In this document: piece after piece, positions 1 through 64,000 of the stretch
Numbering within the stretch: position 1 is the stretch's first letter
Layout of the letters: every line of letters begins with the position of its first letter
Assembly: GCA_003602515.1 (NCBI GenBank)
Contig: QQSB01000003.1
Coordinates: forward strand, 15,388-79,387
Source: Candidatus Poseidoniales archaeon
GTDB taxonomy: Archaea; Thermoplasmatota; Poseidoniia; Poseidoniales; Thalassarchaeaceae
Reading direction: 5' to 3'
Length of the DNA stretch: 64,000 nucleotides
Notes under the pieces: generated by a model
The model's input: the letters and a program-made list of their open reading frames with translations, nothing else
The model's database searches: none
What the model was told of the DNA's origin: nothing
Translations under genes and position numbers: made by a program

Positions 1-12
1 GGTGAATGAGAG

Positions 13-870
13 ATGAAAGTATTGGGATCAGGTAGGTCAAACGGTGCCATTTCTATTCTCCATGCTTTGGGATCAGGCAGAGGGTGCTCAGTAGGGATCA
101 AGCTAGAAACACAGGTTCAGATCGTTAACCAGTCAAACGAAGTAACTGATGACAGTCATGGACTTCTGGCCTCTGTCGAGTATTGTTGGAGGGAGCAGGG
201 ACTCCCAATTCCAGATAAATTTGGATGGAATGTGGAGAGCACGGTTCCAATCGGACAAGGACTAAAGTCCAGCTCAGCTCTTTCATGTGCGGCCCTTAGG
301 GCTCTGAATTCTTACGCATGGACGGGACTATCCAATTCAGAAATTGCAGATCTATCTGCCAAGTCCCAGTTGATGTCAAATTGTGCAATCACAGGAAGTA
401 TGGATGACAATTGGGCATCTCTAGAACCCGGGTGGAAACTAGTCGATCCGAGTTTGGGAGCGTCTGATTCCATTATCATCCAAGGTGAGGTAGATGACAG
501 TCTGTCGGTACTAGTTTGTCTCAGAGGCAAGCGTTCTAGAGAAATATCTCTTACCAGATTCTCAGAACAAAGTCAGATTTTCGAGAGGTCATTGGCATCG
601 ATAATGAGTGGCGCTGCTCTTGATTGCCTGTCATCCAATGGAATGGCAGTCTCTGCTGCTACAGGTGATCACGAGGCTCTAAGGATAAGCAACCTATGTA
701 TTGCATCAGGCGCTGTAGCTTCTGGAATCAGCGGTTCCGGTCCGGCAATCGCAGTAGTTTGCTTCGAAGATGACATAGCATCCATATCCGAAATAATCGA
801 TGAAATGGGATATTCCTCTATACAAACACGATTTGTAAGCAATGCTTCACCAGTTGAGGAGGCATCTTGA
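13..870 (+). CDS. aroK: Archaeal GHMP-type shikimate kinase
   Basis: 285-aa ORF. GHMP motif PIGQGLKSSSALSCA. N-terminal NGAISILHALGSGRGCSVGIKL resembles archaeal (MJ1440-type) shikimate kinases. Its stop overlaps the aroC start (TGATG at 868-872). Confidence 0.7.
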   Translation: MKVLGSGRSNGAISILHALGSGRGCSVGIKLETQVQIVNQSNEVTDDSHGLLASVEYCWREQGLPIPDKFGWNVESTVPIGQGLKSSSALSCAALRALNSYAWTGLSNSEIADLSAKSQLMSNCAITGSMDDNWASLEPGWKLVDPSLGASDSIIIQGEVDDSLSVLVCLRGKRSREISLTRFSEQSQIFERSLASIMSGAALDCLSSNGMAVSAATGDHEALRISNLCIASGAVASGISGSGPAIAVVCFEDDIASISEIIDEMGYSSIQTRFVSNASPVEEAS

Positions 871-1964
871 TGGGAATGGGGTTGGGTAATCAGTTGAAGG
901 TGACACTATTCGGCGAGAGTCATGGCAAGTGTATCGGAGCTTTAGTAGAGGGTATTCCTCCTGGAATCGAAATCGATTTACAGACCCTTTCAGATGATCT
1001 TTCTAGGAGGAGGCCGGGCAGGAAAGGGCTGTCAGCAAGATTGGAACCCGATGAATGTGAGATACTATCTGGAGTCTACGAGGGTAAAGCCACCGGATGG
1101 CCACTTCTGATGCTAGTTCGGAATTCTGATGTTAGGTCATCAGACTACGCTTTCCTACCTGACCATCCTCGCCCCGGACATGCAGATATGGTTGAGGAGA
1201 TTAGATCCTCTGGATCCAGCGATCTTCGTGGGGGTGGCTCCCAATCAGCCAGACTCACATTGGGCCTAGTGTCAGCAGGAAGCCAAGTCCGGACAATCTT
1301 GGAAAACGCTGGATGGTCTTGTCATGCTCATCTGAGCAGAGTCGGGGATATCTCTGCAAGGCCACTGATAGAACTAGAGGAAACAGAACTAACTGATGAC
1401 GTGCCAGAAATGTCCAGACTCAATTGTCGTGACCCCGAAGCTGCTCCAAGAATGGCAGATTTGATCAAACGCATTCGGAGGGAGAGGGATTCTATCGGGT
1501 CCGTAGTTGAGTTGCTGATTCATGGATTGCCAATAGGTGTTGGAGAACCTTGGTTCGATGGCATCGAACCGTCTCTTGCAAGAGGCCTGATGGCAATTCC
1601 CGGAGCCAGGGCAATCGAGTTCTCGAACGGTGTAGAATCATCGCAGATGAGAGGCTCTGAGAACAATGACATGTGGATTCCAGGAATCGAGTCACCACAG
1701 TTGGAGGGTGCAGAAACCGGTGAAGCAGATGGGGCTCTGGGAGGGAGATCTACAGGATCCCCGATTAGAGTACTGGTCCACTTCAAACCACCGAGTAGTC
1801 TTCCCAGAGAGCAGTTCACGCTCCACCTTCCAAGTAATGAAACCAAACCCCTCAAGGTCGGAGGTAGGCATGACCCAGTTATCGGGCCAAGAGCCGCTCC
1901 TGTCGTAGAGGCGGTTGCAATGCTTGTGATTGCAGACCTGGGTTTGATGGGTGGATTCCTATGA
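870..1964 (+). CDS. aroC: Chorismate synthase
   Basis: N-terminal signature LKVTLFGESHGKCIGALVEGIPPG, plus RRRPGR and GGRHDPV motifs. The track start at 867 is TTG; ATG at 870 is preferred. Confidence 0.9.
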   Translation: MGMGLGNQLKVTLFGESHGKCIGALVEGIPPGIEIDLQTLSDDLSRRRPGRKGLSARLEPDECEILSGVYEGKATGWPLLMLVRNSDVRSSDYAFLPDHPRPGHADMVEEIRSSGSSDLRGGGSQSARLTLGLVSAGSQVRTILENAGWSCHAHLSRVGDISARPLIELEETELTDDVPEMSRLNCRDPEAAPRMADLIKRIRRERDSIGSVVELLIHGLPIGVGEPWFDGIEPSLARGLMAIPGARAIEFSNGVESSQMRGSENNDMWIPGIESPQLEGAETGEADGALGGRSTGSPIRVLVHFKPPSSLPREQFTLHLPSNETKPLKVGGRHDPVIGPRAAPVVEAVAMLVIADLGLMGGFL

Positions 1965-2891
1965 TTAGGACTGTCCCTCAAGATATTCTTGAATCCTAAG
2001 AGGAAGGTTGATTGCGAACATAGATGCAATCACAATGAAAACTAGAATTGTTCCTAGAGCAACCCCGTAAACGCTGGTCAACTCGACACTTTCCTCGAGC
2101 CTGTTTGCAGCCACAGGATCAAGAATACGAACGAAAAGAGGGACAAAGAAATTAATGAACAGAGTAAGGGTTGCCACTACTGCTGCAACTGCAGGGGTAT
2201 ATCCCAGTGCCCTGTTGTACCTATCAGTGATGCTTTTCACGTTCATTACGTAAACCTCTCCTGTCCTAATGGACGTATCCAGCATGGAGAAACGAATTAC
2301 TGCGCTTGATATCTCCATGTACACAACAAGGAAAACAGCATAGAGGATTAGAAGCAGTTTCTGGATTACCTCATTCTCCGGTAGGAAACTCAGACCAAAC
2401 TCAACTTTGCTGCCTGCAAACCTGATTGTCACTAGAATCAGGGTTACGTATGAAAGCAGCATTGCTCTCTGATCCCTCTGCCAAACTCCCCAGAAGCCAG
2501 ATATCAGTCCGACAAGAATCAGTAGCAGATGAAGCCATAGACCTAGGAAACCAACTCCGACCAAGTTAGTCAGGGCAAACCATGCTGTTCCGGAAACTGG
2601 GGTGAGCATGAATGTTAGGAAACTTAGGACTAGAAGGGATCCAATAGCTCCCATTTGGAGTGTTAAGACCATCCTATTTGGTGAAACAAACTCTCGGTTA
2701 ACCAGCACCGGTCCACCGAATATGGCATCAATCCAATTCGGAATCTCGACATCTGGAACTGCATCATCAGGAATCCCGGAGTCAGCCTTCATGGTTCCTG
2801 CAGCCTTCTTCCTGCTGGGTGCGGAAGATCTCACAACCTTCCCGTCATACAAGTGAGAGGTGTCTACAGGACCCTTTCCTTGTTCTGCCAT
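1965..2891 (-). CDS. Polytopic membrane protein, unknown function (last gene of the MoxR/DUF58 train)
   Basis: 308-aa ORF with an ATG start, a soluble N-terminus and then about 7 hydrophobic helices. It lies 13 nt downstream of the DUF58 gene on the same strand. Confidence 0.6.
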   Translation of the reverse strand: MAEQGKGPVDTSHLYDGKVVRSSAPSRKKAAGTMKADSGIPDDAVPDVEIPNWIDAIFGGPVLVNREFVSPNRMVLTLQMGAIGSLLVLSFLTFMLTPVSGTAWFALTNLVGVGFLGLWLHLLLILVGLISGFWGVWQRDQRAMLLSYVTLILVTIRFAGSKVEFGLSFLPENEVIQKLLLILYAVFLVVYMEISSAVIRFSMLDTSIRTGEVYVMNVKSITDRYNRALGYTPAVAAVVATLTLFINFFVPLFVRILDPVAANRLEESVELTSVYGVALGTILVFIVIASMFAINLPLRIQEYLEGQS

Positions 2892-2904
2892 CTAACCACC
2901 TACC

Positions 2905-4224
2905 TCAGAAGCCCCTTGCTCCAGCCAATGCTGTGAAAAGCAACATGTCAGGCTCCCAATCCATCACATAAGCACCGAGCCCTCTTAGTTCGGTCATCAA
3001 GATGTCCCTCTCAGTTTTTAGGACCTCATAACCCGTCCTATCGATCCTCCTAGCATCGAATTCGAACTCAAGACTACTTGGTGAGAGTACAGTAACTTCG
3101 AAGTTCCTAGCCCTGAGGTCTCGGACTGCATCCACTATCGTTGGATCGTCTTCTAAAGGAGAAAGGATGATTATCGGGCTTCCCCGGTGAATGTGGGGCA
3201 TTATTCTCGTGGTCACAATCTTGAGGGGAGTATTGCCCTTTGCCATGGCTCCTGCTAACTTGGTCAAGATGACATACAATTGCTTCTTTCCGGTATCCCT
3301 GTCTACAGAAACAATTTCATCCCCGTATACTACCAGTCCAACCGAGTCCCTCCTCGAGAGGAAGTGCTGAGTTAGACTGGCCGCGGCTCTTGTACTGTAA
3401 ACTAGCGAATTCCTGCTCACAGGACCAGTTTCGCTAACTGATCTGCTATCTACTAGGATGATTACATCGCTCACAGCATCCCTTTCGAATTCGTTCACCA
3501 TCATCTTCCCATCCTGCCTTGCAGTAGCCTTCCAGTTAATTTTCCTCATTGGGTCGCCGGGCAGGTATTCTCTGAGGTTGTAGAAATTAGAACCCTCGCC
3601 GGGGTTTCTGATGTTCACTGCTCCAGTGAAAATCTTAGGCACTCTGCTCTTTATCATCGCATCCTTGATATCTTCCATCTTTGGGAAAACCAAGAAGTCA
3701 TCGTATAGCTGAACCTCTTTCTCATTGTGGAATAGGCCAAGCTCATCCTGAACTCTGATGCAAACTGGGCCAATCGTGTAGAAGCCTCTGAGGGGTGTCT
3801 CGATGGTGTAAGATATCTCAGTCTCTCTCTTCGGTCCGATTTCCATTAGGACGTAGTTGGATCCCTTCTTGATCCTCATGACCTCCGGAACCCTGTCTCG
3901 TAGTTCGAGCACCTTTGCCAAGCCTGATCTATTCTGGATTCTCAGGGTTACGTCAATCTCCCCATCCTCGAAAACTCTGGAGGTCGAGGTCTTCCTCATC
4001 GCTACAATGCTCTGAAGTTGTACACCTTCGTCCATAATTGCCTCTTCTACCCTCCTTCCCGAGGAAGCAACATCGCCATGGGCAGTTCTCAGGGCCGCCC
4101 AGGTCAGGAATGAAAGCAGAACCACTGCGACTGTCACCAATTGCTGGTTACGCAGAACTAGGCCAAGGAGATACATCGCTACCGAAAGCGATGCAAACAT
4201 CGCTGATTTTCGGCTCCAGGCCAC
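2905..4224 (-). CDS. DUF58-family protein (VWA-like, MoxR partner)
   Basis: Two N-terminal TM helices, then the characteristic REYLPGDPMRKINWKATAR motif and a VWA-like VIILVDSRS segment. It lies directly downstream of MoxR. The start at 4224 is GTG; an alternative ATG is at 4200. Confidence 0.75.
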   Translation of the reverse strand: MAWSRKSAMFASLSVAMYLLGLVLRNQQLVTVAVVLLSFLTWAALRTAHGDVASSGRRVEEAIMDEGVQLQSIVAMRKTSTSRVFEDGEIDVTLRIQNRSGLAKVLELRDRVPEVMRIKKGSNYVLMEIGPKRETEISYTIETPLRGFYTIGPVCIRVQDELGLFHNEKEVQLYDDFLVFPKMEDIKDAMIKSRVPKIFTGAVNIRNPGEGSNFYNLREYLPGDPMRKINWKATARQDGKMMVNEFERDAVSDVIILVDSRSVSETGPVSRNSLVYSTRAAASLTQHFLSRRDSVGLVVYGDEIVSVDRDTGKKQLYVILTKLAGAMAKGNTPLKIVTTRIMPHIHRGSPIIILSPLEDDPTIVDAVRDLRARNFEVTVLSPSSLEFEFDARRIDRTGYEVLKTERDILMTELRGLGAYVMDWEPDMLLFTALAGARGF

Positions 4225-4243
4225 CTTTCCACCCCGACATCAC

Positions 4244-5317
4244 TCAGACGGTCGGGACATTCGCTGCATTCTTCCCATGTAGAATATCTCGGATGACCTC
4301 TCCGGTTTCCAGTCCCTTAATCTGATGCTCTGGCTTTAGTATGATTCTGTGCGCAACTGCCAGTTCTGCAATCGACTTCACGTCATCTGGGGTGACGAAG
4401 TCCCTGCCTCGCATGGCTGCAACCGCTCTGCTAGTCTTCAACAGTGCCTGTGAGCCTCGAGGCGAAGAACCAACGAGGACTCTGGGATCCTCCCTAGTCC
4501 TAGCCACAATGTCCACCATGTACTCTCTGACCGACCTGTCGACATACACCTCCTCACAGGAATTCTGCATCTTGACTACGATGCTTGGGTCGGTGATGCT
4601 GTTTACTTCCACATCATCGGTCTTACGATTGATTCTTCTCTGGAGTATCTCGTTCTCGTCAGCCCTGTCAGGATAGCCGACCATCATCTTCATCATGAAT
4701 CTGTCAAGTTGAGCCTCTGGTAGGGGGTATGTACCCTCTTGCTCGACCGGATTCTGAGTAGCCATAGTTAGGAAAGGAGAAGGGAGTTTGTGCGTGACAA
4801 CCCCTATTGTCACTTGCTTCTCTTGCATGGCCTCTAATAGAGCAGCCTGAGTCTTCGGAGGTGCTCTGTTGATCTCGTCCGAAAGTAGGAGATTGCAGAA
4901 AATAGGTCCAGGTTTGAAGGTAAACTCACCCTTCTTGGCATCGTATATGTTGGTCCCTGTGATGTCAGCTGGAAGCAAGTCAGGGGTGAATTGCACTCTT
5001 TTGAAGTCGCATCCCAGCGCATCTGCGAAGGTGTTGGTCATCAGAGTCTTCGCTAGACCAGGGAAATCCTCGAACAGAAGATTTCCATTGGACAGGATAT
5101 CCACCATAACGTTGTCAATAACATGTGATTTCCCAATGATTACCTTCTGGACTTCTGTGCTTATTGCCGACCCCATTGCCCCGGTAGCCGCTAATACCTC
5201 GTCTTTCTTACTCGATCCACGTGCCTCCTGTGCCTTCTTGGCCAATACTGCATCATGTGCACCCGAATCGGGTGCCTGCATCCCTTTTACTGATTCTGTT
5301 TCACTCATTTTTTTCAC
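4244..5317 (-). CDS. MoxR-type AAA+ ATPase
   Basis: LFEDFPGLAKT (Walker A variant typical of MoxR), LLSDEINRAPPKTQAALLEAMQE (Walker B / sensor) and a C-terminal SPRGSQALLKTSRAVAAMRGRDFVTPDDV lid motif. Confidence 0.9.
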   Translation of the reverse strand: MKKMSETESVKGMQAPDSGAHDAVLAKKAQEARGSSKKDEVLAATGAMGSAISTEVQKVIIGKSHVIDNVMVDILSNGNLLFEDFPGLAKTLMTNTFADALGCDFKRVQFTPDLLPADITGTNIYDAKKGEFTFKPGPIFCNLLLSDEINRAPPKTQAALLEAMQEKQVTIGVVTHKLPSPFLTMATQNPVEQEGTYPLPEAQLDRFMMKMMVGYPDRADENEILQRRINRKTDDVEVNSITDPSIVVKMQNSCEEVYVDRSVREYMVDIVARTREDPRVLVGSSPRGSQALLKTSRAVAAMRGRDFVTPDDVKSIAELAVAHRIILKPEHQIKGLETGEVIRDILHGKNAANVPTV

Positions 5318-5325
5318 TCCATTTG

Positions 5326-6936
5326 TTAGTTATTTTTTCCCCATCGGCGAATGGTTTGCATCAACTTGCGCAACTCTTGAGGCGTGTACGTCCGGCTTTG
5401 GCTATAAGCCAATTCCACGAGACGTGGATCTCCAATCATCGCCTGAACTTCCGGCGGAGGCCTCATTGCCATCTCGTCCCGAGTCAAATCATGGTGAATC
5501 CTCACCTTGGTAAGAAGCGCCCTCCTCACTCTGTCCCTATACGTTGCCGGGTCTAGCTTATCGGGACGCTGGTTGAATTTTGTTAGGTCGAAAACGTGCC
5601 TCCAGTTCTCCTTTTCAGGAACTACCATCATGGCTACGAGCAGAAGAAGGGCTACATTGAGGACGACTAACCACTTCAGGAACTGGTTGGATGTAAGCAG
5701 AACGACCGTACCCATAGTCTGAACAAATGGTTCCGAGAGAACCCCAGTAACGTGCCTGCTCTCATCAAAAACAACTTGGAAGTTGGCCGGATCTGATCTT
5801 ATTGGGGCGTTAAGCTCTACATTGTCGAATTCCATCATGTCGTAGACTAGAAGCGTGAAAAACCTCTCATTACCTCCCCAATCATTGTTATTCAGGATCT
5901 CCTGGGTCCAGCAGTTGTTCCGAGTGTAATCTCCGATAGCCGAGCAGTCCTGGCTCAGACCTTGATCCTGAGCAACCGCTAAATCCCATAGCAGGTTCGA
6001 GAAAGCCTCGTCATCAGAGACGAAAACTATGCTTCCAGTTACTTCCAATTCCCCCACTCCAGCTGAGAATGCCCCCCTGCTCTCATCAGCAACCTTGTCG
6101 AGGACCTTTATCCCCGGGTAGTCGAACCTCATCATTAGCCTCAGATCGCCAGTAGCCGGATTCGCTGGATTTGTAGGATCGCCATCGCCAGCTCTGTCAA
6201 TAAAGGCGGAAGGAGACGCTCTACCTAGAGTCATTATTTTTCTGTGCTCCGGATCTTCAATATCCCTGTCTGTAGGTTCGAACATCATTCCAGTTGGGCC
6301 TTTGTACATCACTGGTAGCCTACAATCATTCAAACCATCTGGGTTCTGGATTTGGAATGATGTACAACCCTGCATTAGCGCTCCGGGGGACATATCGTCT
6401 ATGTTCTGATTTACCGGAGATGCGCTCCAGACGTTCCCCCAGTCGATGAATTGTTCAGATTGTTCAGTGAAAACCCAATGCTGCTTATCGTCTTTCAATG
6501 GCGCATCCATGTACCTGACGCCGAATAAAATGGCAAGGTTATGGGCTTGCGTGTTATCAGCTGCAACAATCACCTTCCCTCCCTTTTCCGTGACAAAGCG
6601 GAAAATCTCATCCGCTTCAGTTTGATCAATTGGCTTTTCAGGTGCGATTATCGTCAGAAGTGTACGATGTGGATCTTTCCAGTCATTGACGAGCATAGGT
6701 GTGGACATAGTATTGGCGACATAGTATCCATCGTCCCTGTTCTCCACGTACTCGCCTTCGAAACTCTCTCTCATATCGGATAATTGCCCCAGCCCGCTAT
6801 CATCGTAAGCCGAGTAATTTGTTGATTTTCCGACTACGAAGAACATGGGCAGAACTAGCAGCATAATCGATGTAATTACCAAGGCATACATTACATTCCT
6901 GTTGAATCGATCTTCGCCATCCACTTCATCTGGCAT
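5326..6936 (-). CDS. DUF4350-like membrane-anchored protein
   Basis: N-terminal TM, an extracytoplasmic domain with IIAPEKPIDQTEADEIFRFVTEKGGKVIVAADN (GldG/DUF4350-like), a second TM near residue 420 and a basic cytoplasmic tail. It lies upstream of MoxR, as in many MoxR-DUF58 operons. Confidence 0.55.
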   Translation of the reverse strand: MPDEVDGEDRFNRNVMYALVITSIMLLVLPMFFVVGKSTNYSAYDDSGLGQLSDMRESFEGEYVENRDDGYYVANTMSTPMLVNDWKDPHRTLLTIIAPEKPIDQTEADEIFRFVTEKGGKVIVAADNTQAHNLAILFGVRYMDAPLKDDKQHWVFTEQSEQFIDWGNVWSASPVNQNIDDMSPGALMQGCTSFQIQNPDGLNDCRLPVMYKGPTGMMFEPTDRDIEDPEHRKIMTLGRASPSAFIDRAGDGDPTNPANPATGDLRLMMRFDYPGIKVLDKVADESRGAFSAGVGELEVTGSIVFVSDDEAFSNLLWDLAVAQDQGLSQDCSAIGDYTRNNCWTQEILNNNDWGGNERFFTLLVYDMMEFDNVELNAPIRSDPANFQVVFDESRHVTGVLSEPFVQTMGTVVLLTSNQFLKWLVVLNVALLLLVAMMVVPEKENWRHVFDLTKFNQRPDKLDPATYRDRVRRALLTKVRIHHDLTRDEMAMRPPPEVQAMIGDPRLVELAYSQSRTYTPQELRKLMQTIRRWGKNN

Positions 6937-7051
6937 TCTTCAAACCCCCTCTAAGTAGGACCACTGGCCCAAGCAGCAACTGCCGGACAATCAAATCACG
7001 GTTATATGTTGCTGAGCGAAGTTCATTTTACTAGCCGGTATCGCGTTTTGC

Positions 7052-8008
7052 TCAGAATTTTTTTTCCCCTTCCGCTCTGCCGAAGAATAGAGCCCCTAGA
7101 AACCCTGAGATTGCCATAATTGCTCCTGGTGCGGGTAGATTAGACTCAATTGAGTCCTCAGTATCACTACTTCCCCCTCCTTGGTCGGAGGAACCAGAAT
7201 CTCCTGATGGAGGTGGCTCAACTGTGATTCTCACCTCTCCCTCTGCGATAGCATTTCCTCCTCCTGACATCTCTCTCTTTGAAGTCACTGTTACCGTGAT
7301 ATCACAATGCCTCTTTGGATGGCTCTCCGAGGCCGTAACTTTGAGGTTAGCATCCTTTTCACTACCTGCCTCGATGTTCCCACTAAGTAGTGAGTCCAGG
7401 CCATTATCGGTGGACATTAGAGGGCAGTCGTCCTTGACATCGACTTCTCCGACTCCGTCCTGAGCATTTCCATTATTTGTCACAGTGACTGTGACGATTG
7501 TGTCCGAACCTGCATTCATTGGTCCGAAGGGCTCATCAATTTCTACTGCTAGATCAAAAATAGATGGAATCTCGAGGTCTCCTTCCTTGTTCTGCGAGGA
7601 TGATAGGGGGTCAGGAACTCCCTGCCTTGCCGTTATCGTCGCAGTAATCGAGAACTTCTCCTTCTTTTCCGCATCATGGGATAGAACGTCTATCCCGCTT
7701 ATCTTGAGTTCGAATGACTCATTCGAACCTGCTGATATGGTCTCTCCATCGGGGGCCTCGAGATCTCCACTGAATGGGATATTGAACTCGAACTCAACGG
7801 TTATTTCCGTCAGTCCGGAGTTTTCTACGAAGAAATCAACCTTGGTAGAACCCTGATCCGATAGAATAAATGCGTTTGTTGAGTCTTCTCCAGGGTAGTT
7901 AATGCCCAATTCCCAAGAATCTAGCTCTTGTGACGAAGCCGGAGTAGTCGCGAAAAGAGACAATGTCAGGACGGCCCCTAGGAGAATTGAGGCAGACCTA
8001 GAAACCAT
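7052..8008 (-). CDS. Secreted CARDB-like surface protein with a C-terminal TM anchor
   Basis: Signal peptide MVSRSASILLGAVLTLSLFATTPASS. Beta-rich repeats (TVTVTNNGNAQDG). A Ser/Gly/Asp linker followed by APGAIMAISGFLGALFFGR. ATG at 8008 shares one nt with the stop of the upstream FAD-subunit gene (TGATG). Confidence 0.6.
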   Translation of the reverse strand: MVSRSASILLGAVLTLSLFATTPASSQELDSWELGINYPGEDSTNAFILSDQGSTKVDFFVENSGLTEITVEFEFNIPFSGDLEAPDGETISAGSNESFELKISGIDVLSHDAEKKEKFSITATITARQGVPDPLSSSQNKEGDLEIPSIFDLAVEIDEPFGPMNAGSDTIVTVTVTNNGNAQDGVGEVDVKDDCPLMSTDNGLDSLLSGNIEAGSEKDANLKVTASESHPKRHCDITVTVTSKREMSGGGNAIAEGEVRITVEPPPSGDSGSSDQGGGSSDTEDSIESNLPAPGAIMAISGFLGALFFGRAEGEKKF

Positions 8009-8991
8009 CAAACCACCAGTAAGTCCCTACAAGCCCTCTTCGTCAACACCTTCACCATCTTCCTTCTATATGATGGGGAGAACCAAGTGTTCTGCACTGG
8101 CTTTACCGCCTTTCTGATAGACTCCGCGAGGACTTCAACAGTTTCAGCACCGCGCCAACTTGATACGGCCTTCTCAGCCTCTTCCGAATGGAGACTAGGG
8201 ATAGACTCGAGACCAGTCGTCGCAACTCGTAGATTTTCAGGAGCTCCGCTCGAACCTCCTCTCCAAAGTACGGCAACGCCTGCTTCGGGGAAGTCCCATG
8301 ACTCTCGTTGCCTAAGTTTCTGGTAATCTCCATGCCATTCTGAGGAATCTTCTGGGATGGTGATGTGAGTCACCAACTCACTCTTTTCGAGTATATTTCT
8401 TTTCATCCCATCTAACTCAAAGAACTCACCAAGGGGAAGAGATCGAGTCCCTGCTGGTGAGGCCAGATGTATCGTTGCATCGAGACACATCAGTACTGGG
8501 GCCAGATCTGCTTGATATGTCGCGACACATAGGGTGTTCTGATTGGGAATGACCCTGCAATCTGCTCCTGTTCCACAATCGCACTTGTGACACCAGTCGA
8601 TCGACTCACGCCATGTCTCAGATTGGTTAATCCAATAGCACCTCGTATCCAAGCAAATGTTTCCTCCAACTGTTCCAGATTTTCTAATTAGAACGCTGGC
8701 AATGGAATTTGCTGCCTTGGCTAGAACTGGATGGGTGGATCCGGCTCCCGCCAATTCAGCAACGCTAACCATTGCACCTATGTGCGTCTCACTCAACTCT
8801 CTTAATTCTGGAATCGAAGATAACGAAATTACATGACTCTTCACATTGATATGCCATTTGTAGTTAGGCAATAGATCGGTCCCCCCAGCAATCCAGTCAA
8901 AATCCTCTCCAGATTCAGAAAGCTCTTTTGACATATCCAGAGCCTCATCAAGGCTCTTTGGCGATAGTACCTTGAATGGCGGCATCTTCAT
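8008..8991 (-). CDS. Molybdoenzyme medium (FAD-binding) subunit, CoxM/XdhB-like, with a Cys-rich insertion
   Basis: FAD_binding_5-type motifs AGGTDLLP and TVGGNIC, plus a C-terminal CO_deh_flav_C-like part. The start MKMPPFKV forms an ATGA overlap with the large-subunit stop (8988-8991). Confidence 0.85.
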   Translation of the reverse strand: MKMPPFKVLSPKSLDEALDMSKELSESGEDFDWIAGGTDLLPNYKWHINVKSHVISLSSIPELRELSETHIGAMVSVAELAGAGSTHPVLAKAANSIASVLIRKSGTVGGNICLDTRCYWINQSETWRESIDWCHKCDCGTGADCRVIPNQNTLCVATYQADLAPVLMCLDATIHLASPAGTRSLPLGEFFELDGMKRNILEKSELVTHITIPEDSSEWHGDYQKLRQRESWDFPEAGVAVLWRGGSSGAPENLRVATTGLESIPSLHSEEAEKAVSSWRGAETVEVLAESIRKAVKPVQNTWFSPSYRRKMVKVLTKRACRDLLVV

Positions 8992-11792
8992 TTTGAATCC
9001 TCCATATGACGCCTCTCGGTATGCTTCCAAGCACTGCCTGCAAGGCGAGGAGAAGTTAGATATTCTTCGTCAGGGGTTACTCTGACCTCCCATCTGGGAT
9101 CTACTTCATCAGGCGGGGTGGAGGGATCCAATCCGAATAGGGCTCCGTTGTAGTAATCTATTCTCTCCTCATCCAATCTTCTTTCCCTGTCCCTTAATTT
9201 ATGCTCATCACTTCGCTTTTCGAGAATTGTCTGCAGTTCTGAGTACTCAAGTGACGGGCATTCAAGATCTGTCGGATCTGAGACCCCTTCAGACTTGCAT
9301 CGCTTCTCAATCATTTTGAATACCCTCTCTGGGGTCATTGGGAGTTCCGAGGTTCTGACACCTACCGCATCGTAAACCGCATTGCAAACTGCGGGGAGAA
9401 TTGGTAGAAGCGGACCCTCTCCCGCTTCCTTTGCTCCGAAGGGCCCTTCCGGGTCATTTGACTCTACAATTATCGGTACTACTTCGGGCATCTCATGAAC
9501 ACTCGGTATTTTGTAGTCAAGGAGATCGGGATTCATCAGATTCCCGCTTCTCCCATATCGCATCTCTTCTGAGAGGACTTGCCCCATTCCCATATGACAG
9601 GAACCGATTATCTGTCCCTTCACTGCCAGTGGGTTTAGGGCCTTGCCGCAATCATGCGCTGCCCATACTTTGTCGACTTTGGTCTGCCCTGTCTCCACGT
9701 CCACCGTTACTTCTGCAACATATGCTGAGAATGAGTATGCAGGTGCTAAACCTGCGGCCGCTCCCTTGTGGGTTTTCCCCATCGGTGGCGTCCTATATGC
9801 GCCAGATGACACCAGTGCCCCTCGATCCTCTTGTGCCTTGTGCAGTGCCTCCAGGTATGAAACGCCGACTGCTGGGTCGCTCTTCAGGAAAATCCTCCGA
9901 TCTCCAATCACCAAACCCTTCCTTTCAGCCCCTGTTATCTCCACTGTTGCATCAAGCAATTCGTCCCTGATTTGCATCGCTGCGGAGATGGCTGCATTAG
10001 CATTCATGAAAGTGACTCTTGATGAGTAAGACCCTAGATCAACGGGAGAAGTATCCGAATCTCTGGACCTTATTCGAATCATGTCAAGAGGCAATCCCAA
10101 GACCTCCGCTACCGATTGTGCGACAACTGTATCTGAACCCTGGCCAATGTCTGCAGCACCAGTATGTACTGTTACACCTCCGTCCATGTCTACTTTCAGA
10201 TGGACGGTTGCATGTGGGAATTTATTCGGGTCCCAGTGTATGGGTAATCCACTACCGGAGATGAAGAAACCACAGCCTATCCCAATCCCTTTGCCCAAAG
10301 GTTGTTTTCTGAATTTCTCGTCCCAGCCGCTCTCTTTCTTTACCCTCTCAAGGCACTCCCTCATGCCAATACTGGTTACCCTAAATCCAGTAATTGTCGC
10401 TGAGTGAGGGGGCAGCAGATTTGCAAGACGGAGAGTTATCGGGTCAACCCCAAGATTCTCGGCTAGGTCATCCATGCCAACTTCAACTGCACACCTCGAG
10501 TTTACCGCTCCATGACCTCTCATGGCCCCACTGGCCGGTTTATTCGTCCACACTCTTGCTCCTGTGTAGTGGAAAGCACCAATCTCATATGGTGCTGTGT
10601 GGAGCACCCCATTGTAGTAAGTGGTCACATGTCCGAAAGAGGCAAACGCTCCACCATCAATTAGTGCATCAGTCTCAATCCCACAAATCCTACCTTCCTT
10701 GTCAGCATGTAGGTTCATCTCAATCCTAGATGGGTGACGGCCCCTGTTGACCCAGTAAACCTCCTCCCTGTCGAAAGTGATTCTCACCGGCCTGCCACAT
10801 TTTCTCGCAAGAATGGCTGCGCACATCTCATGTGGAAATGGATCCGACTTCCCTCCGAACCCTCCTCCGACAAATGTTCGATGCACATTGATCTGATGCA
10901 TTGGGATTTCCAAAACATCAGCCAACGCTCTGTGAAGGTAGTGAGGAACTTGTTGTGGCGTGTACAAGGTCAGTCTTCCGGTCGGGTCCCAATCCGCAAC
11001 CACCGCGTGTGGCTCCGTGAAAGCATGATTGACTCCCGCAAATAACCAGCTTTTCTTGTGACTGGCGACCGAGGTTTGCATCATCCCATCGATGTCTCCG
11101 AATTCTTGGAAGACCCTCTTCTGGATGTTCGACTCACCGATATGGTAGTTGCCACGATCATGAATCGGCTCTTCGCTATCCTCCAGGCCCTTGCGCATAT
11201 CATGAGTCGGCTCCAGAATCTCGTATTCGACCTGGATTAGCCTTTCTGCCTCTCTCGCAGTGCTCTCATCAACTGCGGCTACGCAGGCAACCAAGTCACC
11301 AGCATGTCGAACTTTCTCGACTGCCATTGCATGCTCATCCTTTGTAACTGGGAGTACTCCGAATCGGTTTTTCGCGTCATCCCCCGTTGCAATTGCAATC
11401 ACTCCAGGCAATTCAAGCGCTTGGGAGCAGTCTATCGAGAGGACCCTTGCATAGTGATGTGGTGAGCGAACAATCCTGCCAATGAGCTCCCCCGGGAGGC
11501 GTACATCATCCCCGTAATGCGCCCGACCAGTAACTTTCCAAGAACTGTCCACTAATGCAGTCGGCTTTCCAATTATCTGGCCACTTACTAATTCGTCATG
11601 TCTGTGTGGCCCCCAGGGTTGCTTCAATGATCCACCCTGTGAACTGGGAATCATTTCTGGATTAGTTGATTCGGAGAATCTATTCTTCCCACCAGAACCA
11701 GGTCTGGAAAATGGAAGTTTTCCCGGTTGTTGCCGATATCCGATAATCTCATCATCGCTCGTCGTTGACCTCTTATCCTTCTTCTTGGACAT
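8988..11792 (-). CDS. Xanthine dehydrogenase-family molybdopterin-binding large subunit (aldehyde oxidoreductase-like)
   Basis: KVTGRAHYGDD, VGGGFGGKS, SGAMRGHG and AGEGP motifs of the XDH/CoxL family. ATG at 11792 lies 1 nt after the small-subunit stop. The track start at 11867 would overlap the small subunit by 74 nt. Confidence 0.9.
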   Translation of the reverse strand: MSKKKDKRSTTSDDEIIGYRQQPGKLPFSRPGSGGKNRFSESTNPEMIPSSQGGSLKQPWGPHRHDELVSGQIIGKPTALVDSSWKVTGRAHYGDDVRLPGELIGRIVRSPHHYARVLSIDCSQALELPGVIAIATGDDAKNRFGVLPVTKDEHAMAVEKVRHAGDLVACVAAVDESTAREAERLIQVEYEILEPTHDMRKGLEDSEEPIHDRGNYHIGESNIQKRVFQEFGDIDGMMQTSVASHKKSWLFAGVNHAFTEPHAVVADWDPTGRLTLYTPQQVPHYLHRALADVLEIPMHQINVHRTFVGGGFGGKSDPFPHEMCAAILARKCGRPVRITFDREEVYWVNRGRHPSRIEMNLHADKEGRICGIETDALIDGGAFASFGHVTTYYNGVLHTAPYEIGAFHYTGARVWTNKPASGAMRGHGAVNSRCAVEVGMDDLAENLGVDPITLRLANLLPPHSATITGFRVTSIGMRECLERVKKESGWDEKFRKQPLGKGIGIGCGFFISGSGLPIHWDPNKFPHATVHLKVDMDGGVTVHTGAADIGQGSDTVVAQSVAEVLGLPLDMIRIRSRDSDTSPVDLGSYSSRVTFMNANAAISAAMQIRDELLDATVEITGAERKGLVIGDRRIFLKSDPAVGVSYLEALHKAQEDRGALVSSGAYRTPPMGKTHKGAAAGLAPAYSFSAYVAEVTVDVETGQTKVDKVWAAHDCGKALNPLAVKGQIIGSCHMGMGQVLSEEMRYGRSGNLMNPDLLDYKIPSVHEMPEVVPIIVESNDPEGPFGAKEAGEGPLLPILPAVCNAVYDAVGVRTSELPMTPERVFKMIEKRCKSEGVSDPTDLECPSLEYSELQTILEKRSDEHKLRDRERRLDEERIDYYNGALFGLDPSTPPDEVDPRWEVRVTPDEEYLTSPRLAGSAWKHTERRHMEDSK

Positions 11793-11793
11793 A

Positions 11794-12384
11794 CTAGTTT
11801 CCACCAAATCCTGGATGAGGGTCACTCTTGGCGCTCGTTGAGTCTTCAACACCAGTTCCAGAGACAAGAATATCTGATGCTGCTTTCACTGAGTCTACAA
11901 TCTGCTGGAAACCTGTACACCGGCAAAGATTGCCCTCAATCGCACTCTTGATTTCTTCATCATCGGGTTGGGGTTTGTCAGAAAGTAGAGCCGAGATAAC
12001 GACTAGAAATCCAGGGGTGCAGAATCCGCATTGACTACCTCCAAATTCAGCGAACGTCTGTTGAATTGGGTGTAGGTGATGCCCGTCAGCCAATCCTTCA
12101 ACTGTGGTAATATGCGTCTCATTTGCTTCGATTGCTAAGGTTAGGCAGGATAATCTAGGTTCTCCATCGATGAGGACAGAACAGCACCCACAAGTTCCCA
12201 TGTCGCATCCGCGTTTGGTCCCTAGACTCCCTACCCTGTCTCTCAGGACATCGAGTAAAATTGCATTACTTTCGATGAAAATTGAAGCGTCTTCTCCGTT
12301 CACGGTAGCATTCCACTCGACCTCGTCGGGATGAGGGAGCATTGGGAGTCGGAACTGCACCACATTATGACCAACCGCACTCAT
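11794..12384 (-). CDS. Molybdoenzyme small [2Fe-2S] subunit (CoxS-like)
   Basis: CDMGTCGCCSV (plant-type 2Fe-2S) and QCGFCTPGF...CRCTG (second 2Fe-2S) motifs. Confidence 0.9.
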   Translation of the reverse strand: MSAVGHNVVQFRLPMLPHPDEVEWNATVNGEDASIFIESNAILLDVLRDRVGSLGTKRGCDMGTCGCCSVLIDGEPRLSCLTLAIEANETHITTVEGLADGHHLHPIQQTFAEFGGSQCGFCTPGFLVVISALLSDKPQPDDEEIKSAIEGNLCRCTGFQQIVDSVKAASDILVSGTGVEDSTSAKSDPHPGFGGN

Positions 12385-12413
12385 CCTTTGAGCATTCGGT
12401 TTACTGCCATTAC

Positions 12414-13058
12414 CTAGTTGAAATCACTGATTGCCTTCTTTACAACCTCTGACTCGGCTCTTTTTAGGTGCTCACCGATGGTGCTCCTAGCTATTCCCAA
12501 CTGATCTGCAAGTTGTTTCAGCGTGACTTCCGAGCCATCTTCGTAGTAACCCCTACGAACGGCTAACTCTAGAACCTCCCTCTGCTTTTCCGTTAGAAAA
12601 TCCAAGCTCTTCTCAGATCCATTCTTTATTGTCTGGACGCTTATGGTATCGGGTGGCATCACAGTTCTGACGAATTCCAAGAAACTTCGTATAGAGCTTG
12701 AAATTCCAAAGATTCTGAACTCCAATCCATTTTTCGAGTCAATTCCATATGGCGGATAGACATAGATGTTTGATAACTCAACTGCAGATATTGCCAGAGG
12801 ATGAGTACAACGAATACTGACAAGAATTCCGCTTTCGTCTTCTTCGTGTTTCTCTAAAACCTCAAAGCTGTGTAATTCTGAGATTTCGGAAAGTTCACGC
12901 CCTTCCTTAATTTTCAATTCGACTAGTTGGGTAACACCATCGGATTCTGTTGAAAGATGACCAAGAACCTCAATTCTTTCACAGATTCCCATCAGCGTGT
13001 CGATCTCGTCAATTCCGCTCAGAGAGGAAACCTTCCATCTCAGGAGAACCTTCCTCAT
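12414..13058 (-). CDS. HTH_10 (Bat/DmsR-type) transcriptional regulator
   Basis: C-terminal LTEKQREVLELAVRRGYYEDGSEVTLKQLADQLGIARSTIGEHLKRAESEVV, a typical archaeal HTH_10. ATG at 13058 is preferred because a TATA box lies about 25 nt upstream. The longer track ORF overlaps the subtilase gene. Confidence 0.7.
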   Translation of the reverse strand: MRKVLLRWKVSSLSGIDEIDTLMGICERIEVLGHLSTESDGVTQLVELKIKEGRELSEISELHSFEVLEKHEEDESGILVSIRCTHPLAISAVELSNIYVYPPYGIDSKNGLEFRIFGISSSIRSFLEFVRTVMPPDTISVQTIKNGSEKSLDFLTEKQREVLELAVRRGYYEDGSEVTLKQLADQLGIARSTIGEHLKRAESEVVKKAISDFN

Positions 13059-13075
13059 GGCTTTGCAAGTTCTTT

Positions 13076-13090
13076 TTTCTATATAATTGC
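13076..13090 (-). promoter_or_regulatory. Candidate TATA box for the HTH_10 regulator (leaderless)
   Basis: The minus strand reads GCAATTATATAGAAAAAAG, centred about 25 nt upstream of the ATG at 13058, within the 37-nt gap after the subtilase stop. Confidence 0.4.
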
Positions 13091-13095
13091 CAACC

Positions 13096-14325
13096 CTAGT
13101 TCCAGTATGCTTCTCGAATATCCTGATTCGACTCCATACAAATCTCGACATCAAATGGCCTCTGTTGCATTGCATAACTACCATTCAGATGCTCAACAAT
13201 TGGCTTGACGTTACTTTCGTTCACAACCCCCCAGCCGACCTGTGTACACGGGGCTACGGGAGACATCGGAGTTGTCCCTGAAAGAGGGTCCCAAGTTGTG
13301 AAGGAGGGATACCAAGCAGAGAGATTCAGAGCATCTCGCAGATCGTCATTTGTCAACGAGAAATTTGTTCCATTCACTATCAATCCCATTCTTAGATTCG
13401 GATCCGCTCCAGAAGACAGGTCCCCAAATTCCGATCTTAGACTCTCCAAGACCTCCGAGAGTAGGCCAGCAGTCCTAGGCGTGGCAAAAGAAGTTCCCGA
13501 TGTCCAATGGTAGCCGTCGATATCATCGTGATTGGGCAAGAACTGTGTCCAGTCTGCCGCTATGTCGGGGTATGAGCCGCTCATAGTCTCCTTCTGATCG
13601 TCGTCTTCTTCGGCGTAGCCGGAAATTCCAATGCTCCAAGGAGGACCTGCAGTGGAGTCTTGAATTGCCGGAGAAGGGGAGTTGTCAGCGGCCCCAGTGT
13701 GAATTTTCTTTTCTTGAACCACGGCCACCTTTGTTGCATCCTCAATCCCTGGCACTGGAACTGAGAGGATCGGGCCGAAACTAGTTGTAATAATGTCAAC
13801 CAAAGGTTGGTTCGCCGCTGCTAGAACAGCAGCATCGCTGAATCCCTCGACGAAGAAAATTACCGCATCAGGATTTGCGTTAAGAACCGCTCCGGTCACT
13901 GCCGTCCCATGCCCGTCACTAGGATCATCCAGAATCGGAATCTCGGTGTTATCATCGGGGGTGGTTCCGATTATTCTGGAACCTCTAAACCAAACAATAT
14001 CTCCAGATTCTATCACGTCCCAGCAACTTTCCTTGTCAGCCTCATACCTCTCTTGCCAAGTACCATTACTGGTGATATTGCACACCATGTTCACCCCTAG
14101 TTGATCAAGAAGCCACTGCGGGTAAGACTCGTTCATCGAGAAGTGATCATGATAGACGTTGATGCCCGTGTCGATTGGCGCTACCACGCTAAATGAACCG
14201 AATCCTTCGATAACCTCAGTTTCTGTTTCCATTCCCTTGTCCTGCCCACCAAGACAACCAACAAGGGACACCGATAGCATCAGCACGGCAATGAGAGCAG
14301 CGACAGTCTTCACAATGTCCCGCAA
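13096..14325 (-). CDS. Subtilisin-family (S8) serine peptidase, lipoprotein
   Basis: Lipobox LSVSLVGC. Catalytic motifs VVAPIDTGIN (Asp), DGHGTAVTG (His) and SGTSFATPRTAG (Ser). The start codon is TTG. Confidence 0.85.
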   Translation of the reverse strand: MRDIVKTVAALIAVLMLSVSLVGCLGGQDKGMETETEVIEGFGSFSVVAPIDTGINVYHDHFSMNESYPQWLLDQLGVNMVCNITSNGTWQERYEADKESCWDVIESGDIVWFRGSRIIGTTPDDNTEIPILDDPSDGHGTAVTGAVLNANPDAVIFFVEGFSDAAVLAAANQPLVDIITTSFGPILSVPVPGIEDATKVAVVQEKKIHTGAADNSPSPAIQDSTAGPPWSIGISGYAEEDDDQKETMSGSYPDIAADWTQFLPNHDDIDGYHWTSGTSFATPRTAGLLSEVLESLRSEFGDLSSGADPNLRMGLIVNGTNFSLTNDDLRDALNLSAWYPSFTTWDPLSGTTPMSPVAPCTQVGWGVVNESNVKPIVEHLNGSYAMQQRPFDVEICMESNQDIREAYWN

Positions 14326-14344
14326 TTGACCATGAATTTCATAC

Positions 14345-15202
14345 TTAGGTTGGGCTGATTGTCCTTTCCAATGAAAGAATTTCCGCGCAAACGGCTATTG
14401 CAATCTCTTCGGGCGTGTCTGCTCCTATTTCCAAACCAATCGGGCACCTAACAGAATCCAAGACTCTCTTTTCGATTCCATGTTCGATCCCAGATCTTTC
14501 GAATTCTGACCACTTCTTCTTTGAACCAATTGCACCGATCCTGGGCCTCTCGATTTCATCTGAGGCTCTAAGTAGTCCGATCAGTAAGTCTTCATCCACT
14601 CCCCAGTCATGACTCAGAAGAAGTATATCGGAGAACCTTCGAAGAGACTGCTTATCCTCTTCACTAAGAAACTCTTCTACAGAGCAACATATTACTCTTT
14701 CAGCATTAGGAAAACGTTCGGAATTGCTGTAATTCCCTCTTATGTCGAAAACACTGTATGACCAATCCAGGTTATCGCAAACATTCGCTATTGCGAATCC
14801 CACATGTCCACCACCCGCAATCAAGATGTGAGGCCTTGGATCAATCACTTCCATAGCCACAGTCACGCGCCCCCCACATAGGCTGTCCAAGGCTGTCACC
14901 TCTTTTCCCTTCCCGTCTTTGTGCAACAGAAAAATCTCCACAGAACCACCTTTCTTCCTATTCGAGACATTCTCTGGAGATAGCATATCTTCCAACTTCT
15001 GACTCACTTTCATCTCGAGTCCAGCACCGCCGACCGTCCCGAATGTAGCTCCAGATGAACTGATTGCGAGCTTCGCACCCGGCTTTCCAGGAACGCTACC
15101 CTGAGCCTCGATTACCGATGCGATTGCAACTCTTTCACCACCTCTCAGCATCTCGAGTGCCCAAGACAATACGGCAATGCTCACGCCCACCTGACCGGGC
15201 AC
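14345..15202 (-). CDS. XdhC/CoxI-family molybdoenzyme maturation protein
   Basis: N-terminal XdhC_CoxI-like region (VIEAQGSVPGKPGAKL) and a Rossmann part (HILIAGGGHVGFAIA). It lies near the XDH-family structural genes. Confidence 0.8.
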   Translation of the reverse strand: MPGQVGVSIAVLSWALEMLRGGERVAIASVIEAQGSVPGKPGAKLAISSSGATFGTVGGAGLEMKVSQKLEDMLSPENVSNRKKGGSVEIFLLHKDGKGKEVTALDSLCGGRVTVAMEVIDPRPHILIAGGGHVGFAIANVCDNLDWSYSVFDIRGNYSNSERFPNAERVICCSVEEFLSEEDKQSLRRFSDILLLSHDWGVDEDLLIGLLRASDEIERPRIGAIGSKKKWSEFERSGIEHGIEKRVLDSVRCPIGLEIGADTPEEIAIAVCAEILSLERTISPT

Positions 15203-15224
15203 TCTGCCTTTGGAGTTACTATTG

Positions 15225-16034
15225 CTAGCCCAATGCTACATCTAGCATCATCATTATTGTGAAACCAATCATTACTCCCATGGTTGCAATGTCTCCATTT
15301 TTCCCCCTATGGGCCTCAGGTATCAACTCTTCAACTACTACGAAAATCATAGCGCCAGCAGCGAATGCAAGCGCATAGGGAAGAATCGGATCTACATAGA
15401 CTATGGTCGCTGCACCCAATACGGCTGCAATTGGCTCTACCATTGCAGATAACTGGCCCCACCAGAAACTCTCTTTCTTGCTCAAACCCTCTCTTCTTAG
15501 TGGGACTGAGACTGCAGCTCCTTCGGGGAAGTTCTGAATTCCTATTCCGATAGTCAATGCAATCGCTGCTCCAAAACCATCTCCAGTTGCAGCAGCCCCA
15601 AAGGCAACTCCCACTGCTAGTCCTTCGGGTACGTTATGCAGTGTGATGGCAGAAATCAGAAGCTTACTCCTATGCCAACTGGTCTTGATCCCCTCAGTCT
15701 CTTCTGGAGGGGCTCCCGGGTGAAGGTGGGGGAGGTAGGCATCGATAACCCTCATGCACACGCCACCCATTACGAATCCGAATGCCGCCGGAAGTACCTT
15801 CGAAAGACCTTCTCCATCCGTTTGATCGATCGCCGGACTTAGAAGCCCGAAGCAACTCGCTGCAATCATCACACCTGCAGCGAAACCCAGCATTCCATCC
15901 AGTGCCTTTCTGTGTATTTCGTGAAAGAAAAATACCAGACCTGCTCCTGCTGCGGTCATGAACCAGGTGAACATACCCGCTATCAAGGCCTGCTCAATAG
16001 GGCTAAAACCATCGAGCAGCTCTTCAGGACTCAT
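15225..16034 (-). CDS. zupT: ZIP-family divalent metal transporter
   Basis: HNVPEGLAVG and QNFPEGAAV signature helices. About 8 TM segments. Confidence 0.85.
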   Translation of the reverse strand: MSPEELLDGFSPIEQALIAGMFTWFMTAAGAGLVFFFHEIHRKALDGMLGFAAGVMIAASCFGLLSPAIDQTDGEGLSKVLPAAFGFVMGGVCMRVIDAYLPHLHPGAPPEETEGIKTSWHRSKLLISAITLHNVPEGLAVGVAFGAAATGDGFGAAIALTIGIGIQNFPEGAAVSVPLRREGLSKKESFWWGQLSAMVEPIAAVLGAATIVYVDPILPYALAFAAGAMIFVVVEELIPEAHRGKNGDIATMGVMIGFTIMMMLDVALG

Positions 16035-16058
16035 GGCCGTGGGTTGAAATTATACTTT

Positions 16059-16649
16059 TCAATTTTCTTCAATAATCGAATCTAATTTACAATTCAAATC
16101 CTCAATATCTGCGGGCGTATCGATGTTTAGATGGAGGGTTTCGTCAAATACTTCGAACCTGACTGGTTCAACGATTTCTCTCAGAGGCGAATCCTCGGGA
16201 CTCTCTCTCACCCTTCCAACGTCCACGGGCGATAATAGCAGAGGATGCCCTCCCTTCCCATCTCGCATTGGACAGCAACTCTGTTCGGAATCGAGTAGTC
16301 GCTGAAGTGTAGAATCTGAGAATCCCGGCCTATCTACTGGCACTACCAGTAATCTGTAGTTCTGCCCCTTTGCGAAATCAATACTAGAAATTCCTACCTT
16401 GAGGGAACCAGTCCTTCCTTTCTGAGGTTCTACATTTTCAACTACACTAGATCCGGGAATTTCAGTGGAAATATTGGCAATATTCGTCTCATTTGCCACC
16501 ACGGTGACATCGACTCCCCTACTAGAGACCCTTTCTGCCAGCCATCCTACTAGAGTGCTGTTTCCTACCTGGATTAGCGCTTTATCCTGCCCTAGTCTAA
16601 TGCTAGAACCAGCTGCAAGAATCACACACTCAATCCGAGGCAACTCCAT
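16059..16649 (-). CDS. MobA/MocA-like molybdenum cofactor nucleotidyltransferase
   Basis: N-terminal ILAAGSSIRLGQDKAL (NTP_transf_3) and GHPLLL motifs. It sits in the context of XdhC and the molybdoenzyme. Confidence 0.75.
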   Translation of the reverse strand: MELPRIECVILAAGSSIRLGQDKALIQVGNSTLVGWLAERVSSRGVDVTVVANETNIANISTEIPGSSVVENVEPQKGRTGSLKVGISSIDFAKGQNYRLLVVPVDRPGFSDSTLQRLLDSEQSCCPMRDGKGGHPLLLSPVDVGRVRESPEDSPLREIVEPVRFEVFDETLHLNIDTPADIEDLNCKLDSIIEEN

Positions 16650-16679
16650 GGAGTCCGGTTACGAGGCTTCGTAATAGTG

Positions 16680-17639
16680 CTATACCAATCCGTCTAGAAT
16701 TCCACTAAGATAAGTCATGTAAGAAACATAGGTAAGGATCATCAATGAACCAACAGGTCTTGAGAAGTCCTTCCCTCTGAGAAATGCAGTAACAACGAAA
16801 CCAGATGTTGCAATTACTACCAGGATGTCTCTGGTGAATTCACCATCGACTACAATTCCGCCTCCGAAAATGCTGGCAATGCTAATTATTCCCATGATAT
16901 TCATTACATTGGAGCCGAGGACGTTTCCTACTGCCACTCCGCCCTGCCCCCTGAGTCCCGCGACTACCGTAACAGCAAGCTCTGGTAATGATGTTCCCAG
17001 GGCAACAATTGTCAGACCTATCACTGCCTCCGAGACACCAAAAGTCTCCGCAATATTAGTCGACCCATCCACCAAAAGTATAGCTCCCAACCATATCATT
17101 ACCCCACCAATTATGCAAGCTGGTATTGCTACAGACATATTCCCTGGAAGCCAAGAGTCTTCGAACTCATACTCGTCATCTCCAGCTATTGCTTTCGAGT
17201 ATGTGTAGTAATAGTATGCGATTAGACAAGATAGCATTACAACACCCCCGGATAGGGGGACCTCGCCTCCAAATACGAAAACAGCCATGAAAGCAGTAGC
17301 CGCTATTACTGCTACAGAATCTCTCTTAACGCCCTCTCCCCCTTCAGATCTCGCACCAAGAAATGCTGCCGTTCCAAGTACAAGCATCACATTGGCAACA
17401 TTGGATCCGAGTACCCCACCAATTGCTATGTCCGGAGCGTCATTCCCTACGGCTTCAATTGCGACAGCCAACTCAGGTAGCGAAGTTCCCACAGCCACCA
17501 CAGTGAACCCAACAACAAGAGGGGAGATACTGAGATTCTGCGAAATTCTGGTCGCACCTTGGACCAATGCTTCCCCGCCCCCCATTAGCAATATGAATCC
17601 GGAAAGAACGAATAGAACGTCTACTATGGTCCCATCCAT
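16680..17639 (-). CDS. Ca2+/cation antiporter (CaCA, YrbG-like)
   Basis: Two alpha-repeat signatures, GTSLPELAVAI and GTSLPELAVTV. About 10 TM segments. Confidence 0.85.
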   Translation of the reverse strand: MDGTIVDVLFVLSGFILLMGGGEALVQGATRISQNLSISPLVVGFTVVAVGTSLPELAVAIEAVGNDAPDIAIGGVLGSNVANVMLVLGTAAFLGARSEGGEGVKRDSVAVIAATAFMAVFVFGGEVPLSGGVVMLSCLIAYYYYTYSKAIAGDDEYEFEDSWLPGNMSVAIPACIIGGVMIWLGAILLVDGSTNIAETFGVSEAVIGLTIVALGTSLPELAVTVVAGLRGQGGVAVGNVLGSNVMNIMGIISIASIFGGGIVVDGEFTRDILVVIATSGFVVTAFLRGKDFSRPVGSLMILTYVSYMTYLSGILDGLV

Positions 17640-17697
17640 ATCTCATTCCCGGAACATTTCACAAATTACTGTTTGCTAATTCTGCTATGGAACCTGA

Positions 17698-20568
17698 TCA
17701 AGTACACGCTCTCTCGATGTGCCTGACAACTACTCCTACGCTGGGAATGGTGTGATCCTCCAGAGTAGGTGAAAATGGGACTGGAGTATCCAGAGCCCCA
17801 ATTACAATCGGTGGAGACTCCATCCTCCAGAAAGACTCTTCAACAATTCTACTTGATACCGTGTGTCCGAAACCCCCTGTCCATTGTGACTCTTGCAGAA
17901 CTATCAGACGACCCGTCCTCAATACTGAATTTATACAGGTCTCGGAATCAAATGGAACGAGAGTTCTGAGATCGACTACTTCGACTTCTGTTCCCTTTTT
18001 GGAGGCCTCTCTAGCAGCATCAAGGGCAACATGAACCATCGCTCCCCATGTGACAATTGTGATGTCCCGCCCTCCACGAACTATTCGAGCAGAACCAATG
18101 GAAATATTACCACTTTCAAGCCTCTGGTCAACCGATTTAGTATCAACGATTTGGTTGATTGAATTACCCCATCCAGTCATCCCTCCCCTAAGTCCGTATA
18201 GTCCAATATGCTCAAGGTATACAACTGGATCAGGAAGGTGATGCGATTCGATCAGAAGATCATAAGCATCTTGTGGATTGCTTGGGAAGACGATTACCAG
18301 GCCCGGGTCATTCGTAAGCCACGACTCAATCATGTTCGCGTGGAATGGTCCACTACGGGTCTTTGCTCCAAGTGGAATTCTGATAGTCATGGGCACTTCA
18401 GCACCCCATCTCCATCTTAGCTGAGCTGCATTATTTACCAATGGATTCATTGCCAGTGAAGCAAAACCGCCGAATTGAATCTCTGCCAGTGGCCGCATAC
18501 CCCCCAAGGCAGCTCCTGTTGCAGAATGAATGATTATTGCCTCAGAGAGTGGCATATCCAGGAGTTTTGCTTGATGCCCTTTTGCCCTAAGTCCCAGATT
18601 CATCCCGAAAGCACCAGCGACTTCCATATCTTCCCCCATGAACAACATCTGCTCTCCAAATTGTTCAGCCAGTGTCGCCATGGCATTCTGTATGGATCTA
18701 CTGAATGTCCATGAGTTTGAAGCATCTGAAAACTTGATTCCGTATTCTCCAGAACTTAGAACCGCTTCCGGGATCTCTCCTCCTCGCTCGATTCTACTTA
18801 TCTGCTGCTCATGACTTGTTGCATCAAACAGTGAGGTCACTCCTCTTACTACTGAATTCCCCTCGGGCCACTCCATTTCTTCCAATTCACTCCTGGCTCG
18901 ATCAATCTCCTCTTCCTCTTCCTGTAGTATTCGATTCAGTACCTGTTCCCCCACTCCTGATTTAATCAGCAATTCTCTGTGGCTTGGAAGTGGGTCCTTC
19001 TCGGACCAGTATCGAAGCAAATCTCGATCAACATAACCAGGAGGATTCCCGCTTGAAGATCCGAGATATAGGTCGTCGTGATGATGCGCATGACCACAAC
19101 CCCTCATCGTCTCCACGTGAATCAGAGTGGCCCCACAACCGGCCATGGCGAATTCTCTAGCTACTGCTGAGGATGCGTAGAACATCCCTGGATCAGATCC
19201 ATCAATAGTCCACGAGGGAATTCCCATTGCGTGACCCTTGTCACCAAAAGTCTCTGCTCCAGATTGTGCTGAATTGAACGTGTCGAGAGCAATCTGATTA
19301 TTCTGAATCATAAAGCATATTGGAAGTCCACGTACTCCAGCGAAATTCATAGCCTCCCAGAACTCGCCACTACTGCTACAACCCTCTCCAACCGGAGCTA
19401 GATGAAATCTCTTCACACCAAGTTGTTTCGCAGCCAATGCCACTCCCGTTGTAGTTGCACTTGCTATTGGAAGGGGCGCTGTTGGGGGTAGTACTCTCTT
19501 ATCCCAATTCCCAATGTGCAGGTCACGCCCTCCGCCTCCCTCGATACCTCCATCCATGTATGATTCCGCCTTCCCCATTTGGGCTGCCAGAACTTCAATC
19601 GGAGTCTGCCCCATTGCTAGAGCAAGACCCATATCCCGAATCATAGGTGCCACAACGTCTGCATTTTGCCTCTCTCCCTCGGGGAGATCAATCGCTCTAA
19701 TCATTGCAGAAGCACAAGCTGCCACGCCCTCTTGCCAAGTAGATCTGAAACCCTTCCCGCCGAAAGTACCGCCATCTGGTGTCGGTAATCCAGATGCGAA
19801 TAGATCCTTTAATTGCTCATCAACTAATCTGGTTCTTATCATCCATCTCTGCCATTGTAGCCTATCTTCTACAGTTATTGAGTGGTAATGGGCAATCCTC
19901 CTCAGACAGATTTTAACATCTACTAGGAACCTCTCCATCCTTCTTTCAAGGAATACCTCTCCCGATCTTCGAGGAATGATTTCGGTTTTGCCCAAAGATG
20001 AAAGATTCGGGCCAAGAAGACGATCCGCCAATCTAATTTCCAACTTAGAAACCAGTATTTCTGAGAATTCGTGAAAGCCATCGCCGTCCAGGTGATTTGG
20101 CATCTTCAGACTATCCCAACAGTCCGAAACAGCATCCAAATGACCATCGTGCCTTTCTGCGATGAACCCCAATAAGTCATTTCTGACGTCATTAGTAGGG
20201 ACTCTATATGGGAATTTTAACGGAAGTCCCGGTTTCCAACCAGACCCCCAAATCTTCGGTAATAGAGATTGGGGGCCATCATTTGAAAGAGCGATATCAG
20301 GAGTTTCTTCCTCCAAAGATAACCCAGCGTTTCTTCTAGAAACCTCTTCTTCGAGAAATTCAATCTTAGCACGCGGATCTCTTTCCCAAATCTCCACACT
20401 CCTCGTCCTCCCCTTGCCGGAGGATGATCTATCTAGCGTGGTCCTGACCCTTTTTTCACATTTGGAGCACTTTCTGTCCAATTTATTCGTATTACTAGAC
20501 CTAGTTTTCCAAATCTGGTGGAGGCCGCATCCAGGGCACTTCCAAATCCCTATTCTTGCCAATACCAT
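17698..20568 (-). CDS. Fused 2-oxoacid dehydrogenase E1 alpha+beta (TPP-dependent) with an N-terminal zinc-ribbon extension
   Basis: TPP motif GEGCSSSGEFWEAMNFA...IQNNQIA (E1 alpha). Transketolase-like pyrimidine-binding and C-terminal domains (LDMPLSEAIIIHSATGAALGG, VEVVDLRTLVPFD; E1 beta). N-terminal CPGC...CSKC. ATG at 20568 is preferred over the TTG at 20628. Confidence 0.85.
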   Translation of the reverse strand: MVLARIGIWKCPGCGLHQIWKTRSSNTNKLDRKCSKCEKRVRTTLDRSSSGKGRTRSVEIWERDPRAKIEFLEEEVSRRNAGLSLEEETPDIALSNDGPQSLLPKIWGSGWKPGLPLKFPYRVPTNDVRNDLLGFIAERHDGHLDAVSDCWDSLKMPNHLDGDGFHEFSEILVSKLEIRLADRLLGPNLSSLGKTEIIPRRSGEVFLERRMERFLVDVKICLRRIAHYHSITVEDRLQWQRWMIRTRLVDEQLKDLFASGLPTPDGGTFGGKGFRSTWQEGVAACASAMIRAIDLPEGERQNADVVAPMIRDMGLALAMGQTPIEVLAAQMGKAESYMDGGIEGGGGRDLHIGNWDKRVLPPTAPLPIASATTTGVALAAKQLGVKRFHLAPVGEGCSSSGEFWEAMNFAGVRGLPICFMIQNNQIALDTFNSAQSGAETFGDKGHAMGIPSWTIDGSDPGMFYASSAVAREFAMAGCGATLIHVETMRGCGHAHHHDDLYLGSSSGNPPGYVDRDLLRYWSEKDPLPSHRELLIKSGVGEQVLNRILQEEEEEIDRARSELEEMEWPEGNSVVRGVTSLFDATSHEQQISRIERGGEIPEAVLSSGEYGIKFSDASNSWTFSRSIQNAMATLAEQFGEQMLFMGEDMEVAGAFGMNLGLRAKGHQAKLLDMPLSEAIIIHSATGAALGGMRPLAEIQFGGFASLAMNPLVNNAAQLRWRWGAEVPMTIRIPLGAKTRSGPFHANMIESWLTNDPGLVIVFPSNPQDAYDLLIESHHLPDPVVYLEHIGLYGLRGGMTGWGNSINQIVDTKSVDQRLESGNISIGSARIVRGGRDITIVTWGAMVHVALDAAREASKKGTEVEVVDLRTLVPFDSETCINSVLRTGRLIVLQESQWTGGFGHTVSSRIVEESFWRMESPPIVIGALDTPVPFSPTLEDHTIPSVGVVVRHIERACT

Positions 20569-20610
20569 GATTGCCCCAGAGGGTATAGTACAACAATATT
20601 GGCTATGTTT

Positions 20611-20815
20611 TTGATAGTTTAACCACAATTATTTATTTAATGTGGTATTTCTATAAAATAATTTCTATATTATCTTAATTATACCACATAAAAATGATAT
20701 ATTGTATCTAAAATAACCACATTATATCTAAAACTTTGTTAAAATCAGTAAAAAATAATAATATACCACATTAAAATGGTTTACAATAAGTAATAATACC
20801 ACATTAATACTTAAC
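20611..20815. repeat. AT-rich island with six ACCACA(T) iterons (three exact ATACCACATTAA, one inverted)
   Basis: Hand count gives 36 G/C in the 200 nt 20611-20810. Cores lie at 20622, 20641 (inverted, TGTGGT), 20683, 20716, 20765 and 20798. The island lies between the stop of the MoeB-like gene and the start of the E1 gene. Confidence 0.7.
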
Positions 20816-21907
20816 TATTCTTGGATCTACATTGTCAGACCAAGAGAGTATCCCTCCAGTCAAGTTGAAAACACGTCCAATTTCCAAATCAGATTCTATG
20901 ATGAATCTGGCCACAGCAGCCGACCTTTGTCCACTTCGGCAGTATACGACGATGTCAGTTCGCATTGGCAGCTCAGACAATCTCGTAGGAATCTCAAGAT
21001 GCATTATTCTGGCATCAGTACCTTCAATCGAAGCAATAGCCTCTTCATCCGCTCTTCTAACATCTAGAAGGAATGGTTTCCAACCGGCCTGTCTCCGTTC
21101 GAAAAGATCCTTCGCACCAATCTCTCCAAAATCTCTGCTCACTGAGTCTTCTAATCTTGTGACTCTAACTCTTTCTGGATTTTTCGAAAATGATAGTGAC
21201 CTCATTTCCATCGTCAAAGCATCAATTACCAGTAGTTTTCCTCTCAGATTTTCTCCAATTCCCAGGATTACTTTCAGTGCCTCTGAGGCCTGAAACGTTC
21301 CAACAATTCCTGGTAGTACGCCCAATACACCAGCTTCCGTGCAATTTGGCGACAATTCTGGAGGAGGGGGGGTGGGAAACAGATCACGATAATTTGGACC
21401 ACCGTTATGGTTGAATGTGGAGACTTGCCCCTCGAATCTATGTATGCTGCCGAAAATCCAGGGTTTATCCAGAATCTCACAAGCGTCCCCAATAAGATAT
21501 CGAGATTGAAAATTATCCGTCCCATCTATAATTACATCATAACCACTCAATATTTCTAATGAATTTTCATGAGTTAGCCTATCCTCCATCTCAACGACAT
21601 CAATGTCGGAATTAAGTCCCTTGATCCAGTTAGAAGCAGACTCAACCTTGGATTTGCCAACCCAGGAAGAATTGTGGATGATCTGCCTCTGTAAATTGGA
21701 TGAACTAACCGTGTCATTGTCGATAATGCCTATTCTGCCGACTCCAGCTGCAGCCAAATACATCAATGCTGGAGAGCCCAAACCTCCGGCTCCAACAACC
21801 AGGACCGATGATTTCAGCAATTTCTCCTGCCCTTCTTCTTCTACCCCCGGGAGAACAAGGTGTCTTGCGTACCTCTCCCTCTGCTCTGAACTCAAGTAGC
21901 CTGACAT
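20804..21907 (-). CDS. MoeB/ThiF/UbaA-type adenylyltransferase (E1-like) with a C-terminal rhodanese domain
   Basis: RYARHLVLPGVEEEGQEKL, VVGAGGLGSP and SNLQRQ motifs, plus a C-terminal rhodanese active-site loop VVYCRSGQRS. ATG at 21907 avoids overlap with trxB. Confidence 0.85.
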   Translation of the reverse strand: MSGYLSSEQRERYARHLVLPGVEEEGQEKLLKSSVLVVGAGGLGSPALMYLAAAGVGRIGIIDNDTVSSSNLQRQIIHNSSWVGKSKVESASNWIKGLNSDIDVVEMEDRLTHENSLEILSGYDVIIDGTDNFQSRYLIGDACEILDKPWIFGSIHRFEGQVSTFNHNGGPNYRDLFPTPPPPELSPNCTEAGVLGVLPGIVGTFQASEALKVILGIGENLRGKLLVIDALTMEMRSLSFSKNPERVRVTRLEDSVSRDFGEIGAKDLFERRQAGWKPFLLDVRRADEEAIASIEGTDARIMHLEIPTRLSELPMRTDIVVYCRSGQRSAAVARFIIESDLEIGRVFNLTGGILSWSDNVDPRIVKY

Positions 21908-21948
21908 TGTCACTGTGAAAGGGCGTCCAATCAAGGTACCTTCGGTCC

Positions 21949-22878
21949 TCAATCTTGCTCTTCCAACCACTTTTCCGCATCTATTGCTGCCTGGCATCCC
22001 ATTCCAGCAGCAGTAATCGCTTGTCGATATCTTTTGTCAACAACATCCCCTGCAGCAAATACTCCTGGGACTGCAGTCATTGTATTCTCCTTGTGGACTA
22101 TGTATCCTTCTGAGTCAGTTTCCAACTGATCATCGAGGAAACTGGTAATTGGCTTATGCCCTATTGCGATAAATGCTCCAGAGCAGCTAATCTCCTCCTC
22201 CGAACCATCTCTTGGGTCCTCTAGGACTGCCCCAATAAGGCCCTGATCGCCCGCAATCCATTTTTTCACCTGCCTGAATGTCTTGATCTCTATTTTTGGG
22301 TGCTCAGCAGCCCTTTCGTACATCACCTTAGACGCCTTGAAAACCTCCCGTCTGTGGATTACAGTAACCTTGCTAGCAAACCTAGTCAGGAAAATCGCTT
22401 CCTCCATAGCAGAATCCCCTCCTCCAACAACAATAATCTCCTCGTCTCGGAAGAAAGCCCCGTCACAAGTGGCACAAGTCGATATTCCACGTCCCTTCTG
22501 CTCCTCCTCGCCTTCCGCCCCTAGCCAAATCGCTTCTGCACCGGTGCAAATTATCAGCGACTCTGCCTTGAACTCCTCTCCCTCTACCCAGACACTAAAG
22601 GGGCGTTGCGAAAGATCCACTCTTTCCACATTCTTGTCTTGGACCTCTAAACCGAATCTTTCCGCTTGTTCCCTCATTTCTACCATCATCTCAGGCCCAC
22701 CAATTCCCTTTGGATACCCTGGAAAGTTCTCTACATCCGAAGTTAGCATTAGTTGGCCTCCTGACATGTATCCGGCGAACATCAGTGGACTCAGCAGCGC
22801 TCTAGCCGAGTACAGTCCTGCAGTGTAACCTGCAGGCCCCGATCCAACGATGATCACGCTCTTGACGTCCTCGCCCAT
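21949..22878 (-). CDS. trxB: Thioredoxin-disulfide reductase
   Basis: GSGPAGYTA (FAD), redox-active CATCDG, GGGDSAMEEA (NADPH) and GDV motifs. Confidence 0.9.
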   Translation of the reverse strand: MGEDVKSVIIVGSGPAGYTAGLYSARALLSPLMFAGYMSGGQLMLTSDVENFPGYPKGIGGPEMMVEMREQAERFGLEVQDKNVERVDLSQRPFSVWVEGEEFKAESLIICTGAEAIWLGAEGEEEQKGRGISTCATCDGAFFRDEEIIVVGGGDSAMEEAIFLTRFASKVTVIHRREVFKASKVMYERAAEHPKIEIKTFRQVKKWIAGDQGLIGAVLEDPRDGSEEEISCSGAFIAIGHKPITSFLDDQLETDSEGYIVHKENTMTAVPGVFAAGDVVDKRYRQAITAAGMGCQAAIDAEKWLEEQD

Positions 22879-22988
22879 AAGTCACCGCGGTGTAAGGCAT
22901 CCCTTGAATCTTGACAGTCAAATCACCATGTCGAATCGGCAAAATAATGAAAGAAATCGTAATATAACGACCATCCAGCGGACGAATC

Positions 22989-23309
22989 ATGCCAAAATAC
23001 ATGTATTCTGGAAACTACACTAAGGAAGGTGCCGCTGGTCTGCTAAAGGACGGGGGCAAGGCAAGGAAGGAAGAAGCCAAGAGAATAGTGGAAGCTATGG
23101 GTGGATCCCTGGAATCTTACTATTGGTCATTCGGAGAGATGGATTTCATGATGATCGCCGACGTCCCCGAGGCCATGGCTGTGAAGTTCTCCCTCCATGT
23201 GGGAGCATCGGGAGTTTTCAACGGAAAGCTGACGCCACTAATCACCGTCGAGGCAATGGAAGAAGCCACTTCCACTGAGTTGCCTTCGATGCGCCTTCCT
23301 GGCGAGTGA
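22989..23309 (+). CDS. GYD-domain protein
   Basis: 106 aa. The pattern MPKYMYSGNYT...G..S.YWSFGEMDFMMIADVP matches the GYD family. Confidence 0.7.
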   Translation: MPKYMYSGNYTKEGAAGLLKDGGKARKEEAKRIVEAMGGSLESYYWSFGEMDFMMIADVPEAMAVKFSLHVGASGVFNGKLTPLITVEAMEEATSTELPSMRLPGE

Positions 23310-23318
23310 TGCCTTAGT

Positions 23319-23714
23319 TCACTCAGACATCGCTGCGACCGCACCGACTGCGGACCTTGCATGGGGCTCCAGCCTCGGCTCGATGTGTTCAGGCTCGGCA
23401 CCAGGGCCAATTATTCCTAATCCGATCGGCTTGTTGTACTTGATTTGCAATTCAATAATCGACATAGTTACGGAATTTCCCATCACAAGGCCATGATCAG
23501 TCTGGCCGCGTTCGATAATACCCAAGACAATCGCTCCATGGATTTCTTCATTCTGGAGCATCCTGTCAAGAGCGAGGGGCGCCTCCATAGAACCGGGAAC
23601 CCAAATGACATCTCGAACTAGTAGGTTCTTGGAAGCCGCCTCATCTCTGGCAAATTCAAGCATCCTCTCTACTTCTTCACGATGAAAAGACCCACAAACA
23701 ACTCCAAGATTCAT
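23319..23714 (-). CDS. ribH: 6,7-dimethyl-8-ribityllumazine synthase
   Basis: 131 aa. VPGSMEAPLA and GIIERGQTDHGLVMGNSV resemble the VPGAFE...IRGxTxH lumazine synthase motifs. Its start overlaps the ribE stop (ATGA). Confidence 0.8.
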   Translation of the reverse strand: MNLGVVCGSFHREEVERMLEFARDEAASKNLLVRDVIWVPGSMEAPLALDRMLQNEEIHGAIVLGIIERGQTDHGLVMGNSVTMSIIELQIKYNKPIGLGIIGPGAEPEHIEPRLEPHARSAVGAVAAMSE

Positions 23715-24310
23715 GATTTTCCCATCCTGAGCATCGTCTCCACAACTGCTTGGGTTCTCGAGTCTATCTCAATGTTTACTCTGTCCCCTATGACCTTCTT
23801 ATCCAGTGTGGTAATTCTCAGAGTCTCTGGAATAATGTGCAAACCGAAACTCTCCTCATCACATTTCCCCACGGTTAGGGACATTCCATCAACAGCAATG
23901 TATCCCTTCTCTAGTATGAATGGGGAGCATCCATCTGGAATGGATATTAGAAGGTCCAAACCCTCTCCAACTGTGTTCATCTCTAATATTTCAGCCGTCC
24001 CCATCACATGCCCAGATAGGATATGGCCCCCTAACTCGTCTCCGAGCCTCATCGACCTCTCGACATTGAGCAGATCTCCCTCCGACCTATCGGCTAGGGT
24101 TGTCCTATCCAGCGTCTCTGTAATCGCATCAAAGGTCACCTCTCCGGAGTCCATGCTAACCACGGTCATGCATACGCCATCTAGGGATACGCTTGCTCCA
24201 GATTCAAGTCCGTCCACTAAATCTCCCAGATCCACTGTTATTTTGCGGATCCCCTCGCCTTCGACAATCTTCAGAATAGGTACAGTTCCAGACACAATTC
24301 CCGTAAACAT
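23711..24310 (-). CDS. ribE: Riboflavin synthase, bacterial/eukaryotic (trimeric, two-barrel) type
   Basis: MFTGIV start. Internal duplication (GASVSLDGVCMTV / GYIAVDGMSLTV) and GGHILSGHV. ATG at 24310 lies 2 nt after the ribL stop. Confidence 0.85.
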   Translation of the reverse strand: MFTGIVSGTVPILKIVEGEGIRKITVDLGDLVDGLESGASVSLDGVCMTVVSMDSGEVTFDAITETLDRTTLADRSEGDLLNVERSMRLGDELGGHILSGHVMGTAEILEMNTVGEGLDLLISIPDGCSPFILEKGYIAVDGMSLTVGKCDEESFGLHIIPETLRITTLDKKVIGDRVNIEIDSRTQAVVETMLRMGKS

Positions 24311-24312
24311 AC

Positions 24313-24774
24313 TCAGTCCTCCTCGTAGGGTCCACCCTCTGTGTTTGGCCACAAATCTAGAATCCTTGCAATAATCTTCCTAGTCCCGTCTAGATCATCT
24401 GAAAGACCCTCGACTCGAGTCACTTCGACTTTTTCGAAGCCAGCATTGTCAAGACCAGATCTAATCGCGTCAATCGAGTGCTTCTGATCATATCCCAGTG
24501 CAATAAGATCGGGCTTCACTTCCCTCAAAATCTCGAAAATTGGCACCCCCGGGGGATTCCCAACAATTGCCTTGTCTACGGGCTTAAGCCCCTCCACCAT
24601 TCTTCTCCTCAACTCCTGACCTGTGACTGGTTCATGTTTCTGATTCCTTACGGTCTCATCATTGGCAATGACTACAATAAGCTCGTCACCAAGTGATTTT
24701 GCTTGCTCAACGTAGTGCAAATGGCCTGCATGCAGGAGGTCGAAGATCCCAACTGCCATTACTCTGACCATCAT
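24313..24774 (-). CDS. ribL: Archaeal FAD synthetase (CTP-dependent cytidylyltransferase fold)
   Basis: AVGIFDLLHAGHLHYVEQAKSLGDELIVVIANDETV...LKPVDKAIVG closely parallels Methanocaldococcus RibL. Confidence 0.8.
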   Translation of the reverse strand: MMVRVMAVGIFDLLHAGHLHYVEQAKSLGDELIVVIANDETVRNQKHEPVTGQELRRRMVEGLKPVDKAIVGNPPGVPIFEILREVKPDLIALGYDQKHSIDAIRSGLDNAGFEKVEVTRVEGLSDDLDGTRKIIARILDLWPNTEGGPYEED

Positions 24775-24797
24775 TGAGTCCCCGTTGATATCTTCGC

Positions 24798-25529
24798 CTA
24801 ATCCTTTTCATCGAAAGCAGTAGAAATCTGATCCCCAGTAATCATCGGAATCCCATACCTATCTGCATAATCCCTGGCTCCTTCCAAGGACAACGCACCA
24901 TCGCCATCGGTCTCCAGCATTTCCGCACCAATTGTACAGGGGACCAAACCTGCCAATCTGGCTATCGATACAGCCAGTTCAGTGTGCCCCTCCCTCGTCT
25001 TTAGCCCCCCAGGAGACTCTCTGCACACAGGGATATGTCCAGGGGTCCTGAATTCCTTGCCCAATTGAGAGAGTGCGAACTCGCCGCCAGAACCACTATC
25101 CAACAATTCTCCAGACAGTTCCCCGAACCTTCTTGTTGTCAGAGCCCTGTCTCTATCGGTAATTCCCGTATACGTCTCTCTGTGGTTTAGAGAAAGAGTG
25201 AAGGCAGATCTCGAATCGTACTGCAGATCGTTTGTAACTAGATGACCAAGTACGGGGTTCTCTCTAATCAAGGAATCATGAGAATGTAGGTCCTGTAGCC
25301 ATGGGAGTCCAAACATCTCCCCGATTTCATTCCCAATAGCTAGGAATAGTAGACCCCCGCAGTCGTTCCGCAGTCTCCTGATTATCTCTGGCGTAGTCGA
25401 TGTTGCAGGCCATAGAAGATCCGTCTCCTTCTCTCTGAAATCTGAGTCAAAGATCATTACCGGATTCCCTGACTTGAATGCGGCAATCGCTCTGGCCACT
25501 CCGTCGTCCATGTCAGGCGGAGGGGCCAT
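24798..25529 (-). CDS. ribB: 3,4-dihydroxy-2-butanone 4-phosphate synthase
   Basis: MIFDSDFREKETDLLWPA, GGLLFLA, TPGHIPV and REGHTELAV motifs. ATG at 25529 is preferred; the longer track ORF has no family-like N-terminus. Confidence 0.85.
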   Translation of the reverse strand: MAPPPDMDDGVARAIAAFKSGNPVMIFDSDFREKETDLLWPATSTTPEIIRRLRNDCGGLLFLAIGNEIGEMFGLPWLQDLHSHDSLIRENPVLGHLVTNDLQYDSRSAFTLSLNHRETYTGITDRDRALTTRRFGELSGELLDSGSGGEFALSQLGKEFRTPGHIPVCRESPGGLKTREGHTELAVSIARLAGLVPCTIGAEMLETDGDGALSLEGARDYADRYGIPMITGDQISTAFDEKD

Positions 25530-25588
25530 TGATACCCGATACTTTCGGTCCAGAAATAATGATGTCTTGGGGCAAACCCCGCGAGTTG

Positions 25589-26461
25589 ATGGTAGTAGCC
25601 AACTCATCATCTTCTCCCGTCCGAGTCGATCTTGCCGGAGGTTGGACAGACGTGGGCCCATATCCTAGGGACTTCGGAGGTGAGGTCGTAAACTTCGCCA
25701 TAAATCTCAGAGTTTTTGCTAGGGCTGGCTCAGATTCAGATAATACAGAGACTAACTTTGAGTTTCCAGTACCCAGGGGCTCTGGTCTGGGGACCAGTTC
25801 TGCCATGAATGTCGCCTTGTCTGCACTGATCTCACCCGATCAAATTGAAGATCAGGAGAAACTCGCCGAGGAGGCCTTCGTTCTCGAGTCAGAATCTGGA
25901 AATTATTGTGGCAGGCAAGATCAGTGGGCCTCGGCATTAGGTGGTTTCAACCATCTACTGTTCATCGGTGACACTGTCGAGAGGATGCCATTTGAGCCAA
26001 TGAGGTCATCATTGAATTGGCTGAAGAAGCACCTCGTTATCTCATTCTCGGGTAAAAGCAGGAATTCCGGAGATATGCAAGAATCCGTTTGGTCCAGATA
26101 CTCAAATGATGACCAGGATGTTATCAACGGCCTCCACAAGATTAGGGGTGCTGCTAGGGTAATGGCAAATGGACTCCAACAAGACCGTAGAGACATGGTG
26201 GTCGCTTCATTGAATGAGATCTGCGAGGGTGTGGACTTGATGGACAGGGCAATCCATGACCCATTCAGAGATGTTGTAGATCCTCTCATCGATAGTGGTT
26301 CTGCTGTAGCTTGGAAGGCATTGGGGGCCGGAGGAGGAGGGTGTTCAGCAATTTTATGCTCTCCCATGGGGCGTGACGAGGTTATTCAGGCAATAGAAAG
26401 AGCGAGATGGGAGATAATTGATTGGGATTTCGATAACACAGGTGTAATGATACACGATTGA
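25589..26461 (+). CDS. GHMP-family kinase, substrate unknown (COG2605-like sugar/acid kinase)
   Basis: PVRVDLAGGWTD N-terminus, motif II PRGSGLGTSSAMNVA and motif III KALGAGGGGC. ATG at 25589 gives the family-typical N-terminus; alternatives are at 25559 and 25478. Confidence 0.7.
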   Translation: MVVANSSSSPVRVDLAGGWTDVGPYPRDFGGEVVNFAINLRVFARAGSDSDNTETNFEFPVPRGSGLGTSSAMNVALSALISPDQIEDQEKLAEEAFVLESESGNYCGRQDQWASALGGFNHLLFIGDTVERMPFEPMRSSLNWLKKHLVISFSGKSRNSGDMQESVWSRYSNDDQDVINGLHKIRGAARVMANGLQQDRRDMVVASLNEICEGVDLMDRAIHDPFRDVVDPLIDSGSAVAWKALGAGGGGCSAILCSPMGRDEVIQAIERARWEIIDWDFDNTGVMIHD

Positions 26462-26506
26462 ATTTCTAGTAAGAAATCTCAAACATGACCATTTGCCCGA
26501 CCATCC

Positions 26507-29500
26507 ATGGCCGACCGGCGCTATATGTTCGCCTCACTGGCCTTATTGGTCTTAATCGCACCATTGGCATCCTCTTCCATCTCTGTTGAGCCATCGCGGC
26601 AAGGAGGATTCGATGCAAATGGAGACTGGATTCCAAGCGTAGAGTCAGACATCCACTGGAATTGGTGGACCCATTGGAGTCGAGACAAGGATTCCAACTC
26701 CATTGACGACAGATTGGAATGGTTGATTGAGCAACCAGAACAAACTCAGAGAGATTGGTGGAAGAGAGCCCCCGAGGGAAGCGCTCGTATTTTCGTCGAC
26801 TACGACCACCACCCCACAGATGCTGATATCTCAGCATTGGAGTCACTAGGGGTTGAAGTAACCTTCAGATTCGGATACTTGAACACGGTTTCTGGCACAT
26901 CGCCATTTGCACCCATCATCAACGAAGGAGGCATCAGGTCCCTCAATGGCGTGGTGATGATCGAGGACCTTGGACTTGCCGAGACAAACATGCACGAGGC
27001 AGCTCCCAATATGGGGGTCGACACAGTTTGGGAAGACTTCGGACTCGATGGTACTGGTTCTGTTATCGCTATCCTGGACACCGGAGTTCGTGGGGATCAC
27101 GAAGGCCTCAACGATATGGACGACGATCCGTTCACCTGTATCGATGACCCTCCCGAGCCAGATCCGCTGGACCCTGAACCGCAGCCCATTCCAGCGGACT
27201 GCGACCCCAAAATAATCGCATTCTTCGATGCGGTATTCACCGATGATGAGCAAGACCCATCCACCTCGTATGACTCCGGAACACATGGAACCCACGTTGC
27301 AGGTATAGCTGCCGGCTCAGGAGGGGGACAGACCGATCCTGTAACAGGCCTGAGATATGTTGGAGCCGCTCCCGGAGCGTATCTGATTAACCTTCTAGCC
27401 TGCTGTGATGGTGATATTGAGGATGTTATGCAAGGCGCCCAATGGGCAATCGACAATAAGGAAAAGTACGGGATAGACATTGTCACGTCTTCCTTGGGGG
27501 AACAGCAGTTCGAGCTCCATGTGGATAATGATGGGAGCTCAGCATGGAGCCGTCAAATGGATATGGTCGTGGAAGCTGGAATCATCACGACTCTTTCGGC
27601 AGGGAACGAATTCGGCGGAGCAACCCTTGCTGGTTGTAATACGATAGATAGTCCCGGCGATGCGCAACTGCCAGTCACAGTGGCTAGTCTGGACAAGGAT
27701 CTGGGACTTGCAATATACAGCAGTAGGGGATACACCTCAGATCTCAGAGTAAAACCGGACGTTGCAACAATCGGCTCCGATATCATGGCTCCCGACGCAG
27801 CAACCCAGGACGGGTACACCAGCAAGTCGGGAACGAGTATGGCAACCCCGCTGATGGCTGGAATCGCCGCACTGATGGTTCAAGCTAACCCAGATCTGAC
27901 TCCTACAGAGTTCAAGGAGATCATTTCGGCGCATTCGATAGAACGAGATATCCAATTACTGAACGATCCCGGTTTCAACGACTGCAGCCTCCTAGAAACT
28001 CGTCCCGACAACGAGTTCGGTTTCGGACAGGCCGACCCTACAGCATTCGTAGAGGCCGCAGGGAGCATTGATAGATCACTCAACATCTCAATGGAAGTCG
28101 CCACTCTGGAAGAGATTGGTAATGAGAGCTACGTCAAAGGAACTTCGAGTGGAGCAGCCACAGGTACCGGTCTGGTGGAAGTCAAGGTAGGTGGTGGAGA
28201 ATGGTCTGGAGCAGCCGACCTTTCCAAGGATGGAGACTGGTCATCATGGAGCATAAAACTAGACCCACATGAAAAGTCCGGTAACTCCACAATCTATGCC
28301 AGGCTGGTAGTTTCTGAGGACAGCATCTCTCCAGTAGATGCTAGGAGGGTGGTATTACTCGATGCCCAATCATCGGGCCCGTCCTCGTCACCAGGTGGAT
28401 TGACCGACCTAGGCCCGATCGTCTTCCTCGTACCCTTCCTAGTTGCAATAGTTCTGGTATTCTACACAGGTAGGAGAGAGGAATGGTCACTCAGCCCAGA
28501 TCCATCATCAAGTAATAAATCCGAAGCAGAAACCGAGCAATCTGGGTCAGAAGAAATTTTGTCGTTGTCCGAGCGACTTTCCAATAACTTCGCCGAGTTG
28601 GGCAAGGGTGGAGCCATAACCGAGAACTCGGTGAAGAGGGTACTCACTCTTTGCCTACTTTACTTCGCCCAAGGGCTCCCCTCCGGTTTCGCGAGTGTCA
28701 CCTTCGCAGCTTACCTCGTAGCCAATGGAGTTTCAGTGCCTGAGATTGCAATTCTGTTCGCCACGGTCTCGCTTCCATGGACATTCAAGTGGATTTGGGG
28801 GCCTCTAGTGGATTCAGTGTACATTGAGAAATACGGTCCTAGAAGGCAATGGATACTTTTCGCCCAAACTGGAATGGCTATCACCCTAGGGTCCCTACTT
28901 CTGGTTAGGGACTTGAATGGACAGATTGATCTGGTCGCCAGGATACTTTTCATCCACAACATCTTCTCATCCCTGCAGGACGTAGCAACGGATGCCCTAG
29001 CAGTAGAGGTGCTAGAGCCTGATGAGGTAGCTAGAGTCAACGGACTAATGTTCGCGGCAAAGAGAGTAGGAATTATCTTCGGAGGAGCAGTTCTTGGAGT
29101 TTTAATCACCAAGATAGGAATCTCTGGAGTAATAGCGGCCCAATTAGTAATGCTTGCATTCATCATTGTGGTGCCTCTTCTAATGGTTGAGAAGCCAGGC
29201 GTCCAACTATTCCCATGGTCAAGAAGTGCTGAACTGGAAGCAGACTCTTCTGAAGAGTTGACTGACTCTGGGGCATTAGTAGCAGAGATGGTGGAGGATT
29301 CAGAAATTACACCTTGGACTGAGGAGGAAGAATTCAGAGTAGCCAGAACTGTCGGATACAGTATTGCTAACAATAAGGCAACATTGACTTCCTTCTTTGC
29401 AATCTTGGGAGCCTGCATATGGCTATTCGGATTCGTGATAGACATTTTCACTGTGGACTGGAGCTTTGGAAAGTATGTCCGTGAAGGATTCCCTGCACTC

Positions 29501-30385
29501 GAAGGCAAAGAAGTGCTTTTCTTCGATCTAAAACCTTGGTCGGGAACGAATAGGATAAGCCTAGCACTAATCCTCCTATCGGTTTCTTCGATTGGATATG
29601 CCAGGATGAATGGCTCGAAACTAAAGGAATCATTACCAAACCCATTCCTGCTGATCCCAGAATCAACCAGGAATACAGTCGCAAGAACCTCCTTCTACCT
29701 GACTAAGGCTTTCTCTGTCAGATCCGCATTCTTACTGATAATTGCAGGACTCCTCGGAGAGTTATATTATTTCACAAGCCCAATTTATGTTGACATTTTC
29801 ATCAATGAGGCAGGATGGTCGCAAGAGAAGTATAACGGGATAGTCGGCGGGATCGCTTTGCTCGGATCCGTTTCTGGGCAGATAATCGGGGGTATCCTCG
29901 GAGACAAGTTTGGGATTCGCAGAGTCGCTATGGTCTCCTTCTTGGTACTGGCTCTGGCAAACGCTACTTTCGCCTTCCTGGAGCCGCAGTGGGGAAATAC
30001 ATGGGTAATGACGGTTTATCTGATAGGCCAGTACTTCATTGCTGGAATAGCCTTGATTTGCATCATCTCGTTGTGCATGAGGCTAACATGGAGTAAGGTG
30101 GGTGGAACCCAATTCACCGCATATATGTCTATTCTCAATACCTCAGTCGTTTTCGCTTACACCCTGACTGAGAGGATGATATCAGTATTCAACTATTCAA
30201 CAGCCATCTACATCGGTGCCGCCCTGACTCTTGTCACCTCCTTCTTCCTAGCCTTCATCGATGAGAATGAGACTGATCGGGTCCTAGAGGGAAGGTGGGA
30301 TGACGATGATGAATTTGATGATCTGGGAGAATCCCCTTTTTGGGAAAACGACGAAGGGGGCGGGAATCCTGTCGCAATTACATGA
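26507..30385 (+). CDS. Fusion protein: secreted subtilase (S8) - TM anchor - AmpG/PAT-family MFS permease
   Basis: Signal peptide. Asp/His/Ser motifs AILDTGV, HGTHVAG and SGTSMATPLMAG. TM helix GPIVFLVPFLVAIVLVFY. MFS half-motifs LYFAQGLPSGF, FKWIWGPLVDS...GPRRQW, SSLQDVATDA and GTQFTAYMSILN. The ORF is uninterrupted. Confidence 0.85.
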   Translation: MADRRYMFASLALLVLIAPLASSSISVEPSRQGGFDANGDWIPSVESDIHWNWWTHWSRDKDSNSIDDRLEWLIEQPEQTQRDWWKRAPEGSARIFVDYDHHPTDADISALESLGVEVTFRFGYLNTVSGTSPFAPIINEGGIRSLNGVVMIEDLGLAETNMHEAAPNMGVDTVWEDFGLDGTGSVIAILDTGVRGDHEGLNDMDDDPFTCIDDPPEPDPLDPEPQPIPADCDPKIIAFFDAVFTDDEQDPSTSYDSGTHGTHVAGIAAGSGGGQTDPVTGLRYVGAAPGAYLINLLACCDGDIEDVMQGAQWAIDNKEKYGIDIVTSSLGEQQFELHVDNDGSSAWSRQMDMVVEAGIITTLSAGNEFGGATLAGCNTIDSPGDAQLPVTVASLDKDLGLAIYSSRGYTSDLRVKPDVATIGSDIMAPDAATQDGYTSKSGTSMATPLMAGIAALMVQANPDLTPTEFKEIISAHSIERDIQLLNDPGFNDCSLLETRPDNEFGFGQADPTAFVEAAGSIDRSLNISMEVATLEEIGNESYVKGTSSGAATGTGLVEVKVGGGEWSGAADLSKDGDWSSWSIKLDPHEKSGNSTIYARLVVSEDSISPVDARRVVLLDAQSSGPSSSPGGLTDLGPIVFLVPFLVAIVLVFYTGRREEWSLSPDPSSSNKSEAETEQSGSEEILSLSERLSNNFAELGKGGAITENSVKRVLTLCLLYFAQGLPSGFASVTFAAYLVANGVSVPEIAILFATVSLPWTFKWIWGPLVDSVYIEKYGPRRQWILFAQTGMAITLGSLLLVRDLNGQIDLVARILFIHNIFSSLQDVATDALAVEVLEPDEVARVNGLMFAAKRVGIIFGGAVLGVLITKIGISGVIAAQLVMLAFIIVVPLLMVEKPGVQLFPWSRSAELEADSSEELTDSGALVAEMVEDSEITPWTEEEEFRVARTVGYSIANNKATLTSFFAILGACIWLFGFVIDIFTVDWSFGKYVREGFPALEGKEVLFFDLKPWSGTNRISLALILLSVSSIGYARMNGSKLKESLPNPFLLIPESTRNTVARTSFYLTKAFSVRSAFLLIIAGLLGELYYFTSPIYVDIFINEAGWSQEKYNGIVGGIALLGSVSGQIIGGILGDKFGIRRVAMVSFLVLALANATFAFLEPQWGNTWVMTVYLIGQYFIAGIALICIISLCMRLTWSKVGGTQFTAYMSILNTSVVFAYTLTERMISVFNYSTAIYIGAALTLVTSFFLAFIDENETDRVLEGRWDDDDEFDDLGESPFWENDEGGGNPVAIT

Positions 30386-30392
30386 CATAATT

Positions 30393-30635
30393 ATGGGCGC
30401 CGAGAATGACTTTCTTGTCTTCACACAGACGATCTGCCCATACTGCACCCGGGCATTCAGGACCCTCGATTCGAAGGGACTAACCTATTCCGAAATCAAC
30501 CTCGATAACTTCGATGGCCTTCGAAAGGAGGTTGTAAAGGAAACTGGCCACAGGACAGTACCCGTGGTATTCGACATGCGAGGGGATGCCCCCGTCTTCG
30601 TAGGTGGCTCAGACCACCTAATGGAATATCTCTAG
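30393..30635 (+). CDS. Glutaredoxin/NrdH-like small redoxin
   Basis: 81 aa. CPYC active site in VFTQTICPYCTRA, plus TVPVVF and GG motifs. ATG lies 8 nt after the upstream stop. Confidence 0.8.
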   Translation: MGAENDFLVFTQTICPYCTRAFRTLDSKGLTYSEINLDNFDGLRKEVVKETGHRTVPVVFDMRGDAPVFVGGSDHLMEYL

Positions 30636-31597
30636 AGGGACCAAGACTGGGTTATTCCACCGGCCACTCTAACTCTCAAGAAGGTCGTTCCACCTGTGAA
30701 GGTGGCTGTTAGGGTGTATTCTCCAGATGGATAGGGAATTGTCCCGAGAGTCCCCATCTCGCTCGCTCCCGGACCCCATATCCTCTCTAGAGCCGATACC
30801 GACATGTGATCCCTGAGGGTAAGTGAGATGGATGAACCAGAGCCACAATCTGCATCGATGAAGTAGATCATCTCGTCCCACTCGCCATCACTCGGGTGGT
30901 CGCTAACGAGAAACGTGTCGCGAATCTCGATGTCGTTCCCAGGATCCTCCCATGTGTCGCTGAACAGGTCTCCTCCTCTGACGAAGTAGACATCCCCCGA
31001 GTGCCCAGTACCGCTATCGGAGAGCATCATCCTGAGTTTTGTCCCTCCCAACTCGTCCTTCCATGTGAAGGAGTAGAAGAAACCGACTTCGCTATCGAAC
31101 ACGTAATCCAGTCTAGAACCATCCGACGAGCTAGCAATGATCACTGCGGTACTCCCCGAGATGTCGGAGACAAAGGCATCCCATTCCATTGAGAACAGAG
31201 TGAAAGACCAGGAGTTCCCCTCCTCGAGGGGGAAACTCAGAACCGATTGCGCGACCCCATTCTCGAAGGCACCCAAATCGGAGTGAGTCATCCTCCCCAG
31301 GAATGGGTTGTGGTTGAGAACAGCATGCCGCCTCGCCTCGGTAAGGCTGGAGATCGCTAACATGTACGCAGTACCATCCTCCTCGCTTGTGCTCGCCACC
31401 ACCAATCTCGCCGTGTCATCGCTGTAATCCGGAGTTGAGAAAGTGTATAGCCACCAATCTCCAGTCTCCCAGATAGGCACCTCAAAATCACTCGTCGCAG
31501 AGTCATCCCCGCTCGACTGCCCCCCCGAGCATCCTGCAAGTGATGATGATAGCAGAACCACTAGGATTGCACATGCGCGGCCCTTGCCCATACCCAC
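30632..31597 (-). CDS. Secreted lipoprotein, unknown function
   Basis: Lipobox LSSSLAGCSGG and a beta-rich body. I recognised no family motif. Confidence 0.6.
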   Translation of the reverse strand: MGMGKGRACAILVVLLSSSLAGCSGGQSSGDDSATSDFEVPIWETGDWWLYTFSTPDYSDDTARLVVASTSEEDGTAYMLAISSLTEARRHAVLNHNPFLGRMTHSDLGAFENGVAQSVLSFPLEEGNSWSFTLFSMEWDAFVSDISGSTAVIIASSSDGSRLDYVFDSEVGFFYSFTWKDELGGTKLRMMLSDSGTGHSGDVYFVRGGDLFSDTWEDPGNDIEIRDTFLVSDHPSDGEWDEMIYFIDADCGSGSSISLTLRDHMSVSALERIWGPGASEMGTLGTIPYPSGEYTLTATFTGGTTFLRVRVAGGITQSWSL

Positions 31598-31642
31598 CCC
31601 TAGGGTGATCCTGTCAAGAGCCTGACGCTCTATCGTTTGACT

Positions 31643-33721
31643 TCAGAGAGCGCCTAGCTCGCCAGTCTTTGACAGCATCCCTGCAATCACAACGCTGACT
31701 ATGCTCATCAGCTTGATCAGGATGTTCAGAGAAGGCCCACTCGTATCCTTGAATGGATCACCAATCGTGTCACCGACTACAGCGGCGCTGTGAGCATCGT
31801 CACCCTTTGCAGCGCCCTCTATGTGCCCTTGCTCGATTGCCTTCTTGGCGTTGTCCCACGCCCCTCCTGCGTTTGCCATGAATAGGGCCATCAGGACTCC
31901 GCTAGCGGTTGCACCTGCCAGAGTTCCACCCAGTGCTGCGCTACCTAGTAGCAAACCAATGACTACCGGACTTGATACGGCCACGACACCCGGCATCACC
32001 ATCTCCCTAAGGGCTGCCTTGGTGGATATGTCCACGCAGGTGGCACTGTCCGGCTCCACTCCCTCGCGACCCTCTAGGAGGCCATCAATCTCCTTGAACT
32101 GCCTCCTTATCTCAGTGATCATATCCTCGGCTGCACGTCCAACCGACTTCATCGTCATAGCTGCAACTACGAATGGTAGTGCAGCGCCGATTAGGAGTCC
32201 GATTACAACCATTGGCTCGGTCAGACTCAGATCTGCTGCCTGAAGATCAGCACTGGTCTTGAAGGCGGCGAAAAGAGCCAGGGCGGTCAAAGCAGCACTT
32301 CCAATTGCGAATCCCTTGCCGATTGCTGCAGTCGTGTTCCCAATCGAGTCAAGCCCATCTGTTATCTCCCTGACATCATCACCCAGGCCGGACATTTCTG
32401 CAATTCCACCAGCATTGTCTGCTACAGGCCCATAGGCATCCACTGTCATGGTTACTCCAACTGTGCCCAGCATCCCCATTGCTGCCATTGCAATCCCATA
32501 CAGGCCTAGATCCCCGCCACCCATCACATGGTTGGCTCCGAAGATCCCCGCAGCCATCAGTAGGACTGGGATGAACACCGACTGCATACCCACTGCTAAT
32601 CCTGCGATTGCGTTGGTTGCGCTACCGGTCTTGCTAGCTTCCCCGATGTAGGGAATAGCCTTTACCTTGAAGAAGAAAACGTCCTCTATTCCTGTGTAGT
32701 ACTCGGTAACCAGCCCAATTAGAATCCCAACCAGAGAACCTATTGCGACAGCTTGTATTACCGTAGTTGGCAACTCAAGATAGTCTAGGGCTAAGTAGCC
32801 ACCACCGATGAAAAGTGCAGCAGCTATGAACGTGGTATTCCTCAGTGCAGCCCCGGGATCCATGTTTTGCATTGCAGTAATGGAGAATACACCAATAATC
32901 GAAGCGATGTAACCAACTACTGCCAGTACGATTGGAATCATCAGGTAGTCCTCTGAAACAGCATTGTCCATTGCCACTGCAATCACCATTGCTGCGATTA
33001 TGCTGCCCACGAAAGACTCGAAGATATCCGCACCCATCCCTGCAACGTCCCCGACGTTGTCTCCGACGTTGTCGGCAATCACACCGGGGTTTCTTGGGTC
33101 GTCCTCAGGAATTCCTGCCTCAACCTTGCCAACCAAGTCCGCACCAACGTCTGCTGCCTTGGTGTAAATACCGCCACCTACGCGTGCGAAAAGGGCTATT
33201 GAAGAGGCACCCATGCCGAATCCAGCAATGTTTTCCACGGTCAGGAACTCGGTTTGAGTCAGGTAGTACATCAGAGAAATCCCAGCTAGCCCCAGTCCCC
33301 CTACGGCTAGCCCCATCACTGCACCGCCATTGTATGACGTGGTTAACGCGGCTGCTTGTCCGCCATCGGCAGCAGCCTGAGCAGTACGACCGTTCGCACT
33401 GGTTGCTGATCGCATTCCAGAGAATCCTGCAGCGACGCTGCACAGCGCTCCTATGATGAATGCTATCATGGTCTCCATTCCGAGGCCATTTTCCTCTCCT
33501 CCTAGGAGTAGGAGGATTGCCACTAATACAATGAATCCGGAGAGTAACCTGTATTCTGCGTAAAGGAATGCCATCGCGCCGTCTTGGATTTGCCCGGTTA
33601 TCTTTGCGACAGTCTCGTTTTCGATCTTAATTGAATTCACCTTATTGTACAGTAAGAAAGCAATACCAAGCCCCAAAAGACCCGCTGCAATTCCTATCAT
33701 GCCTAGTTGTTCTCCATCCAT
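31643..33721 (-). CDS. hppA: Membrane-bound H+/Na+-translocating pyrophosphatase
   Basis: [37 protein letters not shown] and [16 protein letters not shown] motifs. About 16 TM segments. Confidence 0.95.
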
Positions 33722-33798
33722 AGTTACACCATCAGTTCGGCTCGCCGAATCGAGTGCTCTATTTAATCCAAATCCAATTGCAAAACTACCTTTGCGGT

Positions 33799-34704
33799 TT
33801 AGCCAATATTTGCATGGATTACCGAGGCAAACGAATTCAGAACACCCGCACCATCGTGTTCGCGTTGGAAGGAGGCCATTTCTTCCTCAGAAATATGCCC
33901 CCAATCGAATGCCCTTTCCACCCTAGCCTTGGCTGCCTCGGGATGGAACTGGACTCCCCAGGCGGGAAGCTCCCGACCATCCTCGTCCAATACCCGAACC
34001 GCAGTAACCATGTTATGCTCAGCCGAACCAAGAAGCAAGCAACTCTCTGGAATGGTCATCACATGATCCTGATGGGAGTATAGCGCTACGGGCGCCCCAT
34101 CCTCTCCACTTCCTCTGGTAGCGAACAACTCGTCAGAGGAGCCATACGAATTTAGTGTAAGTTCCCAGACCCCACTGGACATTGATTCTGCCCTTTCCAC
34201 TTTGGCTCCAAGCGAATGGCAGAGAAGCTGGTGACCAAAGCAGATTCCGAGTGTGGGGACTCCCATTCTCGATGAGCACCTCATTAGCGACTCGCCGCCA
34301 GCCATCCACTCCTCCCACATTGTCACGTTCCTCCTGGAGCCGCTGCATACTACGGCATCCGGTCCAATGGACCGAATCCACTCCTCGGTCAACTCATCAT
34401 CCCCGTGCAAGGGCATTGCTATCCTCTTGAAGACCACCTCATTCCCATGCATCTCCATGCTGCATTCTTCCCAGAATGGGTATTCGTAATCCCAATTTGG
34501 TACGTCATTCTCGGAAATCCCGACCAATCCCTCCTTCTGGGCCCGTAAACCCGCTTCTACAGACTGCATTTGCGGAGTCACTAGCAGAACCTCTGCCGTA
34601 CTCCTCTCCGCAATTGGCTGAATCACCTCTTGATTGCCACCATGACCAAACTCGGATCTTTCGACCAAGAGGTCGATTAGTATGACTCGGATAGGCCTGC
34701 TCAC
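33799..34704 (-). CDS. Class I glutamine amidotransferase (GuaA-like GATase domain protein)
   Basis: GICFGHQLL (Cys nucleophile) and WGVQFHPE (His-Glu). GTG at 34704 gives the typical [10 protein letters not shown] start and avoids a divergent overlap with the NifU-like gene. The maximal ORF reaches 34782. Confidence 0.7.
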
Positions 34705-34753
34705 ATTACTCCGAAGAGGCAATTCTTTGAAAGACCCCCACCCCTCAAGGGGT

Positions 34754-35038
34754 ATGAACAACATGGTCGACAAACAACTCATCCTAGACTCAGTCGGACC
34801 TGTACAGGCCGTTCTAGACGCTCATGATGGTGTGGTTAACGTGGTGGATACCACGGACGGGGTGATAATGATCTCATTGGAAGGTGGTTGTACCGGTTGT
34901 AGCGCCACTCCCATGACCGCCATGCAGATTTACTACTCTCTGATGAAGCTGGATCAAGTTGAGGACGTAGTTTTCGTTAACGGGGAACTCCCTGCATATA
35001 TGCGGACTTTCATAGACGACAAGCTAAACTCAGAGTAG
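34754..35038 (+). CDS. NifU C-terminal (Nfu-like) domain protein
   Basis: VQAVLDAHDGVVNVVDTTDGVIMISLEGGCTGCS with a CxxC motif. Confidence 0.7.
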   Translation: MNNMVDKQLILDSVGPVQAVLDAHDGVVNVVDTTDGVIMISLEGGCTGCSATPMTAMQIYYSLMKLDQVEDVVFVNGELPAYMRTFIDDKLNSE

Positions 35039-35039
35039 A

Positions 35040-35435
35040 CTATCGATCGTTGTTTTTCTTCATTATTTTATGAGGGTTAGCCTCTCCTTGGACATCCTTG
35101 CCTTTAATGTTCATTACCGATGCTAATGCCATCATTACCGCAATCACCGCAAACGGCCTAGCTATTTTCGATGACCCCCAGATCTCTCCTCCCGAGTAGT
35201 GTAGGGAGAAAAGTAGTACTGCCGAGGTAAGACAGATTGCCGCAATCACCCTCTGTGCCAAAACTTCACTCTCAGTAGTCCTAGAAAGGGATCCAATCGC
35301 CATCCATAGGAAGGTCGCCAAACTGCAGAGCGCCAACGAGGCTCCCTCGATGAACTCTAGGTATTCCATAACAACCCCTGTGGGGGCCAGTTTGAGTATC
35401 TTCTGCAAAATCAATAACGCAATATATCCCCCCAC
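35040..35435 (-). CDS. Small membrane protein (about 4 TM)
   Basis: 131-aa hydrophobic ORF with a basic C-terminal tail. No recognised motif. Confidence 0.55.
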   Translation of the reverse strand: MGGYIALLILQKILKLAPTGVVMEYLEFIEGASLALCSLATFLWMAIGSLSRTTESEVLAQRVIAAICLTSAVLLFSLHYSGGEIWGSSKIARPFAVIAVMMALASVMNIKGKDVQGEANPHKIMKKNNDR

Positions 35436-35447
35436 GGATGAGTTGAT

Positions 35448-35843
35448 GTGGGAACTTCTCCTAGATCCAGATGGTCCAATCGGGACGAGTCTTCATACAA
35501 AGAGAGTAATTCTAGGTCCAAAGCCAAAATCAAGTCCCGATCCAATGACTGGTCTGCGCCAAAGGCTGACTCCTCGGCTCCAATGCTTTTGGTCGGTCAG
35601 TTGACCAGCATGGTCACATTGTCCATGCTCTACGCTGGCACCGTTTCTCCAGATTCGCAGAGTCTGGACGGACCATCCGTGTGGGATTTGGGAGAGTCCG
35701 CCCTCCTTGTCACTATCATTTTCGGATTGTTATCCTTCCTCTTTCTGTTGCGAGTCTCCATCTCCGGAAAGGCCCCGAAGAGTAGACGGAGAATTGCGAG
35801 AATTTGGCTATTGGCATCTATCCTTGCTACGCAACTGACTTGA
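35448..35843 (+). CDS. Hypothetical protein (possible 2-TM protein; start uncertain, alternative ATG at 35583)
   Basis: It is the only long ORF covering a 440-nt gap. The N-terminal third is low-complexity S/K/R. The C-terminal part has hydrophobic helices (ALLVTIIFGLLSFLFLL). Confidence 0.35.
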   Translation: MGTSPRSRWSNRDESSYKESNSRSKAKIKSRSNDWSAPKADSSAPMLLVGQLTSMVTLSMLYAGTVSPDSQSLDGPSVWDLGESALLVTIIFGLLSFLFLLRVSISGKAPKSRRRIARIWLLASILATQLT

Positions 35844-35875
35844 GTGACTTTCCCCTGCGGCTACTGGAGAGTACC

Positions 35876-36748
35876 ATGCACCCACTTTCGAATGTGATCC
35901 TCGCTATCTCAGCAACAATGCTGTTCGTCGGGACATTATTCATGGGGACGGGAACTCCAGTGCCACTATTTGACTCCCAAGAAGAGGCCGAGGTGGAATT
36001 CGTTTTTTCTGGACTGAACACCAATCTAACCTTCGAACAGAATGAACCAAAAATCAACAATGGATGGGCAATATACTCTTTCGGACAATACTTGGACGAT
36101 GATGGCGATGGGAACTGGGATGATTGTGGAATAGTACAGATCTCGCTACTCAACGAATCAGGAGTGAGCTACTTCTACCCCCAATGCGGAAACTCCACCC
36201 AGAGGGAAGATGTCCCAGACATGATTTACGTCGGACAACTATGCTACAACCCAGCCGACGAATCTTCATCTAGGTGCACCGATGGAAATTACACCTTTGA
36301 GTCAAATGTATACGTCAAACTTTCCCAGGAGTTCGAGGAAAATTCCGATAGGTCCATCCTTTCTGGAATTATTGACTGGTTTTCTGAAGGCTTGTCCACT
36401 GGCAGGACACTTCTTTGTAGCTCCATCCCCTTGCTTTTACTCGGCCTCATCTCTGCTCTACTCCTTTCCGATGAGGAAGATGAGGCTCCGAAAAAGAAGA
36501 GAGGCGGACCGACCGCTGAATGGCGTGCTTACTCCCTTTCTGGACAGGAGAGGGGTGGAGATGGCCTCCCGAAGGCATTCAGCAGACACTCCGAGAAGAA
36601 GGACATCTACAGGAAGCCCAGAAAGGGGAACGTCAGAGGGGGCGTTCACAAGTCTGGGGGACTCTTCCTTGATGGGTGGACCGATGCAGATTCCGATGCT
36701 GCATACAAGAAAAAGGTCGAGGATCGCCGTAACAGGGATGGCTCATAG
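35876..36748 (+). CDS. Hypothetical secreted/membrane-anchored protein
   Basis: The start MHPLSNVILAISATMLFVGTLFMG acts as a signal/anchor. It is followed by a Cys-containing extracytoplasmic domain, a TM (LLCSSIPLLLLGLISALLL) and a basic tail. Confidence 0.55.
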   Translation: MHPLSNVILAISATMLFVGTLFMGTGTPVPLFDSQEEAEVEFVFSGLNTNLTFEQNEPKINNGWAIYSFGQYLDDDGDGNWDDCGIVQISLLNESGVSYFYPQCGNSTQREDVPDMIYVGQLCYNPADESSSRCTDGNYTFESNVYVKLSQEFEENSDRSILSGIIDWFSEGLSTGRTLLCSSIPLLLLGLISALLLSDEEDEAPKKKRGGPTAEWRAYSLSGQERGGDGLPKAFSRHSEKKDIYRKPRKGNVRGGVHKSGGLFLDGWTDADSDAAYKKKVEDRRNRDGS

Positions 36749-36898
36749 AAAGAGCGGCATCATCATCAGAAATATCCCTATCACCACCATGGCAACCAGT
36801 GCTCGACGCAGATACGTGAAAATTGAGTCTAGAACCATCCCACTGTACGGGGTACGACCCTTGCCGACGTATATTCGGAGAGGCTCATCCTCTTCCAC

Positions 36899-37675
36899 CT
36901 AATCGCCCCTGTATGCAGAATTCAGCTTGAAAACTGGAATCGGGACCATCTTGTGAGAGTTGGACTCGTGCAAATCGATGTACAGGTCAATTACTTCTCG
37001 TTCTCGATCAGACATTTCCGAATTCGAGGGTTTTTCTAACTCCTTCATGGCCCACTCTAACTCGTCGTAGGAAGCGCCTATTTGCTCTTCATCAGTCCTC
37101 CCATCATCCCACAGACCGTCAGTCGGGGCTGCATCCAGGATTTCCTGGATAATCCCCAATTCGTTTCCAATTGCAAAAACCTCCGATTTGTACAGGTCTG
37201 CTATGGGGGAGATGTCCACGCCCCCGTCCCCATATTTTGTGAAGAAGCCTACACCGAAGTCCTCAACCTTGTTCCCTGTCCCGACAACTATGCCATTGTT
37301 TGAGCCAGCAATTGCATACAAGGTTGTCATTCGCAACCTCGCTCTGGAGTTTGCCAGTGACAAATCGGTCAATACTCCCATCTCAGCGCGAAACTCGTCG
37401 TAAGTCGAAGACAGGTCCAGAACCTCCCCGCTGACATTTTCCCACTCTGCCTTCAGCCATTCGATATGGCGACTCGACAGATCAAATTGCGATTCGTCTT
37501 GATGGATTGGCATGTTAAGAACAACTGTGTCAATTCCAGTCATCGCCGAAAGAGTAGACGTAACCGCGGAGTCGATACCCCCGGAAACTCCGACAACTAG
37601 GGTCTGTATGCCATTCCTTTTTGCATAATCCCCAATCCACTCGGATATTTCCTCAGATACATTTCTCCAATTCAT
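36899..37675 (-). CDS. nadE: NH3-dependent NAD+ synthetase
   Basis: PP-loop VVGVSGGIDSAV, GTGNKVEDFGVGFFTKYGDGG and LYKSEV motifs. Confidence 0.9.
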   Translation of the reverse strand: MNWRNVSEEISEWIGDYAKRNGIQTLVVGVSGGIDSAVTSTLSAMTGIDTVVLNMPIHQDESQFDLSSRHIEWLKAEWENVSGEVLDLSSTYDEFRAEMGVLTDLSLANSRARLRMTTLYAIAGSNNGIVVGTGNKVEDFGVGFFTKYGDGGVDISPIADLYKSEVFAIGNELGIIQEILDAAPTDGLWDDGRTDEEQIGASYDELEWAMKELEKPSNSEMSDREREVIDLYIDLHESNSHKMVPIPVFKLNSAYRGD

Positions 37676-37684
37676 ATAGAAACC

Positions 37685-38350
37685 TCAGTGACAAGCCACC
37701 CCGTACTTCTTCAGCCGCCAGTAGTTGTAAGGCCACGGGGTCAGGAATCCAGCGATTAGCATAGGCGCAATAACCCACCAAGTAAGCTTAGCACCACCAG
37801 TTAGAACCAGATCGACTATATTCATTGCAGCCTCCATGGATAACATCGAGATTAGCGACATCCCTATGGCAACTCGAAATGCCTCGTAAAGCGGCATCTG
37901 ACTTAGGAGAATGAATGTCTCAAGGGCAATAGAAGTCATAATTCCATTGAACATTGCCAGGGCCATTATCATCATCGCACTCCAACCAGTTTCTGTGAAC
38001 ACGAATTGGAAAGCGGCAATAGTTCCGAAGTCTCCGATACTACACCCAATTAGGCACCATTTTGTATTGTTAGCCGACTGCCTCCAGACCGCCCTGTCTC
38101 TCCAATTGAACTCCTCTCCACGACCATCGACAGTGTAGCCCACTGAACGGATAGCATCACCTAACTCCTCGCTGGTTGCACCCTCGTGACTGACTTCTGC
38201 ACTCCCATCCTGGTGGCTAACTGCCGCTGTGATTACTCGAGGTAGATCCTCCAGGGCGCTCTTTACTCGATTCGAGCAACCATCGCAAGTCATCCCTCCG
38301 ACTTCTAGTCGGATTGTCTCTGCCATACTTCCAACTGGTGCATAGGACAT
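37685..38350 (-). CDS. Heavy-metal-associated (HMA) domain fused to a DUF4396-like membrane domain
   Basis: VGGMTCDGCSNRVKSAL (MxCxxC ferredoxin-like HMA), then the membrane part WCLIGCSIGDFGT... with about 4 TM segments. Confidence 0.75.
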   Translation of the reverse strand: MSYAPVGSMAETIRLEVGGMTCDGCSNRVKSALEDLPRVITAAVSHQDGSAEVSHEGATSEELGDAIRSVGYTVDGRGEEFNWRDRAVWRQSANNTKWCLIGCSIGDFGTIAAFQFVFTETGWSAMMIMALAMFNGIMTSIALETFILLSQMPLYEAFRVAIGMSLISMLSMEAAMNIVDLVLTGGAKLTWWVIAPMLIAGFLTPWPYNYWRLKKYGVACH

Positions 38351-38429
38351 TTGAAGTCTTGCAATTTACAGTCAAACTGTTCTCACTAGCCCCCTCAAGT
38401 TCAAGACGAACTCCTAGGTCGCTTGGCCG

Positions 38430-41400
38430 ATGAGCGTACCCGTTTCCCCCGGCGAACTCGACCCGGTGGCACTTGAGAACTCCTTGATGGGAATCTGGCA
38501 AGATGAGGGTACCTTTTCCAAATCCATAGATTCTAGGAGGGAACTAAACTCCCCTTTCACCTTCTTGGAAGGTCCCCCAACGGCGAACGGCAGACCAGGG
38601 ATTCACCATGTCTTGTCCCGGCTGTTCAAGGACATGGTATGCAGGTGGAAGTCGATGGAGGGGCATGTAGTAGAGAGAAAGGGAGGTTGGGACACGCACG
38701 GACTCCCCGTCGAAATAGAGGTACAGAAGCAGTTGGATCTGATGTCTAACGAAGCCATCGAGGAATTTGGAATGGAGGCTTTCAATCAGAAGTGCAAGGA
38801 GAGTGTCTGGACTTACGAGGAGGCATGGAGGGAGATGACCGAGAGAATGGGCTTTTGGGTGGATATGGAGGACCCATACGTCACCCTGCAAGACGACTAC
38901 ATTGAGTCAGCTTGGTGGTCACTTAAGCAGATGTTCGAGAAGGGCCTCCTATTTCGGGGCCACAAGGTCCTCCCATACTGTCCCCAAACAGGTACTAGTT
39001 ACTCAACTCACGAAGTCTCTCAGGGATACAAGGAGGTTTCCGAGCCAGCAGTATTCGTGAAATTCAAACTTGAGGATGACGAAGCTTCCGTCCTGGCATG
39101 GACCACCACTCCCTGGACCCTTCCCGGAAATGTTGGGTTGGCTGTCGGGCCCGAGGTTACATACTGCAGAGTCAGAGTCACGGAACCCCCGTCTGAATCA
39201 TGGGAAGGCAGAGGTGGAGCAGAGGTTGGTGAGGAGCTAATCCTAGCCAAAGAACTGATCGGGAGCGTACTTAGGAATCATGCGGATATCATCGATGAAT
39301 TCCAGGGTTCTGAGTTAGTTGGTAGGGCCTATAATCCACTATTTCCCGGCGCAATCGAAAGGGGCGATTCCAAGACAGCGTGGACGATCGTTGCTGCGGA
39401 TTTCGTCACAACCACAGATGGAACTGGGGTAGTTCACACCGCAGTGATGTATGGTGAGGACGACTACAGGCTCGGGATGGATGTCGGATTCCCTGCACAG
39501 CACACCGTCGGAATGGACGGTGCCTTCGTCAAGGGCGTTCATGAGCTCCTAGATGGTCGCTACGTCAAGGAGTGCGATGATCAGATAATCGCCCTCCTCG
39601 AATCCCAAGGACTTCTTTACAGGGAGCATGAGTACACTCACGACTACCCACACTGCTGGAGGACCGACCATCCCCTTCTGTACTACGCAATGGACAGTTG
39701 GTTCGTCCGGATGACTGCGGTCAGGGACCAGATACTCTCTCACAATGCGAGTGTTGAGTGGGCTCCAGAGTGGACAGGCACTAAGAGGATGGGCGAATGG
39801 CTATCCAACATCAAGGACTGGGCAATTAGCAGAGAGCGCTATTGGGGTACTCCAATTCCCGTCTGGATTTGCCCAGATTGTGGAATCGAGCACTGCGTCG
39901 GAAGCATCGAGGAGATGTCCTCGATGAAGACAGATTCCTCCCCAAACCCTCCCGAGTTGCACAGACCATATGTCGATGATGTCAAGCTGTCATGCCCATC
40001 GGACGGATGCTCTGGAGAGATGGTTAGGGAGCCCTATGTCATGGACTGCTGGTTCGACTCCGGCTGTGCTTCGTTCGCCCAGTGGCACTACCCGTTCGAA
40101 AATGAGGATCTCTTCTCTGGCTCCTTCCCAGTCGACTACATCTGCGAGGCGGTCGATCAGACTAGGGGTTGGTTCTACTCTCTGCTAGCCGTCGCTACTA
40201 CGGTGTTTGACGAGCCTTGCTTCAGAAGTTGCCTTTCACTAGGACATATTCTCGATAAGGATGGGAAGAAAATGAGTAAGTCCAGGGGGAACGTCGTCAA
40301 TCCTTGGGATCACTTCAGCAAGGAGGGAGCGGACTCAATAAGGTGGTACATGACCACTCAAAGCGCCCCTTGGTCACCTACTAATTTTGATCCAAACGGT
40401 GTTCGGGAGTCCTATGCTAAGATGTTCCTGACCCTATGGAACGTCTATCGATTCCATGCCGATTACGCAGCACTAGATGGCTTCGACCCAGAAGAAGAAT
40501 CTGGAATGGTTAGCCCTTCTGACAGAAGCCCACTTGATAGGTGGATACTTTCCAAGGCAACAGAAATGGCCGAAGAATTCCATCAGAACTTCGTATCTTG
40601 GGACTTTCACAAGGCTGGCAGGATTTTGGAGGACTACGTAGTCAACGATCTCTCAAACTGGTATGTAAGGAGGTCTAGGAGGAGGCTATGGGAAGAGTCG
40701 GACAGCAATGACAAGAGGGCCTGCCAGCATACCCTGCACGAAGTTCTGCTGATAGTATGCAGGCTGATGGCACCGATATCCCCCTTCATGCCTGATCAGA
40801 TATACAGAGGGCTAACCGGGGACTCGGTCCATCTGGCAGATTGGCCCACTGGCTCGGAACTCGTGGATAGATCCCTTCCGGACCGTGACTTTGGAATCGA
40901 GCAGGAGATGTCACTCGTTCGATCCTTGGCAGAGGCCGGTAGGAGGATCCGTGTAGAATCCAACAGGAGGCAACGACTCCCATGCCAAACAGGGTGGATC
41001 GTTGGCGGTCCAGACATCTCAAGATTCAACGACATATTGGCCGAGGAACTCAATGTTGAGGTCCTGACCACTGAGTCCGATCTAGATGCATTCCAGAAGG
41101 TAGTTTTAGAGCCAAATAGAAAGGTTCTGGGGGCAAAGTGCCGCTCAGACCTCCCTTCCGTCCTAGCCCAGTTGGATTTGACCAGTCCGGAGGAGCTCTT
41201 GCTCGAGATCGAGGCGGGAATAGCGGCACTAGGAGGTTATGAGATTACGATGGATGACATCGAGATCAGAAGGGTCGAGAAAGAAGGATTCGCCGCGAAG
41301 ACCCTTTCATTCGAAGAGGGAGACGTTTCTATCGTCCTCGACATGCACACAGATTCGAAACTCCTTTCCAAGGGCATGGCTAGGGACATTACACGCAGAA

Positions 41401-41612
41401 TCCAAGCCAAGCGCAAGGAAATGGACCTCCAAGTCGAGTCTTCGATCAACCTGTCGGTATGGGTGGAAGGAATGGTTCTGGAGGATAGTGACTGGGAGCA
41501 TGTAGTAACTGAGACTAGGGCAGGCGAGAACTCCCTGAACGATGGACAACCATCCAGTGCCGCAGACGTCTTCGAGGTCGATGGGACAAAAGTGTCATTC
41601 GAGATTCAGTAA
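38430..41612 (+). CDS. ileS: Isoleucyl-tRNA synthetase
   Basis: Class I motifs PTANGRPGIHHVLS (HIGH) and KMSKSRGN, an editing-domain WTTTPWTLPGN, and typical length (1060 aa). Confidence 0.95.
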   Translation: MSVPVSPGELDPVALENSLMGIWQDEGTFSKSIDSRRELNSPFTFLEGPPTANGRPGIHHVLSRLFKDMVCRWKSMEGHVVERKGGWDTHGLPVEIEVQKQLDLMSNEAIEEFGMEAFNQKCKESVWTYEEAWREMTERMGFWVDMEDPYVTLQDDYIESAWWSLKQMFEKGLLFRGHKVLPYCPQTGTSYSTHEVSQGYKEVSEPAVFVKFKLEDDEASVLAWTTTPWTLPGNVGLAVGPEVTYCRVRVTEPPSESWEGRGGAEVGEELILAKELIGSVLRNHADIIDEFQGSELVGRAYNPLFPGAIERGDSKTAWTIVAADFVTTTDGTGVVHTAVMYGEDDYRLGMDVGFPAQHTVGMDGAFVKGVHELLDGRYVKECDDQIIALLESQGLLYREHEYTHDYPHCWRTDHPLLYYAMDSWFVRMTAVRDQILSHNASVEWAPEWTGTKRMGEWLSNIKDWAISRERYWGTPIPVWICPDCGIEHCVGSIEEMSSMKTDSSPNPPELHRPYVDDVKLSCPSDGCSGEMVREPYVMDCWFDSGCASFAQWHYPFENEDLFSGSFPVDYICEAVDQTRGWFYSLLAVATTVFDEPCFRSCLSLGHILDKDGKKMSKSRGNVVNPWDHFSKEGADSIRWYMTTQSAPWSPTNFDPNGVRESYAKMFLTLWNVYRFHADYAALDGFDPEEESGMVSPSDRSPLDRWILSKATEMAEEFHQNFVSWDFHKAGRILEDYVVNDLSNWYVRRSRRRLWEESDSNDKRACQHTLHEVLLIVCRLMAPISPFMPDQIYRGLTGDSVHLADWPTGSELVDRSLPDRDFGIEQEMSLVRSLAEAGRRIRVESNRRQRLPCQTGWIVGGPDISRFNDILAEELNVEVLTTESDLDAFQKVVLEPNRKVLGAKCRSDLPSVLAQLDLTSPEELLLEIEAGIAALGGYEITMDDIEIRRVEKEGFAAKTLSFEEGDVSIVLDMHTDSKLLSKGMARDITRRIQAKRKEMDLQVESSINLSVWVEGMVLEDSDWEHVVTETRAGENSLNDGQPSSAADVFEVDGTKVSFEIQ

Positions 41613-41613
41613 T

Positions 41614-43053
41614 CTAGATTGAGAACAATTGGTATGACTGCGGCAGCAGCATCTCAACCCCGAAAAGAGGGTCTGGATCAGTCGAATCATGGTAAGCGAT
41701 GAAAGAACCGCCATCCGGGAGAATCCCCATACTAGCGAAGTCGAATCTGATGTCATTCCCTGCTCCAGATGTTGAGTCAAGGTCGCCCTGACCCAGGTAT
41801 GTTAGCATGTCAGGCTCCAGGCTCTCCGAGAATCCTCGGACATGGTATGCTACATCGACATCTGGGCCATCCGCACTCTGGAATCTTATGTTTAGCACGA
41901 ATAGATCATGCACACCACTGGAGTGGAACTCCCACTCCTCGATTTCCGTAGCCTTCTCAGAAATATTGTAAGTCATGTTCTCCCATGTCTCCCCACCATC
42001 CCACGACATCATGTGCACCAGGGATGTCTGCCCTGCAGTGACGCAATGGAGGGCAGTAGAGGAGTCGAAAGAGCAGTACTGTGATGGTAGCGAGGAACCA
42101 TTCATGTTAACTCCAGTCCACCAATTAAGGGAAGTATCTAGATAGGCATCACTACCATCTAGGAAGTAACTTGGGAAATAGAGGCCTCCCGATGGGACTG
42201 GGAAAGCGCGCATCTCTTTGTGTGGCTTAGTGAAGTCCCACTCAGCCCCAAGACTTTCGGGATTAAGATCGACTTCCATCACATCTAGGCTTTCGTCCCT
42301 ATCAGGGAAACCGAAGTAGTCGTAGTTCAGACCATCGGTGGAAATCTGACCGCCGACGTTCTGAACCTGATGCCAGAAGTTGGAAATTACCAAGCTCGCC
42401 CAGGGCCCGTTCCCGTACAAACCCCCATTAATCGGGCCGACGACCTCAACCTGCCACGAACGGTCGTAGAATGGCTCCGGAGTCCTGTTGAAGCACCAAC
42501 TCCATTCTGCATCCTCGGAATCGTAGAAGAAGGCATAGAATTGATCTGCTCCACTGGTGCTGGGATATGGGAACCAACCCATGGAAATCAAGTCCCCGTT
42601 TGTCGCTTGTACTATACTGCCCTCTCCTAGGCCCTCTTGTCCAGGGACCGTCGGCTTCGGCTCCATACAGCCTATCTGTGAGAAAATTGAGGGACGATAC
42701 TCTTGCCAAGTAAGACCCCTGTCCTCTGACCATGTGGGATACTCTCCTCCGAAGTTTAGGATCCAACCTTCCTTTGTCGCTGCTAGATAGTGCTCACAAC
42801 AGTTCCCCCCGTGCTCGTTTCCGAATACCGTCCAAGTGGCATTTCCCCATGTCTGATTCTGTATCGGATCAGCTACTATGAAGTCCCTCGGATCTTCATG
42901 CCCCATTGGATCAATCAGGTAGAAATCGCTATCCCAATCCTCCCAGTCCTCGTATCCCCTAGCTTCGTCGATAATATCAAGACATCCCGGTAAAATGAAC
43001 ATCAATGACATAGCCAAGGAGGCCATCGAGCGTCTAGATGCCAATGTGAGCAT
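41614..43053 (-). CDS. BNR/Asp-box repeat lipoprotein (sialidase-like beta-propeller)
   Basis: Lipobox FILPGCLD. Asp-box motifs SEDRGLTW and SWDGGETW. Confidence 0.65.
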   Translation of the reverse strand: MLTLASRRSMASLAMSLMFILPGCLDIIDEARGYEDWEDWDSDFYLIDPMGHEDPRDFIVADPIQNQTWGNATWTVFGNEHGGNCCEHYLAATKEGWILNFGGEYPTWSEDRGLTWQEYRPSIFSQIGCMEPKPTVPGQEGLGEGSIVQATNGDLISMGWFPYPSTSGADQFYAFFYDSEDAEWSWCFNRTPEPFYDRSWQVEVVGPINGGLYGNGPWASLVISNFWHQVQNVGGQISTDGLNYDYFGFPDRDESLDVMEVDLNPESLGAEWDFTKPHKEMRAFPVPSGGLYFPSYFLDGSDAYLDTSLNWWTGVNMNGSSLPSQYCSFDSSTALHCVTAGQTSLVHMMSWDGGETWENMTYNISEKATEIEEWEFHSSGVHDLFVLNIRFQSADGPDVDVAYHVRGFSESLEPDMLTYLGQGDLDSTSGAGNDIRFDFASMGILPDGGSFIAYHDSTDPDPLFGVEMLLPQSYQLFSI

Positions 43054-43101
43054 GATTTGCCGTAATGGTCGTATTATATCGCACTTTCACAGAATTGATG
43101 C

Positions 43102-44535
43102 CTACTCAATCCTCCACGTAGCCCCATCCGGACCATCCTCGACGACTACTCCCATCTCTGACAACTCGTCCCTAATTTCGTCAGCCCGGGACCAATCCTT
43201 GGCGCTTCTTGCATCCTCCCTCTCACCCAGAAGAGACTCTACTTTGGAGGAGACTTCCACTTTCACGTTCTCATGGCTTTTCACTCTAGCTAGTACTTCC
43301 TCATCGGCCGGAAGTAATCCGAGAACATCTCCGGCGAATTCCGAAATCCATCCTACTGCTCCAGAGATTCCCCCCTCGTCCCCTCTCGAGCTGAGTAGCC
43401 CTCGTATCCACTTGGCCACCGCTTGAACCTCCACTAGTGCAACCCTGGTGTTGAAGTCATCATTCATCCCCTCTACTAGCCTCTTGGCCGCACCTTCAAG
43501 CTCCGGGATGCCACTCCAGTCCCCAGTGCCATGCTTTGACAAACCCTCGCCATAGCAGTCGATGAGGCGTTTGTGGTGATTCTCAGAGTCCTCAATCATG
43601 ATTTGATTAAAGTCCACTGGTTGCCGATAAGGTGCGTTAATCAGTGTATATCTCAACACTAGAGGGTCAACACGTTGCAAAGCATCAGATATTGTCCAGA
43701 AATTACCCAGAGACTTGCTCATCTTTTCCCCATCGATGTTTATCATTCCATTATGAATCCAATACTGGACTACTGGATCATGCCCTAGACAACACTCAGA
43801 TTGGAATATCTCCGCCTCGTGATGGGGGAAAATCAAGTCAGAACCACCTCCGTGGATATCGAATCTCTCTCCTAGATGCTTGAGAGACATCGCAGAGCAT
43901 TCAATGTGCCAACCAGGTCTCCCTTCACCCCACGGGCTTTCCCAGAACGGCTCATCCGGCTTGGCCATCTTCCATAGGGCGAAATCTCGATGATCCCTCT
44001 TTCCGGAACCGGTCTTATCCACCCTTCCACCGGCCCCTGATCTAACCATCTCGAGAGTCTGACCCGTCAACTGCCCGTACTTCTCTGGTGAAGTGTCAAT
44101 CTCGAAGTAAACGCCGTCATCTGCCAGGTATGCATGCCCCTTATCGATTAGCGTCTCTATCATCTCAATGATTTCCGGAATTGTCTCGGTAACTCTGGGA
44201 TAAGCATCCGCTCTAATCACGTTAAGTGAATCCATCGATTCAAAATAATCCGCTATATTCCTGTTAGCCACTTCCAGGAAATCTACGCCCTCCTCATTGG
44301 CAGCAGCAATAATCTTGTCATCCACATCCGTGAAGTTAGTGATGTAACTAACTTCGAAGCCACTCTTTCTGAGCCATCTCACAATTATATCGAAGGAAAT
44401 CGCCTGCCTAGCATGTCCAATGTGGCTCGGCGAGTAGGGGGTAATTCCACATGCGTAGAGGCTGACTTTGCCTTCCTCGATCGTCACTAGTTCTCTTTTT
44501 TTTCTAGAACGAGTGTCGAAAACCCTCACTGCCAC
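43102..44535 (-). CDS. cysS: Cysteinyl-tRNA synthetase
   Basis: [17 protein letters not shown] (HIGH), KMSKSLGN, and Zn ligands in WHIECS. Confidence 0.95.
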
Positions 44536-44561
44536 TACCTATTGACATGGCACTTTGAACA

Positions 44562-45251
44562 TCAACCTCTCGCTGCTTCGATAAGGCCAGAGAACAGTAA
44601 GTCATGTCCCTTACGTTCTGGGTGCCATTGGACCCCAATGCAGAACTTCTTGTCTCTCCTCTCAACCCCTTCTATGAGGCCATCATGCTCGGCTCTAGCA
44701 GAAATATCCAGACTTCCAGCATCAGAGACTCCTTGGTGGTGCAGTGAGTTAACAGTGAACGAATTCCCCATTAGGCTGGATAGATGGGTACCTTCCTCGG
44801 CAACAACTCCATGTTCTGTAGACTTACCAGCGAACCCGCCATGACCTTCGTGCCCCGGCGTAGTGTCAAGATGCTGGTGCATTTTCCCCCCATGAGAGAC
44901 ACTGAGGATTTGCATCCCTCTACAGATTCCTAGTAGCGGCATGTCCCTGTTTATTGCCTCCTTGATCAGGCCCATTTCGGAAAAATCCTGATCTGGGTAG
45001 AATTCTGTAGTCATAGGCCCGGGTTGTTCGCCATAGCTAGCTGGTGAGATGTCTGGACCCCCGGCCACAATAAGGCCGTCCATAGCATCCAGAAGCAAAG
45101 TCATGTCTCCAGCTGGTGGGATGATTAGGGGAACCCCTCCAGCCTTGCTGACCATTGTGATGTATGCAGATGGAAGGATTGCAGCGTCCCTTGTCCAATT
45201 GCCGTAGGTTGCCTCCCTAACGAAACAAGTAATGCCAATAACTGGCTTCAT
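44562..45251 (-). CDS. Gamma-glutamyl hydrolase-type class I amidotransferase (peptidase C26, PuuD-like)
   Basis: LLGICRGMQIL (Cys nucleophile), NSLHHQ and GVQWHPE motifs. Confidence 0.85.
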   Translation of the reverse strand: MKPVIGITCFVREATYGNWTRDAAILPSAYITMVSKAGGVPLIIPPAGDMTLLLDAMDGLIVAGGPDISPASYGEQPGPMTTEFYPDQDFSEMGLIKEAINRDMPLLGICRGMQILSVSHGGKMHQHLDTTPGHEGHGGFAGKSTEHGVVAEEGTHLSSLMGNSFTVNSLHHQGVSDAGSLDISARAEHDGLIEGVERRDKKFCIGVQWHPERKGHDLLFSGLIEAARG

Positions 45252-45658
45252 TCGACCACCGAGGACTCTCGAAGTAGGCGAGCGTGCTTGAATGACCTAA
45301 CTCCAATAATTATGAACGATACTCCCACTAGGAGAAGGAGAAGGTGCGAAATAATTGCCAACCACGACATTTCTCCAAATCCAGTTACTACTCTCGCCCC
45401 ACCAATTGCCATGAGTAGGGCCATCACCATGCACGCGTGCATGAAGTGGTGTCTATTGGGGGGATTACTCTCAGACAGTAAACCCAGTACTAGCATTGGT
45501 ATGCCCATGAATGCAGGAATCAGTGCAGTAATTGATCGGGGATCTGCGCTTTGGACGAAGTAAGCAATCACTCCCCATCCAGATAGAACCAATCCATTTA
45601 GTATTGCAATCCGAGGGACGCTAATCCCCAGCACTCTGAACTCTGCACTCATGGCCAA
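45248..45658 (-). CDS. Small membrane protein (4 TM)
   Basis: 136-aa hydrophobic ORF. Its stop overlaps the start of the downstream C26 gene by 4 nt. Confidence 0.55.
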   Translation of the reverse strand: MAMSAEFRVLGISVPRIAILNGLVLSGWGVIAYFVQSADPRSITALIPAFMGIPMLVLGLLSESNPPNRHHFMHACMVMALLMAIGGARVVTGFGEMSWLAIISHLLLLLVGVSFIIIGVRSFKHARLLRESSVVE

Positions 45659-45714
45659 TCCTAGAAGAAGAGACTAATGATTGTCACGCCCAGAGAGCCT
45701 GTACCCGCTCCCGC

Positions 45715-47715
45715 TCAATTGGTATTGGCGATCTTCTCTTGGACCTCATTGTCCTTTGCGACAATCTGCTCCCAGAGAATCTCAGCCACGTCCTTTACAT
45801 CCATCTCCGCTCCCACAGCGTCTAGCCCATCCTTCACCATAATGGAGCAGAATGGGCAACCTACTGCCACCGTGTCACAACCTGTCTCAGACAACTCCTT
45901 TGCCCGAATTTCATTAACTCGCTTGTCTGCTTCCTCTTCCATCCACATTTGAGCACCTCCAGCCCCACAACAGAACGAATCACGACCACTCCTCTCAGCC
46001 TCAACATCGACACCCCCGATTACATCCCTAGGCTCGTCTATGATCCCTCCAATGCGTCCAAGGTAGCATGGGTCATGGAAAGTAATACTCTCGCCATTCT
46101 TCTCCACTAGGGGCAACCTACCCTCCTCTTGCAATTTGGCAAGAATCTCAGAATGATGGAAGACCTCCAGTTCGTCTCCTCCGTAATCTCCGTACTCTTT
46201 GCCCAATGTGTGGAAGCAATGGGGGCATGAGGCAATAATTCGCTTAACCCCCAACTCCTGGAAAGTCATCATATTTGTCTCGGCGAGCATCTGAAACAGG
46301 TACTCGTTCCCAGCTCTACGTGCAGGATCACCTGAGCAACCCTCTTGCATTCCCAGAATACCGACATCTAGCCCAGCCTCCTTCAGTAGGGAAATTGTCG
46401 ATCTTGCAACCTTCTGATTCCTCTCATCGAAGCTGGCTGCACATCCCACGAAGTAGATGTATTCGGCCGGTTCTCCTATTTTTACATCCAGATCAGAAGC
46501 CCAGTCGGCTCTTTCGTGATCGCCATATCCATATGGGTTCGAGGCTGACTCTATGTTGCCCATTGCTGTATTGAGGACGTCCGGATACTCCATCGTCTCC
46601 ATCATTGCATTCCTACGCAGATCCGTTAGTTTGGGCACGTGCTCGATGTACAGTGGGCAGACGTCTACACAAGCGTTGCATGTTGTGCATGCCCACACCG
46701 CCTCTTCGGTTATCCTCTGCATCATCGTTTCCTCAGGCACCTCTCCAGACAGCAGAAGCGGTGCATGCTCATTCGCATAGTCCCTGACGTCATGAATGAC
46801 CTGCATCGGGTTGAGTCCCTTGCCGGAAGCGTATGCCGGACAAACATCCTGGCATCTCGCGCAAGAAGTACATGACCACCCGTCAATAAGTTGCCTCCAA
46901 GTGTACTGAGTGTAACTACTAACTCCGAATGAATCGATATCCAAGTCCTCAAGTGGAACTGCCTTCCCATCATCCCCCATCGCAAGGGGGCGCATCTTGC
47001 CAGCCGGACCTGTATCGTGGAAGAATACGTTTGGTACTGCCATTACCAAGTGCATATGCTTGGAAAGAGGAATTAGGAACAGAAAGACCGAGATTGCCAG
47101 CATGTGAAGCCAATAAGAAACTACTACTGCCCTGTCTGACAAACCATACTCGCTGAACTGGTAACCAATGGGCTCCCAGAACGGACTCGGGTCTTCTTTA
47201 GACTCAATCATGAACGAAGTCGTCGTAATGGTGAAAATAAGCAATAAGATAGCATTACCCTCTAGTTGCGACTTTCCCTTGAGTTTCTCAGGGGTGAAAG
47301 CCACACGACGAACTAATGCCGAGACGCATCCGATGAGTGCCATCGTGTACCCCAGTTCAACCATCCCATTCCAGGGTCCGACGACTAATTCAGGTAGCAA
47401 CTCGCCAGAGAAGTAATTCGCGGTTGCGAGATCGAACATATCCGATGCCAGCATCAAGAAGCCCCAGAACATCAGAACATGCATCGTTCCTGCGACTCTG
47501 TCCCTAAGCACCTTCTTTTGCCCAAGCCATCCTACGATGAACTCCTTGATTCTAGGGCCCCAGGAGTCGAATCTCGAGTCAGGTGTACCAATCAGAACCA
47601 GACGCGTCGCCTTCTGCACCTGATACGTGAAGAATCCTATGGATACAGAGGCTATTAACAGAAGAATCATCCAACCATCAAATGGTCCGTAAGTCTGCAG
47701 AAGGGGGTGGATCAT
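45715..47715 (-). CDS. Membrane-bound Fe-S oxidoreductase: NarI/DsrM-like heme-b domain fused to an HdrD/GlpC-like domain (2x[4Fe-4S] + 2 CCG)
   Basis: About 6 N-terminal TM segments with conserved His. CTSCARCQDVCP and CTTCNACVDVCP ferredoxin motifs. Two CCG-type regions (GCAASF...CPHC; PCYLGR...CCGAGG...GCPFC). Confidence 0.8.
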   Translation of the reverse strand: MIHPLLQTYGPFDGWMILLLIASVSIGFFTYQVQKATRLVLIGTPDSRFDSWGPRIKEFIVGWLGQKKVLRDRVAGTMHVLMFWGFLMLASDMFDLATANYFSGELLPELVVGPWNGMVELGYTMALIGCVSALVRRVAFTPEKLKGKSQLEGNAILLLIFTITTTSFMIESKEDPSPFWEPIGYQFSEYGLSDRAVVVSYWLHMLAISVFLFLIPLSKHMHLVMAVPNVFFHDTGPAGKMRPLAMGDDGKAVPLEDLDIDSFGVSSYTQYTWRQLIDGWSCTSCARCQDVCPAYASGKGLNPMQVIHDVRDYANEHAPLLLSGEVPEETMMQRITEEAVWACTTCNACVDVCPLYIEHVPKLTDLRRNAMMETMEYPDVLNTAMGNIESASNPYGYGDHERADWASDLDVKIGEPAEYIYFVGCAASFDERNQKVARSTISLLKEAGLDVGILGMQEGCSGDPARRAGNEYLFQMLAETNMMTFQELGVKRIIASCPHCFHTLGKEYGDYGGDELEVFHHSEILAKLQEEGRLPLVEKNGESITFHDPCYLGRIGGIIDEPRDVIGGVDVEAERSGRDSFCCGAGGAQMWMEEEADKRVNEIRAKELSETGCDTVAVGCPFCSIMVKDGLDAVGAEMDVKDVAEILWEQIVAKDNEVQEKIANTN

Positions 47716-47800
47716 TGGTGCTCACCGGGGTTTTCCCGAATCACTCGACTACAAACAAGACCTTGAAACAACCGCAAAACAGGCCAACACTCATGTCCTA

Positions 47801-48790
47801 ATGTGCCAGCCATCAGTCATGCCGAGTGCCTTTGCTCCCGGGAAATGTATCCTCTTCGGGGAGCATGCTGTTGTATTCGGTCATCCAGCCGTGGCAGTAG
47901 CTATCGATCAGGGCGTGAGAGTCAGTATTGAGGAGTCTGATATATGGAAACTGGAGGGTTCATCATTCGTCCCATCAAGGCATCCTCACATCTCACATAT
48001 TATTCAGAACATCTTCCAGTACTCTGGTCCTCCTCTTGACATTGACGTGGATAGCTCTCTTTTCTCAGCCGCAGGTATGGGCTCTTCTGCAGCACTATCG
48101 AATGCATTTGGAGCTGCAATGCAGGCTCACCTAAAGCCGGACTCGGAACTCGATGCTGTGGAACTGGCTAAAATCGCTCATTCGGCCGAGGCAACCGCCC
48201 AGAAGGGAAGGGCGAGCCCAACGGATACAGCAACTAGTGCTCTTGGAGGGTGCGTAGTCGTTTCCGGCTCCGAAGTGCCAGGAACAAGGCATGTTTTCGA
48301 TACTAGCCTGGAAACACCAGAGGGATCCAGAGAATGGTCGATCAATACCGTTGACATCCCCCAGGGAATTGGAGATGCTTGGCTAGTGATTGGGTACTCG
48401 GGAACTGGTTCTCCAACAGGAAGGATGGTCGCCAAGGTTGCAAAACTAATTTCCGAAGCTCCAGAAAGGATGGAGGAGCTGGAATCAATTGCAAACATTA
48501 CTAGGGCAGGATTAGCTGCTCTCTCAGCAGGAAACCTAGAGGGATTGGGAATGGCCATGGATGCCTGTCACGAAAGTCTAAGAAAACTGGAAGTAAGTAG
48601 CAGTAAGCTAGACCAGATGGTCAACTCAGCAAGGACCCACTCACTTGGGGCAAAACTGACCGGAGCCGGAGGCGGGGGTTGCATGGTGGCCCTCACGCAC
48701 GATCCTACCAGGGTTTCCGAGGCGATTGAAGTCGCTGGAGGCAGACCATTGATGACCAGACTGGGTGCACAAGGGGTCAGATTCGTATAA
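47801..48790 (+). CDS. mvk: Mevalonate kinase
   Basis: APGKCILFGEHAVVFGHPAVAVAI, GHMP motif SAAGMGSSAALS and KLTGAGGGGCMVAL. Confidence 0.85.
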   Translation: MCQPSVMPSAFAPGKCILFGEHAVVFGHPAVAVAIDQGVRVSIEESDIWKLEGSSFVPSRHPHISHIIQNIFQYSGPPLDIDVDSSLFSAAGMGSSAALSNAFGAAMQAHLKPDSELDAVELAKIAHSAEATAQKGRASPTDTATSALGGCVVVSGSEVPGTRHVFDTSLETPEGSREWSINTVDIPQGIGDAWLVIGYSGTGSPTGRMVAKVAKLISEAPERMEELESIANITRAGLAALSAGNLEGLGMAMDACHESLRKLEVSSSKLDQMVNSARTHSLGAKLTGAGGGGCMVALTHDPTRVSEAIEVAGGRPLMTRLGAQGVRFV

Positions 48791-48828
48791 CGAGAGTTCT
48801 GAAATCACATCTGTAAAAACAATATCTC

Positions 48829-48848
48829 CTTATATAACCATTTATAAG
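48829..48848 (+). promoter_or_regulatory. Candidate tandem TATA boxes for tbp (leaderless)
   Basis: CTTATATAACCATTTATAAG ends about 22 nt upstream of the ATG at 48870, in the gap after the mvk stop. Confidence 0.4.
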
Positions 48849-48869
48849 GGAAATGATGGTCGACAACCT

Positions 48870-49586
48870 ATGCTCAGCGATGAAGAAAGACTCACCGTAG
48901 TGAATGTAGTAGCCTCTACCAGAGTAGCGGAGGAACTGGACCTCCCGGACATAGCCATCCAGTTGAACTGCGAATACGAACCAGAGCAGTTCCCGGGCGT
49001 GGTTTACAGGGTAGTGGAACCCAAGCTTGCAATCCTTATGTTTAGGTCAGGCAGGGCTGTTTGCACCGGTGGAAAGAACGAGGACAACATCCAGACTGGC
49101 ATTGAGAGGATGATCGGTGATCTCAGAAACGCGGGTATCGAAACTTGGGAACTGAAGGATGTGGAGATAGAAGTCCAGAATATGGTCGCAACCTACTCCC
49201 TCTTCTATCCAGAGGACTATGGTGAAGTCGCTAGAATGGACGATATCAACACCAAGGTCATTGACGAGGATGGCGGCGGAATTAGAGCAGCCACCGACGA
49301 GGAGGTAGAGAATGAGGACCCTAGAATCAGGGGAATCCTACAGGGTGAGCCACTAGCAGCCCTTCCCAGGAAACTCAATCTGAACAACCTGACCTTCCAC
49401 CTTCCCTTCGACAAAGTCGAATACGAGCCAGAGCAGTTCCCTGGCCTAATCTACAGACTTGACTACCCTCGTGTGGTATGCCTGATATTCGGTAGCGGCA
49501 AGATGGTGATTACCGGAGCTAGGCACAAGGACGAGATTCTCGAGGCAGTTGAACAGATCAAAGACGAGCTAGCAGATCTGCTGTAG
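48870..49586 (+). CDS. tbp: TATA-box-binding protein with an insertion in repeat 2
   Basis: Two TBP repeats: VVNVVAS...EYEPEQFPGVVYR...LMFRSGRAVCTG and VQNMVAT...EYEPEQFPGLIYR...LIFGSGKMVITG. ATG at 48870 is preferred; the upstream part of the track ORF overlaps mvk. Confidence 0.85.
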   Translation: MLSDEERLTVVNVVASTRVAEELDLPDIAIQLNCEYEPEQFPGVVYRVVEPKLAILMFRSGRAVCTGGKNEDNIQTGIERMIGDLRNAGIETWELKDVEIEVQNMVATYSLFYPEDYGEVARMDDINTKVIDEDGGGIRAATDEEVENEDPRIRGILQGEPLAALPRKLNLNNLTFHLPFDKVEYEPEQFPGLIYRLDYPRVVCLIFGSGKMVITGARHKDEILEAVEQIKDELADLL

Positions 49587-49628
49587 GCGATGAACCAACG
49601 TTATTGAGCAGACCGGCATGCGAATGCC

Positions 49629-52600
49629 ATGTACGGGCCCTCCAGAGCCATCATGATGATTGCAGCCTTGGCATTGGCACCGTTAGCCTGCTCGCTGACC
49701 GTGGCAGACCTTTCAAACTCCGATTCATACACGGCAGAATCATCGGTGCAAGCCAGAAATACGGGTTCCGTCGATGTACCTAACTGGAGAGTCAACGACA
49801 ACTGGATGTACGACGGGTACCTGGATGTTGTTGATTTCGTAGCAGACTCTGGCGTCTCCACGAATGCCGAGACCCTCGAGGGATCGCTCGATAGGACGGT
49901 GTCAGACATATATCTGTACGATATCGATGGTAATGAGACCCTCGTCTACGAAGTAGAGTCGATAGGCGCTTACGAGTCAGACGGCGTCATTGAGATAGAC
50001 GGAACCAATGGCTGCCTATACCTGGATATGCAGACTACTGAAATAATTCGCGTCTCGGACTTGGCTACTTACTCTCAGGATGTCACGATTGACGTATACT
50101 TCGACCCTTCCTTCTGGGGTAACTGCGTCGATTGGCTTAGGCAGGATATCGGTGAGCTGAGTGTGGACAACACGTTCCGACCCCCTCTGGAGAACTACGA
50201 CTTCCCTCTCTCTGTTGGGGAAACTTGGGGAATGGACTACAGCCAGGAAACCGAATACAGTGGCTCCAGCAATTACGTAGACATCCCCGATGACACTAGT
50301 GACACAAACTCCACCAGTTGGGCTGTCGTTAGCCAGGGTGGCTCCGGAGTCGCATACCCTGGTTGCTACCAGTCATTTAACGTGACATCATACGACTCGG
50401 ACGGTGATGAGGTCGGATTCAACTGGTACTGCCCGGCAGTTCGAGGCGAGGTGAAGAGCTCTATCGAACAGGCATTCGGATTCATCGCAGTCCATGAGTT
50501 GGTCAGTTACCAACCTGTTACTAGAGGGAAGGAGATTTCGATAGACATCGAATACCCACTTTCGCCTACTGGAATCGAGATATCCGCATGGCTTAATATC
50601 ACGGAACAGGGGCAAGCAGTCGCAAACCAAGATCTTCAGTTCCGCTATGAATCCGAGGATGAGGTACAGAACGTAACTACGGATGAAAATGGCTCCTACC
50701 ATTTGACCTTCAATTCTGGAGACAACCCCGATGATACCCATGGCTCAGGAGAACTCGGCAGCCACGGTTTGATCGCTTGGACATACCTTGGCGGCAATGC
50801 CCTGGGAACAAAGTCCCTGGTAATAGACTCAGAAGTTCATGAGATAGACTTGGTCGCCAGATCTTCTGCAGTAACTGTTCAGAGGCTGCGTCCATCAAGT
50901 GGAAACGAGGTTACACTCGACTCGTCCATTGGATTTACGGCCATTTCTGGAGATATCCTAACCTTCTCAGTACCGGTCTCGAACCGTGGTTTGATCCAGT
51001 CGCCATACTCCACGATCGTCATCAGCGCCCCAGACGGATCAGAAGTTTCAGGCACGGTTCCCCCACTGGGGAGTCTGCAGGAATCCCGGGTCCTTGTCAA
51101 CTGGACGGTCCCCGAATCCCAGCCTTTCGGAAACGTCTACCTGTTCTTCGAGGTTGACCCCTTGGAGGAAATAACTCAGGAAGGCAACAGATCAAACAAC
51201 CAAGGATCGTTCGTTCTCTATGTAGGGGGCCTCCCAGTCTCGGATCTCTCCATGCTAAATGAGACTCTGACTAATGAGGCGGTGACATTCGATGCAAGCG
51301 CGTCTTACGACTCAGACGGGGGGAGCGTAGACTGCGAATTCAATATCGAAAAGGTCGATGGGTCTTATGCAGAGTTATCAGATGATGACTGCATTGTCGA
51401 ATGGTCTTGGGTAGACGATGGTGTCTTCGCAGTTTCAGTCCTAATCACGGACGAGGAGAGCGACCAGTCATCTATCGAGTCTACGATTTCGGTCATCAAT
51501 CGCCCTCCTGTAATCACTCTCGGATCTAATTCTGATGAGGTAGTGGTCACTACGCCAATCACATTCTCCGTGACAGACATTAGTGACAATGACACGAGGA
51601 ATCCTTCCGCACCTGCCGAGTTACTGTGGGGAGCAGTTTGCTCAGAGGGACAGGTCGGCCAGTCATGCACTGTTATCCCAATGGTCGAGGGATTGCTGAC
51701 CATCGAAGTCATGGCAACCGATGATGATGGCGCAACCACCGTCGCGGATTACTCCGTCCAAGTAACCAACATTGCCCCCTCAAACCCAGTCGCAGAACTC
51801 TACCGAGGGGAGGAGAGACTCTTCCCTGATAGCCGTGGAGTCTTCACAGTCTACGAAGGCGATGAAATTACATTCTGGGGCCAGGCAGATGATTCGTCAA
51901 ACGACATCGAAAGCCTCGTCCACGTATGGAAGCCAGATGCAGAGTATCAACCCGATATTAACTCAACCAGTACCGGCTTCAGGAGCACCCTCTCTGGTGT
52001 CTCGTACAACACATCAGGAATGCACCTGGCCACTCTACAGGTCTTCGATGATGACGGAGAGGGGACCGAGGTCCTGATAGTGCCAATACAGGTGGTCAAT
52101 GTAATCCCGGAGATTACTCCAATGACAACCATCCTTGGCGATCTAGAGGAGGACCAAGAGTTCACCATCAGCCCAATAGTTTCTGATACCGGAAATGACT
52201 CAGATTCTCTAGTACACTGCTTCGATCTAGACCCCTCAACCGATCATGACTCGGATGGTGTTCCCGAGAATGACTGCGACGTTCAGTCGGCCACCCTGGT
52301 TCACTCATGGCCGGACTCTTATTCAGCACCCGATTCGATACTTTTCCATGTCACCGACGATGACGGGGCATCAGAATCGATGGAGTTCACTTTTGTCGTC
52401 GTCAATTCGCCTCCAGAGGCATTCGCATCAGCAAGTGTCGCTAATCCAACAGAGGGAGACTCGGTCATACTATCGGCCAACGGTACAATCGACTCACAGG
52501 CAGACATGGACTCCTTGGTTTTCCAGTGGGACATCGACATCACCTTCGACTCGGATGGGGACGGAAACCCTGGAAACGATATCGACTATACGGGCAGATG

Positions 52601-53096
52601 GATAGAGTTCTCGTATGACTCAGGAGGGCCGAAAAAGGCACAGCTTACCGTGCTAGACGATAGCTCCAGTCACTCAGTAATCATGGACTTGGAGGTAGCA
52701 GAAAAACCCATCACGATTTCAGGCACCATCCAATCAAACATCGGTCCGATAATCATGGTGCTTGCAGCAATCTCATTAGTCGCTTGGACCTTCCTAAGAC
52801 CAAATCCTAGAGGTGAGAAAGAGATGTCCAAAATCCCCCATGAGATCGACATTGACGCTGCATTTGACGAGCCCGCGGAACCATTGGTGGACACTAGTCC
52901 GTTCGAATCGCCCCCCCGGGCCGACCAACACCTAGAGGACCCAACGATTCTGGAGGGGCTGGAAGATGTCCTCGAAGAGCTCACTGGGAGCAAACAAGAG
53001 GTGGATCCAGCTTCAGATTTGCCCTCGGCACCCAATCTCTACGAGAAAAAGGCCGATCTTGATCTCGCAGATATAGAAGCACTCTTTGAGGAGTAG
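49629..53096 (+). CDS. Large secreted PKD-repeat surface protein with a C-terminal TM anchor and acidic cytoplasmic tail
   Basis: Signal peptide. Multiple PKD-like repeats (FDASASYDSDGGSV, VMATDDDGATT, VFDDDGEGTE, HVTDDDGASE). A CARDB-like segment (VPVSNRGL). TM helix IGPIIMVLAAISLVAWTFL. Confidence 0.75.
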   Translation: MYGPSRAIMMIAALALAPLACSLTVADLSNSDSYTAESSVQARNTGSVDVPNWRVNDNWMYDGYLDVVDFVADSGVSTNAETLEGSLDRTVSDIYLYDIDGNETLVYEVESIGAYESDGVIEIDGTNGCLYLDMQTTEIIRVSDLATYSQDVTIDVYFDPSFWGNCVDWLRQDIGELSVDNTFRPPLENYDFPLSVGETWGMDYSQETEYSGSSNYVDIPDDTSDTNSTSWAVVSQGGSGVAYPGCYQSFNVTSYDSDGDEVGFNWYCPAVRGEVKSSIEQAFGFIAVHELVSYQPVTRGKEISIDIEYPLSPTGIEISAWLNITEQGQAVANQDLQFRYESEDEVQNVTTDENGSYHLTFNSGDNPDDTHGSGELGSHGLIAWTYLGGNALGTKSLVIDSEVHEIDLVARSSAVTVQRLRPSSGNEVTLDSSIGFTAISGDILTFSVPVSNRGLIQSPYSTIVISAPDGSEVSGTVPPLGSLQESRVLVNWTVPESQPFGNVYLFFEVDPLEEITQEGNRSNNQGSFVLYVGGLPVSDLSMLNETLTNEAVTFDASASYDSDGGSVDCEFNIEKVDGSYAELSDDDCIVEWSWVDDGVFAVSVLITDEESDQSSIESTISVINRPPVITLGSNSDEVVVTTPITFSVTDISDNDTRNPSAPAELLWGAVCSEGQVGQSCTVIPMVEGLLTIEVMATDDDGATTVADYSVQVTNIAPSNPVAELYRGEERLFPDSRGVFTVYEGDEITFWGQADDSSNDIESLVHVWKPDAEYQPDINSTSTGFRSTLSGVSYNTSGMHLATLQVFDDDGEGTEVLIVPIQVVNVIPEITPMTTILGDLEEDQEFTISPIVSDTGNDSDSLVHCFDLDPSTDHDSDGVPENDCDVQSATLVHSWPDSYSAPDSILFHVTDDDGASESMEFTFVVVNSPPEAFASASVANPTEGDSVILSANGTIDSQADMDSLVFQWDIDITFDSDGDGNPGNDIDYTGRWIEFSYDSGGPKKAQLTVLDDSSSHSVIMDLEVAEKPITISGTIQSNIGPIIMVLAAISLVAWTFLRPNPRGEKEMSKIPHEIDIDAAFDEPAEPLVDTSPFESPPRADQHLEDPTILEGLEDVLEELTGSKQEVDPASDLPSAPNLYEKKADLDLADIEALFEE

Positions 53097-53110
53097 TCCT
53101 CGGACCGTAC

Positions 53111-53581
53111 GTGGTCAACCTCTTCAGACTTCTAGGACTCCCCAACCCGAACACTACTCCGAAGGCGAAACCCGGATTTGGTTTGGGCGCAACCGAACCG
53201 GGACCGAAAGTCGGAAACAGATTCCATGATCTAGGGGAGTCAAGGTGGTCAGAAAGAACAGAGAGAGTTACTGAGAGACCGTCCAGGAGAGTTATCTACA
53301 TGGAACCAGATAATCTTCACCGGCTTCAGCTGGATGGCGTTGAGGGGAACCTATCAGTCGGAGATATGGTGATCATAGATTTGAATTCCCTGAACCACAT
53401 GCCTAGCCAGCAATCGGTCTGCTCCAGGAGGGCCCAGGAACTGGGAGATAGGACAAACCTACCCGTCTTCGCACTGAATGAAGACGACTCCCTCCTGATG
53501 ATCGCTGGGGCTAAAATGAGGGTCGACACACATAAGCACAGATTAGGCTCACCCGCCTTGGACAGGGCGATAGAAAACTAG
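53111..53581 (+). CDS. SepF-like cell-division protein (tentative)
   Basis: GTG start. N-terminal amphipathic MVNLFRLLGL, a Pro/Gly/basic linker, and a C-terminal core GDMVIIDLNSL...LPVFALNEDDSLLMIAGAKMRVD that matches the SepF pattern by eye. Confidence 0.45.
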   Translation: MVNLFRLLGLPNPNTTPKAKPGFGLGATEPGPKVGNRFHDLGESRWSERTERVTERPSRRVIYMEPDNLHRLQLDGVEGNLSVGDMVIIDLNSLNHMPSQQSVCSRRAQELGDRTNLPVFALNEDDSLLMIAGAKMRVDTHKHRLGSPALDRAIEN

Positions 53582-53599
53582 TCAGAACAAGGGTTAGGA

Positions 53600-53881
53600 C
53601 TAGTCTTCTATTTCTTCTTTGTATGCGACCCACAAAAGTGGGTAAATTACCATAGTGGCAGCGGGGATGGTCCACCACGGAGAATCATCGGGAATGATTC
53701 CAATCCCCCACATCCTAGACAACCAATCAACAATCGCAAATAAGCCACTAACTAAGAAATAGCACATCGTGATTGCTAGAAGGTGAAAGGGGAGCAGGTG
53801 CAATCCCGATGACATCCTCTTAGTCGGCACTGTTGGCTTTCTGGGTTGCCACAGGTCCTGTCTCTCGGCCAAGATCTTCAT
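53600..53881 (-). CDS. Small membrane protein
   Basis: The ATG at 53881 forms an ATGA overlap with the upstream 70-aa ORF stop. Two hydrophobic helices. Confidence 0.45.
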   Translation of the reverse strand: MKILAERQDLWQPRKPTVPTKRMSSGLHLLPFHLLAITMCYFLVSGLFAIVDWLSRMWGIGIIPDDSPWWTIPAATMVIYPLLWVAYKEEIED

Positions 53882-54090
53882 TCCTCTTCTAACCATGAAT
53901 CAAGGTCGCCTCTGGAGACCTCCATTACCGCATGCTCGGTGAAATCGCGATACGCCGACCATCTGGATATCTCTTCCTCTTCGACACCCCTCTCGGTCTT
54001 TCTGTCAATGGAGTCGTTCGCGTATTTGACGCATTTCTTAAGAAATGAAACTACTAGGTTCCTGCGCTGTTCTATGCTCATGTCATCCAA
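53878..54090 (-). CDS. Small acidic hypothetical protein
   Basis: 70-aa ORF. Its start overlaps the bcp stop by 8 nt and it is coupled to the downstream gene. No recognised motif. Confidence 0.45.
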   Translation of the reverse strand: MDDMSIEQRRNLVVSFLKKCVKYANDSIDRKTERGVEEEEISRWSAYRDFTEHAVMEVSRGDLDSWLEEE

Positions 54091-54562
54091 CCTTCAGAGC
54101 GTCAATCAGAGTATCTACGTGCCCCTTAGCCCTCACTCCGTAACCTGCCCATACGATAGTTCCGTCTGTCTCAATTGCAAAGGTCGACCTCAGAGTCCCC
54201 ATGTACGTCTTTCCGTACATGTTCTTCTCTCTCCAAGTGCCATACTTCTCGTGAAGAGAAGCCTCCTCGTCCAAAATCAGGTCAAATGGCAACTCATGCT
54301 TGTCGATGAACTTCTGGTGAGACTTTGCGCCGTCAGTAGAGACTCCGATGACTTTCCAACCGCTTCCCTCGAATCTACCGAAACTGTCTCTGAAGTCACA
54401 GGCTTGTACGGTACAACCGGGAGTGTTATCTCTAGGGTAGAAGTACAGAATTGCCTTCCCTCCATTCGATAGAATCCCCGAAAGCGAGATCTTCGAACCA
54501 TCGGTAACTTCCACCTCGAAGTCTGGGGCCATGTCTCCAACCTCCAACTCTACTGTTGTCAT
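54083..54562 (-). CDS. bcp: Peroxiredoxin, Bcp type
   Basis: YFYPRDNTPGCTVQACDF peroxidatic Cys motif. Thioredoxin fold length (159 aa). Confidence 0.85.
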   Translation of the reverse strand: MTTVELEVGDMAPDFEVEVTDGSKISLSGILSNGGKAILYFYPRDNTPGCTVQACDFRDSFGRFEGSGWKVIGVSTDGAKSHQKFIDKHELPFDLILDEEASLHEKYGTWREKNMYGKTYMGTLRSTFAIETDGTIVWAGYGVRAKGHVDTLIDALKVG

Positions 54563-54599
54563 GTGTTCGCGTGTCGAACCAGACTCATGAAGGCTACCA

Positions 54600-55163
54600 T
54601 CATTCGATATATGATTTCAGAGTGACCGATGCAGGAATTGATGGGGGTTCACTGAACCCGAAGCATGCATCGATCTCGAAATCCCTTTTCATACCCAGAT
54701 CTTCTCCCTCAAAGCTCGCTTCAGCCTTCAGAATACGGGAAAGAGATCTCACGGAATACCACTCTCTTCTCCCATTCTTCGTGATTCCGTGGGTTCTAGT
54801 TCCGAAGAGAATCCGACTGAAAAGGGCCTCGAAACTGGCGATGAACCATAGCGGCCTCCAGAAGGGGATGGGTAATGCTATACCCCAGCCGATTTTGATA
54901 TCTAGCCCCCCTCCATTGATCGAGATCCCCCTCTTTCCCCTCTCTACTGTAATCTCTGTTACTCTCACGTCTTCAAAGTTGTATAGTTCCGAGACGTACT
55001 CAGCATGCATCTCAGATGGCGATAGCAGAACCCTACTCCCATCTGGCTTAGCCCACATGATATTGGTGAAACTCCCCAAAGGGGATTCTCTCCAGTCCCC
55101 TATGACTATCCTGTCACCAGTAGAGAAGCCAGTAGATGTTATCCTTCCAACAAAGACGTCCAT
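54600..55163 (-). CDS. Hypothetical protein
   Basis: 187-aa ORF that abuts the nth stop (55164) on the same strand. No recognised motif. Confidence 0.5.
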   Translation of the reverse strand: MDVFVGRITSTGFSTGDRIVIGDWRESPLGSFTNIMWAKPDGSRVLLSPSEMHAEYVSELYNFEDVRVTEITVERGKRGISINGGGLDIKIGWGIALPIPFWRPLWFIASFEALFSRILFGTRTHGITKNGRREWYSVRSLSRILKAEASFEGEDLGMKRDFEIDACFGFSEPPSIPASVTLKSYIE

Positions 55164-55811
55164 TCAACCACCCATCTCCTCCTTGATCCTCTTCTTCGTG
55201 GCTGCCCACGAACAAATCGGGCACCCTCTAAGATCGTGCCTCAGTGCTGGACAGTGCTCTCTTCCGAAGTAGATAATTTGCAGATGTCTCCTATTCCAAG
55301 TCTCCTCTGGGAAGACTACTTTCAGGTCCCTCTCGGTCTTCGTCACATTACTTCCATCAGAAAGGCCCCATCTGGCTGCCAATCTGTGAATGTGGGTATC
55401 TATGGGGAAAGCAGGGACTCCGAAGGCCTGGCTCATGACCACGCTTGCCGTCTTGTGCCCTACTCCCGCCAAGGACTCTAGGAAGTCCCAATCGGGCCTC
55501 ACACCCCCTCCATCTTCCATAATCTGCTCTGCCATCCTTCGAAGGTTCTTTGACTTGGTTGGGGCCAATCCAATTTCACGAATGATGCTATGAATCTCCT
55601 CTACTTCCAGCAAGGCCATTTCTTCGGGCCTACCAGCAGCCTCGAACAACCTCGGGGTAACCTCATTCACCTTCTTATCAGTCGTCTGAGCAGACAGCAT
55701 CACTGCAACAAGTAGCGTGTATGGATCGGCATGGTCCAGCGGAATCGGCGTCTCCGGGTACATCTCGTCGAGTTTGTCACCGATAATGCCGGCCTTCTCC
55801 GCTCGGCGCAA
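55164..55811 (-). CDS. nth: Endonuclease III
   Basis: LVAVMLSAQTTDKKVN, HhH LAGVGHKTASVV, the catalytic region, and a C-terminal Fe-S Cys cluster CPALRHDLRGCPIC. Confidence 0.9.
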   Translation of the reverse strand: MRRAEKAGIIGDKLDEMYPETPIPLDHADPYTLLVAVMLSAQTTDKKVNEVTPRLFEAAGRPEEMALLEVEEIHSIIREIGLAPTKSKNLRRMAEQIMEDGGGVRPDWDFLESLAGVGHKTASVVMSQAFGVPAFPIDTHIHRLAARWGLSDGSNVTKTERDLKVVFPEETWNRRHLQIIYFGREHCPALRHDLRGCPICSWAATKKRIKEEMGG

Positions 55812-55813
55812 CC

Positions 55814-56020
55814 TCAGACCTCCAGATCCGGACTCCTTTCATCTCTCCAACCGATTATCACCCCAGCAGCGACGCATCCGAAAAACGGCACATAGCAGGA
55901 CAACCATAGCTTGGCACTCCAATCCTCTGGGCTTCCACTCAGGATCCACCCAGATAGGGATAGCAGGGCTCCCGGAACCATCGCAAGAGTGCCGAACAAC
56001 ATAGCCCTGCCAAGTCCCAT
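55814..56020 (-). CDS. Small 2-TM membrane protein
   Basis: 68-aa hydrophobic ORF between the SSS transporter and nth on the same strand. Confidence 0.45.
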   Translation of the reverse strand: MGLGRAMLFGTLAMVPGALLSLSGWILSGSPEDWSAKLWLSCYVPFFGCVAAGVIIGWRDERSPDLEV

Positions 56021-56050
56021 GCCCTCAACGAGACACTAACAGACTTGACT

Positions 56051-57682
56051 CTAACGGGCCTTCTCTCTCACTACCCATTTCGCCATAATTGCCGTCTGGA
56101 CCATGGAAAGTAGCGCTGCCCACCAGATCCACCTGGGGAGCCCCAATGCCCATGCCTCACTATCATCCCACCACCAGAAGTCCTGAGCAAGGACGAAAAC
56201 CACCACTAGTCCAAACATAGGAGCAGCCTCTTCAGGGACAATTTTCCCAAACCAATCTAACCCGATATTCCTGTTGCATGCATACTGGACAGAGGCCAAA
56301 CCAATGATGGCAGCCACAAGTGATGGGATAACAGCAGTGGGAACGGCCCCCTTCACCGGCTCCACCCACCATCCATCAAACGACTCGGGAGAGAGAACCG
56401 CTAGCAATACGACAGATTCCCCTGCAGCAATAGATGCCATTACTGCTCTACCATCGATATTGTTGAAATGGGACGCCGCGAAAACGGAGGGGAACATAAC
56501 GGCGTACATTGAGAAGGCAAGTAGCCCTAGATCCAGAATCGACAAATCAGACCATAGTGAAAGAAGAAGGCCTAAAATTGCCAGAGAGACGATAACAGAT
56601 TCCCTAGACAAAACCCCACTATTTCCCTTGGGGGCCAGATCCCTGGTAACTAGTGAACCCGTAGCGAGAAGCTGCGAGTCCATCGTGGACATCAGTGCTG
56701 CTAGTCCGGCCACAAGAACCAGGCCTCCTAGCCATTCCCCACCAACATCCATGATCATCGTGGGCAGGATATTGTCTGAACCCGGCCTATCGAGTCCTGG
56801 ATTATCCAGATGGCCCAACGTACCAATCAATATTGGAGGTAGGAATGCCAACCATGCCACAGCGGGATACAATGTAGCCATCCTGCCAATTGCGTAATCA
56901 CTTTCCGCGGCACAAAGCCTCTGATACAGCTGGGGGAACATCGGGTCTGCAAAAAGCCAGAGAAGCATCGTGCTCGACCAGATCAGCAGTGTGTAGTTGC
57001 CATCCCTGCCTAGCAATCCAGATGTCTCTTCGGAAGATGAAATCGATTCCAGAGCAACGTCGAGTCCACCTGCATCGTTGATCACCATTGCAAGTCCGAG
57101 CCAGAGAAGCGCCAGTGCGATCGCGCCCTGCACAGCATCCGTCCTAACTACTGCCTTCAATCCGCCAGTTATGGTGTAGCCAACCACTAGGGCTGTGACC
57201 AGCACGGCTCCGATCCACTCTGGCCCGCCGAACAGCGCCGAGACGACAATCCCCGCAGCCCGAGGCTGCAGGGCAAGATACGGAATCGTAGCGATCACCA
57301 GAACCGAGGCCATGGTAAGCTGTGCATTACGGGAACCAGTCTGCCCCAGAATCATCTCTGGCGCCGTCATCGCCCCGTGTTCCACCGAACGAGCCCTGAC
57401 CTTCCTGCCTAGCAGGTACATCGAAACCGCCATAAAACCGGTTCCGAATGCCATTATCGGTAGGAAAGAAAGCCCGATCCTGTAAGAAGCCCCACTCGAG
57501 CCATATACCGTGAAGGCACTGAAGTTTGTCGCTGCCATGGTTATCAATAGGATGGGTCCAGAAAGGCTCCTCCCAGCGAGGTAGTATGACTCGTCCTCCT
57601 TGCCTAGGTCGCGTCGTGCCCAAATGGCGAATGCCACCATTGCTATCGCATAACCGCCGACTATCAGCCAAGCAGAAGCCAC
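56051..57682 (-). CDS. Sodium:solute symporter (SSS family)
   Basis: YYLAGRSLSGPILLITMAATNFSAFTVYG N-terminal signature. About 13-15 TM segments. Trp-rich C-terminal helix. Confidence 0.85.
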   Translation of the reverse strand: MASAWLIVGGYAIAMVAFAIWARRDLGKEDESYYLAGRSLSGPILLITMAATNFSAFTVYGSSGASYRIGLSFLPIMAFGTGFMAVSMYLLGRKVRARSVEHGAMTAPEMILGQTGSRNAQLTMASVLVIATIPYLALQPRAAGIVVSALFGGPEWIGAVLVTALVVGYTITGGLKAVVRTDAVQGAIALALLWLGLAMVINDAGGLDVALESISSSEETSGLLGRDGNYTLLIWSSTMLLWLFADPMFPQLYQRLCAAESDYAIGRMATLYPAVAWLAFLPPILIGTLGHLDNPGLDRPGSDNILPTMIMDVGGEWLGGLVLVAGLAALMSTMDSQLLATGSLVTRDLAPKGNSGVLSRESVIVSLAILGLLLSLWSDLSILDLGLLAFSMYAVMFPSVFAASHFNNIDGRAVMASIAAGESVVLLAVLSPESFDGWWVEPVKGAVPTAVIPSLVAAIIGLASVQYACNRNIGLDWFGKIVPEEAAPMFGLVVVFVLAQDFWWWDDSEAWALGLPRWIWWAALLSMVQTAIMAKWVVREKAR

Positions 57683-57733
57683 GTCAACGCCATGGGGGAT
57701 ACCAGCATTATCTTGACTGTCTCTGCTTGCTCG

Positions 57734-58285
57734 TCACCATGGGAACTTGTATACCCAAATCACGAAGTCATTCAGGATGCATTGGATTGCCAGCATTATC
57801 GAACCGATAATCATCATCACGGATCCCTCGACTCCATCCCGGTATGCCCCAAATGCAAGTAGGCCTAGCATTATGTTCCCGATAGATGCGAACAAAAGCG
57901 TCCCTATAACGAGGTATTGAGTCCATACGTAGTCATTTTCGATATGCAGAATTGTACTCTCTATCCACATTGCAGAGGGGATCAGAAATAATGCATATGC
58001 AAGTAGTAAACGGGTATCGCCATTTCCGTCAGACTCAGCCCAGGGCCACCTCAGGGAACTTACCACAGACTCTTCCAACTGGAAGAAAACGATGTACCAG
58101 TAAATCAGGAAACCAAGTGCAGCCACGAACATGAATGGGACGATGTAATCCCTCCAGGTCTCAGGAACTCCCCCCCACAGATCCATCGGATTCTCAGCGT
58201 GAGATACGCCATATACGTACGAAGCGAGAACAACGGGTCCGAAAACGAAGGTGAAGGCAAGAACCAGTTTGCGGGTGATTTCCAT
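57734..58285 (-). CDS. Membrane protein (about 5 TM)
   Basis: 183-aa hydrophobic ORF. No recognised motif. Confidence 0.55.
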   Translation of the reverse strand: MEITRKLVLAFTFVFGPVVLASYVYGVSHAENPMDLWGGVPETWRDYIVPFMFVAALGFLIYWYIVFFQLEESVVSSLRWPWAESDGNGDTRLLLAYALFLIPSAMWIESTILHIENDYVWTQYLVIGTLLFASIGNIMLGLLAFGAYRDGVEGSVMMIIGSIMLAIQCILNDFVIWVYKFPW

Positions 58286-58342
58286 GCTCGTCGCACGTGC
58301 AGTCAGTCATAAAATCAAAGCCATACACGCTTTCGTAGAATC

Positions 58343-58864
58343 GTGCCCGAGCAATTGGAGGAGCCAGATTACGAGGTGACAGCGTCTCATTCAGGATTCG
58401 AGGTCAGGAGATATTCTGACACTATTCAGGCCAGGGTGAGGACAGAAGGGACGAACTGGCGCGGTTCCAGCGGTGGGTTTCGTAGGATTGCCGGGTACAT
58501 CTTCGGCAGGAACGAGAAGAAGCAGATGATTGCAATGACCGCCCCGGTGCACATCTGGGAGGAGGGAGATGGTACCATGATGGCATTCACGATGCCTTCA
58601 GAGTACGCAATCGAAGATCTCCCCAGTCCAAACGATGGTGGAGTTCATTTGGTCAATACATCAGGGAGATCATTCGCCGCTCTCAAGTTCACTGGACTTT
58701 CGGGTTCAAGGAAGACGGATCGCCTCAAGAAACGACTCATGAGTCTAGTATCCAAAACTGGACTCGAATCATCGGGTCCGGCGATGCTGGCAGTTTACGA
58801 CAATCCAAACACCACCCTGCCCTTCTTGCGGAGGAACGAGATCCTAATCCCTATCCATGACTAG
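58343..58864 (+). CDS. SOUL heme-binding family protein
   Basis: GTG start. EPDYEV...FEVRRY, FRRIAGYIFGRNE, IAMTAPV and FAALKFTG are typical of the SOUL/HBP family. Confidence 0.7.
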   Translation: MPEQLEEPDYEVTASHSGFEVRRYSDTIQARVRTEGTNWRGSSGGFRRIAGYIFGRNEKKQMIAMTAPVHIWEEGDGTMMAFTMPSEYAIEDLPSPNDGGVHLVNTSGRSFAALKFTGLSGSRKTDRLKKRLMSLVSKTGLESSGPAMLAVYDNPNTTLPFLRRNEILIPIHD

Positions 58865-58914
58865 TCGGAGAATTATGGGATAATTCGATTACCCCTCGTA
58901 TTGTCCACCAGCCA

Positions 58915-59439
58915 ATGGACGAAGACCCCCCGGTAGAATGGTGGAAGCAGGGTGCTGTTGAAGGAGCCCCCGAGCCGATAATGATCAGCCCTCCAAAAAC
59001 CAATCCATTCCAAGATTTCGAATTCTCTCCCAGGCCAGAACACACTATGTCGTTCATGGACTCCATAGACAACGTAATCCGAAACTTCCTGAATTTCAGC
59101 GATCGAGCCTCGAGGTCGGAGTATTGGTGGTTCCAGCTCTTCTTCTTCGTTGCCCTCTTGATTGCCGATTCCATCGATGTGATGATCAGTACCATTCACG
59201 ATGGCCCAGGAGATATCTTCGGCACCATTGTCTTCTTGGGGCTAATCATCCCGAATCTGGCGGTAACAGTGAGGCGATTCCATGATATCGGATACTCCGG
59301 ATGGTATATTTTGTTGGTGTTTATTCCCTGCTTGGGGTCGATAATCGGCCTAGTCATAATAGTCCTAATGATGGTTGACGGGCAACCTCAGATCAACGAC
59401 TACGGAACTGTCCCCACCAACACAATCGTTAGAGAGTGA
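58915..59439 (+). CDS. DUF805-family membrane protein
   Basis: RASRSEYWWFQLF, RRFHDIGYSGWY and DYGTVP motifs. The N-terminal Pro-rich extension may not be translated (alternative ATG at 59047). Confidence 0.7.
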   Translation: MDEDPPVEWWKQGAVEGAPEPIMISPPKTNPFQDFEFSPRPEHTMSFMDSIDNVIRNFLNFSDRASRSEYWWFQLFFFVALLIADSIDVMISTIHDGPGDIFGTIVFLGLIIPNLAVTVRRFHDIGYSGWYILLVFIPCLGSIIGLVIIVLMMVDGQPQINDYGTVPTNTIVRE

Positions 59440-59478
59440 AACCGAAAGCAGATTAATCCAGAGCCGAACCAGCGGTAC

Positions 59479-60198
59479 GTGCAGCGTTGTGGCGTGATAG
59501 AAGTCTCCAAAGCCCTGGAATCCGAGGAAGTCACCCTCGTCCTCTTCCATAAGGGCTCCAATGACACCGAAGCCATGAGGCTGAGGGATTTGGCCGAGGA
59601 ACGAGGAATTACAGTTCGGGAGTCTTCCAAGTCGGATATGTGGAGGATGTCCCGTGTCAACGATGGCGAAAGTCCACCACCGATACTTGCCCTAGTAGGG
59701 AGGAGGCCAGACGCAACAGTCGACGAAATCCTGTCCTCCGGGGGGCTGTGCTGGCTTATCGATGGAGCAAGATATCCGGTGAACATCGGCTTCACAATCA
59801 GAACTGCAGAGGTAAGCGGGGCACAGGCTGTTTTCGTCGACGGATCACTGAATCACGTAGAGAAGAAGGCTGCGAGACGGGCTTCAATGAAGGCTCACAG
59901 GTTCATGCCAGTGCATTGGGTGGATGGGGGGGAAATCACCCTCATGGCTAAGGAGGCTGGCTTCCGGGTCATCTCATTGGAGGATAATGGCGAATTAGGT
60001 CCATGGGACGAGGATCTGACTGGGGACATACTCCTTGTAGTTGGGGGCGAGCGTGACGGTATATCCGACTACATACTGAAGGAATCCGACTCGGTGATTA
60101 GAGTCCCAATGTCTGGCTTTGTCCCTTCGTACAACCTACAGGCGCCAATGGCAGTAGTAGCCGCCGAGGCTCTCAGGCAGAGGAATCCAGAGGTCTAG
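59479..60198 (+). CDS. SpoU/TrmH-family RNA 2'-O-methyltransferase
   Basis: GTG start. N-terminal L30e-like substrate-binding region. SPOUT motifs NIGFTIRTAE, LVVGGERDGIS and SYNLQAPMAV. Confidence 0.8.
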   Translation: MQRCGVIEVSKALESEEVTLVLFHKGSNDTEAMRLRDLAEERGITVRESSKSDMWRMSRVNDGESPPPILALVGRRPDATVDEILSSGGLCWLIDGARYPVNIGFTIRTAEVSGAQAVFVDGSLNHVEKKAARRASMKAHRFMPVHWVDGGEITLMAKEAGFRVISLEDNGELGPWDEDLTGDILLVVGGERDGISDYILKESDSVIRVPMSGFVPSYNLQAPMAVVAAEALRQRNPEV

Positions 60199-61340
60199 AA
60201 TGAATCCTCTAGCTCTCTGCTGATGATCATTCTCTGGATTTGGCTGGTCCCCTCGAATATCTGGTAGATCTTAGCCCCCCTCATTCTCCTGGCTACTGGG
60301 TACTCCTCTGAGTAGCCGTACCCGCCAAGGACTTGGACTGCATCGGTAGTTACCTCCATGCACATGTCCGCAGCGAATCTCTTCGCATGCGCCGACTTCA
60401 GAGTCGCCCTTTCTCCTGTGTCTAGGGCATTGGCAGCACTGAGGGTTAGCAGCCTAGCGGCCTCTATCTTGGTAGCCATGTCTGCCAGGATGAACGAGAT
60501 CGACTGGTGCTTGGAAATCGGCTTCCCGAAGGTCTTCCTCTCCTTGGCGTATGTCCATGCCTCCTCCATCGCTCCCCTGGCGTTCCCTACAGCGGCCGCC
60601 GCAACTGCGGGCCTAGAGTGATCAAATGCCTTCATCGCGTTCATCCATCCGCCATTCTCCACCCCTCCGATCAGATTTGACGCCGGGACTCTGACATCGG
60701 TGAAATTCACGCCTCTGGTGTCGGAGCATCTCTGACCCATGTTCTCCTCTTTCTTGCCGAGCTCAATTCCTGGCGAATCGGCATCGACGATGAATCCACT
60801 TAGGCCCCCGTATCCGGCTTCTTTGTCTGTGTATGCTAGGACGAAGAACCAGTCAGCGTATCCAGCACCGGAGATCCATGCCTTGCTTCCATTGATCAGA
60901 TAGCCATCGCCATCTCTGACTGCCTCGGTCTTCAGGGATTGGACATCCGAACCAGCATCTGGCTCAGTCACACAATATGCCGCCAGCTTTCCTGAAGCAA
61001 CCCTCCCTAGGTATTCCGACTTCTGTTCCTCAGTACCTCCTGTCAGGATCGGGAATGATGCAAGCATAGTGTGGTATGAAGCGGTGCCGAAACCCGGGTC
61101 TCCTCGGGAGAGCTCCTCGCAGATTATCATCTCATCAACAGTGGACATGCCAGCACCGCCGTACTTCTCTGGGATTGTAACATTCAGTAGACCCAACTCA
61201 TGGGCCTTCGCAATCGCATCTAGTGGATATGTGCCGCTCTTGTCCCATTCCTCTGCATTGGGGATTACTTCCTCGTCACAGAACTCCCTTGCCATATCAC
61301 GTATCATCATCTGCTCTTCGTTGAGGCGGAAGTCGACCAT
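60195..61340 (-). CDS. Acyl-CoA dehydrogenase
   Basis: CVTEPDAGSD, WISGAG and QVLGGYGYSEEYPVARRMRGAKIYQIFEGTSQIQ (catalytic Glu region). Confidence 0.9.
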   Translation of the reverse strand: MVDFRLNEEQMMIRDMAREFCDEEVIPNAEEWDKSGTYPLDAIAKAHELGLLNVTIPEKYGGAGMSTVDEMIICEELSRGDPGFGTASYHTMLASFPILTGGTEEQKSEYLGRVASGKLAAYCVTEPDAGSDVQSLKTEAVRDGDGYLINGSKAWISGAGYADWFFVLAYTDKEAGYGGLSGFIVDADSPGIELGKKEENMGQRCSDTRGVNFTDVRVPASNLIGGVENGGWMNAMKAFDHSRPAVAAAAVGNARGAMEEAWTYAKERKTFGKPISKHQSISFILADMATKIEAARLLTLSAANALDTGERATLKSAHAKRFAADMCMEVTTDAVQVLGGYGYSEEYPVARRMRGAKIYQIFEGTSQIQRMIISRELEDSF

Positions 61341-61435
61341 GCATCATCCAGCGAATAGCACTACTTGAGTAGTTTCGGGATGCGCTCTTTCACATCAACT
61401 GTTATTTCTCATCCTTTCTTCCGGAATTTGATTGC

Positions 61436-62410
61436 ATGGTGGAAAATAGGCTAATCGAGCACACCGGGTCCGAGTTCCCGATAATCTGCGGGGCAATGTA
61501 CCCATGTTCGAATCCTGAGCTGGTCGCAGCAGCAGCAAATGGCGGGGGGATGGCCATCATTCAACCAGTCTCTTTGACTGTGGTACACGGCTTTGACAAG
61601 CCCGACCTGAATCAGGGCCTGATAGATGGCATCCGTTACATCAGGTCCAAGACGAATAGGCCGATTGGGTTCAATGCCCTGATAGAGAAGGGCAACGACA
61701 AGTACCTGCAGAGGATGTCCGAATGGATTGACATCGCGCTAGACGAGGGAATCAGGTTCTTCGTGACCTCCCTGGGGAAGCCAGACTGGGTATGCGATAG
61801 GGTGCACTCAAGGGGTGGCTTCGTCTACCACGATGTAACGACCCGATTCCATGCCGAGAAGGGGGTCGAGTGTGGTGTTGATGGTCTGATTTGTGTCAAC
61901 GACAGGGCAGGAGGGCATCTGGGTACCGGCAGCATGGAGGAGATGTACGAATCCCTCTCCGACCTAGGATTGCCCCTGATTTGCGCTGGGGGCATTGGCA
62001 GTGAGGAGGAGTTGACAGATGCTCTCAAGATCGGCTATGAGGGAGTCCAGATGGGGACTCGGTTCATCGCTACCGAAGAGTGCTCTATGCCAGAAGGATA
62101 CAAGCAGGCCATAGTGGGAGCAAGTGAGGGCGATATCGACTGGACTGTCAAGCTCACTGGAATCCCTGTCTCGGTCATCAAGACCCCAAAGTACCGCAGG
62201 GAGAATCCATGGTTCGTCCGAGCCCTCCTATCAGGCCGATTCAAGCATAGGACCCGATGGCTGATGAACACGATATCATTCAGACGCTGGAGGAGGATGT
62301 CCAGCGGGGCGAAGTCATCCGACATTTGGTCGGCAGGCAAGAGTGTGGAGACTATCGAAAGCGTTGAGTCGGCGACCACGATAATGAGGAGGCTCGGTGA
62401 GGCCCTATGA
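61436..62410 (+). CDS. Nitronate monooxygenase / FabK-like FMN oxidoreductase (NMO family)
   Basis: PIICGAM, VNDRAGGH, ICAGGIG and GVQMGTRF motifs. Confidence 0.85.
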   Translation: MVENRLIEHTGSEFPIICGAMYPCSNPELVAAAANGGGMAIIQPVSLTVVHGFDKPDLNQGLIDGIRYIRSKTNRPIGFNALIEKGNDKYLQRMSEWIDIALDEGIRFFVTSLGKPDWVCDRVHSRGGFVYHDVTTRFHAEKGVECGVDGLICVNDRAGGHLGTGSMEEMYESLSDLGLPLICAGGIGSEEELTDALKIGYEGVQMGTRFIATEECSMPEGYKQAIVGASEGDIDWTVKLTGIPVSVIKTPKYRRENPWFVRALLSGRFKHRTRWLMNTISFRRWRRMSSGAKSSDIWSAGKSVETIESVESATTIMRRLGEAL

Positions 62411-62728
62411 GAACAAAACGGGCCACTTCCTCTTAATGGCTCTGAAAATCACCCTGGAGACTACCATAGAAGTGAGTAGGAAGGCAACTGATGCCCATAG
62501 AGGGGCTTCACCGCTAGTCGCGAGCAGATAGGTTACAGCCAGAATTCCTGCTCCGTAGACCGCGCGAAATGCAGAGAAGACTAACAAAGCCCGCAACGCT
62601 TTGCTTCCTAGAACTCCTCGATTCAATGTAGTGCTCGGGGTCTCGTCCATCAGATCATTGCCAAGCAGCCATTCCCTACACTTAGTCGTGACCTTGTCGA
62701 AAACTGGTAGTACTTGGCACCACATCAA
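62405..62728 (-). CDS. Small membrane protein (2 TM)
   Basis: 107-aa ORF with two hydrophobic helices. Convergent 6-nt overlap with the NMO gene stop. Confidence 0.45.
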   Translation of the reverse strand: MMWCQVLPVFDKVTTKCREWLLGNDLMDETPSTTLNRGVLGSKALRALLVFSAFRAVYGAGILAVTYLLATSGEAPLWASVAFLLTSMVVSRVIFRAIKRKWPVLFS

Positions 62729-62790
62729 ACTCCTAACTATGGAAATATTAATTTGAATACCTTAAAATAATAATATGCTTTCCAAACATC

Positions 62791-62856
62791 ATGCCTTGTG
62801 ACTGCTGCGACTGCGACCCCTGTGGTCCTACTTGTTCGTGCGATGATTGCTGTTAA
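62791..62856 (+). CDS. Cys-rich 21-aa micro-protein MPCDCCDCDPCGPTCSCDDCC (metallothionein-like candidate)
   Basis: ATG...TAA read directly from the DNA. 9 Cys and 5 Asp in 21 residues. It is a GC-rich codon block inside an AT-rich spacer. TATA-like TTAAAATAATAATAT lies 15-30 nt upstream. Too short for the supplied ORF track. Confidence 0.45.
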   Translation: MPCDCCDCDPCGPTCSCDDCC

Positions 62857-62917
62857 GTTATACAGCAAGCCATCTTATTGATAGATGCTAATTCGTACCA
62901 TAGAGGTTCGAATAGAA

Positions 62918-63109
62918 TCAGTTTACTCCGAATTCAGAGTCTAGTTTGTTCATTGTATCCTGAATATCCTCTACAATCTCGAAAAGTGAATTATCCTTGG
63001 TGTAAACGAGTAGTTTGCCACCGCCCTCAGTTTCCTGGTATGCACATATTGCATCCATCCTTATTCTCGTCATTCCGCCCTCAGTCATTGCCTTGATCCA
63101 ACCTGTCAT
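62918..63109 (-). CDS. Small hypothetical protein
   Basis: 63-aa ORF in an AT-richer patch. No secure motif. Confidence 0.35.
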   Translation of the reverse strand: MTGWIKAMTEGGMTRIRMDAICAYQETEGGGKLLVYTKDNSLFEIVEDIQDTMNKLDSEFGVN

Positions 63110-63241
63110 CAGGTCGCCGCCTCGCGAGTTGAATTTAGTCTATGCCCCTAGTTTCTCACGCTTGCCGATGCGAGCATCACATTCCCTGGATGATTATGCC
63201 GACGTAACAATGACTATTCGTCACCCTAATCGCTCCGAAAC

Positions 63242-63688
63242 ATGGGTGAGAGGAGGTGCGAATTCGATGGCTGTAATGCATTGGAGTTTAGGACATCCGG
63301 GTATTGCCTCCGACATAAGGGAGGTTTGCCGTACGAGAAATCTCGTTACTCCGAAAATCCCGAGAAGAAGCGCCCGGAATCGGTAATCAGAACTGATCCT
63401 TTGCTGATACCCAAGATTGCTTTGGGCTACGTCCCATTTGTCTGGTTTCTGTTGTTTCTAACATCATTGGGCTCAGATACATTCGCCGGATACTATCTTT
63501 TCATCTACAGTGGCATATGTCTAGTGTTTCTACTGCCGCTTTACGCGGTCTATCTTGTCCGGCTCACTTGGCAACGATTCAAAGACGGGACGCTTACCTC
63601 TTCTGTCTCAATATTGCATATTCTCTCGATTGTCGTCCCATTGGCCTGGTTACTGTTATTTGCAACATTTAGCGGCTCTCCAGCCTGA
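63242..63688 (+). CDS. Membrane protein with an N-terminal CxxxGC...GxCxxH zinc-finger-like motif
   Basis: RCEFDGCNALEFRTSGYCLRHK followed by about 4 TM helices. Confidence 0.5.
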   Translation: MGERRCEFDGCNALEFRTSGYCLRHKGGLPYEKSRYSENPEKKRPESVIRTDPLLIPKIALGYVPFVWFLLFLTSLGSDTFAGYYLFIYSGICLVFLLPLYAVYLVRLTWQRFKDGTLTSSVSILHILSIVVPLAWLLLFATFSGSPA

Positions 63689-63923
63689 GAGGGACTAGGT
63701 AACTACCCCTCTGACAATACTGTGCTCTCAATGGGTTGCAAATTACTAGGATTGGAATTATTGCGAATTACCTTCTTTTTCTAGCCATATTCTGAATTCT
63801 GCTGCCCTCCAGTCAGAGGAGTTGTTGCATAGTCTCTATGACTCGTATGAGGCTCACAGGGTACCCTGTGTCCTAGATGAGTACGAAACACCCGTTCATA
63901 TCATCGGTCGACCGCACGGACCC

Positions 63924-64000
63924 ATGGCTATCGAGTTGGTCTGGTTCAAGAGGGACTTGAGGGTCCACGACAACCAGGCACTGGTGGATGCCTCGAATTC
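63924..64000 (+). CDS. Photolyase/cryptochrome family protein, N-terminal fragment (runs off the window)
   Basis: Hand translation from the ATG at 63924 gives MAIELVWFKRDLRVHDNQALVDASN. This matches the conserved photolyase N-terminus (WFRRDLRxxDNxAL). Truncated by the window end. Confidence 0.6.
   Translation, partial: MAIELVWFKRDLRVHDNQALVDASN

Follow-up and report, generated by a model that had tools for sequence, protein, structure and literature searches.

The AT-rich island between a moeB-like gene and the gene for a zinc-ribbon 2-oxoacid dehydrogenase E1 in this Poseidoniales archaeon is, with a probability that we put at roughly 0.6, a dedicated cis-regulatory (operator) array that would control transcription of the E1 gene. 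The window, by which we mean the whole 64-kb stretch of DNA that was analysed, carries moeB and E1 on the minus strand, which places the island on the 3' side of moeB and on the 5' side of E1. The product of the upstream gene matches the Pfam families ThiF and Rhodanese (MoeB-like). The downstream gene encodes a fused E1_dh/Transket_pyr/Transketolase_C protein: a 2-oxoacid dehydrogenase E1 of the thiamine-diphosphate-dependent type, its alpha and beta parts fused. Its CxxC...CxxC N-terminus belongs to no Pfam family. The E1 start codon is most likely the ATG at 20568. Because homologues begin at this ATG, we took the spacer as the 235 nt between the moeB stop and E1 start codons, which have a GC content of about 18%. 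The positions of all features discussed below are collected in Table 1.

Table 1. Features of the moeB-E1 region in window coordinates. Negative numbers are distances in nt from the E1 ATG.
Feature	Position	Strand	Remarks
AT-rich intergenic island	20569..20803	-	entire box array and probable E1 core promoter; conserved in ~55 species
Box 1 TTAATGTGGTAT (core 20798-20803)	20796..20807	-	-235; PWM 19.1 bits; distal member of dyad A; overlaps moeB stop codon
Box 2 (core 20765-20770)	20763..20774	-	-202; 33 nt from box 1; 18.7 bits
Box 3 TAATGTGGTTAT (core 20716-20721)	20714..20725	-	-153; first of dyad B; 12.9 bits
Box 4 TTTATGTGGTAT (core 20683-20688)	20681..20692	-	-120; 33 nt from box 3
Box 5, inverted (TGTGGT at 20641-20646)	20637..20648	+	-78; palindrome with box 6, 13 A/T between
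Box 6 AATTGTGGTTAA, promoter-proximal (core 20622-20627)	20620..20629	-	-59
Near-invariant CCAATATTGTTGTACTA	20586..20602	-	probable BRE/TATA core promoter, overlapped by the putative last operator site
Box-like TGTTGTA	20589-20595	-	-27; 32 nt downstream of box 6; inside CCAATATTGTTGTACTA
E1 codons 1-80, basic CxxC...CxxC zinc ribbon, Gly/Arg loop SGKGRTR	20329..20568	-	candidate DNA-binding module
E1 gene, 956 aa	17698..20568	-	zinc ribbon, linker, conserved ~200-aa region, fused alpha/beta E1
MoeB/ThiF-rhodanese gene	20804..21997	-	final codons form the 5' flank of box 1
82-nt unit, two copies (20680-20724, 20762-20806)	20680..20806	-	one 33-nt dyad in each copy

The composition of the island sets it apart from the rest of the window. 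A sequence-only reading of this DNA had counted 36 G/C among the 200 nt at 20611-20810 (18%), and we obtained the same figure. A sliding 200-nt scan showed that the island is the sole stretch of the window to fall below 34% GC (mean 50.1%, sd 4.1%). The repeats described in that reading were also recovered. Five ACCACA cores are present on the plus strand and a sixth, inverted one, on the minus strand at 20641. The direct copies are spaced by 33, 49 and 33 nt, the inverted pair formed by boxes 5 and 6 encloses 13 A/T nucleotides, and the last copy abuts and overlaps the moeB stop codon (20804-20806). The final codons of moeB read AAG TAT TAA in the window and AAA TAT TAA in most species. The 12-mer ATACCACATTAA is exact in boxes 1 and 2 and, inverted, in box 5, as had been noted; box 4 is an additional copy with one mismatch. 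These four matches compare with 0.19 expected, and at least four were reached in 0/100 shuffles.

ACCACA itself is not enriched in the window (28 observed versus 26.8 expected), and the signal of the island therefore lies in clustering. Dinucleotide-preserving shuffles of the 242-nt spacer gave a mean of 0.2 cores and a maximum of 3, the observed six being reached in 0/5000 cases. Read along the gene strand, the box of the window is TTAATGTGGTAT, and the position weight matrix (PWM) built from the sites gives the consensus TTWAWTGTGGTAW, with information content concentrated in a G-containing heptamer in which GGT is invariant. The four distal boxes are covered by an 82-nt unit present in two copies that are 76% identical. 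On sequence grounds this duplication is lineage-specific and accounts for the presence of six boxes rather than three.

Comparison of the spacer in related genomes had been proposed as a check, and it revealed that about 55 species have kept both island and boxes. A scan using one genome per species provided 80 Poseidoniales loci around E1 homologues (L011-L090); ten contigs of the same species (L001-L010) were uninformative because their spacer is identical. An AT island is located directly upstream of E1 in every ribbon-bearing locus, all of them from Thalassarchaeaceae (MGIIb). The minimum GC fraction per 150 nt ranges from 0.12 to 0.32, with a single case at 0.39, and this range includes genomes of 59-62% GC. 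Nearly all ribbon-bearing loci contain one to six exact copies of TGTGGT on the gene strand. There are none in L033, which has variant boxes only, or in L062, which has two inverted exact copies.

The boxes are also conserved in position. Their distances from the E1 ATG are nearly constant in about 50 species, at -59 (within 3 nt), -121 and -154. The -154/-121 pair is found in nearly all species, the proximal box lies at -53 to -62 in most of them, and some have an optional further pair at -203/-236 or -215/-248. Box 5 of the window is found only in closer relatives. Across species, 66 adjacent same-strand spacings are of exactly 33 nt, and the dyads conform to the consensus TGTGGTA-N11-AGTATA-N3-TTTAAT-TGTGGTA. 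Since 33 bp correspond to three helical turns, the two members of a dyad are on the same face of the DNA. Inverted boxes likewise occupy conserved positions (box 5 in the window, both proximal boxes in L057 and L060-L063), which argues for recognition of duplex DNA. When 13 spacers were aligned, boxes and core element were invariant and the sequence between boxes drifted freely; the boxes thus form a phylogenetic footprint, being better conserved than the surrounding non-coding DNA. A divergent ribbon-E1 locus from a GOS contig (L097) has kept the AT island and the phasing (34, 33, 33 and 32 nt) with TTATGTA as its box.

We then asked where else the paired boxes occur. Using the PWM on both strands of the window and L011-L090 (1.05 Mb in total), we found 63 box pairs at 33-nt spacing, all in E1 upstream spacers; none was detected outside these spacers in this 1.05 Mb of MGIIb DNA, which consists of locus stretches from genomes of about 2 Mb each. 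An exact scan of metagenomes with the pattern TGTGGT-N21-TTT-N3-TGTGGTA returned 120 stretches. Seventeen of the 120 are moeB-E1 spacers, AT-rich and with two to five boxes; the rest correspond to isolated chance pairs or unrelated repeats, and none of them is an AT-rich multi-box array. The identical pattern produced 59 matches in viral contigs, none with three or more boxes. Evidence for a regulon extending beyond E1 was thus found neither in the 1.05 Mb nor in the one metagenome scan and the one viral scan. The motif might have turned out to be a common genome-wide promoter element, an outcome that would have spoken against the sequence-only reading. We rejected this candidate: ACCACA is unenriched in the window, the pairs are confined to E1 spacers throughout the 1.05 Mb scanned, and the array is therefore not a general promoter element but specific to the E1 locus.

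The promoter-proximal end of the island contains a further box-like element, TGT(T/A)GTA; 51 of 52 species have it at -20 to -29, at a distance of 31-33 nt downstream of the proximal box. The block around it, C.AATATTGT.GTACTA, is the longest invariant one in the spacer, and the near-invariant CGAAtATTTGTTGTACTA is probably the BRE/TATA core promoter. In E1 genes that lack the ribbon, the region from about -45 to -25 contains CCGAATCGTTTGAATGG-like or CGAAGGA...CCTTTGTATGC elements, and CGAA...TTTG(T/A)A-like elements are found at similar distances. These elements resemble the CGAAtATTTGTTGTA block of the ribbon clade, which we accordingly read as a putative BRE/TATA overlapped by the last operator site. 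Overlap with the core promoter is the usual position of archaeal repressor sites. Some genes of the window have a TATA-like ATATAA at about -30. Many species have an SD-like GGAG/GGGG at -12 to -7 of the E1 gene, which leaves room for a transcription start somewhat further upstream than assumed. With such a promoter, the E1 start would fall about 25 nt downstream of the CGAATATTTG element, and moeB transcripts would end at T-runs. No hairpin terminators were found, and a sigma-70 promoter scan is irrelevant to archaea. The proximal box was also considered as a BRE for an alternative TFB and discarded: L057 and L060-L063 have it in the opposite orientation at an unchanged position.

A heavily regulated E1 promoter was one of the two possibilities that the sequence-only reading had left side by side, and it is the one that our comparisons favour. 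The sites are footprints that lie upstream of the probable core promoter or overlap it, and in about 50 species they keep the same distances from the start codon (-154/-121/-59 and about -28). A box-like element within the probable core promoter closes the array, which in the DNA scanned occurs only at this promoter.

The same island could be regarded as generic AT-rich structural DNA, consisting of a moeB terminator and a nucleoid-protein-free or intrinsically bent upstream region that stimulates the E1 promoter. The role of the boxes would then be to position a general chromatin protein or a general transcription factor, with no dedicated regulator. T5-T6 runs do follow moeB on the gene strand, AT-richness is maintained even in loci with low box scores, and the 33-bp period is near the length of DNA per archaeal histone dimer. 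However, the site of a general factor should recur, whereas the pairs occur solely here in 1.05 Mb and the other upstream regions of the window have 40-60% GC. Furthermore, the information of the sites resides in a specific G-containing heptamer and its invariant GGT. We consider both a structural role and the positioning of a general factor improbable.

The island has a constant partner in the N-terminal domain of E1. Island and N-terminal ribbon (about 95 aa) occur together in about 55 loci and are both missing from 22 others (L065-L084, L088 and L089), with no mixed case; the two groups of E1 look like clades separated by perhaps one or two independent events, to which the L097 variant adds a further case, so that this co-occurrence provides weak statistical support for autoregulation. 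In the 22 ribbon-less loci, the E1 protein begins at a position corresponding to residue ~97, moeB and E1 are separated by other genes, and the upstream DNA is of normal composition without boxes. The ribbon is strongly basic. Many of its Arg, Lys and Trp residues are invariant, and it has a conserved S-G-[KRQ]-G-R loop, a Gly/Arg loop that we take to resemble an AT-hook core. An AlphaFold2 model shows a five-stranded zinc ribbon and a helix, followed by a disordered linker (pLDDT ~80-86 for the strands of the ribbon, falling to 62-72 in the Gly/Arg loop). Within the main group, boxes and ribbon show almost no co-variation, the variation being too small to be used.

Searches for relatives of the ribbon gave nothing significant in Pfam, PHROGs, a PDB sequence search, a phage collection or Foldseek against the PDB, where the best match had E = 0.2 and the weak matches were to ribosomal proteins and aRF1. 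Nor did these searches reveal any similarity to known Rep proteins. Foldseek against BFVD matched two unnamed viral proteins (E = 8.7e-5 and 2.1e-3). A profile search of 1.84 billion representative proteins recovered 52 ribbon relatives. These are E1 fragments and stand-alone basic proteins of 80-180 aa, with RGRP in place of the GKGRTR of E1.

Stand-alone ribbon homologues are encoded on contigs of about 4.6-4.9 kb that are circular permutations of each other, with terminal overlaps of 55-144 nt. One of these contigs is listed as a viral genome in IMG/VR. These circular elements have about 11 small ORFs, just three of which have family matches: a short C5 methylase (a Dam methylase in another member), phrog_15826 (unknown function) and a small Phage_tail_APC-like protein. 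The ribbon gene is the first or second in a divergent operon, near a divergent intergenic region. A 19-mer, GTACCCTATC[G/C]TCTTGAAA, is located just upstream of the ribbon-E1 ATG of L097 and is common to this locus and one circular element. There are hints in these sequences that the ribbon and part of the leader may have been exchanged between circular elements and the MGIIb chromosome.

Such an exchange raises the possibility that the island is a relic. A regulatory or origin region of a mobile element would have been inserted behind moeB with its zinc-ribbon gene, the latter becoming fused in frame to E1, and the boxes would be binding sites left over from the element, now of little or no function. 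The presence of ribbon homologues beside a divergent intergenic region on virus-like circles, the 19-mer of L097 and the behaviour of ribbon and island as a single presence/absence unit are in line with this scenario. On the other hand, box sequence, spacing and position are under strong purifying selection among loci whose E1 proteins are only 64-96% identical, which argues for a current function. In addition, the circular elements contain neither the AT island nor TGTGGTA arrays, there is no tRNA gene in the window and no integrase nearby. It is thus unlikely that the island is a relic, and unlikely too that its boxes are idle. Capture would account for the origin of the module and not for its maintenance, and is therefore compatible with an operator array.

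The second possibility left by the sequence-only reading, an origin-like or iteron element, found no support. The boxes would be binding sites for an initiator and the AT-rich DNA an unwinding element, either of a chromosomal origin or of an origin-like iteron element. The island is indeed easily melted (18% GC over 200 nt), as an unwinding element should be; the short boxes are at helical phasing with one inverted pair bracketing 13 A/T bases; and the adjacent gene begins with a possible nucleic-acid-binding domain whose relatives are found on small circular replicons. Archaeal ORB and mini-ORB sequences have a consensus such as TTCCAGTGGAAAC and are typically inverted around the unwinding element. 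However, no match to them was found in 20569-20803 at up to 3 mismatches, and the boxes are TGTGGTA with five of six in direct orientation. The earlier remark that no orc1/cdc6 gene is adjacent was confirmed: no ORF with an Orc1/Cdc6-type P-loop (G..G.GK[ST]) exists in the 64 kb, and Pfam detected none within 10 kb on either side, where only metabolic and transport genes are present.

The cumulative GC skew, which had been suggested as a test, follows gene strand in the window and runs straight through the island at 20.7 kb without inflection, nor is there a switch in gene orientation. The distances from boxes to the E1 start codon, exact to the nucleotide, suit a promoter and are not needed by an origin. 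The element is absent from related Poseidoniales with ribbon-less E1, and many species have only two or three boxes. MGII genomes encode Cdc6/Orc1 elsewhere (PMC3914693), so that a conventional origin is to be expected elsewhere. As in an iteron replicon, phased direct repeats are present beside AT-rich DNA, but the adjacent gene encodes a TPP-dependent E1 and not an initiator. We conclude that a role in replication initiation is very improbable.

An RNA element, in which UGUGGUA repeats in the moeB 3'UTR or the E1 5'UTR would fold or bind an RNA-binding protein (possibly the ribbon), is hardly credible either: most boxes are oriented as the genes, zinc ribbons often bind RNA, the ribbon has its weak Foldseek matches to ribosomal proteins and aRF1, and the spacer folds slightly better than shuffles, but this z-score of -1.83 is weak and stems from the inverted box pair, Rfam gave no match, inverted copies occupy conserved positions and orientation flips between clades, the T-runs should end moeB transcripts inside the island, and the strict 33-nt spacing is naturally meaningful on duplex DNA.

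Coming back to the operator array, we propose the following mode of action. A distal dyad at -154/-121 is joined by a second one, formed by the box at about -59 and the box-like TGT(T/A)GTA at about -28, and in some lineages by a third dyad through the 82-nt duplication. A dimeric or oligomeric DNA-binding protein would occupy these dyads cooperatively on easily bent AT-rich DNA. Once occupied, the -28 site would occlude TBP, TFB or RNA polymerase, and E1 transcription would be repressed. The best candidate for the binding protein may be E1 itself, with its strongly basic N-terminal zinc ribbon, Gly/Arg loop and flexible linker. A fused alpha-beta E1 should homodimerise and would thus present two ribbon heads, fitting a dyad. 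Free E1 would in this way limit its own synthesis, by a negative autoregulation of the trigger-enzyme type.

That the ribbon domain of E1, rather than a separate factor, recognises the boxes is nonetheless a tentative proposal. So is the complete scenario, which we consider possible though doubtful, of MGIIb E1 as a trigger enzyme that binds 33-bp TGTGGTA dyads in its own promoter through its ribbon, represses itself, and owes the module to capture from an element of about 4.7 kb. The main alternative within the operator model would be a separate regulator. An HTH_10 regulator encoded at 12414-13151 (minus strand) was examined as the possible binder and set aside, having no specific link to the array; its gene lies 4-5 kb downstream in 19 ribbon-clade loci, beside xanthine-dehydrogenase-like genes.

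Few archaea of the surface ocean are as abundant as those of marine group II, of which we know no cultured member. Literature searches retrieved no paper on Poseidoniales promoters, transcription factors or gene regulation, and TGTGGTA was nowhere found reported as an archaeal motif. As far as these searches show, no earlier description exists of the box, of its arrangement in 33-bp dyads, of so extreme a local AT content or of the link with a ribbon-fused E1. The locus supplies a precisely defined MGII cis-element, with its box, 33-bp phasing and fixed promoter positions in about 55 species, and the candidate binder is encoded in the same gene as the array. If the ribbon does bind, a 2-oxoacid dehydrogenase E1 would for the first time have been shown to regulate itself, and a function would be provided for an uncharacterised zinc-ribbon family that E1 shares with small marine virus-like elements. 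If it does not, the array would still be a clean bait for finding an MGII transcription factor.

The island can finally be compared with known systems. With archaeal oriC it shares an AT-rich stretch containing repeated short boxes, one pair of which is inverted. It differs in lacking a nearby orc1/cdc6 gene and ORB-like sequences, in showing no skew signal beyond that of gene strand, in having mostly direct boxes and in being absent from sister lineages. In iteron plasmids, iterons and an AT-rich region adjoin a rep gene that is autoregulated through inverted partial iterons. The resemblance here is one of layout only: the E1 locus also has phased direct repeats by AT-rich DNA and an inverted pair near the promoter of the adjacent gene, and the N-terminal domain of E1, putatively DNA-binding, has relatives among the proteins of small circular elements. 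In contrast to these replicons, the locus is chromosomal and without a replication protein, the adjacent gene encodes a metabolic enzyme, conservation is limited to a core of 7-13 bp and the boxes are locked to the start codon.

Archaeal operator arrays are known from the regularly spaced Ss-LrpB boxes in the promoter of its own gene, the upstream sites of Ptr2 and the EarA boxes upstream of the fla BRE. The E1 array is similar to them in its repeated boxes upstream of or overlapping BRE/TATA, in helical phasing and in conserved positions. Its box sequence matches none of theirs, its sites are asymmetric heptamers in 33-bp dyads instead of 13-15-bp palindromes, and its extreme local AT content is unusual for a genome of 50% GC. 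As regards the putative binder, PutA, BirA and the archaeal RbkR are trigger enzymes or enzyme-regulators that control their own genes; we know of no 2-oxoacid dehydrogenase E1 with such a role. The E1 domain is an uncharacterised zinc ribbon and not a ribbon-helix-helix or winged helix, and its putative sites are directly repeated, with 33-bp phasing, inside an island of 18% GC. Like these proteins, E1 is an enzyme with an extra small N-terminal domain, here putatively of the nucleic-acid-binding type, and has several short sites in its own promoter region, in an array specific to its locus.

The gene order around moeB and the fused 2-oxoacid dehydrogenase E1 gene places thiamine/sulfur-carrier, flavin and TPP-enzyme genes in series on one strand. 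Upstream of moeB there is a thioredoxin-reductase-like gene that overlaps the moeB start by 49 nt at its 3′ end, together with a riboflavin cluster encoding DHBP synthase, a CTP_transf_like protein, riboflavin synthase and lumazine synthase. On the other side of E1, a gene for an HTH_10-type regulator adjoins XdhC and xanthine-dehydrogenase-like genes. This regulator was found in 19 loci of the clade whose E1 carries the N-terminal zinc ribbon; the flanking regions of ribbon-less loci showed no copy of it. It probably controls the adjacent molybdoenzyme cluster. The second most AT-rich upstream stretch of the window (27% GC) corresponds to the final 70 nt of the gap preceding gene 62405-62725 (-); TGTGGTA boxes are absent from this gap.

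Coordinates of features in the window and of a stand-alone ribbon gene
Feature	Location	Strand	Position or remark
HTH_10-type regulator gene	window 12414-13151	-	4-5 kb downstream of E1
Thioredoxin-reductase-like gene and riboflavin cluster	window 21949-25661	-	upstream of moeB
516-nt gap without long ORF	window 62726-63241		upstream of gene 62405-62725 (-)
Stand-alone ribbon gene (example)	L096:2505-2816		

Two E1 loci showed anomalies of the reading frame. In L044, from another Poseidoniales genome (one MAG), an in-frame stop at about position 6040 (E1 codon ~14) replaces the second Cys of the first CxxC knuckle, giving CPN*MHHQ where L043 reads CPNCMHHQ. The stop is due to an error in sequencing or to a mutation that inactivates the ribbon, and the AT-rich island of L044 is still intact. 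In a contig of the same species as the window (L002:11430-14292), E1 was called as two ORFs of 287 and 668 aa, implying a frameshift or an assembly error.

The metagenome scan for paired TGTGGT boxes also returned other repeats. The family TGTGGTGTCCTGTGGTTCTTGAACAT(T/G)TTTGTGTGTGGTA, present on many contigs (L113, L124, L127, L133, L137, L142, L150 and others) mostly from a few JGI samples (Ga0131853, Ga0123352-54, Ga0136643), is unrelated to the MGIIb E1 array. Another contig carries, outside any E1 context, 35.7 copies of the 33-nt satellite TAATGTGGTAGTTCACACTACAGCTGTATATTT (L112:118-1294). It has a TAATGTGGTA box and a 33-nt period in common with the MGIIb array, a likeness that is probably a coincidence picked out by the search pattern.

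In the GOS contig L097, which encodes a divergent ribbon-E1, the island (70-281) has a still higher AT content, and five TTATGTA/ATGATGTA boxes, spaced by 34, 33, 33 and 32 nt, replace TGTGGTA. Its ribbon is likewise divergent, with WFSS for WKTR and GQGRTS for GKGRTR.

Stand-alone homologues of the ribbon domain are carried by contigs of ~4.6-4.9 kb from metagenomes and IMG/VR (L092-L096, L099-L105, L226). These contigs are circularly permuted relative to each other and their ends overlap by 55-144 nt, so they correspond to small circular elements. A 19-mer, GTACCCTATC[G/C]TCTTGAAA, located immediately upstream of the divergent ribbon-E1 ATG (L097:258-276), recurs on the 4.7-kb circular element, within its divergent intergenic region (L096:2067-2085, and in L092-L095). 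The two versions are identical at 18 of 19 positions (blastn-short, E = 0.007) and could represent a shared leader, operator or recombination site. The elements (45-60% GC) contain about 11 small ORFs arranged as two divergent blocks. Matches to known families were limited to a short methylase (C5 or Dam), an 80-aa Phage_tail_APC-like protein and phrog_15826, a family of unknown function. One of them is an IMG/VR viral genome, and together they appear to form a so far uncharacterised family of very small, virus-like marine replicons.

Follow-up and report, generated by a model that had tools for sequence, protein, structure and literature searches.

An extracellular subtilase fused to an AmpG-like MFS permease in Poseidoniales: a candidate cut-and-import protein

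The 64,000-nucleotide stretch of DNA analysed here (the window) comes from a Marine Group II (MGII, Poseidoniales) archaeon, a member of a group abundant in the ocean, and contains a gene in which a family S8 subtilase and an MFS transporter are joined in one polypeptide, hereafter S8-MFS. Our results show that this fusion is real, ancient and kept across the whole class. A literature search found no published description of an S8-subtilase/MFS fusion, in agreement with the first-pass annotation, whose author was not aware of any characterised protease-permease fusion. As to function, cut-and-import, that is, surface proteolysis feeding the attached permease, is the best reading, which we put at just short of an even chance; what we infer is which way the transporter works, which substrate it takes and that the two halves are coupled, and the coupling is plausible.

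One reading frame from signal peptide to transporter

Translation of 26507..30385 (plus strand) gives 1292 unbroken residues and a stop, bearing out the single uninterrupted ORF described earlier, and a frame of this length in DNA of about 50% GC cannot be of chance origin. The protein runs in order through a signal peptide, pro-region, S8 subtilase, beta-jelly-roll, one TM anchor and acidic linker into a 14-helix MFS domain (Table 1). The HMM searches suggested in the first-pass annotation matched Peptidase_S8, far above its cutoff of 21.8 bits, MFS_1 (PF07690; residues 715-1214, 105.3 bits, cutoff 33.4), Acatn (48.4 bits, cutoff 23.7) and the AmpG-family model TIGR00901; Acatn and BT1 both match the first MFS helices.

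Table 1. Features of the S8-MFS gene and its right-hand neighbours (window positions; residues are those of the S8-MFS protein)
Feature	Position (nt)	Strand	Basis
Signal peptide, residues 1-24, RR in n-region conserved	26507..26578	+	hydrophobic peak, residues 5-30
N-terminal segment, conserved and Trp-rich, with probable pro-region; residues 25-181	26579..27049	+	family alignment
S8 catalytic domain, residues 182-507	27050..28027	+	PF00082, 145.7 bits, full profile covered
S8 catalytic residues D191; H260; N367; S444	27077-27079; 27284-27286; 27605-27607; 27836-27838	+	
Recombinant cassette (beta domain, anchor, linker, MFS), 2.4 kb	28000..30400	+	region-wise protein and sliding DNA identity
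Beta-jelly-roll domain, residues 508-625	28028..28381	+	all-beta in AF2 model, pLDDT 73-85
Stalk and single TM anchor, residues 626-657 (TM ~636-657)	28382..28477	+	Kyte-Doolittle peak 2.66
Acidic Ser/Glu-rich cytoplasmic linker, residues 658-712	28478..28642	+	family alignment
MFS N-lobe, TM1-6, residues 713-895	28643..29191	+	residue map to AmpG 8zgz_A
Central loop with extra two-helix hairpin, residues 896-1060	29192..29686	+	AF2 model
MFS C-lobe, TM7-12, residues 1061-1255	29687..30271	+	pLDDT 80-92
Acidic tail at the C-terminus (residues 1256-1292) plus stop codon	30272..30385	+	13 of 37 residues Asp/Glu
CPYC glutaredoxin gene, 7 nt after the S8-MFS stop	30393..30635	+	Pfam Glutaredoxin, E = 1.6e-14
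321-aa lipobox protein, convergent neighbour, conserved, ...LLSSSLAGCSGG N-terminus	30632..31597	-	translation

The consensus of the putative signal peptide, of Sec or Tat type, is MxxRRxMFASLALLVLIAPLASSSI and is kept across the family alignment. The segment that follows (residues 25-181) gave no match in Pfam, holds many invariant residues (W53 W54 W57 S58 R59 D60 ... H101 H102 P103) and is a probable pro-region; its position before the catalytic domain makes it a putative I9-like propeptide. All three triad motifs claimed for the protease are present, AILDTGV (D191), HGTHVAG (H260) and SGTSMATPLMAG (S444), and the triad residues, in Asp-His-Ser order, sit with the oxyanion Asn, N367, in canonical motifs; all four residues are unchanged in an alignment of 22 family members and in one of 61. 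Judged by sequence, the domain is a family S8 member with an intact catalytic tetrad; among solved structures, the subtilisin-like protease of Thermococcus kodakarensis comes closest (3afg, E = 5e-36). The conserved head cysteines include a vicinal Cys-Cys pair at residues 299-300. A beta-rich domain does follow the protease as first described, but it spans about 120 aa (508-625) instead of ~170; a weak CBM_6 match (E = 0.0012) lies under the Pfam cutoff.

The order pro-region, S8, beta domain is shared with Tk-SP (3afg) and with further subtilases of archaea that have a beta-jelly-roll at the C-terminus, and P0138 and P0141, anchored subtilases that stand alone, have the Trp-rich N-terminal motif too. 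In these proteins the chain stops after the beta domain or at a single TM anchor, whereas that of S8-MFS runs on into the transporter; a stand-alone TM-anchored subtilase of the P0138/P0141 type is likely to be the ancestral state. One stand-alone relative, on a bacterial contig, is encoded beside a proline racemase, a DAO-type oxidase and a beta-lactamase-fold amidohydrolase.

The single TM helix placed at nt ~28412-28465 in the first-pass annotation (GPIVFLVPFLVAIVLVFY, residues 636-653, nt 28412-28465) is borne out by a hydrophobic peak stronger than any other outside the MFS and by a confident AF2 helix (model residues 546-565). Basic residues follow it directly (TGRRE), as they do in every head class, so that an N-out/C-in orientation fits. 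The proposed topology, with a signal peptide, the ectodomain outside, one TM helix and the MFS N-terminus inside, is supported and self-consistent. The linker is the most variable part of the protein, with 9-59% identity across the family and a length of only about 20 aa in some clades.

A conserved fusion with exchangeable parts

More than 120 protein clusters contain S8-MFS at full length, among them all of the top 120, and 174 species-representative genomes encode it. Among 80 listed loci it is found in both MGII families, single-cell genomes included, and Marine Group III has it as well; in all of these groups it occupies one and the same syntenic position. Orthologues are consistently fused, and the architecture is the same down to 48% identity in hundreds of independent assemblies (ENA, JGI, NCBI, Tara, Logan).

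Purifying selection acts with equal strength on the two halves (dN/dS 0.01-0.05). The values are 0.01-0.03 for S8, 0.02-0.09 for the beta-jelly-roll, 0.01-0.04 for the N-lobe and 0.01-0.05 for the C-lobe, compared with up to 0.25 for anchor and linker and 0.15-0.27 for linker and central loop. Since the MFS lobes are as constrained as the protease, the MFS is not a degenerate anchor.

An assembly join, a frameshift or read-through could in principle have united two separate genes, and a 672-aa S8-beta-TM protein without MFS (P0122) does exist, either as a real split variant or as a truncated gene call. The fusion is intact in these clusters and species genomes, however, and the identical architecture in independent assemblies, single-cell genomes among them, the reading frame kept through many linker indels and the purifying selection spanning the S8/MFS junction effectively refute an artefact, whose probability we regard as negligible.

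In Poseidoniales the same MFS family is also fused to other extracellular heads: an M28 peptidase with visible metal ligands and a cupredoxin with an intact type-1 copper site (both sequences read by eye), and a jelly-roll, domain X, with conserved cysteines. The stalk and anchor of S8-MFS are homologous to those of the domain-X fusions. In a sibling MFS clade, clade B, one unchanged pocket is found with M28, cupredoxin and jelly-roll heads, the modules being 58-67% identical. At the orthologous locus, a non-catalytic-looking jelly-roll or an M28 head stands in place of S8 in some lineages, and M28-MFS genes adjoin the same right-hand neighbours as S8-MFS. The window gene itself is a recombinant: compared with L011 and L041, identity is 84-93% outside the cassette and 64-72%, or unalignable, inside it, while L001, L002 and L008 show the reverse pattern, being closer inside than outside. 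The ancestry of the cassette therefore differs from that of the 5' part of the gene and of both flanks. Head and MFS recombine independently, and cassette exchange is recurrent.

An AmpG-like transporter

By sequence and by fold, the MFS half is nearest to AmpG and SLC33A1, of the PAT family (TC 2.A.1.25). These are its only PDB sequence matches below 1e-8, and the top five Foldseek hits are four AmpG structures and SLC33A1, with AmpG best (E = 8e-13). TIGR00901 is the best NCBIfam MFS model at 121.8 bits, below its curated cutoff of 350; two further AmpG models, NF008238 (49.5 versus 756) and NF008867 (63.5 versus 656), also score below theirs. Together with Acatn above its cutoff, these matches uphold the earlier placement nearest AmpG/PAT carriers and dispel the concern that the C-terminal half might fail such models.

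In the AF2 model (pLDDT 70-92) the domain forms two six-helix bundles, with an invariant motif A (D769...G777-x-R779-R780) between TM2 and TM3, plus a hairpin; the 12-14 TM helices first counted thus resolve into 12 canonical helices and two in the central loop, at residues ~960-982 and 1014-1034 (model residues 868-890 and 922-942). This loop varies in sequence and length, and clade B fusions do not have the hairpin. Key N-lobe residues are K761, motif A, Q824-D825, D829, E834 and K852-R853, of which the intramembrane charges K761, D825, D829 and R853 are invariant, as is motif A. The C-lobe carries E1085, D1096, a second motif-A-like GGxLGDxFGxRR and GGTQFTAYMS.

AmpG (8zgz, 9j9z, 9c3f), at an identity of only ~15-16%, shares with S8-MFS the 14 helices, motif A (D70, R80, R81) and N-lobe residues K62, D125, D129, D134 and R153, all of whose equivalents are invariant in the family. 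In AmpG, K62, D125, Y152, R153 and R365 have been assigned to substrate binding, and D238 and E326 to a proton relay (PMC12214514). K62, D125 and R153 have conserved equivalents in K761, D825 and R853, whereas Y152 aligns to K852, and a weak C-lobe alignment (7.6 bits) places D238 opposite Y1087, E326 opposite Q1175 and R365 opposite V1214. The proton-relay residues D238 and E326 are thus not matched in this weak alignment, the Q1175 position being Q, R or K across the family; invariant E1085, two residues before Y1087, might substitute. The two extra helices of AmpG are at its C-terminus (TM13-14; PMC12214514), while those of S8-MFS lie between TM6 and TM7. S8-MFS also differs in its 650-aa extracellular N-terminal extension and in an archaeal host without murein. 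The one-for-one motif correspondence with AmpG reported earlier holds for the N-lobe and the TQF motif but not for the C-lobe functional residues. Given these residues and the score under the curated cutoff, the transporter is best classed, on sequence grounds, as AmpG-like and not as AmpG.

SLC33A1/AT-1 (9m0s, 9mun) is an equal-ranking N-lobe sequence match (E = 1e-10 to 1e-11) that shares the K, D and QD..D core, but it is a eukaryotic (human) ER protein without an R153 equivalent and without an ectodomain fusion. It is reported to carry acetyl-CoA and oxidized glutathione, the latter toward the cytoplasm (PMC12889552, preprint; PDB 9mun), and AmpG is reported to move muropeptides in the same direction (PMC12214514). 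AmpG, as an importer of large peptide-bearing substrates, resembles the role proposed here; neither of the two characterised PAT-family relatives found here is reported as a carrier of plain peptides.

Cut-and-import and its alternatives

On the cut-and-import reading, the signal peptide would take the N-terminal half across the membrane, where the pro-region would fold an active subtilisin-type endopeptidase, followed by the jelly-roll; the single helix would return the chain to the cytoplasm, and the flexible acidic linker would lead into the 14-helix PAT-type MFS. At the cell surface the tethered protease would cut protein, whether dissolved or bound to particles, and the permease, within nanometres and probably proton-coupled, would take up the peptide products before they are lost by diffusion, while the glutaredoxin, encoded in the same direction, may reduce imported products that contain disulfides. 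If true, this would amount to 'selfish' extracellular digestion by one polypeptide, and the class-wide fusion suggests, without proving it, that MGII cells digest protein outside and import it on the spot.

The logic has precedents. In the lactococcal system the surface-anchored S8 proteinase PrtP makes peptides that Opp and DtpT import, although these are separate, bacterial proteins with ABC and POT carriers instead of a PAT carrier. Bacteriocin exporters of the PCAT type, ABC proteins to which a C39 peptidase domain is fused, and substrate-binding domains fused to ABC importers show that a peptidase or capture domain can be covalently attached to a transporter; the C39 domain, however, is cytoplasmic and serves export, the transporter class differs from MFS, and we know of none of these that is an MFS protein fused to an extracellular endopeptidase. 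In Acinetobacter baumannii, a cell-wall hydrolase is reported to be coupled non-covalently to an AmpG permease as AmpG1-Slt (PMC13507758). There too a hydrolase outside the membrane is physically tied to an AmpG-family permease and cleavage is linked to import, but binding occurs through a periplasmic AmpG1 domain and the enzyme is a lytic transglycosylase acting in cell-wall recycling. MGII archaea are themselves described as degrading proteins and peptides and as transcribing peptidase genes, a subtilase gene among them, at high levels (PMC6336850, PMC9723583).

In favour of coupling, a second, unrelated peptidase (M28) occurs on the same MFS family, both fold relatives are reported to carry large peptide-bearing molecules inward, and the invariance of triad, oxyanion Asn, motif A and intramembrane charges makes both modules functional by sequence criteria. 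Against it stand the sub-cutoff TIGR00901 score, the AmpG C-lobe residues without conserved equivalents, the non-protease heads on the unchanged clade B pocket and the replacement of S8 at the orthologous locus. That heads are swapped while the pocket stays constant speaks against strict coupling and, taken together with head replacement and independent recombination, suggests that the transporter's job does not depend on the head it carries. The MFS might then have a fixed function unrelated to the head, heads being attached for anchoring, co-expression or co-localisation, and S8 would be an ordinary surface protease whose products enter by other carriers such as Opp or OPT. The recurrent cassette exchange fits this, as do the stand-alone ectodomain relatives that already have their own TM anchor and the oligopeptide transporter reported from most MGII genomes (Tully 2019). 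Yet where a single TM helix already anchors the head, a 14-helix anchor adds nothing; two of the heads are different peptidases, and a class-old fusion with such low dN/dS on both parts suggests a gain from physical linkage. We consider an unrelated transporter function unlikely, if well worth entertaining.

It is improbable, in our estimation, that the MFS moves a small molecule outward, or exchanges one, to serve Cys-rich or metal-dependent ectodomains, a thiol/disulfide compound being one candidate, in a function shared with neighbouring redox genes. SLC33A1, which binds acetyl-CoA and oxidized glutathione (PMC12889552), is a close structural relative; the heads contain several conserved cysteines, the Cys-Cys pair and those of domain X included, and one head is a copper redox protein. 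The CPYC redoxin described downstream of S8-MFS is indeed there, with its ATG at 30393 and a gap of 7 nt, not 8 (54 bits to NCBIfam glutaredoxin 3, below the cutoff of 90), and a CPYC or CGYC ORF holds this position in 64 of the 70 S8-MFS loci; KatG and AhpC follow one X-MFS gene. However, the whole region is syntenic across the order, which makes adjacency alone weak evidence, the glutaredoxin gene that abuts the M28-MFS gene lies on the opposite strand, the analysis yielded no sign of glutathione synthesis in these archaea, and both AmpG and the reported glutathione flux of SLC33A1 run toward the cytoplasm.

A true AmpG, importing bacterial muropeptides scavenged from seawater while the protease trims peptidoglycan-associated peptides or proteins, would account for AmpG coming first among sequence models and fold matches alike, for the invariant equivalents of the GlcNAc-anhMurNAc-binding K62, D125 and R153, the last of which SLC33A1 does not have, and for the gene neighbourhood of the stand-alone relative noted above. 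We think it very improbable: the score falls far under the AmpG cutoff, the equivalents of Y152, D238, E326 and R365 are not conserved, the extra helices are placed differently, and the K62, D125 and D129 equivalents are common to the whole PAT family and so not specific to AmpG. Moreover, this archaeal lineage lacks murein and so has none to recycle, and we know of no S8 endopeptidase that acts on peptidoglycan stems.

The convergent lipobox protein found no match in Pfam and NCBIfam searches, and its gene adjoins S8-MFS, M28-MFS and X-MFS genes alike. Genes for riboflavin, redox and housekeeping functions also lie nearby in the window.

Architecture and distribution of the S8-MFS fusion

The comparisons made here establish a real, ancient and strongly selected fusion between what looks like an active ectoprotease and what looks like a functional secondary transporter. 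Every motif quoted for it in the first-pass annotation was found in the ORF, and the domain order described there holds overall, except that the beta domain spans about 120 aa rather than about 170. A hydropathy scan resolves the core of the signal peptide, a single strong TM peak standing apart, and the MFS helices, the first of which are also matched by the Pfam models Acatn and BT1. Two alignments, with 22 and 61 members, show no variation at D191, H260, N367 and S444; conservation is highest in the ectodomain and lowest in the anchor, the linker and the central MFS loop. Among solved structures, the protease comes closest to the subtilisin-like protease of Thermococcus kodakarensis (3afg). 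An AF2 model of residues 93-1292 is confident for the jelly-roll, the anchor helix and the MFS (pLDDT 70-92), the latter with 6 + 6 helices and a two-helix hairpin in the central loop; the S8 part, with too shallow an alignment, was left unfolded (pLDDT below 50), and the placement of protease relative to transporter is not readable from the model.

Features of the fusion gene and of its surroundings, in window positions and protein residues
Feature	Position	Strand	Residues	Remark
Fusion ORF	26507-30385	+		unbroken, 1292 codons
Signal peptide	26507-26578	+		twin arginine in n-region (MxxRRxMF...), kept across the family
Peptidase_S8			182-507	Pfam, 145.7 bits
TM anchor			636-657	isolated hydropathy peak
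MFS_1			715-1214	Pfam
Exchanged cassette	about 28,000-30,400			beta domain, anchor, linker, MFS
Glutaredoxin	30393-30635			CPYC
Lipobox-like protein	30632-31597	-		321 aa, LAGC near N-terminus
CARDB + PKD protein	49629-53096	+		1155-aa ORF

Export may be by Sec or by Tat, although Tat export of a head ahead of a 15-helix membrane domain would be unusual.

A search of 5.8 billion clustered proteins gave 2378 matches, the best 120 of which are all full-length S8+MFS proteins (1223-1317 aa, 61-100% identity) from ENA, JGI, NCBI, Tara and Logan assemblies. Some of these bear the JGI label 'subtilisin family serine protease/MFS family permease'. The orthologues, which the first-pass annotation proposed to check for split genes, are consistently fused. 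When one genome of each GTDB species was scanned, a relative was found in 174 genomes, and the 80 loci shown from these belong to Poseidoniales (Poseidoniaceae, Thalassarchaeaceae and single-cell genomes) with one exception. This locus (L061, NZWI01000049.1) comes from a bin named 'Candidatus Neomarinimicrobiota bacterium' and holds the fusion within a full Poseidoniales riboflavin and GHMP neighbourhood, the bacterial label being probably a binning error. The recurrence of full-length fusions across independent assemblies and species genomes rules out an assembly artefact.

HMMER, run exhaustively over 1.84 billion representatives, reduced the family to one 50% cluster and one more distant full-length fusion (P0121, 48% identity), which belongs to a cluster with the name Marine Group III / Poseidoniia. 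Outside Poseidoniia, the long S8 relatives that rank within the top 150 representatives include no S8-MFS fusion and carry Ig, PKD or CARDB domains without an MFS. These searches make the fusion a conserved trait of the class Poseidoniia. As to its origin, two stand-alone relatives (P0138 and P0141) have the Trp-rich N-terminal motif, S8 and beta domains in common with the fusion, and their chain stops after a single TM anchor and a short basic tail, which suggests that a TM-anchored subtilase was joined to a permease gene. An MGII-type S8-beta-anchor protein of 672 aa (P0122) stops just past the TM anchor, without MFS; a frameshift in the assembly could explain this, as could a rare variant that is split or truncated in nature.

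Identity of the transporter module and selection on it

The first-pass annotation had assigned the C-terminal half to the AmpG/PAT carriers. Among NCBIfam models, TIGR00901 (AmpG family) indeed ranks first, followed by the RhtX/FptX siderophore carriers, but its 121.8 bits lie below the curated cutoff of 350. Foldseek places AmpG first (9j9z at 8e-13, 8zbb, 8zgz, 9c3f) and SLC33A1 next, and sequence searches of the PDB returned only these two proteins at E below 1e-8. In a profile alignment with numbering checked against the study from which the AmpG residue roles were taken (PMC12214514), conserved equivalents are present for AmpG K62 (K761), D70 (D769), R80/R81 (R779/R780), D125 (D825), D129 (D829), D134 (E834) and R153 (R853), but neither for Y152 (K852) nor, in the weakly aligned C-lobe, for D238 (Y1087), E326 (Q1175) and R365 (V1214). 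The one-for-one motif correspondence with AmpG claimed earlier is good in the N-lobe and only there. The equivalents of K62, D125 and D129 are common to the whole PAT family, SLC33A1 included, whereas that of R153 is not. In addition, AmpG has its two extra helices at the C-terminus, whereas the hairpin of the fusion is central, and the nearest stand-alone MFS relatives (about 35% identity) obtain the same 120-144 bits on TIGR00901. Judged from this residue map, the hairpin position and the scores of the relatives, the module is a PAT-family member nearest to AmpG and outside AmpG itself; a canonical AmpG was rejected on the family cutoffs and the weakly aligned C-lobe residues.

Values of dN/dS (Nei-Gojobori, between related loci) are 0.01-0.03 in the S8 catalytic domain and 0.01-0.05 in the MFS N-lobe and C-lobe, and reach 0.25 in anchor plus linker and 0.27 in the central loop. 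Constraint on the transporter half is as tight as on the protease. These values and the invariant intramembrane charges rule out that the MFS is a degenerate, mere anchor.

A stand-alone MFS relative on a bacterial contig (P0133, locus L081) lies beside a proline racemase and a DAO-type oxidase, and adjoins a 984-aa amidohydrolase/beta-lactamase-fold protein; this single example hints at uptake of D-amino-acid-containing peptides.

Exchangeable heads and recombination at a syntenic locus

The closest relatives of the MFS module themselves carry fused extracellular domains, namely a Peptidase_M28 (P0128), a cupredoxin (P0132) or an unannotated 'domain X' (P0123, P0125 and P0130), and more distant ones bear a C-terminal 3-keto-disaccharide-hydrolase-like domain or FG-GAP repeats. 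All the N-terminal fusions follow the order signal peptide, head, TM anchor, basic residues, acidic linker and MFS, and a second database search (1785 matches) found such fusions to be abundant in Poseidoniales. Paralogous head-MFS genes were found neither in the window nor in the 80 S8-MFS loci. Domain X has a jelly-roll fold like CBM16 and the C-terminal domain of CocE/PepX-type enzymes. BLAST similarity between its fusions and the S8 fusion is confined to stalk and anchor, and its derivation from the fusion's own beta domain as a diverged copy was rejected (hhalign probability 0.8%).

Across M28, cupredoxin and X heads, the MFS modules are 62-66% identical. Clade A, to which the window's fusion belongs, has K852-R853, E1085, D1096 and the central hairpin, and bears S8 or sometimes X heads; clade B lacks R853 and the hairpin, has S1085 and E1197, and bears M28, cupredoxin or X heads. 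The predicted pocket residues track the MFS clade rather than the head.

The order riboflavin genes, GHMP kinase, fusion, glutaredoxin, 321-aa lipobox protein and H+-PPase is kept in about 70 of the 80 loci. Genes with an X head on a clade A module (P0123 and P0288, loci L091-L094) occupy exactly the same slot, from E1 dehydrogenase to IleRS, and an M28/clade B gene (L083-L085) adjoins the same glutaredoxin, lipobox protein and H+-PPase, the last being 89% identical to that of the window. At the locus orthologous to the window's, other Poseidoniales lineages thus have an X or M28 head where the window has S8.

The window's fusion gene is itself a mosaic: one lineage (L011/L041, 84-93% DNA identity) matches it over residues 1-507 and in both flanks, and another (L001/L002/L008) over the cassette listed in the table, with boundaries at the S8/beta-domain junction and the gene end. 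Between L045 and L050, dS is 1.8 in S8 versus 0.24-0.38 in the MFS, and between L073 and L059 the discordance is reversed, which suggests that modules have been exchanged repeatedly between lineages. It is possible, with the balance somewhat against it, that Poseidoniia hold a modular 'head-anchor-permease' family in which a PAT-type MFS is combined with exchangeable extracellular heads (subtilase, M28 aminopeptidase, cupredoxin, jelly-roll), heads and cassettes change partners by recombination at one fixed locus, and S8 and M28 heads pass their products to their own permease.

The Poseidoniales cupredoxin-MFS proteins (P0325 at L086/L087, and P0132) have a type-1 copper site that appears intact by eye (H...C-x-P-H-x4-M), and their genes neighbour those for acyl-CoA dehydrogenase, 3-hydroxyacyl-CoA dehydrogenase and an OPT transporter. 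At L088/L089, a Lactamase_B-fold gene precedes a clade B X-MFS gene, as it does the M28-MFS gene, and catalase-peroxidase and AhpC genes follow it, placing oxidative-stress genes again beside a head-MFS gene.

Possible coupling of proteolysis to uptake

The mechanism put forward in the first-pass annotation, in which proteolysis at the surface by the S8 head would be followed by immediate uptake of the products through the protein's own permease, is the most economical one, and we give it a little under an even chance. It is favoured by PAT relatives that move large peptide-bearing molecules toward the cytoplasm, by the occurrence of a second peptidase family (M28) on the same transporter family, and by the reported non-covalent coupling of a hydrolase to AmpG (PMC13507758); the proposed benefit would also suit life in dilute seawater. 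Strict coupling is disfavoured, however, by swappable heads on an unchanged pocket, by heads that are not proteases and by the free recombination of modules. The same observations speak for a constant transporter that would work independently of its accessory heads, a reading we regard as rather unlikely. A role of the MFS in export or redox supply seems improbable, and true muropeptide import still less probable.

No description of the fusion was found in the literature, the main MGII genomics papers included; the transcription supplements of Damashek 2021 list subtilases, among which the fusion is not distinguishable. At present, these genes are labelled 'hypothetical protein', 'MFS transporter' or 'AmpG signal transducer'. 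The protein is a new architecture made from known parts and a member of a previously unremarked modular family. It would be the first fusion of an extracellular endopeptidase with an MFS carrier that we are aware of, and would add a new branch to the AmpG/SLC33A1 family. MGII, so far uncultured, rank among the most abundant surface-ocean heterotrophs and are thought to use proteins and lipids (PMC6461757, PMC6336850, PMC9723583). In this regard, the protease-transporter gene offers a concrete, testable mechanism for the capture of digestion products in very dilute water; coupled cutting and import, if true, would amount to a single-polypeptide 'selfish' use of dissolved protein, undescribed before, in very abundant archaea. 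Head swapping at one locus also provides a natural experiment on how transporters gain accessory domains, and should the halves work independently, the annotation correction would still be useful.

Function read from neighbours carries little weight, since the region holds housekeeping genes and keeps its synteny throughout the order. The CPYC gene reported downstream of the fusion is present, starting 7 nt rather than 8 nt past the stop codon, and by eye carries TVP and GG-x-D, as glutathione-binding glutaredoxins typically do. In 64 of 70 loci, a CPYC or CGYC glutaredoxin lies at most a few bases 3' of the fusion and on the same strand; the M28-MFS loci have it directly beside the fusion too, on the opposite strand. 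The host archaeon is not known to make glutathione. The glutaredoxin link and the report that SLC33A1 binds oxidized glutathione (PMC12889552) constitute a lead, not evidence. The lipobox-like protein, beside S8-, M28- and X-MFS genes across the order, gave no family match, and tRNA and Rfam scans of the window found nothing. The CARDB + PKD ORF is probably another surface protein, and the rest of the window is housekeeping, with a xanthine-dehydrogenase-like molybdoenzyme, 2-oxoacid dehydrogenase E1, IleRS, CysRS, a CCG/4Fe-4S protein and an SSF symporter.

What the first reader, a model, noticed from the sequence alone, without database searches (positions are those of the whole stretch)
49200..49370. 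TATA-binding protein carries a ~57-residue acidic insertion inside its second repeat
Seen in sequence:
- In repeat 1 the distance from VVNVVAS to EYEPEQFPG is 18 residues.
- In repeat 2 the equivalent distance (VQNMVAT to EYEPEQFPG) is 75 residues.
- The extra segment is FYPEDYGEVARMDDINTKVIDEDGGGIRAATDEEVENEDPRIRGILQGEPLAALPRK.
- Both flanking repeat cores are intact and the reading frame is continuous.

Established knowledge: archaeal TBPs are compact (~180 aa) and almost perfectly symmetric. The S1-H1 region of each repeat contributes to the saddle and stirrup that contact DNA and TFB.

Inference: an acidic loop at this position could act as an autoinhibitory DNA mimic or as an interaction surface. 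Either would be a lineage-specific elaboration of the basal machinery.
Basis: partly seen in the sequence, partly recalled or inferred. Interest (0 to 1): 0.6.

Follow-up and report, generated by a model that had tools for sequence, protein, structure and literature searches.

The report
TBP with a folded extra subdomain
The TATA-binding protein of this marine archaeon (Marine Group II, Poseidoniales) really does carry about 54 extra residues inside its second repeat; the segment is conserved and length-variable across the whole order and is predicted to fold into a small subdomain, so one of the most compact and symmetric proteins of the basal transcription machinery has been elaborated in one of the ocean's most abundant archaeal groups.

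Summary
The tbp gene is window 48870-49586 (+), 238 aa. Residues 112-168 (nt 49203-49373) sit between strand S1' and helix H1' of repeat 2, where other archaeal and eukaryotic TBPs have 3-4 residues.

It is not an artefact. All 160 Poseidoniales genome loci fetched carry an insert at this site. About 200 distinct variants were seen, including in single-cell and long-read assemblies.

The insert is nested:
- A conserved frame ([HFY]YPEDYxG ... GEPLAxLPR[KR]) is present in every member.
- The inner part varies. It is 23 aa in all 15 loci named Poseidoniaceae or Poseidonia, 56-57 aa in 18 of 20 named Thalassarchaeaceae or Thalassarchaeum (as in this window), and up to 73 aa.

Nonsynonymous change is held down (pN 0.12 against a saturated pS of about 0.8), though about three times less strictly than in the core.

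AlphaFold2 predicts a folded mini-domain (beta-hairpin, short acidic helix, strand; pLDDT about 90), not a disordered loop. It matches no Pfam family or PDB sequence.

The DNA-mimic idea is untested and weakened, because short forms are barely acidic. My best reading is an accessory protein-interaction surface next to H1'; its partner is unknown.

I found no description in the searchable literature. It is a new variant of a known kind.

The parts
48841..48847 (+). TATA box (TTTATAA) of the tbp promoter, 23-29 nt upstream of the ATG. This implies a leaderless or very short-leader mRNA.
   Evidence: Sequence. TTTATAA/TTTATATA is conserved at the same distance in Poseidoniales loci while the flanks diverge.
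48870..49586 (+). tbp gene, 238 aa plus stop codon.
   Evidence: Pfam PF00352 x2, E 6e-52. PDB TBPs E 3e-44. The model superposes on M. jannaschii TBP with TM 0.93 and rmsd 1.6 A.
48891..49130 (+). Repeat 1 (aa 8-87), canonical: S1, H1, S2-S4, start of H2. The S1-H1 loop has normal length.
   Evidence: N12, F41, F58 and T66 are present.
49164..49202 (+). Strand S1' of repeat 2 (aa 99-111, EIEVQNMVATYSL), carrying N104.
   Evidence: Alignment to 2z8u. AF2 strand 101-110.
49203..49226 (+). N-terminal frame of the insert (aa 112-119, FYPEDYGE). The [HFY]YPEDYxG motif is shared by all Poseidoniales TBPs.
   Evidence: P114 is invariant. Y113, E115, Y117 and G119 are at least 90% conserved in 125 sequences. 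Alignment A1.
49227..49340 (+). Variable inner module (aa 120-157). Its parts are ARMDD, a beta-hairpin 125-132/138-140 with a G-rich tip, the acidic helix 143-147 (TDEEVE), a variable acidic stretch, and strand 154-156 (RIRGI). It is absent or truncated in the 23-31 aa forms.
   Evidence: AF2 secondary structure is identical. Length classes are. pN is 0.137 against 0.03-0.04 in the core.
49341..49373 (+). C-terminal frame of the insert (aa 158-168, QGEPLAALPRK). The GEPLAxLPR[KR] motif is shared by all Poseidoniales TBPs.
   Evidence: G159, L162, P166 and R167 are at least 90% conserved. pN is 0.057.
49374..49583 (+). Rest of repeat 2 (aa 169-238): H1' (171-177), S2' with EYEPEQFPG, the C-terminal stirrup, S3', S4' and H2'.
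   Evidence: F190, F207, T215, E186 and E188 are present.

Best explanation
This is the TATA-binding protein of a Marine Group II archaeon (order Poseidoniales, Thalassarchaeaceae-type). A lineage-specific accessory subdomain has grown out of the S1'-H1' loop of its C-terminal repeat.

Shown:
- The TBP core is intact and canonical, with all DNA-contacting Asn, Phe and Thr residues and the stirrup glutamates.
- The insert is translated and under purifying selection.
- It is present in every Poseidoniales TBP examined.
- It has a strongly conserved frame (YPEDYxG ... GEPLAxLPRK) around an inner module of variable length.

Predicted: the frame forms a short stalk leaving the end of S1'. The inner module folds into a compact beta-hairpin, short acidic helix and strand unit that projects from the saddle. 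It makes the two otherwise near-identical halves of archaeal TBP structurally different.

Inferred: it acts as a protein-protein interaction surface beside helix H1', used in assembly or regulation of the initiation complex. The partner could be TFB, RNA polymerase or TFE, or an unknown lineage-specific factor. The conserved acidic helix (A/P-T-D/E-E-E) would be the likely contact for a basic partner. It is probably not an intramolecular DNA mimic.

The inner module is accessory rather than essential. Abundant Poseidoniaceae lineages keep only the 23-aa frame.

The confidence given (0.5) is for the whole statement including the inferred interaction role. For the shown and predicted parts alone (a real, conserved, folded lineage-specific subdomain) I would put it at about 0.9.
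For: - Identity and intact core.
- Taxon: the 80 best genome matches are Poseidoniales or Thalassarchaeaceae MAGs and single-cell genomes. L001 and L004 are listed at 100% identity; L004's insert lacks one Gly.
- Universality: all 160 loci carry an insert, with lengths 23 (42 loci), 29 (5), 31 (2), 56 (59), 57 (48), 65 (3) and 66 (1). Further 58-73 aa forms occur in the protein database. The 255-aa form is named Candidatus Poseidoniaceae.
- Restriction to this clade: among the 150 nearest 50%-identity clusters, only MGII-type ones and two unplaced short-frame proteins (P0130, P0158) are expanded at this site. In 62 of 64 diverse archaeal TBPs the spacing is 26-29; the other two only show a spurious extra motif hit.
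- Selection: pS is about 0.8 (saturated) everywhere. pN is 0.12 in the insert, 0.057 in the C-frame and 0.03-0.04 in the core.
- Fold: with an MGII-only alignment the insert was the best-predicted part of the protein (pLDDT 70-89, while much of the core, including S1, H1 and H1', was below 50). This indicates covariation within the insert itself. With canonical TBPs added, mean pLDDT was 92.7, pTM 0.81, and the insert scored 89-95 with the same secondary structure.
- No solved TBP has anything at this position. TM normalised to the query is 0.68, against 0.93 normalised to the target.
- The surface is used for partners elsewhere. In yeast TBP, R171E and G174E weaken the contacts with Spt8 and Spt3 (PMC10136053). 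By my own alignment from memory of the yeast sequence, these map 2 and 5 residues after the insert's C-terminal junction.
Against: - No partner was identified.
- I could not retrieve a Poseidoniales TFB to look for a matching change.
- Repeated shortening to 23 aa shows that the inner module can be lost without loss of viability, which also fits a dispensable decoration.
- The model is a prediction. Its alignment has limited depth for the insert (about 45 informative sequences).
- The yeast analogy concerns eukaryote-specific partners that archaea lack.
Confidence: 0.5

Rival explanations
1. Autoinhibitory DNA mimic. The acidic module folds back onto the concave DNA-binding face, or competes electrostatically with DNA, until TFB or promoter DNA displaces it. 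This would resemble TAF1 TAND1 or the Mot1 latch in eukaryotes.
For: The 56-57 aa forms have a net charge of -6 to -7 and 26% D/E, about twice the local proteome average. An acidic T-D/E-E-E helix is conserved in the long forms. The insert leaves the end of a strand whose other residues (N104) face DNA.
Against: The 23-31 aa forms, which make up 49 of the 160 loci, have a net charge of only -1 to -2 and lack the acidic helix. Mimicry therefore cannot be the conserved role of the insertion. The segment is predicted to be a rigid folded unit, not a flexible tether. The TAF1-TBP fusion structures 4b0a and 6e16 did not match better than plain TBP in the fold search (TM to query 0.65 against 0.68); this is weak evidence. 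The TBP core itself is more acidic in absolute terms (net -15).
Confidence: 0.12
2. Tolerated loop expansion with no specific partner. A surface loop grew, acquired a stable fold, and is now kept only because disrupting it would destabilise TBP folding or solubility. Length changes are near-neutral.
For: There is large length variation (23 to 73 aa), with indels concentrated at the hairpin tip and after the acidic helix. pN is about three times higher than in the core. The inner module is missing from whole lineages. There is no similarity to any known domain.
Against: The frame motifs are as conserved as core residues across the whole order. The inner module keeps recognisable motifs (ARMDD, IR-A/P-T-D/E-EE, R-I/K-R-G) between the two families although synonymous sites are saturated. 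In other archaea this loop length is essentially invariant, so the site is not generally permissive.
Confidence: 0.25
3. Specialised paralogue. The insert-bearing protein is one of two TBPs, and a canonical TBP elsewhere in the genome performs general initiation.
For: Many archaea, haloarchaea for example, have several TBPs (established knowledge). I could not scan whole Poseidoniales genomes.
Against: There is no second TBP in the 64-kb window. The insert-bearing form occurs once per locus in every Poseidoniales genome hit, and its clusters are very large, seen on up to 723 contigs. None of the 20 nearest other TBP clusters looked up (19 without an insert at this site, plus short-frame P0158) carries a Poseidoniales name or is abundant; they have 1-14 members. 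The gene has a strong conserved TATA box.
Confidence: 0.1
4. Artefact or removable element: assembly chimera, intein, or intron.
For: None beyond the unusual length.
Against: The same insert is found in 160 independent genome loci, including single-cell genomes (AG-, AH- isolates) and long-read MAGs. Codon-level purifying selection acts in this frame. There are no flanking repeats. The junction residues (F/H/Y ... K|L) lack the Cys/Ser start and His-Asn plus Cys/Ser/Thr end of inteins, and 57 aa is far below intein size (read from the sequence).
Confidence: 0.01

Closest known systems
Canonical archaeal TBP (M. jannaschii 2Z8U, S. acidocaldarius 1MP9, P. woesei 1PCZ/1AIS)
   Same: It has two PF00352 repeats, the same fold (TM 0.93 and rmsd 1.6 A to 2Z8U), the same DNA-contacting residues, and a canonical C-terminal stirrup.
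   Different: It has 54-56 extra residues, predicted folded, between S1' and H1' of repeat 2 only. It has no long acidic C-terminal tail. The pseudo-twofold symmetry is broken.
Regulator-docking surface at H1' of eukaryotic TBP (SAGA Spt3/Spt8; yeast R171, G174)
   Same: It is the same place on the fold. The insert ends 2-5 residues before the equivalents of R171 and G174, whose mutation weakens Spt8 and Spt3 binding (PMC10136053; the mapping is my own alignment from memory).
   Different: In eukaryotes the surface is a bare helix bound by separate proteins. Here extra protein is built in cis. Archaea lack SAGA and TFIID.
In-cis or in-trans DNA mimics of TBP (TAF1 TAND1, Mot1 latch, acidic C-terminal tails of some archaeal TBPs)
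   Same: The long forms have acidic character and lie close to the DNA-binding sheet.
   Different: The insert is predicted folded and internal to the core fold rather than a terminal flexible segment. Acidity is not conserved in the short forms. No structural similarity was detected. Function is untested.
Other lineage-specific TBP elaborations (the variable eukaryotic N-terminal region; linker inserts in archaeal TBPs P0182 and P0211)
   Same: They are clade-specific additions to a conserved core and match no known domain.
   Different: Those lie outside the repeat folds, at the N-terminus or in the H2-S1' linker. This one interrupts a repeat between two secondary-structure elements.

Membership tests
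TATA-binding protein (PF00352, TBP-like fold) | Two tandem TBP repeats | tested here: met
   Pfam PF00352, 2 stretches, E 6.1e-52, 173.9 bits against a cut-off of 22.9.
TATA-binding protein (PF00352, TBP-like fold) | Saddle fold with S1-H1-S2-S3-S4/5-H2 in each repeat | tested here: met
   The AF2 model has pLDDT 92.7. Foldseek gives TM 0.93 and rmsd 1.6 A to 2z8u, and the 44 best hits are all TBPs. This rests on a prediction.
TATA-binding protein (PF00352, TBP-like fold) | DNA-contacting residues: central Asn and Thr, and two Phe pairs that kink the TATA box | tested here: met
   N12, T66, N104 and T215, plus F41, F58, F190 and F207, are present. The Asn and Phe positions are invariant in Poseidoniales. 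The residue roles come from established knowledge of yeast and Arabidopsis TBP-DNA structures.
TATA-binding protein (PF00352, TBP-like fold) | Binds and bends TATA DNA and recruits TFB | not testable with these tools
   The stirrup residues E186 and E188 are conserved. Biochemistry is needed.
Intein | Cys/Ser/Ala at the first residue, His-Asn at the end followed by Cys/Ser/Thr, and a Hint domain of at least about 130 aa | tested here: not met
   The insert starts with F, H or Y and ends with R-K followed by L. It is 23-73 aa long and has no Pfam hit.
TAND1-like DNA mimic of the TBP concave surface | The acidic and hydrophobic segment occupies the DNA-binding face of TBP | not testable with these tools
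The TAF1-TBP fusion structures were not preferred in the fold search. Acidity is absent from the short forms.

The most novel reading that the evidence does not exclude
The subdomain is a built-in regulatory handle on TBP. It would be either a docking site for a Poseidoniales-specific transcription regulator, or a switch that gates TFB or DNA binding. In effect it would be an archaeal, in-cis counterpart of the TAF/SAGA-type control of TBP that is thought to be a eukaryotic invention. Its rapid length evolution would reflect co-evolution with that partner.
Probability: 0.2. Interest if true: 0.75.

Novelty: new variant of a known kind. Interest (0 to 1): 0.55.

Why it matters
TBP is one of the most conserved and compact proteins shared by archaea and eukaryotes. 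In the archaeal and eukaryotic TBPs sampled here, the length of the S1-H1 loop hardly varies.

Poseidoniales are among the most abundant archaea in the surface ocean, are uncultured, and almost nothing is known about their transcription. A conserved, folded, asymmetric addition to their TBP points to a lineage-specific feature of initiation-complex assembly or regulation.

It also gives a concrete target that can be expressed recombinantly. Natural short, medium and long variants already provide a deletion series.

If the subdomain turns out to bind a regulator or to gate DNA or TFB binding, it would be an archaeal example of direct control at the level of TBP.

Tried and rejected
- A second TBP in the window: none (tblastn).
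- TFB in the window: none among the 30 ORFs scanned against Pfam. TBP/TFB co-variation could therefore not be examined.
- Similarity of the insert to anything known: no PDB sequence hit at E up to 10, only noise in Pfam, and no similarity to the TBP core itself. There are no flanking DNA repeats that would suggest a mobile origin.
An MGII-only alignment gave a poor core. Adding canonical TBPs from a third protein search fixed this.
- Placing the short-frame proteins P0130 and P0158 and the insert-free neighbour P0144 taxonomically failed. Genome scans found no close relatives, and they are not viral. P0131, the nearest insert-free relative, was not scanned; its cluster look-up gives no taxon. 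Whether Marine Group III carries the insert is therefore unknown.
- Literature: no paper links Marine Group II or Poseidoniales with TBP or a TBP insertion (the 3 papers have unrelated titles and were not opened). The crystallography papers for 1AIS and 1D3U are not held.
- Looking for a docking surface through MGII-specific core substitutions was uninformative, because such substitutions are spread over the whole protein.
- Geometry of the insert relative to DNA and TFB could not be worked out, because no model or PDB coordinates are accessible.

Full report
**The gene.** The ORF list gives a 273-aa frame at 48765-49586. The real gene starts at the ATG at 48870. Hundreds of homologues begin MLSDEERL at that codon. 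A TTTATAA box lies 23-29 nt upstream (48841-48847) and is conserved at that distance in Poseidoniales loci whose flanks have otherwise diverged. The product is 238 aa. Pfam finds the TBP repeat twice (E 6e-52), and the best PDB sequence match is M. jannaschii TBP (E 3e-44).

**The observation.**
- The extra 57 residues are aa 112-168, nt 49203-49373.
- The alignment to 2z8u stops just after S1' and resumes at H1'.
- Relative to the nearest insert-free relative (P0131, 183 aa, 58% identical) the net gain is 54 residues. The first three residues (FYP) correspond to the normal loop (alignment A1).
- The core is intact. N12, T66, N104 and T215, the Phe pairs F41/F58 and F190/F207, and the stirrup glutamates E186 and E188 are all present.

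**Organism, and exclusion of an artefact.**
- The 80 best genome matches are Marine Group II MAGs and single-cell genomes labelled Poseidoniales, Thalassarchaeaceae or Thalassarchaeum, at 86-100% identity over the full 238 aa.
- A second scan brought in Poseidoniaceae.
- All 160 loci carry an insert at this site.
- In all, 202 distinct insert sequences were seen across loci and database proteins.
- There are no flanking repeats, and the junctions are not intein-like.
- In 32 gap-free Thalassarchaeaceae-type genes, synonymous differences are saturated everywhere (pS 0.77-0.87). Nonsynonymous differences are 0.12 in the insert, 0.057 in its C-terminal frame, and 0.03-0.04 in the two core regions.
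- The segment is therefore translated and constrained, about three times less tightly than the core.

**Anatomy.** The insert is nested.
- Every Poseidoniales TBP has the frame [HFY]YPEDYxG ... GEPLAxLPR[KR]. P114 is invariant, and Y113, E115, Y117, G119, G159, L162, P166 and R167 are at least 90% conserved.
- The part between the frame halves varies in length:

| Form | Total insert length | Where seen |
|---|---|---|
| xDKFT | 23 aa | 42 loci, including all 15 named Poseidoniaceae or Poseidonia |
| ARMDDHTLKIKE-type | 29-31 aa | 7 loci |
| ARMDDxNTxVID-(G-rich turn)-IRAATDEE-(acidic)-RIRGI | 56-57 aa | 107 loci, including 18 of the 20 named Thalassarchaeaceae or Thalassarchaeum; this window |
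| longer versions | 58-73 aa | indels at the hairpin tip and after the acidic stretch |

- The 73-aa form is in a 255-aa protein named Candidatus Poseidoniaceae.
- Both families contain long forms with the same motifs. A long ancestral insert with repeated shortening is therefore the more economical history. This is inference.

**Restriction to the clade.**
- A search of 1.84 billion cluster representatives found 4683 TBP-family clusters.
- Among the 150 best, only MGII-type clusters and two unplaced 201-aa proteins with a short frame (P0130, P0158) are expanded at this site.
- Other oversized TBPs (P0182, P0211, P0121) have their extra sequence in the H2-S1' linker instead.
- In 62 of 64 TBPs from Thermoplasmatales, methanogens, DPANN and other archaea, the S1-to-motif spacing is 26-29 in both repeats. 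The remaining two only show a spurious extra motif hit.

**Structure.**
- With an alignment of MGII sequences only, AlphaFold2 modelled the near-invariant core poorly. The insert scored pLDDT 70-89, which points to covariation within the insert.
- With 57 canonical TBPs added, mean pLDDT was 92.7 and pTM 0.81, and the insert blocks scored 89-95.
- Both runs gave the same elements in the insert: strand 125-132, strand 138-140, helix 143-147 and strand 154-156. H1' lies at 171-177 in the second run; in the first run that region had pLDDT below 50 and was not modelled as a helix.
- The core superposes on 2z8u with TM 0.93 and rmsd 1.6 A. No solved TBP covers the extra quarter of the model.
- The insert matches no Pfam family or PDB sequence, and it does not resemble the TBP core.
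- It is best described as a small folded orphan subdomain, not a disordered acidic loop.

**Charge.**
- The window's insert has 15 D/E and 7 K/R.
- Long forms average a net charge of -6 to -7, the 66-73 aa forms -3 to -4, and the 23-31 aa forms -1 to -2.
- The surrounding proteome is itself acid-skewed, with 13.7% D+E against 8.1% K+R.
- Acidity is therefore a property of the inner module in some lineages, not of the insertion as such.

**Mechanism.**
- What is shown: an intact TBP with a conserved, constrained extra subdomain, predicted to be folded, on the C-terminal repeat only.
- What is inferred: the subdomain serves as an interaction surface.
- The site is solvent-exposed in free TBP.
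- It is immediately N-terminal to H1'. In yeast TBP, the H1' residues R171 and G174 are where mutations weaken Spt8 and Spt3 binding (PMC10136053). By my own residue-by-residue alignment from memory, they map to N170 and N173 here, 2 and 5 residues after the junction.
- The conserved acidic helix is a plausible contact for a basic partner.
I therefore do not claim proximity to TFB or DNA.

**Rival readings.**
- The DNA-mimic reading is weakened by the nearly neutral short forms and by the predicted rigidity, but it is not excluded for the long forms.
- A tolerated decoration remains a serious rival because the inner module has been lost in whole lineages.
- A specialised-paralogue scenario is unlikely but was not formally excluded. 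The evidence against it:
 - There is no second TBP in the window.
 - None of the 20 nearest other TBP clusters looked up (19 insert-free, plus short-frame P0158) is abundant or named Poseidoniales.

**Novelty.** Full-text searches linking Marine Group II or Poseidoniales with TBP or TATA-box terms, and archaeal TBP with lineage-specific insertions, returned nothing relevant. This is a new variant of a well-known protein family. It is of moderate to good interest for archaeal transcription and readily testable with recombinant protein.

Noticed in passing
P0121 (metagenomic protein, 452 aa): A Thalassarchaeaceae-type TBP that carries, besides the S1'-H1' insert, a further segment of about 214 aa between W93 and V98, in the H2-S1' linker. 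The segment has no Pfam match. It is a single sequence and could be a chimeric assembly or a second insertion hot spot.
   Followed up: partly
P0182 (317 aa) and P0211 (257 aa), representatives: Other archaeal TBPs have 75-135 aa inserts in the linker between the two repeats, with no Pfam match. Their lineages are unknown.
   Followed up: partly
P0140 (272 aa) and P0132 (376 aa): These TBP-family proteins have three and four repeats instead of two. In P0140 the first two repeats are near-identical copies.
   Followed up: no
P0130 and P0158 (201 aa each): Two divergent TBPs (44-53% identical to the window's) have only the short frame at the same site. P0158 also has an extra GPKGPDGW in the N-terminal stirrup. 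They are absent from the genome and viral collections, so their lineage is unplaced. They may mark the outer boundary of the insertion.
   Followed up: partly
window 48830-48849: Two TATA-like boxes sit in an inverted arrangement (CCTTATA-N8-TATAAGG) upstream of tbp. Only the proximal TTTATAA is conserved across the order. The distal box occurs in close relatives only. It could be a site for autoregulation by TBP.
   Followed up: partly
L091 (Thalassarchaeaceae-labelled MAG CB9_323.24) and L124, L127 (labelled Salinimicrobium, Yoonia): L091 carries the 23-aa form typical of Poseidoniaceae. Two bacterial-labelled MAGs contain Poseidoniales tbp contigs. Mis-binning or mislabelling is likely.
   Followed up: no
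window 49629-53096 (+): A 1155-aa ORF lies directly downstream of tbp. It has an N-terminal signal-like segment, many Asp/Ser/Thr-rich repeats and a C-terminal hydrophobic anchor. It is probably a large surface protein and was not analysed.
   Followed up: no
window 12414-13184 (-): A 256-aa protein has a C-terminal HTH_10 (bacterio-opsin activator-type) DNA-binding domain. It is a candidate transcription regulator in the same window.
   Followed up: no

Follow-up and report, generated by a model that had tools for sequence, protein, structure and literature searches.

The window analyzed here is a 64,000-nucleotide stretch of DNA from a Candidatus Poseidoniales archaeon of the Thalassarchaeaceae. 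Two ORFs on the reverse strand, one of 107 amino acids (m107) and one of 63 amino acids (p63), bound a spacer of 189 nt. Within this spacer lies a short forward-strand ORF, denoted the sORF, with the codons ATG CCT TGT GAC TGC TGC GAC TGC GAC CCC TGT GGT CCT ACT TGT TCG TGC GAT GAT TGC TGT TAA. Its length falls under the limits of gene callers. The ORF was brought to attention by an earlier note made from the letters alone, and the sequence and position given there are exact on re-reading. The same note described a GC-rich ORF inside an AT-rich spacer, which agrees with a GC content of 0.53 for the ORF against 0.30 for the remaining spacer. The features of the locus are collected in Table 1.

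Table 1. Features of the sORF locus in window coordinates; distances in brackets are relative to the sORF start codon.
Feature	Position	Strand	Description
m107, divergent small membrane protein, 107 aa	62405..62728	-	Probable ATG at 62725; no Pfam family
Upstream block	62737..62774 (-54..-17)	+	Family consensus AATTAGAGATATTAATTTGGATACCTCTAAATAATAAT; fixed distance to the ATG
TATTAAT, second AT-rich element	62746..62752 (-45..-39)		Highest information content of the block
TATA-like element TTAAAATA	62762..62769 (-29..-22)	+	Family consensus TCTAAATA
TC preceding the ATG	62789..62790	+	Pyrimidine-purine junction, initiator-like
sORF	62791..62856 (including stop)	+	21 codons, translating to MPCDCCDCDPCGPTCSCDDCC; Cys at 3, 5, 6, 8, 11, 15, 17, 20, 21
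Stem-loop TTGCTGT-TAAGTTAT-ACAGCAA	62847..62868	+	Stop codon in the loop; predicted in both the MFE and the centroid fold of the window's transcript
p63, convergent 63-aa protein	62918..63109	-	No assigned function; window clade only

Cysteine makes up 43% of the encoded peptide (composition C9 D5 P3 M1 G1 T1 S1), and successive cysteines are separated by 1, 0, 1, 2, 3, 1, 2, and 0 residues. The cysteine-rich stretch coincides exactly with the span from the ATG to the stop codon. With nine cysteines, the sORF ranks first among all stop-free 21-residue segments of the window in six frames, and the runner-up independent region holds six per 21 residues. In 200 simulated windows (first-order Markov), the maximum was seven per 21, reached four times, and eight or more were never found. 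The peptide contains no aromatic residue, His, Lys, or Arg, and no hydrophobic residue except Met1. Without Lys or Arg, it would be invisible to tryptic proteomics. It has neither a signal sequence nor a hydrophobic segment, and 21 residues leave no space for a leader.

The sORF is preceded by a 38-nt block that is conserved without gaps over 36-40 distinct flanks, with the DNA on both sides randomised. The window contains the full block a single time, and a regulon search with position weight matrices (PWMs) of the promoter block found no second copy there. In about 1 Mb of related DNA, a PWM of its operator part, comprising TATTAAT and an inverted repeat, recovered 41 sORF promoters and one other, isolated site (L132). 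The earlier note had recognized the geometry of a leaderless archaeal promoter in the TATA-like sequence TTAAAATAATAATAT at 62762-62776, which lies 15-29 nt ahead of the ATG. This geometry is borne out by the ordinary genes of the lineage, whose AT-rich peak falls at -28..-24 from the start codon (238 upstream regions), where the TATA-like element of the sORF also lies. The sORF mRNA is thus probably leaderless or nearly so. The conserved TC at -2/-1 has an information content of 1.3-1.5 bits and follows 14 unconserved bases.

In most clades, the arms of an imperfect inverted repeat, AGAGATAT-N8-ATACCTCT, lie on either side of the second AT-rich element, TATTAAT. Within the window, this element also occupies -27..-21 relative to the ATG of the divergent m107 gene and may therefore be a second or bidirectional TATA box. 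Its retention where the upstream gene is co-directional counts against a TATA role for m107. The element may thus be either a candidate site for a regulator or a second or bidirectional TATA box. The idea that promoters of this lineage generally have a TATTAAT-like element at -42 was considered and rejected, with an AT-rich 8-mer present at that position in only 3 of the 16 other TATA-bearing genes of the window.

On the 3' side, there is no general conservation across clades downstream of the stop codon. The stem-loop is clade-specific; in it, CAGC(A) a few bases past the stop can pair with UGCUG of the last two cysteine codons. Of 16 downstream-sequence clades, 5, that of the window among them, have CAGC at most 22 nt from the stop, against an expectation of 0.9 (P=0.0015, shuffles). 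The use of TGC as codon 20 in 28 of 28 nucleotide versions of the sORF may be due to this pairing.

Relatives of the sORF were sought in metagenomes with a degenerate DNA pattern that covered only the core of the peptide, C-C-x-C-[D/E]-P-C-G-P-x-C-x-C. The pattern recovered 44 loci, 43 of which share an ATG-Pro-Cys start, a length of exactly 21 codons, and a terminal C-C-stop, all of which lie outside what the core pattern demanded. The sole match without this architecture (L109) was discarded as an unrelated contig with 61% GC and no ATG. The in-frame DNA preceding the ATG is unrelated between clades. Among the 28 distinct nucleotide versions, the third position varies in 19 of the 21 codons, and variation at the first and at the second position touches five codons each, chiefly the three tolerant ones x4, x7, and x14. 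TGA, TAA, and TAG are all used at one fixed stop site. Mean pairwise differences at codon positions 1, 2, and 3 are 0.037, 0.050, and 0.397, and the flanks differ by 0.61. The pN/pS of the sORF is 0.06 overall and 0.15 on the codons left free by the search pattern, falling to 0.03 on those codons when the three tolerant ones are also excluded.

Orthologues found by synteny are independent of ascertainment by the pattern, and all of them (L013, L017, L137-L140, and L144-L146) keep the nine cysteines. Two species were reached through synteny with the neighboring nitronate-monooxygenase-like gene (NMO), and in both the ORF lies downstream of the same 107-aa gene. Their peptides are MPCDCCDCDPCGPSCSCDGCC (L013) and MPCECCACDPCGPSCSCDGCC (L017), and the latter differs from the window in nine codons, five of them synonymously, including two cysteine codons. 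Walking out from a neighboring regulator gene led to L137-L140, with the peptide MPCECCDCDPCGPSCSCDGCC. L144-L146 encode a diverged form, MNCECCECAPCGADCKCDGCC, with 21 residues and the same nine cysteine positions, changed at P2, D9, P13, S14, and S16. The L144 form escaped the core pattern, so the family is wider than the pattern scan could show. Its TCTAAATA element stands at the usual distance when measured from a second ATG, which favors the 21-residue reading. Read from that ATG, the diverged variant has no aromatic residue or His, and reading from the first ATG (MYMNC...) adds one Tyr. All 15 variants that match the core pattern lack aromatic residues and His.

Twelve of the 21 positions (M1, the nine cysteines, P10, and G12) are invariant in the 16 peptide variants, and D18 and G19 are nearly so. 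Peptide identity stays at 81-95% where shared neighboring proteins have fallen to 34% (p148), 51% (a TM2-domain protein), and 63% (SelO). The contigs reached via the 63-aa and 107-aa neighbors (L001-L012) come from the same species, are 98.5-100% identical over the spacer, and are therefore uninformative about selection.

These comparisons bear on whether the sORF arose by chance or is a non-coding element, of DNA or RNA, conserved for reasons other than translation. Such an explanation could draw on the length of the sORF, below that accepted by gene callers, and on an exact look-up among 15 billion predicted proteins, from which the ten most frequent of the 16 variants are absent. Against it stand the codon-position periodicity, the low pN/pS, the invariant ATG, and the fixed stop site served by all three stop codons. 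An RNA element is also poorly in keeping with the folding results: the consensus fold of the sORF (RNAalifold) has essentially no energy at -0.93 kcal/mol, the transcript of the window is no more stably folded than shuffled sequences (z = -0.97), and Rfam and tRNA scans of the window gave no match. The probability of a chance or non-coding origin is accordingly negligible. The earlier note had named loss of the frame in relatives as one observation that would overturn the ORF; the start, frame, 21-codon length, stop, and nine cysteines are instead kept, and the changes are mostly synonymous. From this pattern of substitution, it is very secure that the sORF is a genuine coding gene under strong purifying selection.

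As far as sampled, the sORF family appears specific to the Thalassarchaeaceae of Marine Group II. The closest relatives of the NMO neighbor among species-representative genomes are from Candidatus Poseidoniales and Thalassarchaeaceae, with 60-98% identity, and m107 adjoins NMO in about 10 species. Contigs with an identical 63-aa neighbor are common in marine metagenomes. No copy of the sORF was found in a viral collection, either by peptide alignment with tblastn confirmation or with the exact DNA pattern.

The 38-nt block, 16 bases ending in TC, the 21-codon ORF, and in some clades the stem-loop together form a cassette of about 125-140 nt. It occupies at least 10 unrelated genomic contexts, and in many of these the next downstream gene is convergent. 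In the largest clade, the sORF follows a SIR2 gene and precedes an MscS-like channel gene on the same strand, about 60-85 nt downstream. The window clade has m107, the sORF, and p63, and others have m107, the sORF, and a NikR-like regulator. Further contexts include an SSF transporter, SMR-like and thioesterase-like proteins, a hydrolase, malic enzyme, and retinal-biosynthesis genes, among others. The convergent downstream genes include those for p63, NikR, the thioesterase-like protein, the hydrolase, and malic enzyme. Compared across these sites, the cassette is seen to move between genomic locations as one unit, evidently autonomous and equipped with its own promoter. The MscS gene was considered as a conserved partner and set aside: MscS orthologues at greater divergence, for which Candidatus Thalassarchaeum supplies the nearest named relatives, have other neighbors and no sORF.

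The variety of contexts also bears on two further explanations of the peptide. The first is a cysteine-sensing leader peptide, on which ribosomes would stall at cysteine codons when Cys-tRNA is scarce and thereby control the downstream gene. Mycobacterial polycysteine sORFs offer a precedent, as they are leaderless, unannotated, and cysteine-dense, are co-transcribed upstream of cysteine-metabolism operons, and act via ribosome stalling and an RNA duplex (10.1101/834739). The archaeal sORF shares their predicted leaderless start, shortness, and cysteine density, and the same-strand MscS-like gene of the largest clade would be suitably placed for such control. Unlike the genes behind the mycobacterial attenuators, those downstream of the archaeal sORF vary over at least 10 contexts, are often convergent, and include none of cysteine or sulfur metabolism. 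No conserved RNA structure accompanies the sORF, and the stem-loop, where present, spans its own stop codon and not a downstream start. Residues other than cysteine, namely P10, G12, D18, and G19, are conserved as well, and no sORF precedes the more diverged MscS orthologues. A leader peptide of the mycobacterial type is therefore highly improbable.

The second explanation, raised as an alternative in the earlier note, is a precursor of a ribosomally synthesized and post-translationally modified peptide (RiPP) of the thioether, sactionine, or thiazole type. Cysteine-rich cores are usual in several RiPP classes, and the peptide resembles them in this respect. Its 21 residues are too few for a leader or recognition sequence, and the chain is acidic and devoid of hydrophobic residues. 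No gene for a radical-SAM enzyme, cyclodehydratase, lanthionine synthetase, protease, or exporter recurs within 5 kb over the at least 10 contexts. With no leader and no recurring maturase gene, this alternative is very unlikely.

One set of neighborhoods does connect the sORF with metal handling. In relatives of the window species, NMO and m107 are followed by a glyoxalase-like gene, a 143-aa regulator, and a divergent znuABC locus. The regulator belongs to the NikR family, with ribbon-helix-helix and NikR C-terminal domains, and very long His/Asp repeats mark the ZnuA of this locus. In L017, L137-L140, and L144-L146, the sORF is placed between m107 and the NikR/znuABC locus, about 0.02-1 kb from the NikR-family gene, and the same junction is found without the sORF in L141-L143. 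In the window species, other genes stand in place of the regulator and the transporter, and the 64 kb contain no homologue of them. The metal genes that the earlier note placed elsewhere in the window, a ZIP transporter (15225-16034) and an HMA-DUF4396 gene (37685-38350), are confirmed, as is its remark that no metal gene adjoins the sORF. The three clades with NikR/znuABC probably represent one ancestral position next to m107 and NMO, so the association lends modest support to a role in metal handling. Most other contexts, such as those with SIR2 and MscS, the SSF transporter, the SMR-like protein, and malic enzyme, have no link to metals.

The NikR-family regulator that adjoins the sORF in three clades is a candidate regulator of the sORF. 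An operator common to the sORF and NikR/ZnuA promoters was considered, as the L017 sORF promoter and the divergent NikR/ZnuA promoter match at 12 of 14 positions. Over ten distinct NikR-family upstream regions, scores of the sORF-operator PWM range only from about -7 to +7 bits. The TTATTAATT core that is shared also doubles as the TATA region of a NikR paralogue. For these two reasons, the idea of a shared operator was dropped.

The compositional features that mark metallothioneins as a class are found in the peptide: low mass, a high cysteine content (9 of 21 residues), CxC, CxxC, and CC motifs, and no aromatic residue or His. No hydrophobic core is possible, and there is neither a signal peptide nor room for a leader, so the simplest reading is that the peptide folds around metal. 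By analogy with known systems, it is probably a miniature metallothionein-type metal binder. The peptide would remain in the cytoplasm and fold only around metal ions, which its nine thiolates would bind in a metal-thiolate cluster like those of metallothioneins. Judged from the nine-cysteine vertebrate beta-domain and the seven-cysteine Neurospora Cu-metallothionein, the load would be about three divalent ions (Zn or Cd) or about six Cu(I), and the peptide would buffer or store soft metals with high affinity. With five Asp and no basic residue, the cluster would be very negatively charged, unlike those of classical metallothioneins. Both the lack of basic residues and the Asp residues that vary little or not at all may influence which metal is preferred.

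Database models do not recognize this likeness. Pfam, including its vertebrate, fungal, and prokaryotic metallothionein models, and NCBIfam gave no family at E<=10 for any of 14 variants, and a profile of the peptide had no match in the PDB at E<=10. The assignment to metallothioneins is therefore one of composition and cysteine spacing. By sequence, the peptide is outside the known metallothionein families, and by composition it falls within the definition of the class. The earlier note's proposal of a metallothionein-like peptide is thus partly supported: it fits the composition, the cysteine spacing, and, in part, the association with NikR/znuABC, and no known metallothionein model matches by sequence.

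A close counterpart is the Cu-metallothionein of Neurospora crassa (PDB 1T2Y), a single-domain protein of 25 residues with seven cysteines that is likewise very short and gene-encoded. Both peptides have CxC motifs and lack aromatic and His residues, and they share an identical C-x3-C-x-C-x2-C series, CGPSCSCDGC in the archaeal family and CGSGCSCSNC in 1T2Y, each with a small G/S-rich x3 spacer. When a chain of the same composition is shuffled, such a series turns up in only 1.6% of cases. At 21 versus 25 residues, the archaeal peptide is the shorter of the two; it is also denser in cysteine (43% versus 28%) and Asp-rich with CC pairs, whereas 1T2Y is Gly/Ser-rich. The two come from different domains of life and have no detectable sequence homology. 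The earlier note had likened the peptide to the Neurospora protein in its CxC, CC, and CxxC pattern; the CC pairs set the archaeal peptide apart.

Vertebrate metallothioneins provide the counterpart in number of ligands. The beta-domain of rat MT-2 (PDB 4MT2) has nine cysteines and the same C-x3-C-x-C-x2-C series as the peptide, and a fish beta-domain (1M0J) begins with PCEC, comparable to archaeal variants that begin MPCECC. The 1T2Y and 4MT2 sequences were checked against the deposited chains. As an alternative to divalent ions, a vertebrate beta-domain can take up about six Cu(I). Its nine thiolates hold three ions when these are divalent (PMC3600143). The vertebrate domain differs in being about 30 residues long, rich in Lys, and part of a two-domain protein, and the Pfam metallothionein models built for such proteins miss the archaeal peptide.

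Bacterial metallothioneins, namely the SmtA/BmtA family and MymT, resemble the reading proposed here in that they are prokaryotic, cytoplasmic, cysteine-rich metal buffers. They have about 50-56 residues, a zinc-finger-like fold, His ligands, and aromatic residues. The peptide gives no HMM match to the bacterial metallothioneins. In marine cyanobacteria, metallothioneins have been tied to zinc homeostasis (PMC3323870, PMC12193353).

Other small cysteine-rich proteins are known from archaea. The C(P)XCG zinc-finger micro-proteins of Haloferax volcanii have fewer than 70 residues, are rich in cysteine, and are often unannotated (PMC11241148). The peptide crowds nine cysteines into 21 residues and has a single C-x-x-C-G motif (C8-D-P-C11-G12), which places it outside that class as PMC11241148 defines it.

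The main rival to the metallothionein reading is that the peptide is real and has another thiol- or metal-based role. Candidate roles are the buffering of thiol/redox state or persulfides, a minimal Fe-S or a single Zn(Cys)4 knuckle, and the modulation of another protein as its small partner, for instance through metal handover to, or competition with, the NikR-like regulator. In its favor, the peptide has one C-x-x-C-G knuckle and the C17-x-x-C20 pair, and the peptide and the neighboring NikR-like protein (...DDGCC) both end in D-[D/G]-C-C. Marine Group II archaea also inhabit surface water rich in ROS (PMC10783094). A role of this kind is nevertheless unlikely, since all nine cysteines are invariant and not merely four, no conserved partner gene accompanies the cassette, and the ferredoxin-type CxxCxxC...CP motif is missing from the sequence.

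The metallothionein reading would stand apart from what has been described for Archaea. According to a review of metal homeostasis in haloarchaea, archaea have no metallothioneins (PMC3600143). A study of Thermococcus reports that this archaeon encodes none (PMC3407056), and for bacteria, reviews list them in a few lineages only (PMC12193353). A search of the open-access literature found no mention of an archaeal metallothionein or of the motif of the peptide. It is possible, though the balance tips slightly against it, that the peptide is the first metallothionein of Archaea, the shortest and most cysteine-dense one that is gene-encoded, lineage-specific and unrelated in sequence to known metallothioneins, and one of the main ligands that Zn, Cd, or Cu would meet inside the cell.

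The sORF illustrates how a strongly selected coding sequence can be hidden under the length limits of gene callers. If the metallothionein reading is true, a conserved nine-cysteine peptide in one of the most abundant archaeal groups of the ocean would fill the archaeal gap among metallothioneins and lower the minimum size of metal-thiolate peptides that are gene-encoded. Marine trace-metal biogeochemistry would gain a concrete molecule to quantify. The peptide would also bear on how these archaea cope with the scarcity or toxicity of trace metals in the surface ocean.

The conserved TATTAAT element of the promoter of the sORF, the 21-codon gene for the nine-Cys peptide, also sits 27 to 21 nt upstream of the probable ATG of m107, the divergent 107-aa gene. 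The 62-nt spacer of the window clade therefore has the look, from its sequence, of a bidirectional promoter carrying two TATA-like boxes. Outside the sORF promoters there is only one operator-like match, on the related contig L132 (AGAGATATTGATTCGGCTACCTCT), 3.4 kb from that contig's own sORF, with no TATA-like element after it.

Features of the window and of related contigs (L numbers)
Feature	Location	Strand	Remarks
TATTAAT element	Window 62746-62752		Probable m107 ATG at 62725
Operator-like match	L132 about 4768	-	23.7 bits
Stem-loop	Window 62847-62868; equivalent positions in L013, L017, L093-type, L108, L137
63-aa protein	Window 62918-63109	-
148-aa protein	Window 63242-63688	+	Cys-rich N-terminal segment, then membrane helices
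HMA-DUF4396 fusion protein	Window 37685-38350	-
ZIP-family transporter	Window 15225-16034	-
ZnuA-type substrate-binding proteins	L017 5955-8219; L137 3453-5912; L141 3902-5911	+; -; -	Divergent from NikR-like gene
NikR-family regulator, 143 aa	L017 5449-5880; L137 6001-6432	-; +	Homologues P0001-P0120
Second NikR-like paralogue	L014, L019, L020, L032		Beyond m107
Cys/Pro-dense short frame	L109 3512-3583	-	Match to DNA pattern

At the sORF stop codon, UGCUG of the last two Cys codons pairs with CAGCA just past the stop to form a stem-loop; of the 16 downstream clades, 5 have it (P=0.0015). Codon 20 never departs from TGC among the 28 nucleotide versions; each of the other Cys codons varies between TGT and TGC. 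Another short frame very dense in Cys and Pro, GCPCCPCDPCGPCCPCGTCGCGA, occurs on L109; it lacks an ATG, the contig is 61% GC and apparently not marine archaeal, and is probably unrelated.

Downstream in the window, the convergent 63-aa protein belongs to no Pfam family, yet 113 indexed blocks of the assembly collection contain its exact sequence. Near the sORF in L113 the 148-aa protein, whose Cys-rich start in the window is CEFDGCNALEFRTSGYCLRHK, is encoded again, at an identity of only 34%. The earlier note had placed HMA-DUF4396 and ZIP genes elsewhere in the window; both are confirmed, 25 and 47 kb from the sORF, and the sORF promoter block is absent upstream of either.

The ZnuA-type proteins are unusually long (669-819 aa). 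They have extended His/Asp repeats of the HDDHDD type as well as EF-hand-like matches, and their genes are followed by ZnuC, ZnuB and AcnX genes. The 143-aa regulator, composed of ribbon-helix-helix and NikR_C domains, is abundant and highly conserved in MGIIb, with 559 matches at E<=1e-10, the best 120 of which have at least 82% identity. The second NikR-like paralogue, which shares about 50% identity with the regulator adjoining the sORF, carries TGTTATTAATT at the TATA position of its promoter, and the species that have it beyond m107 are without the sORF at that junction. The regulator ends in MRDDGCC and the nine-Cys peptide in CDGCC (CDDCC in the window); judged from sequence, their common D-[D/G]-C-C end may be a metal-handling motif in both.
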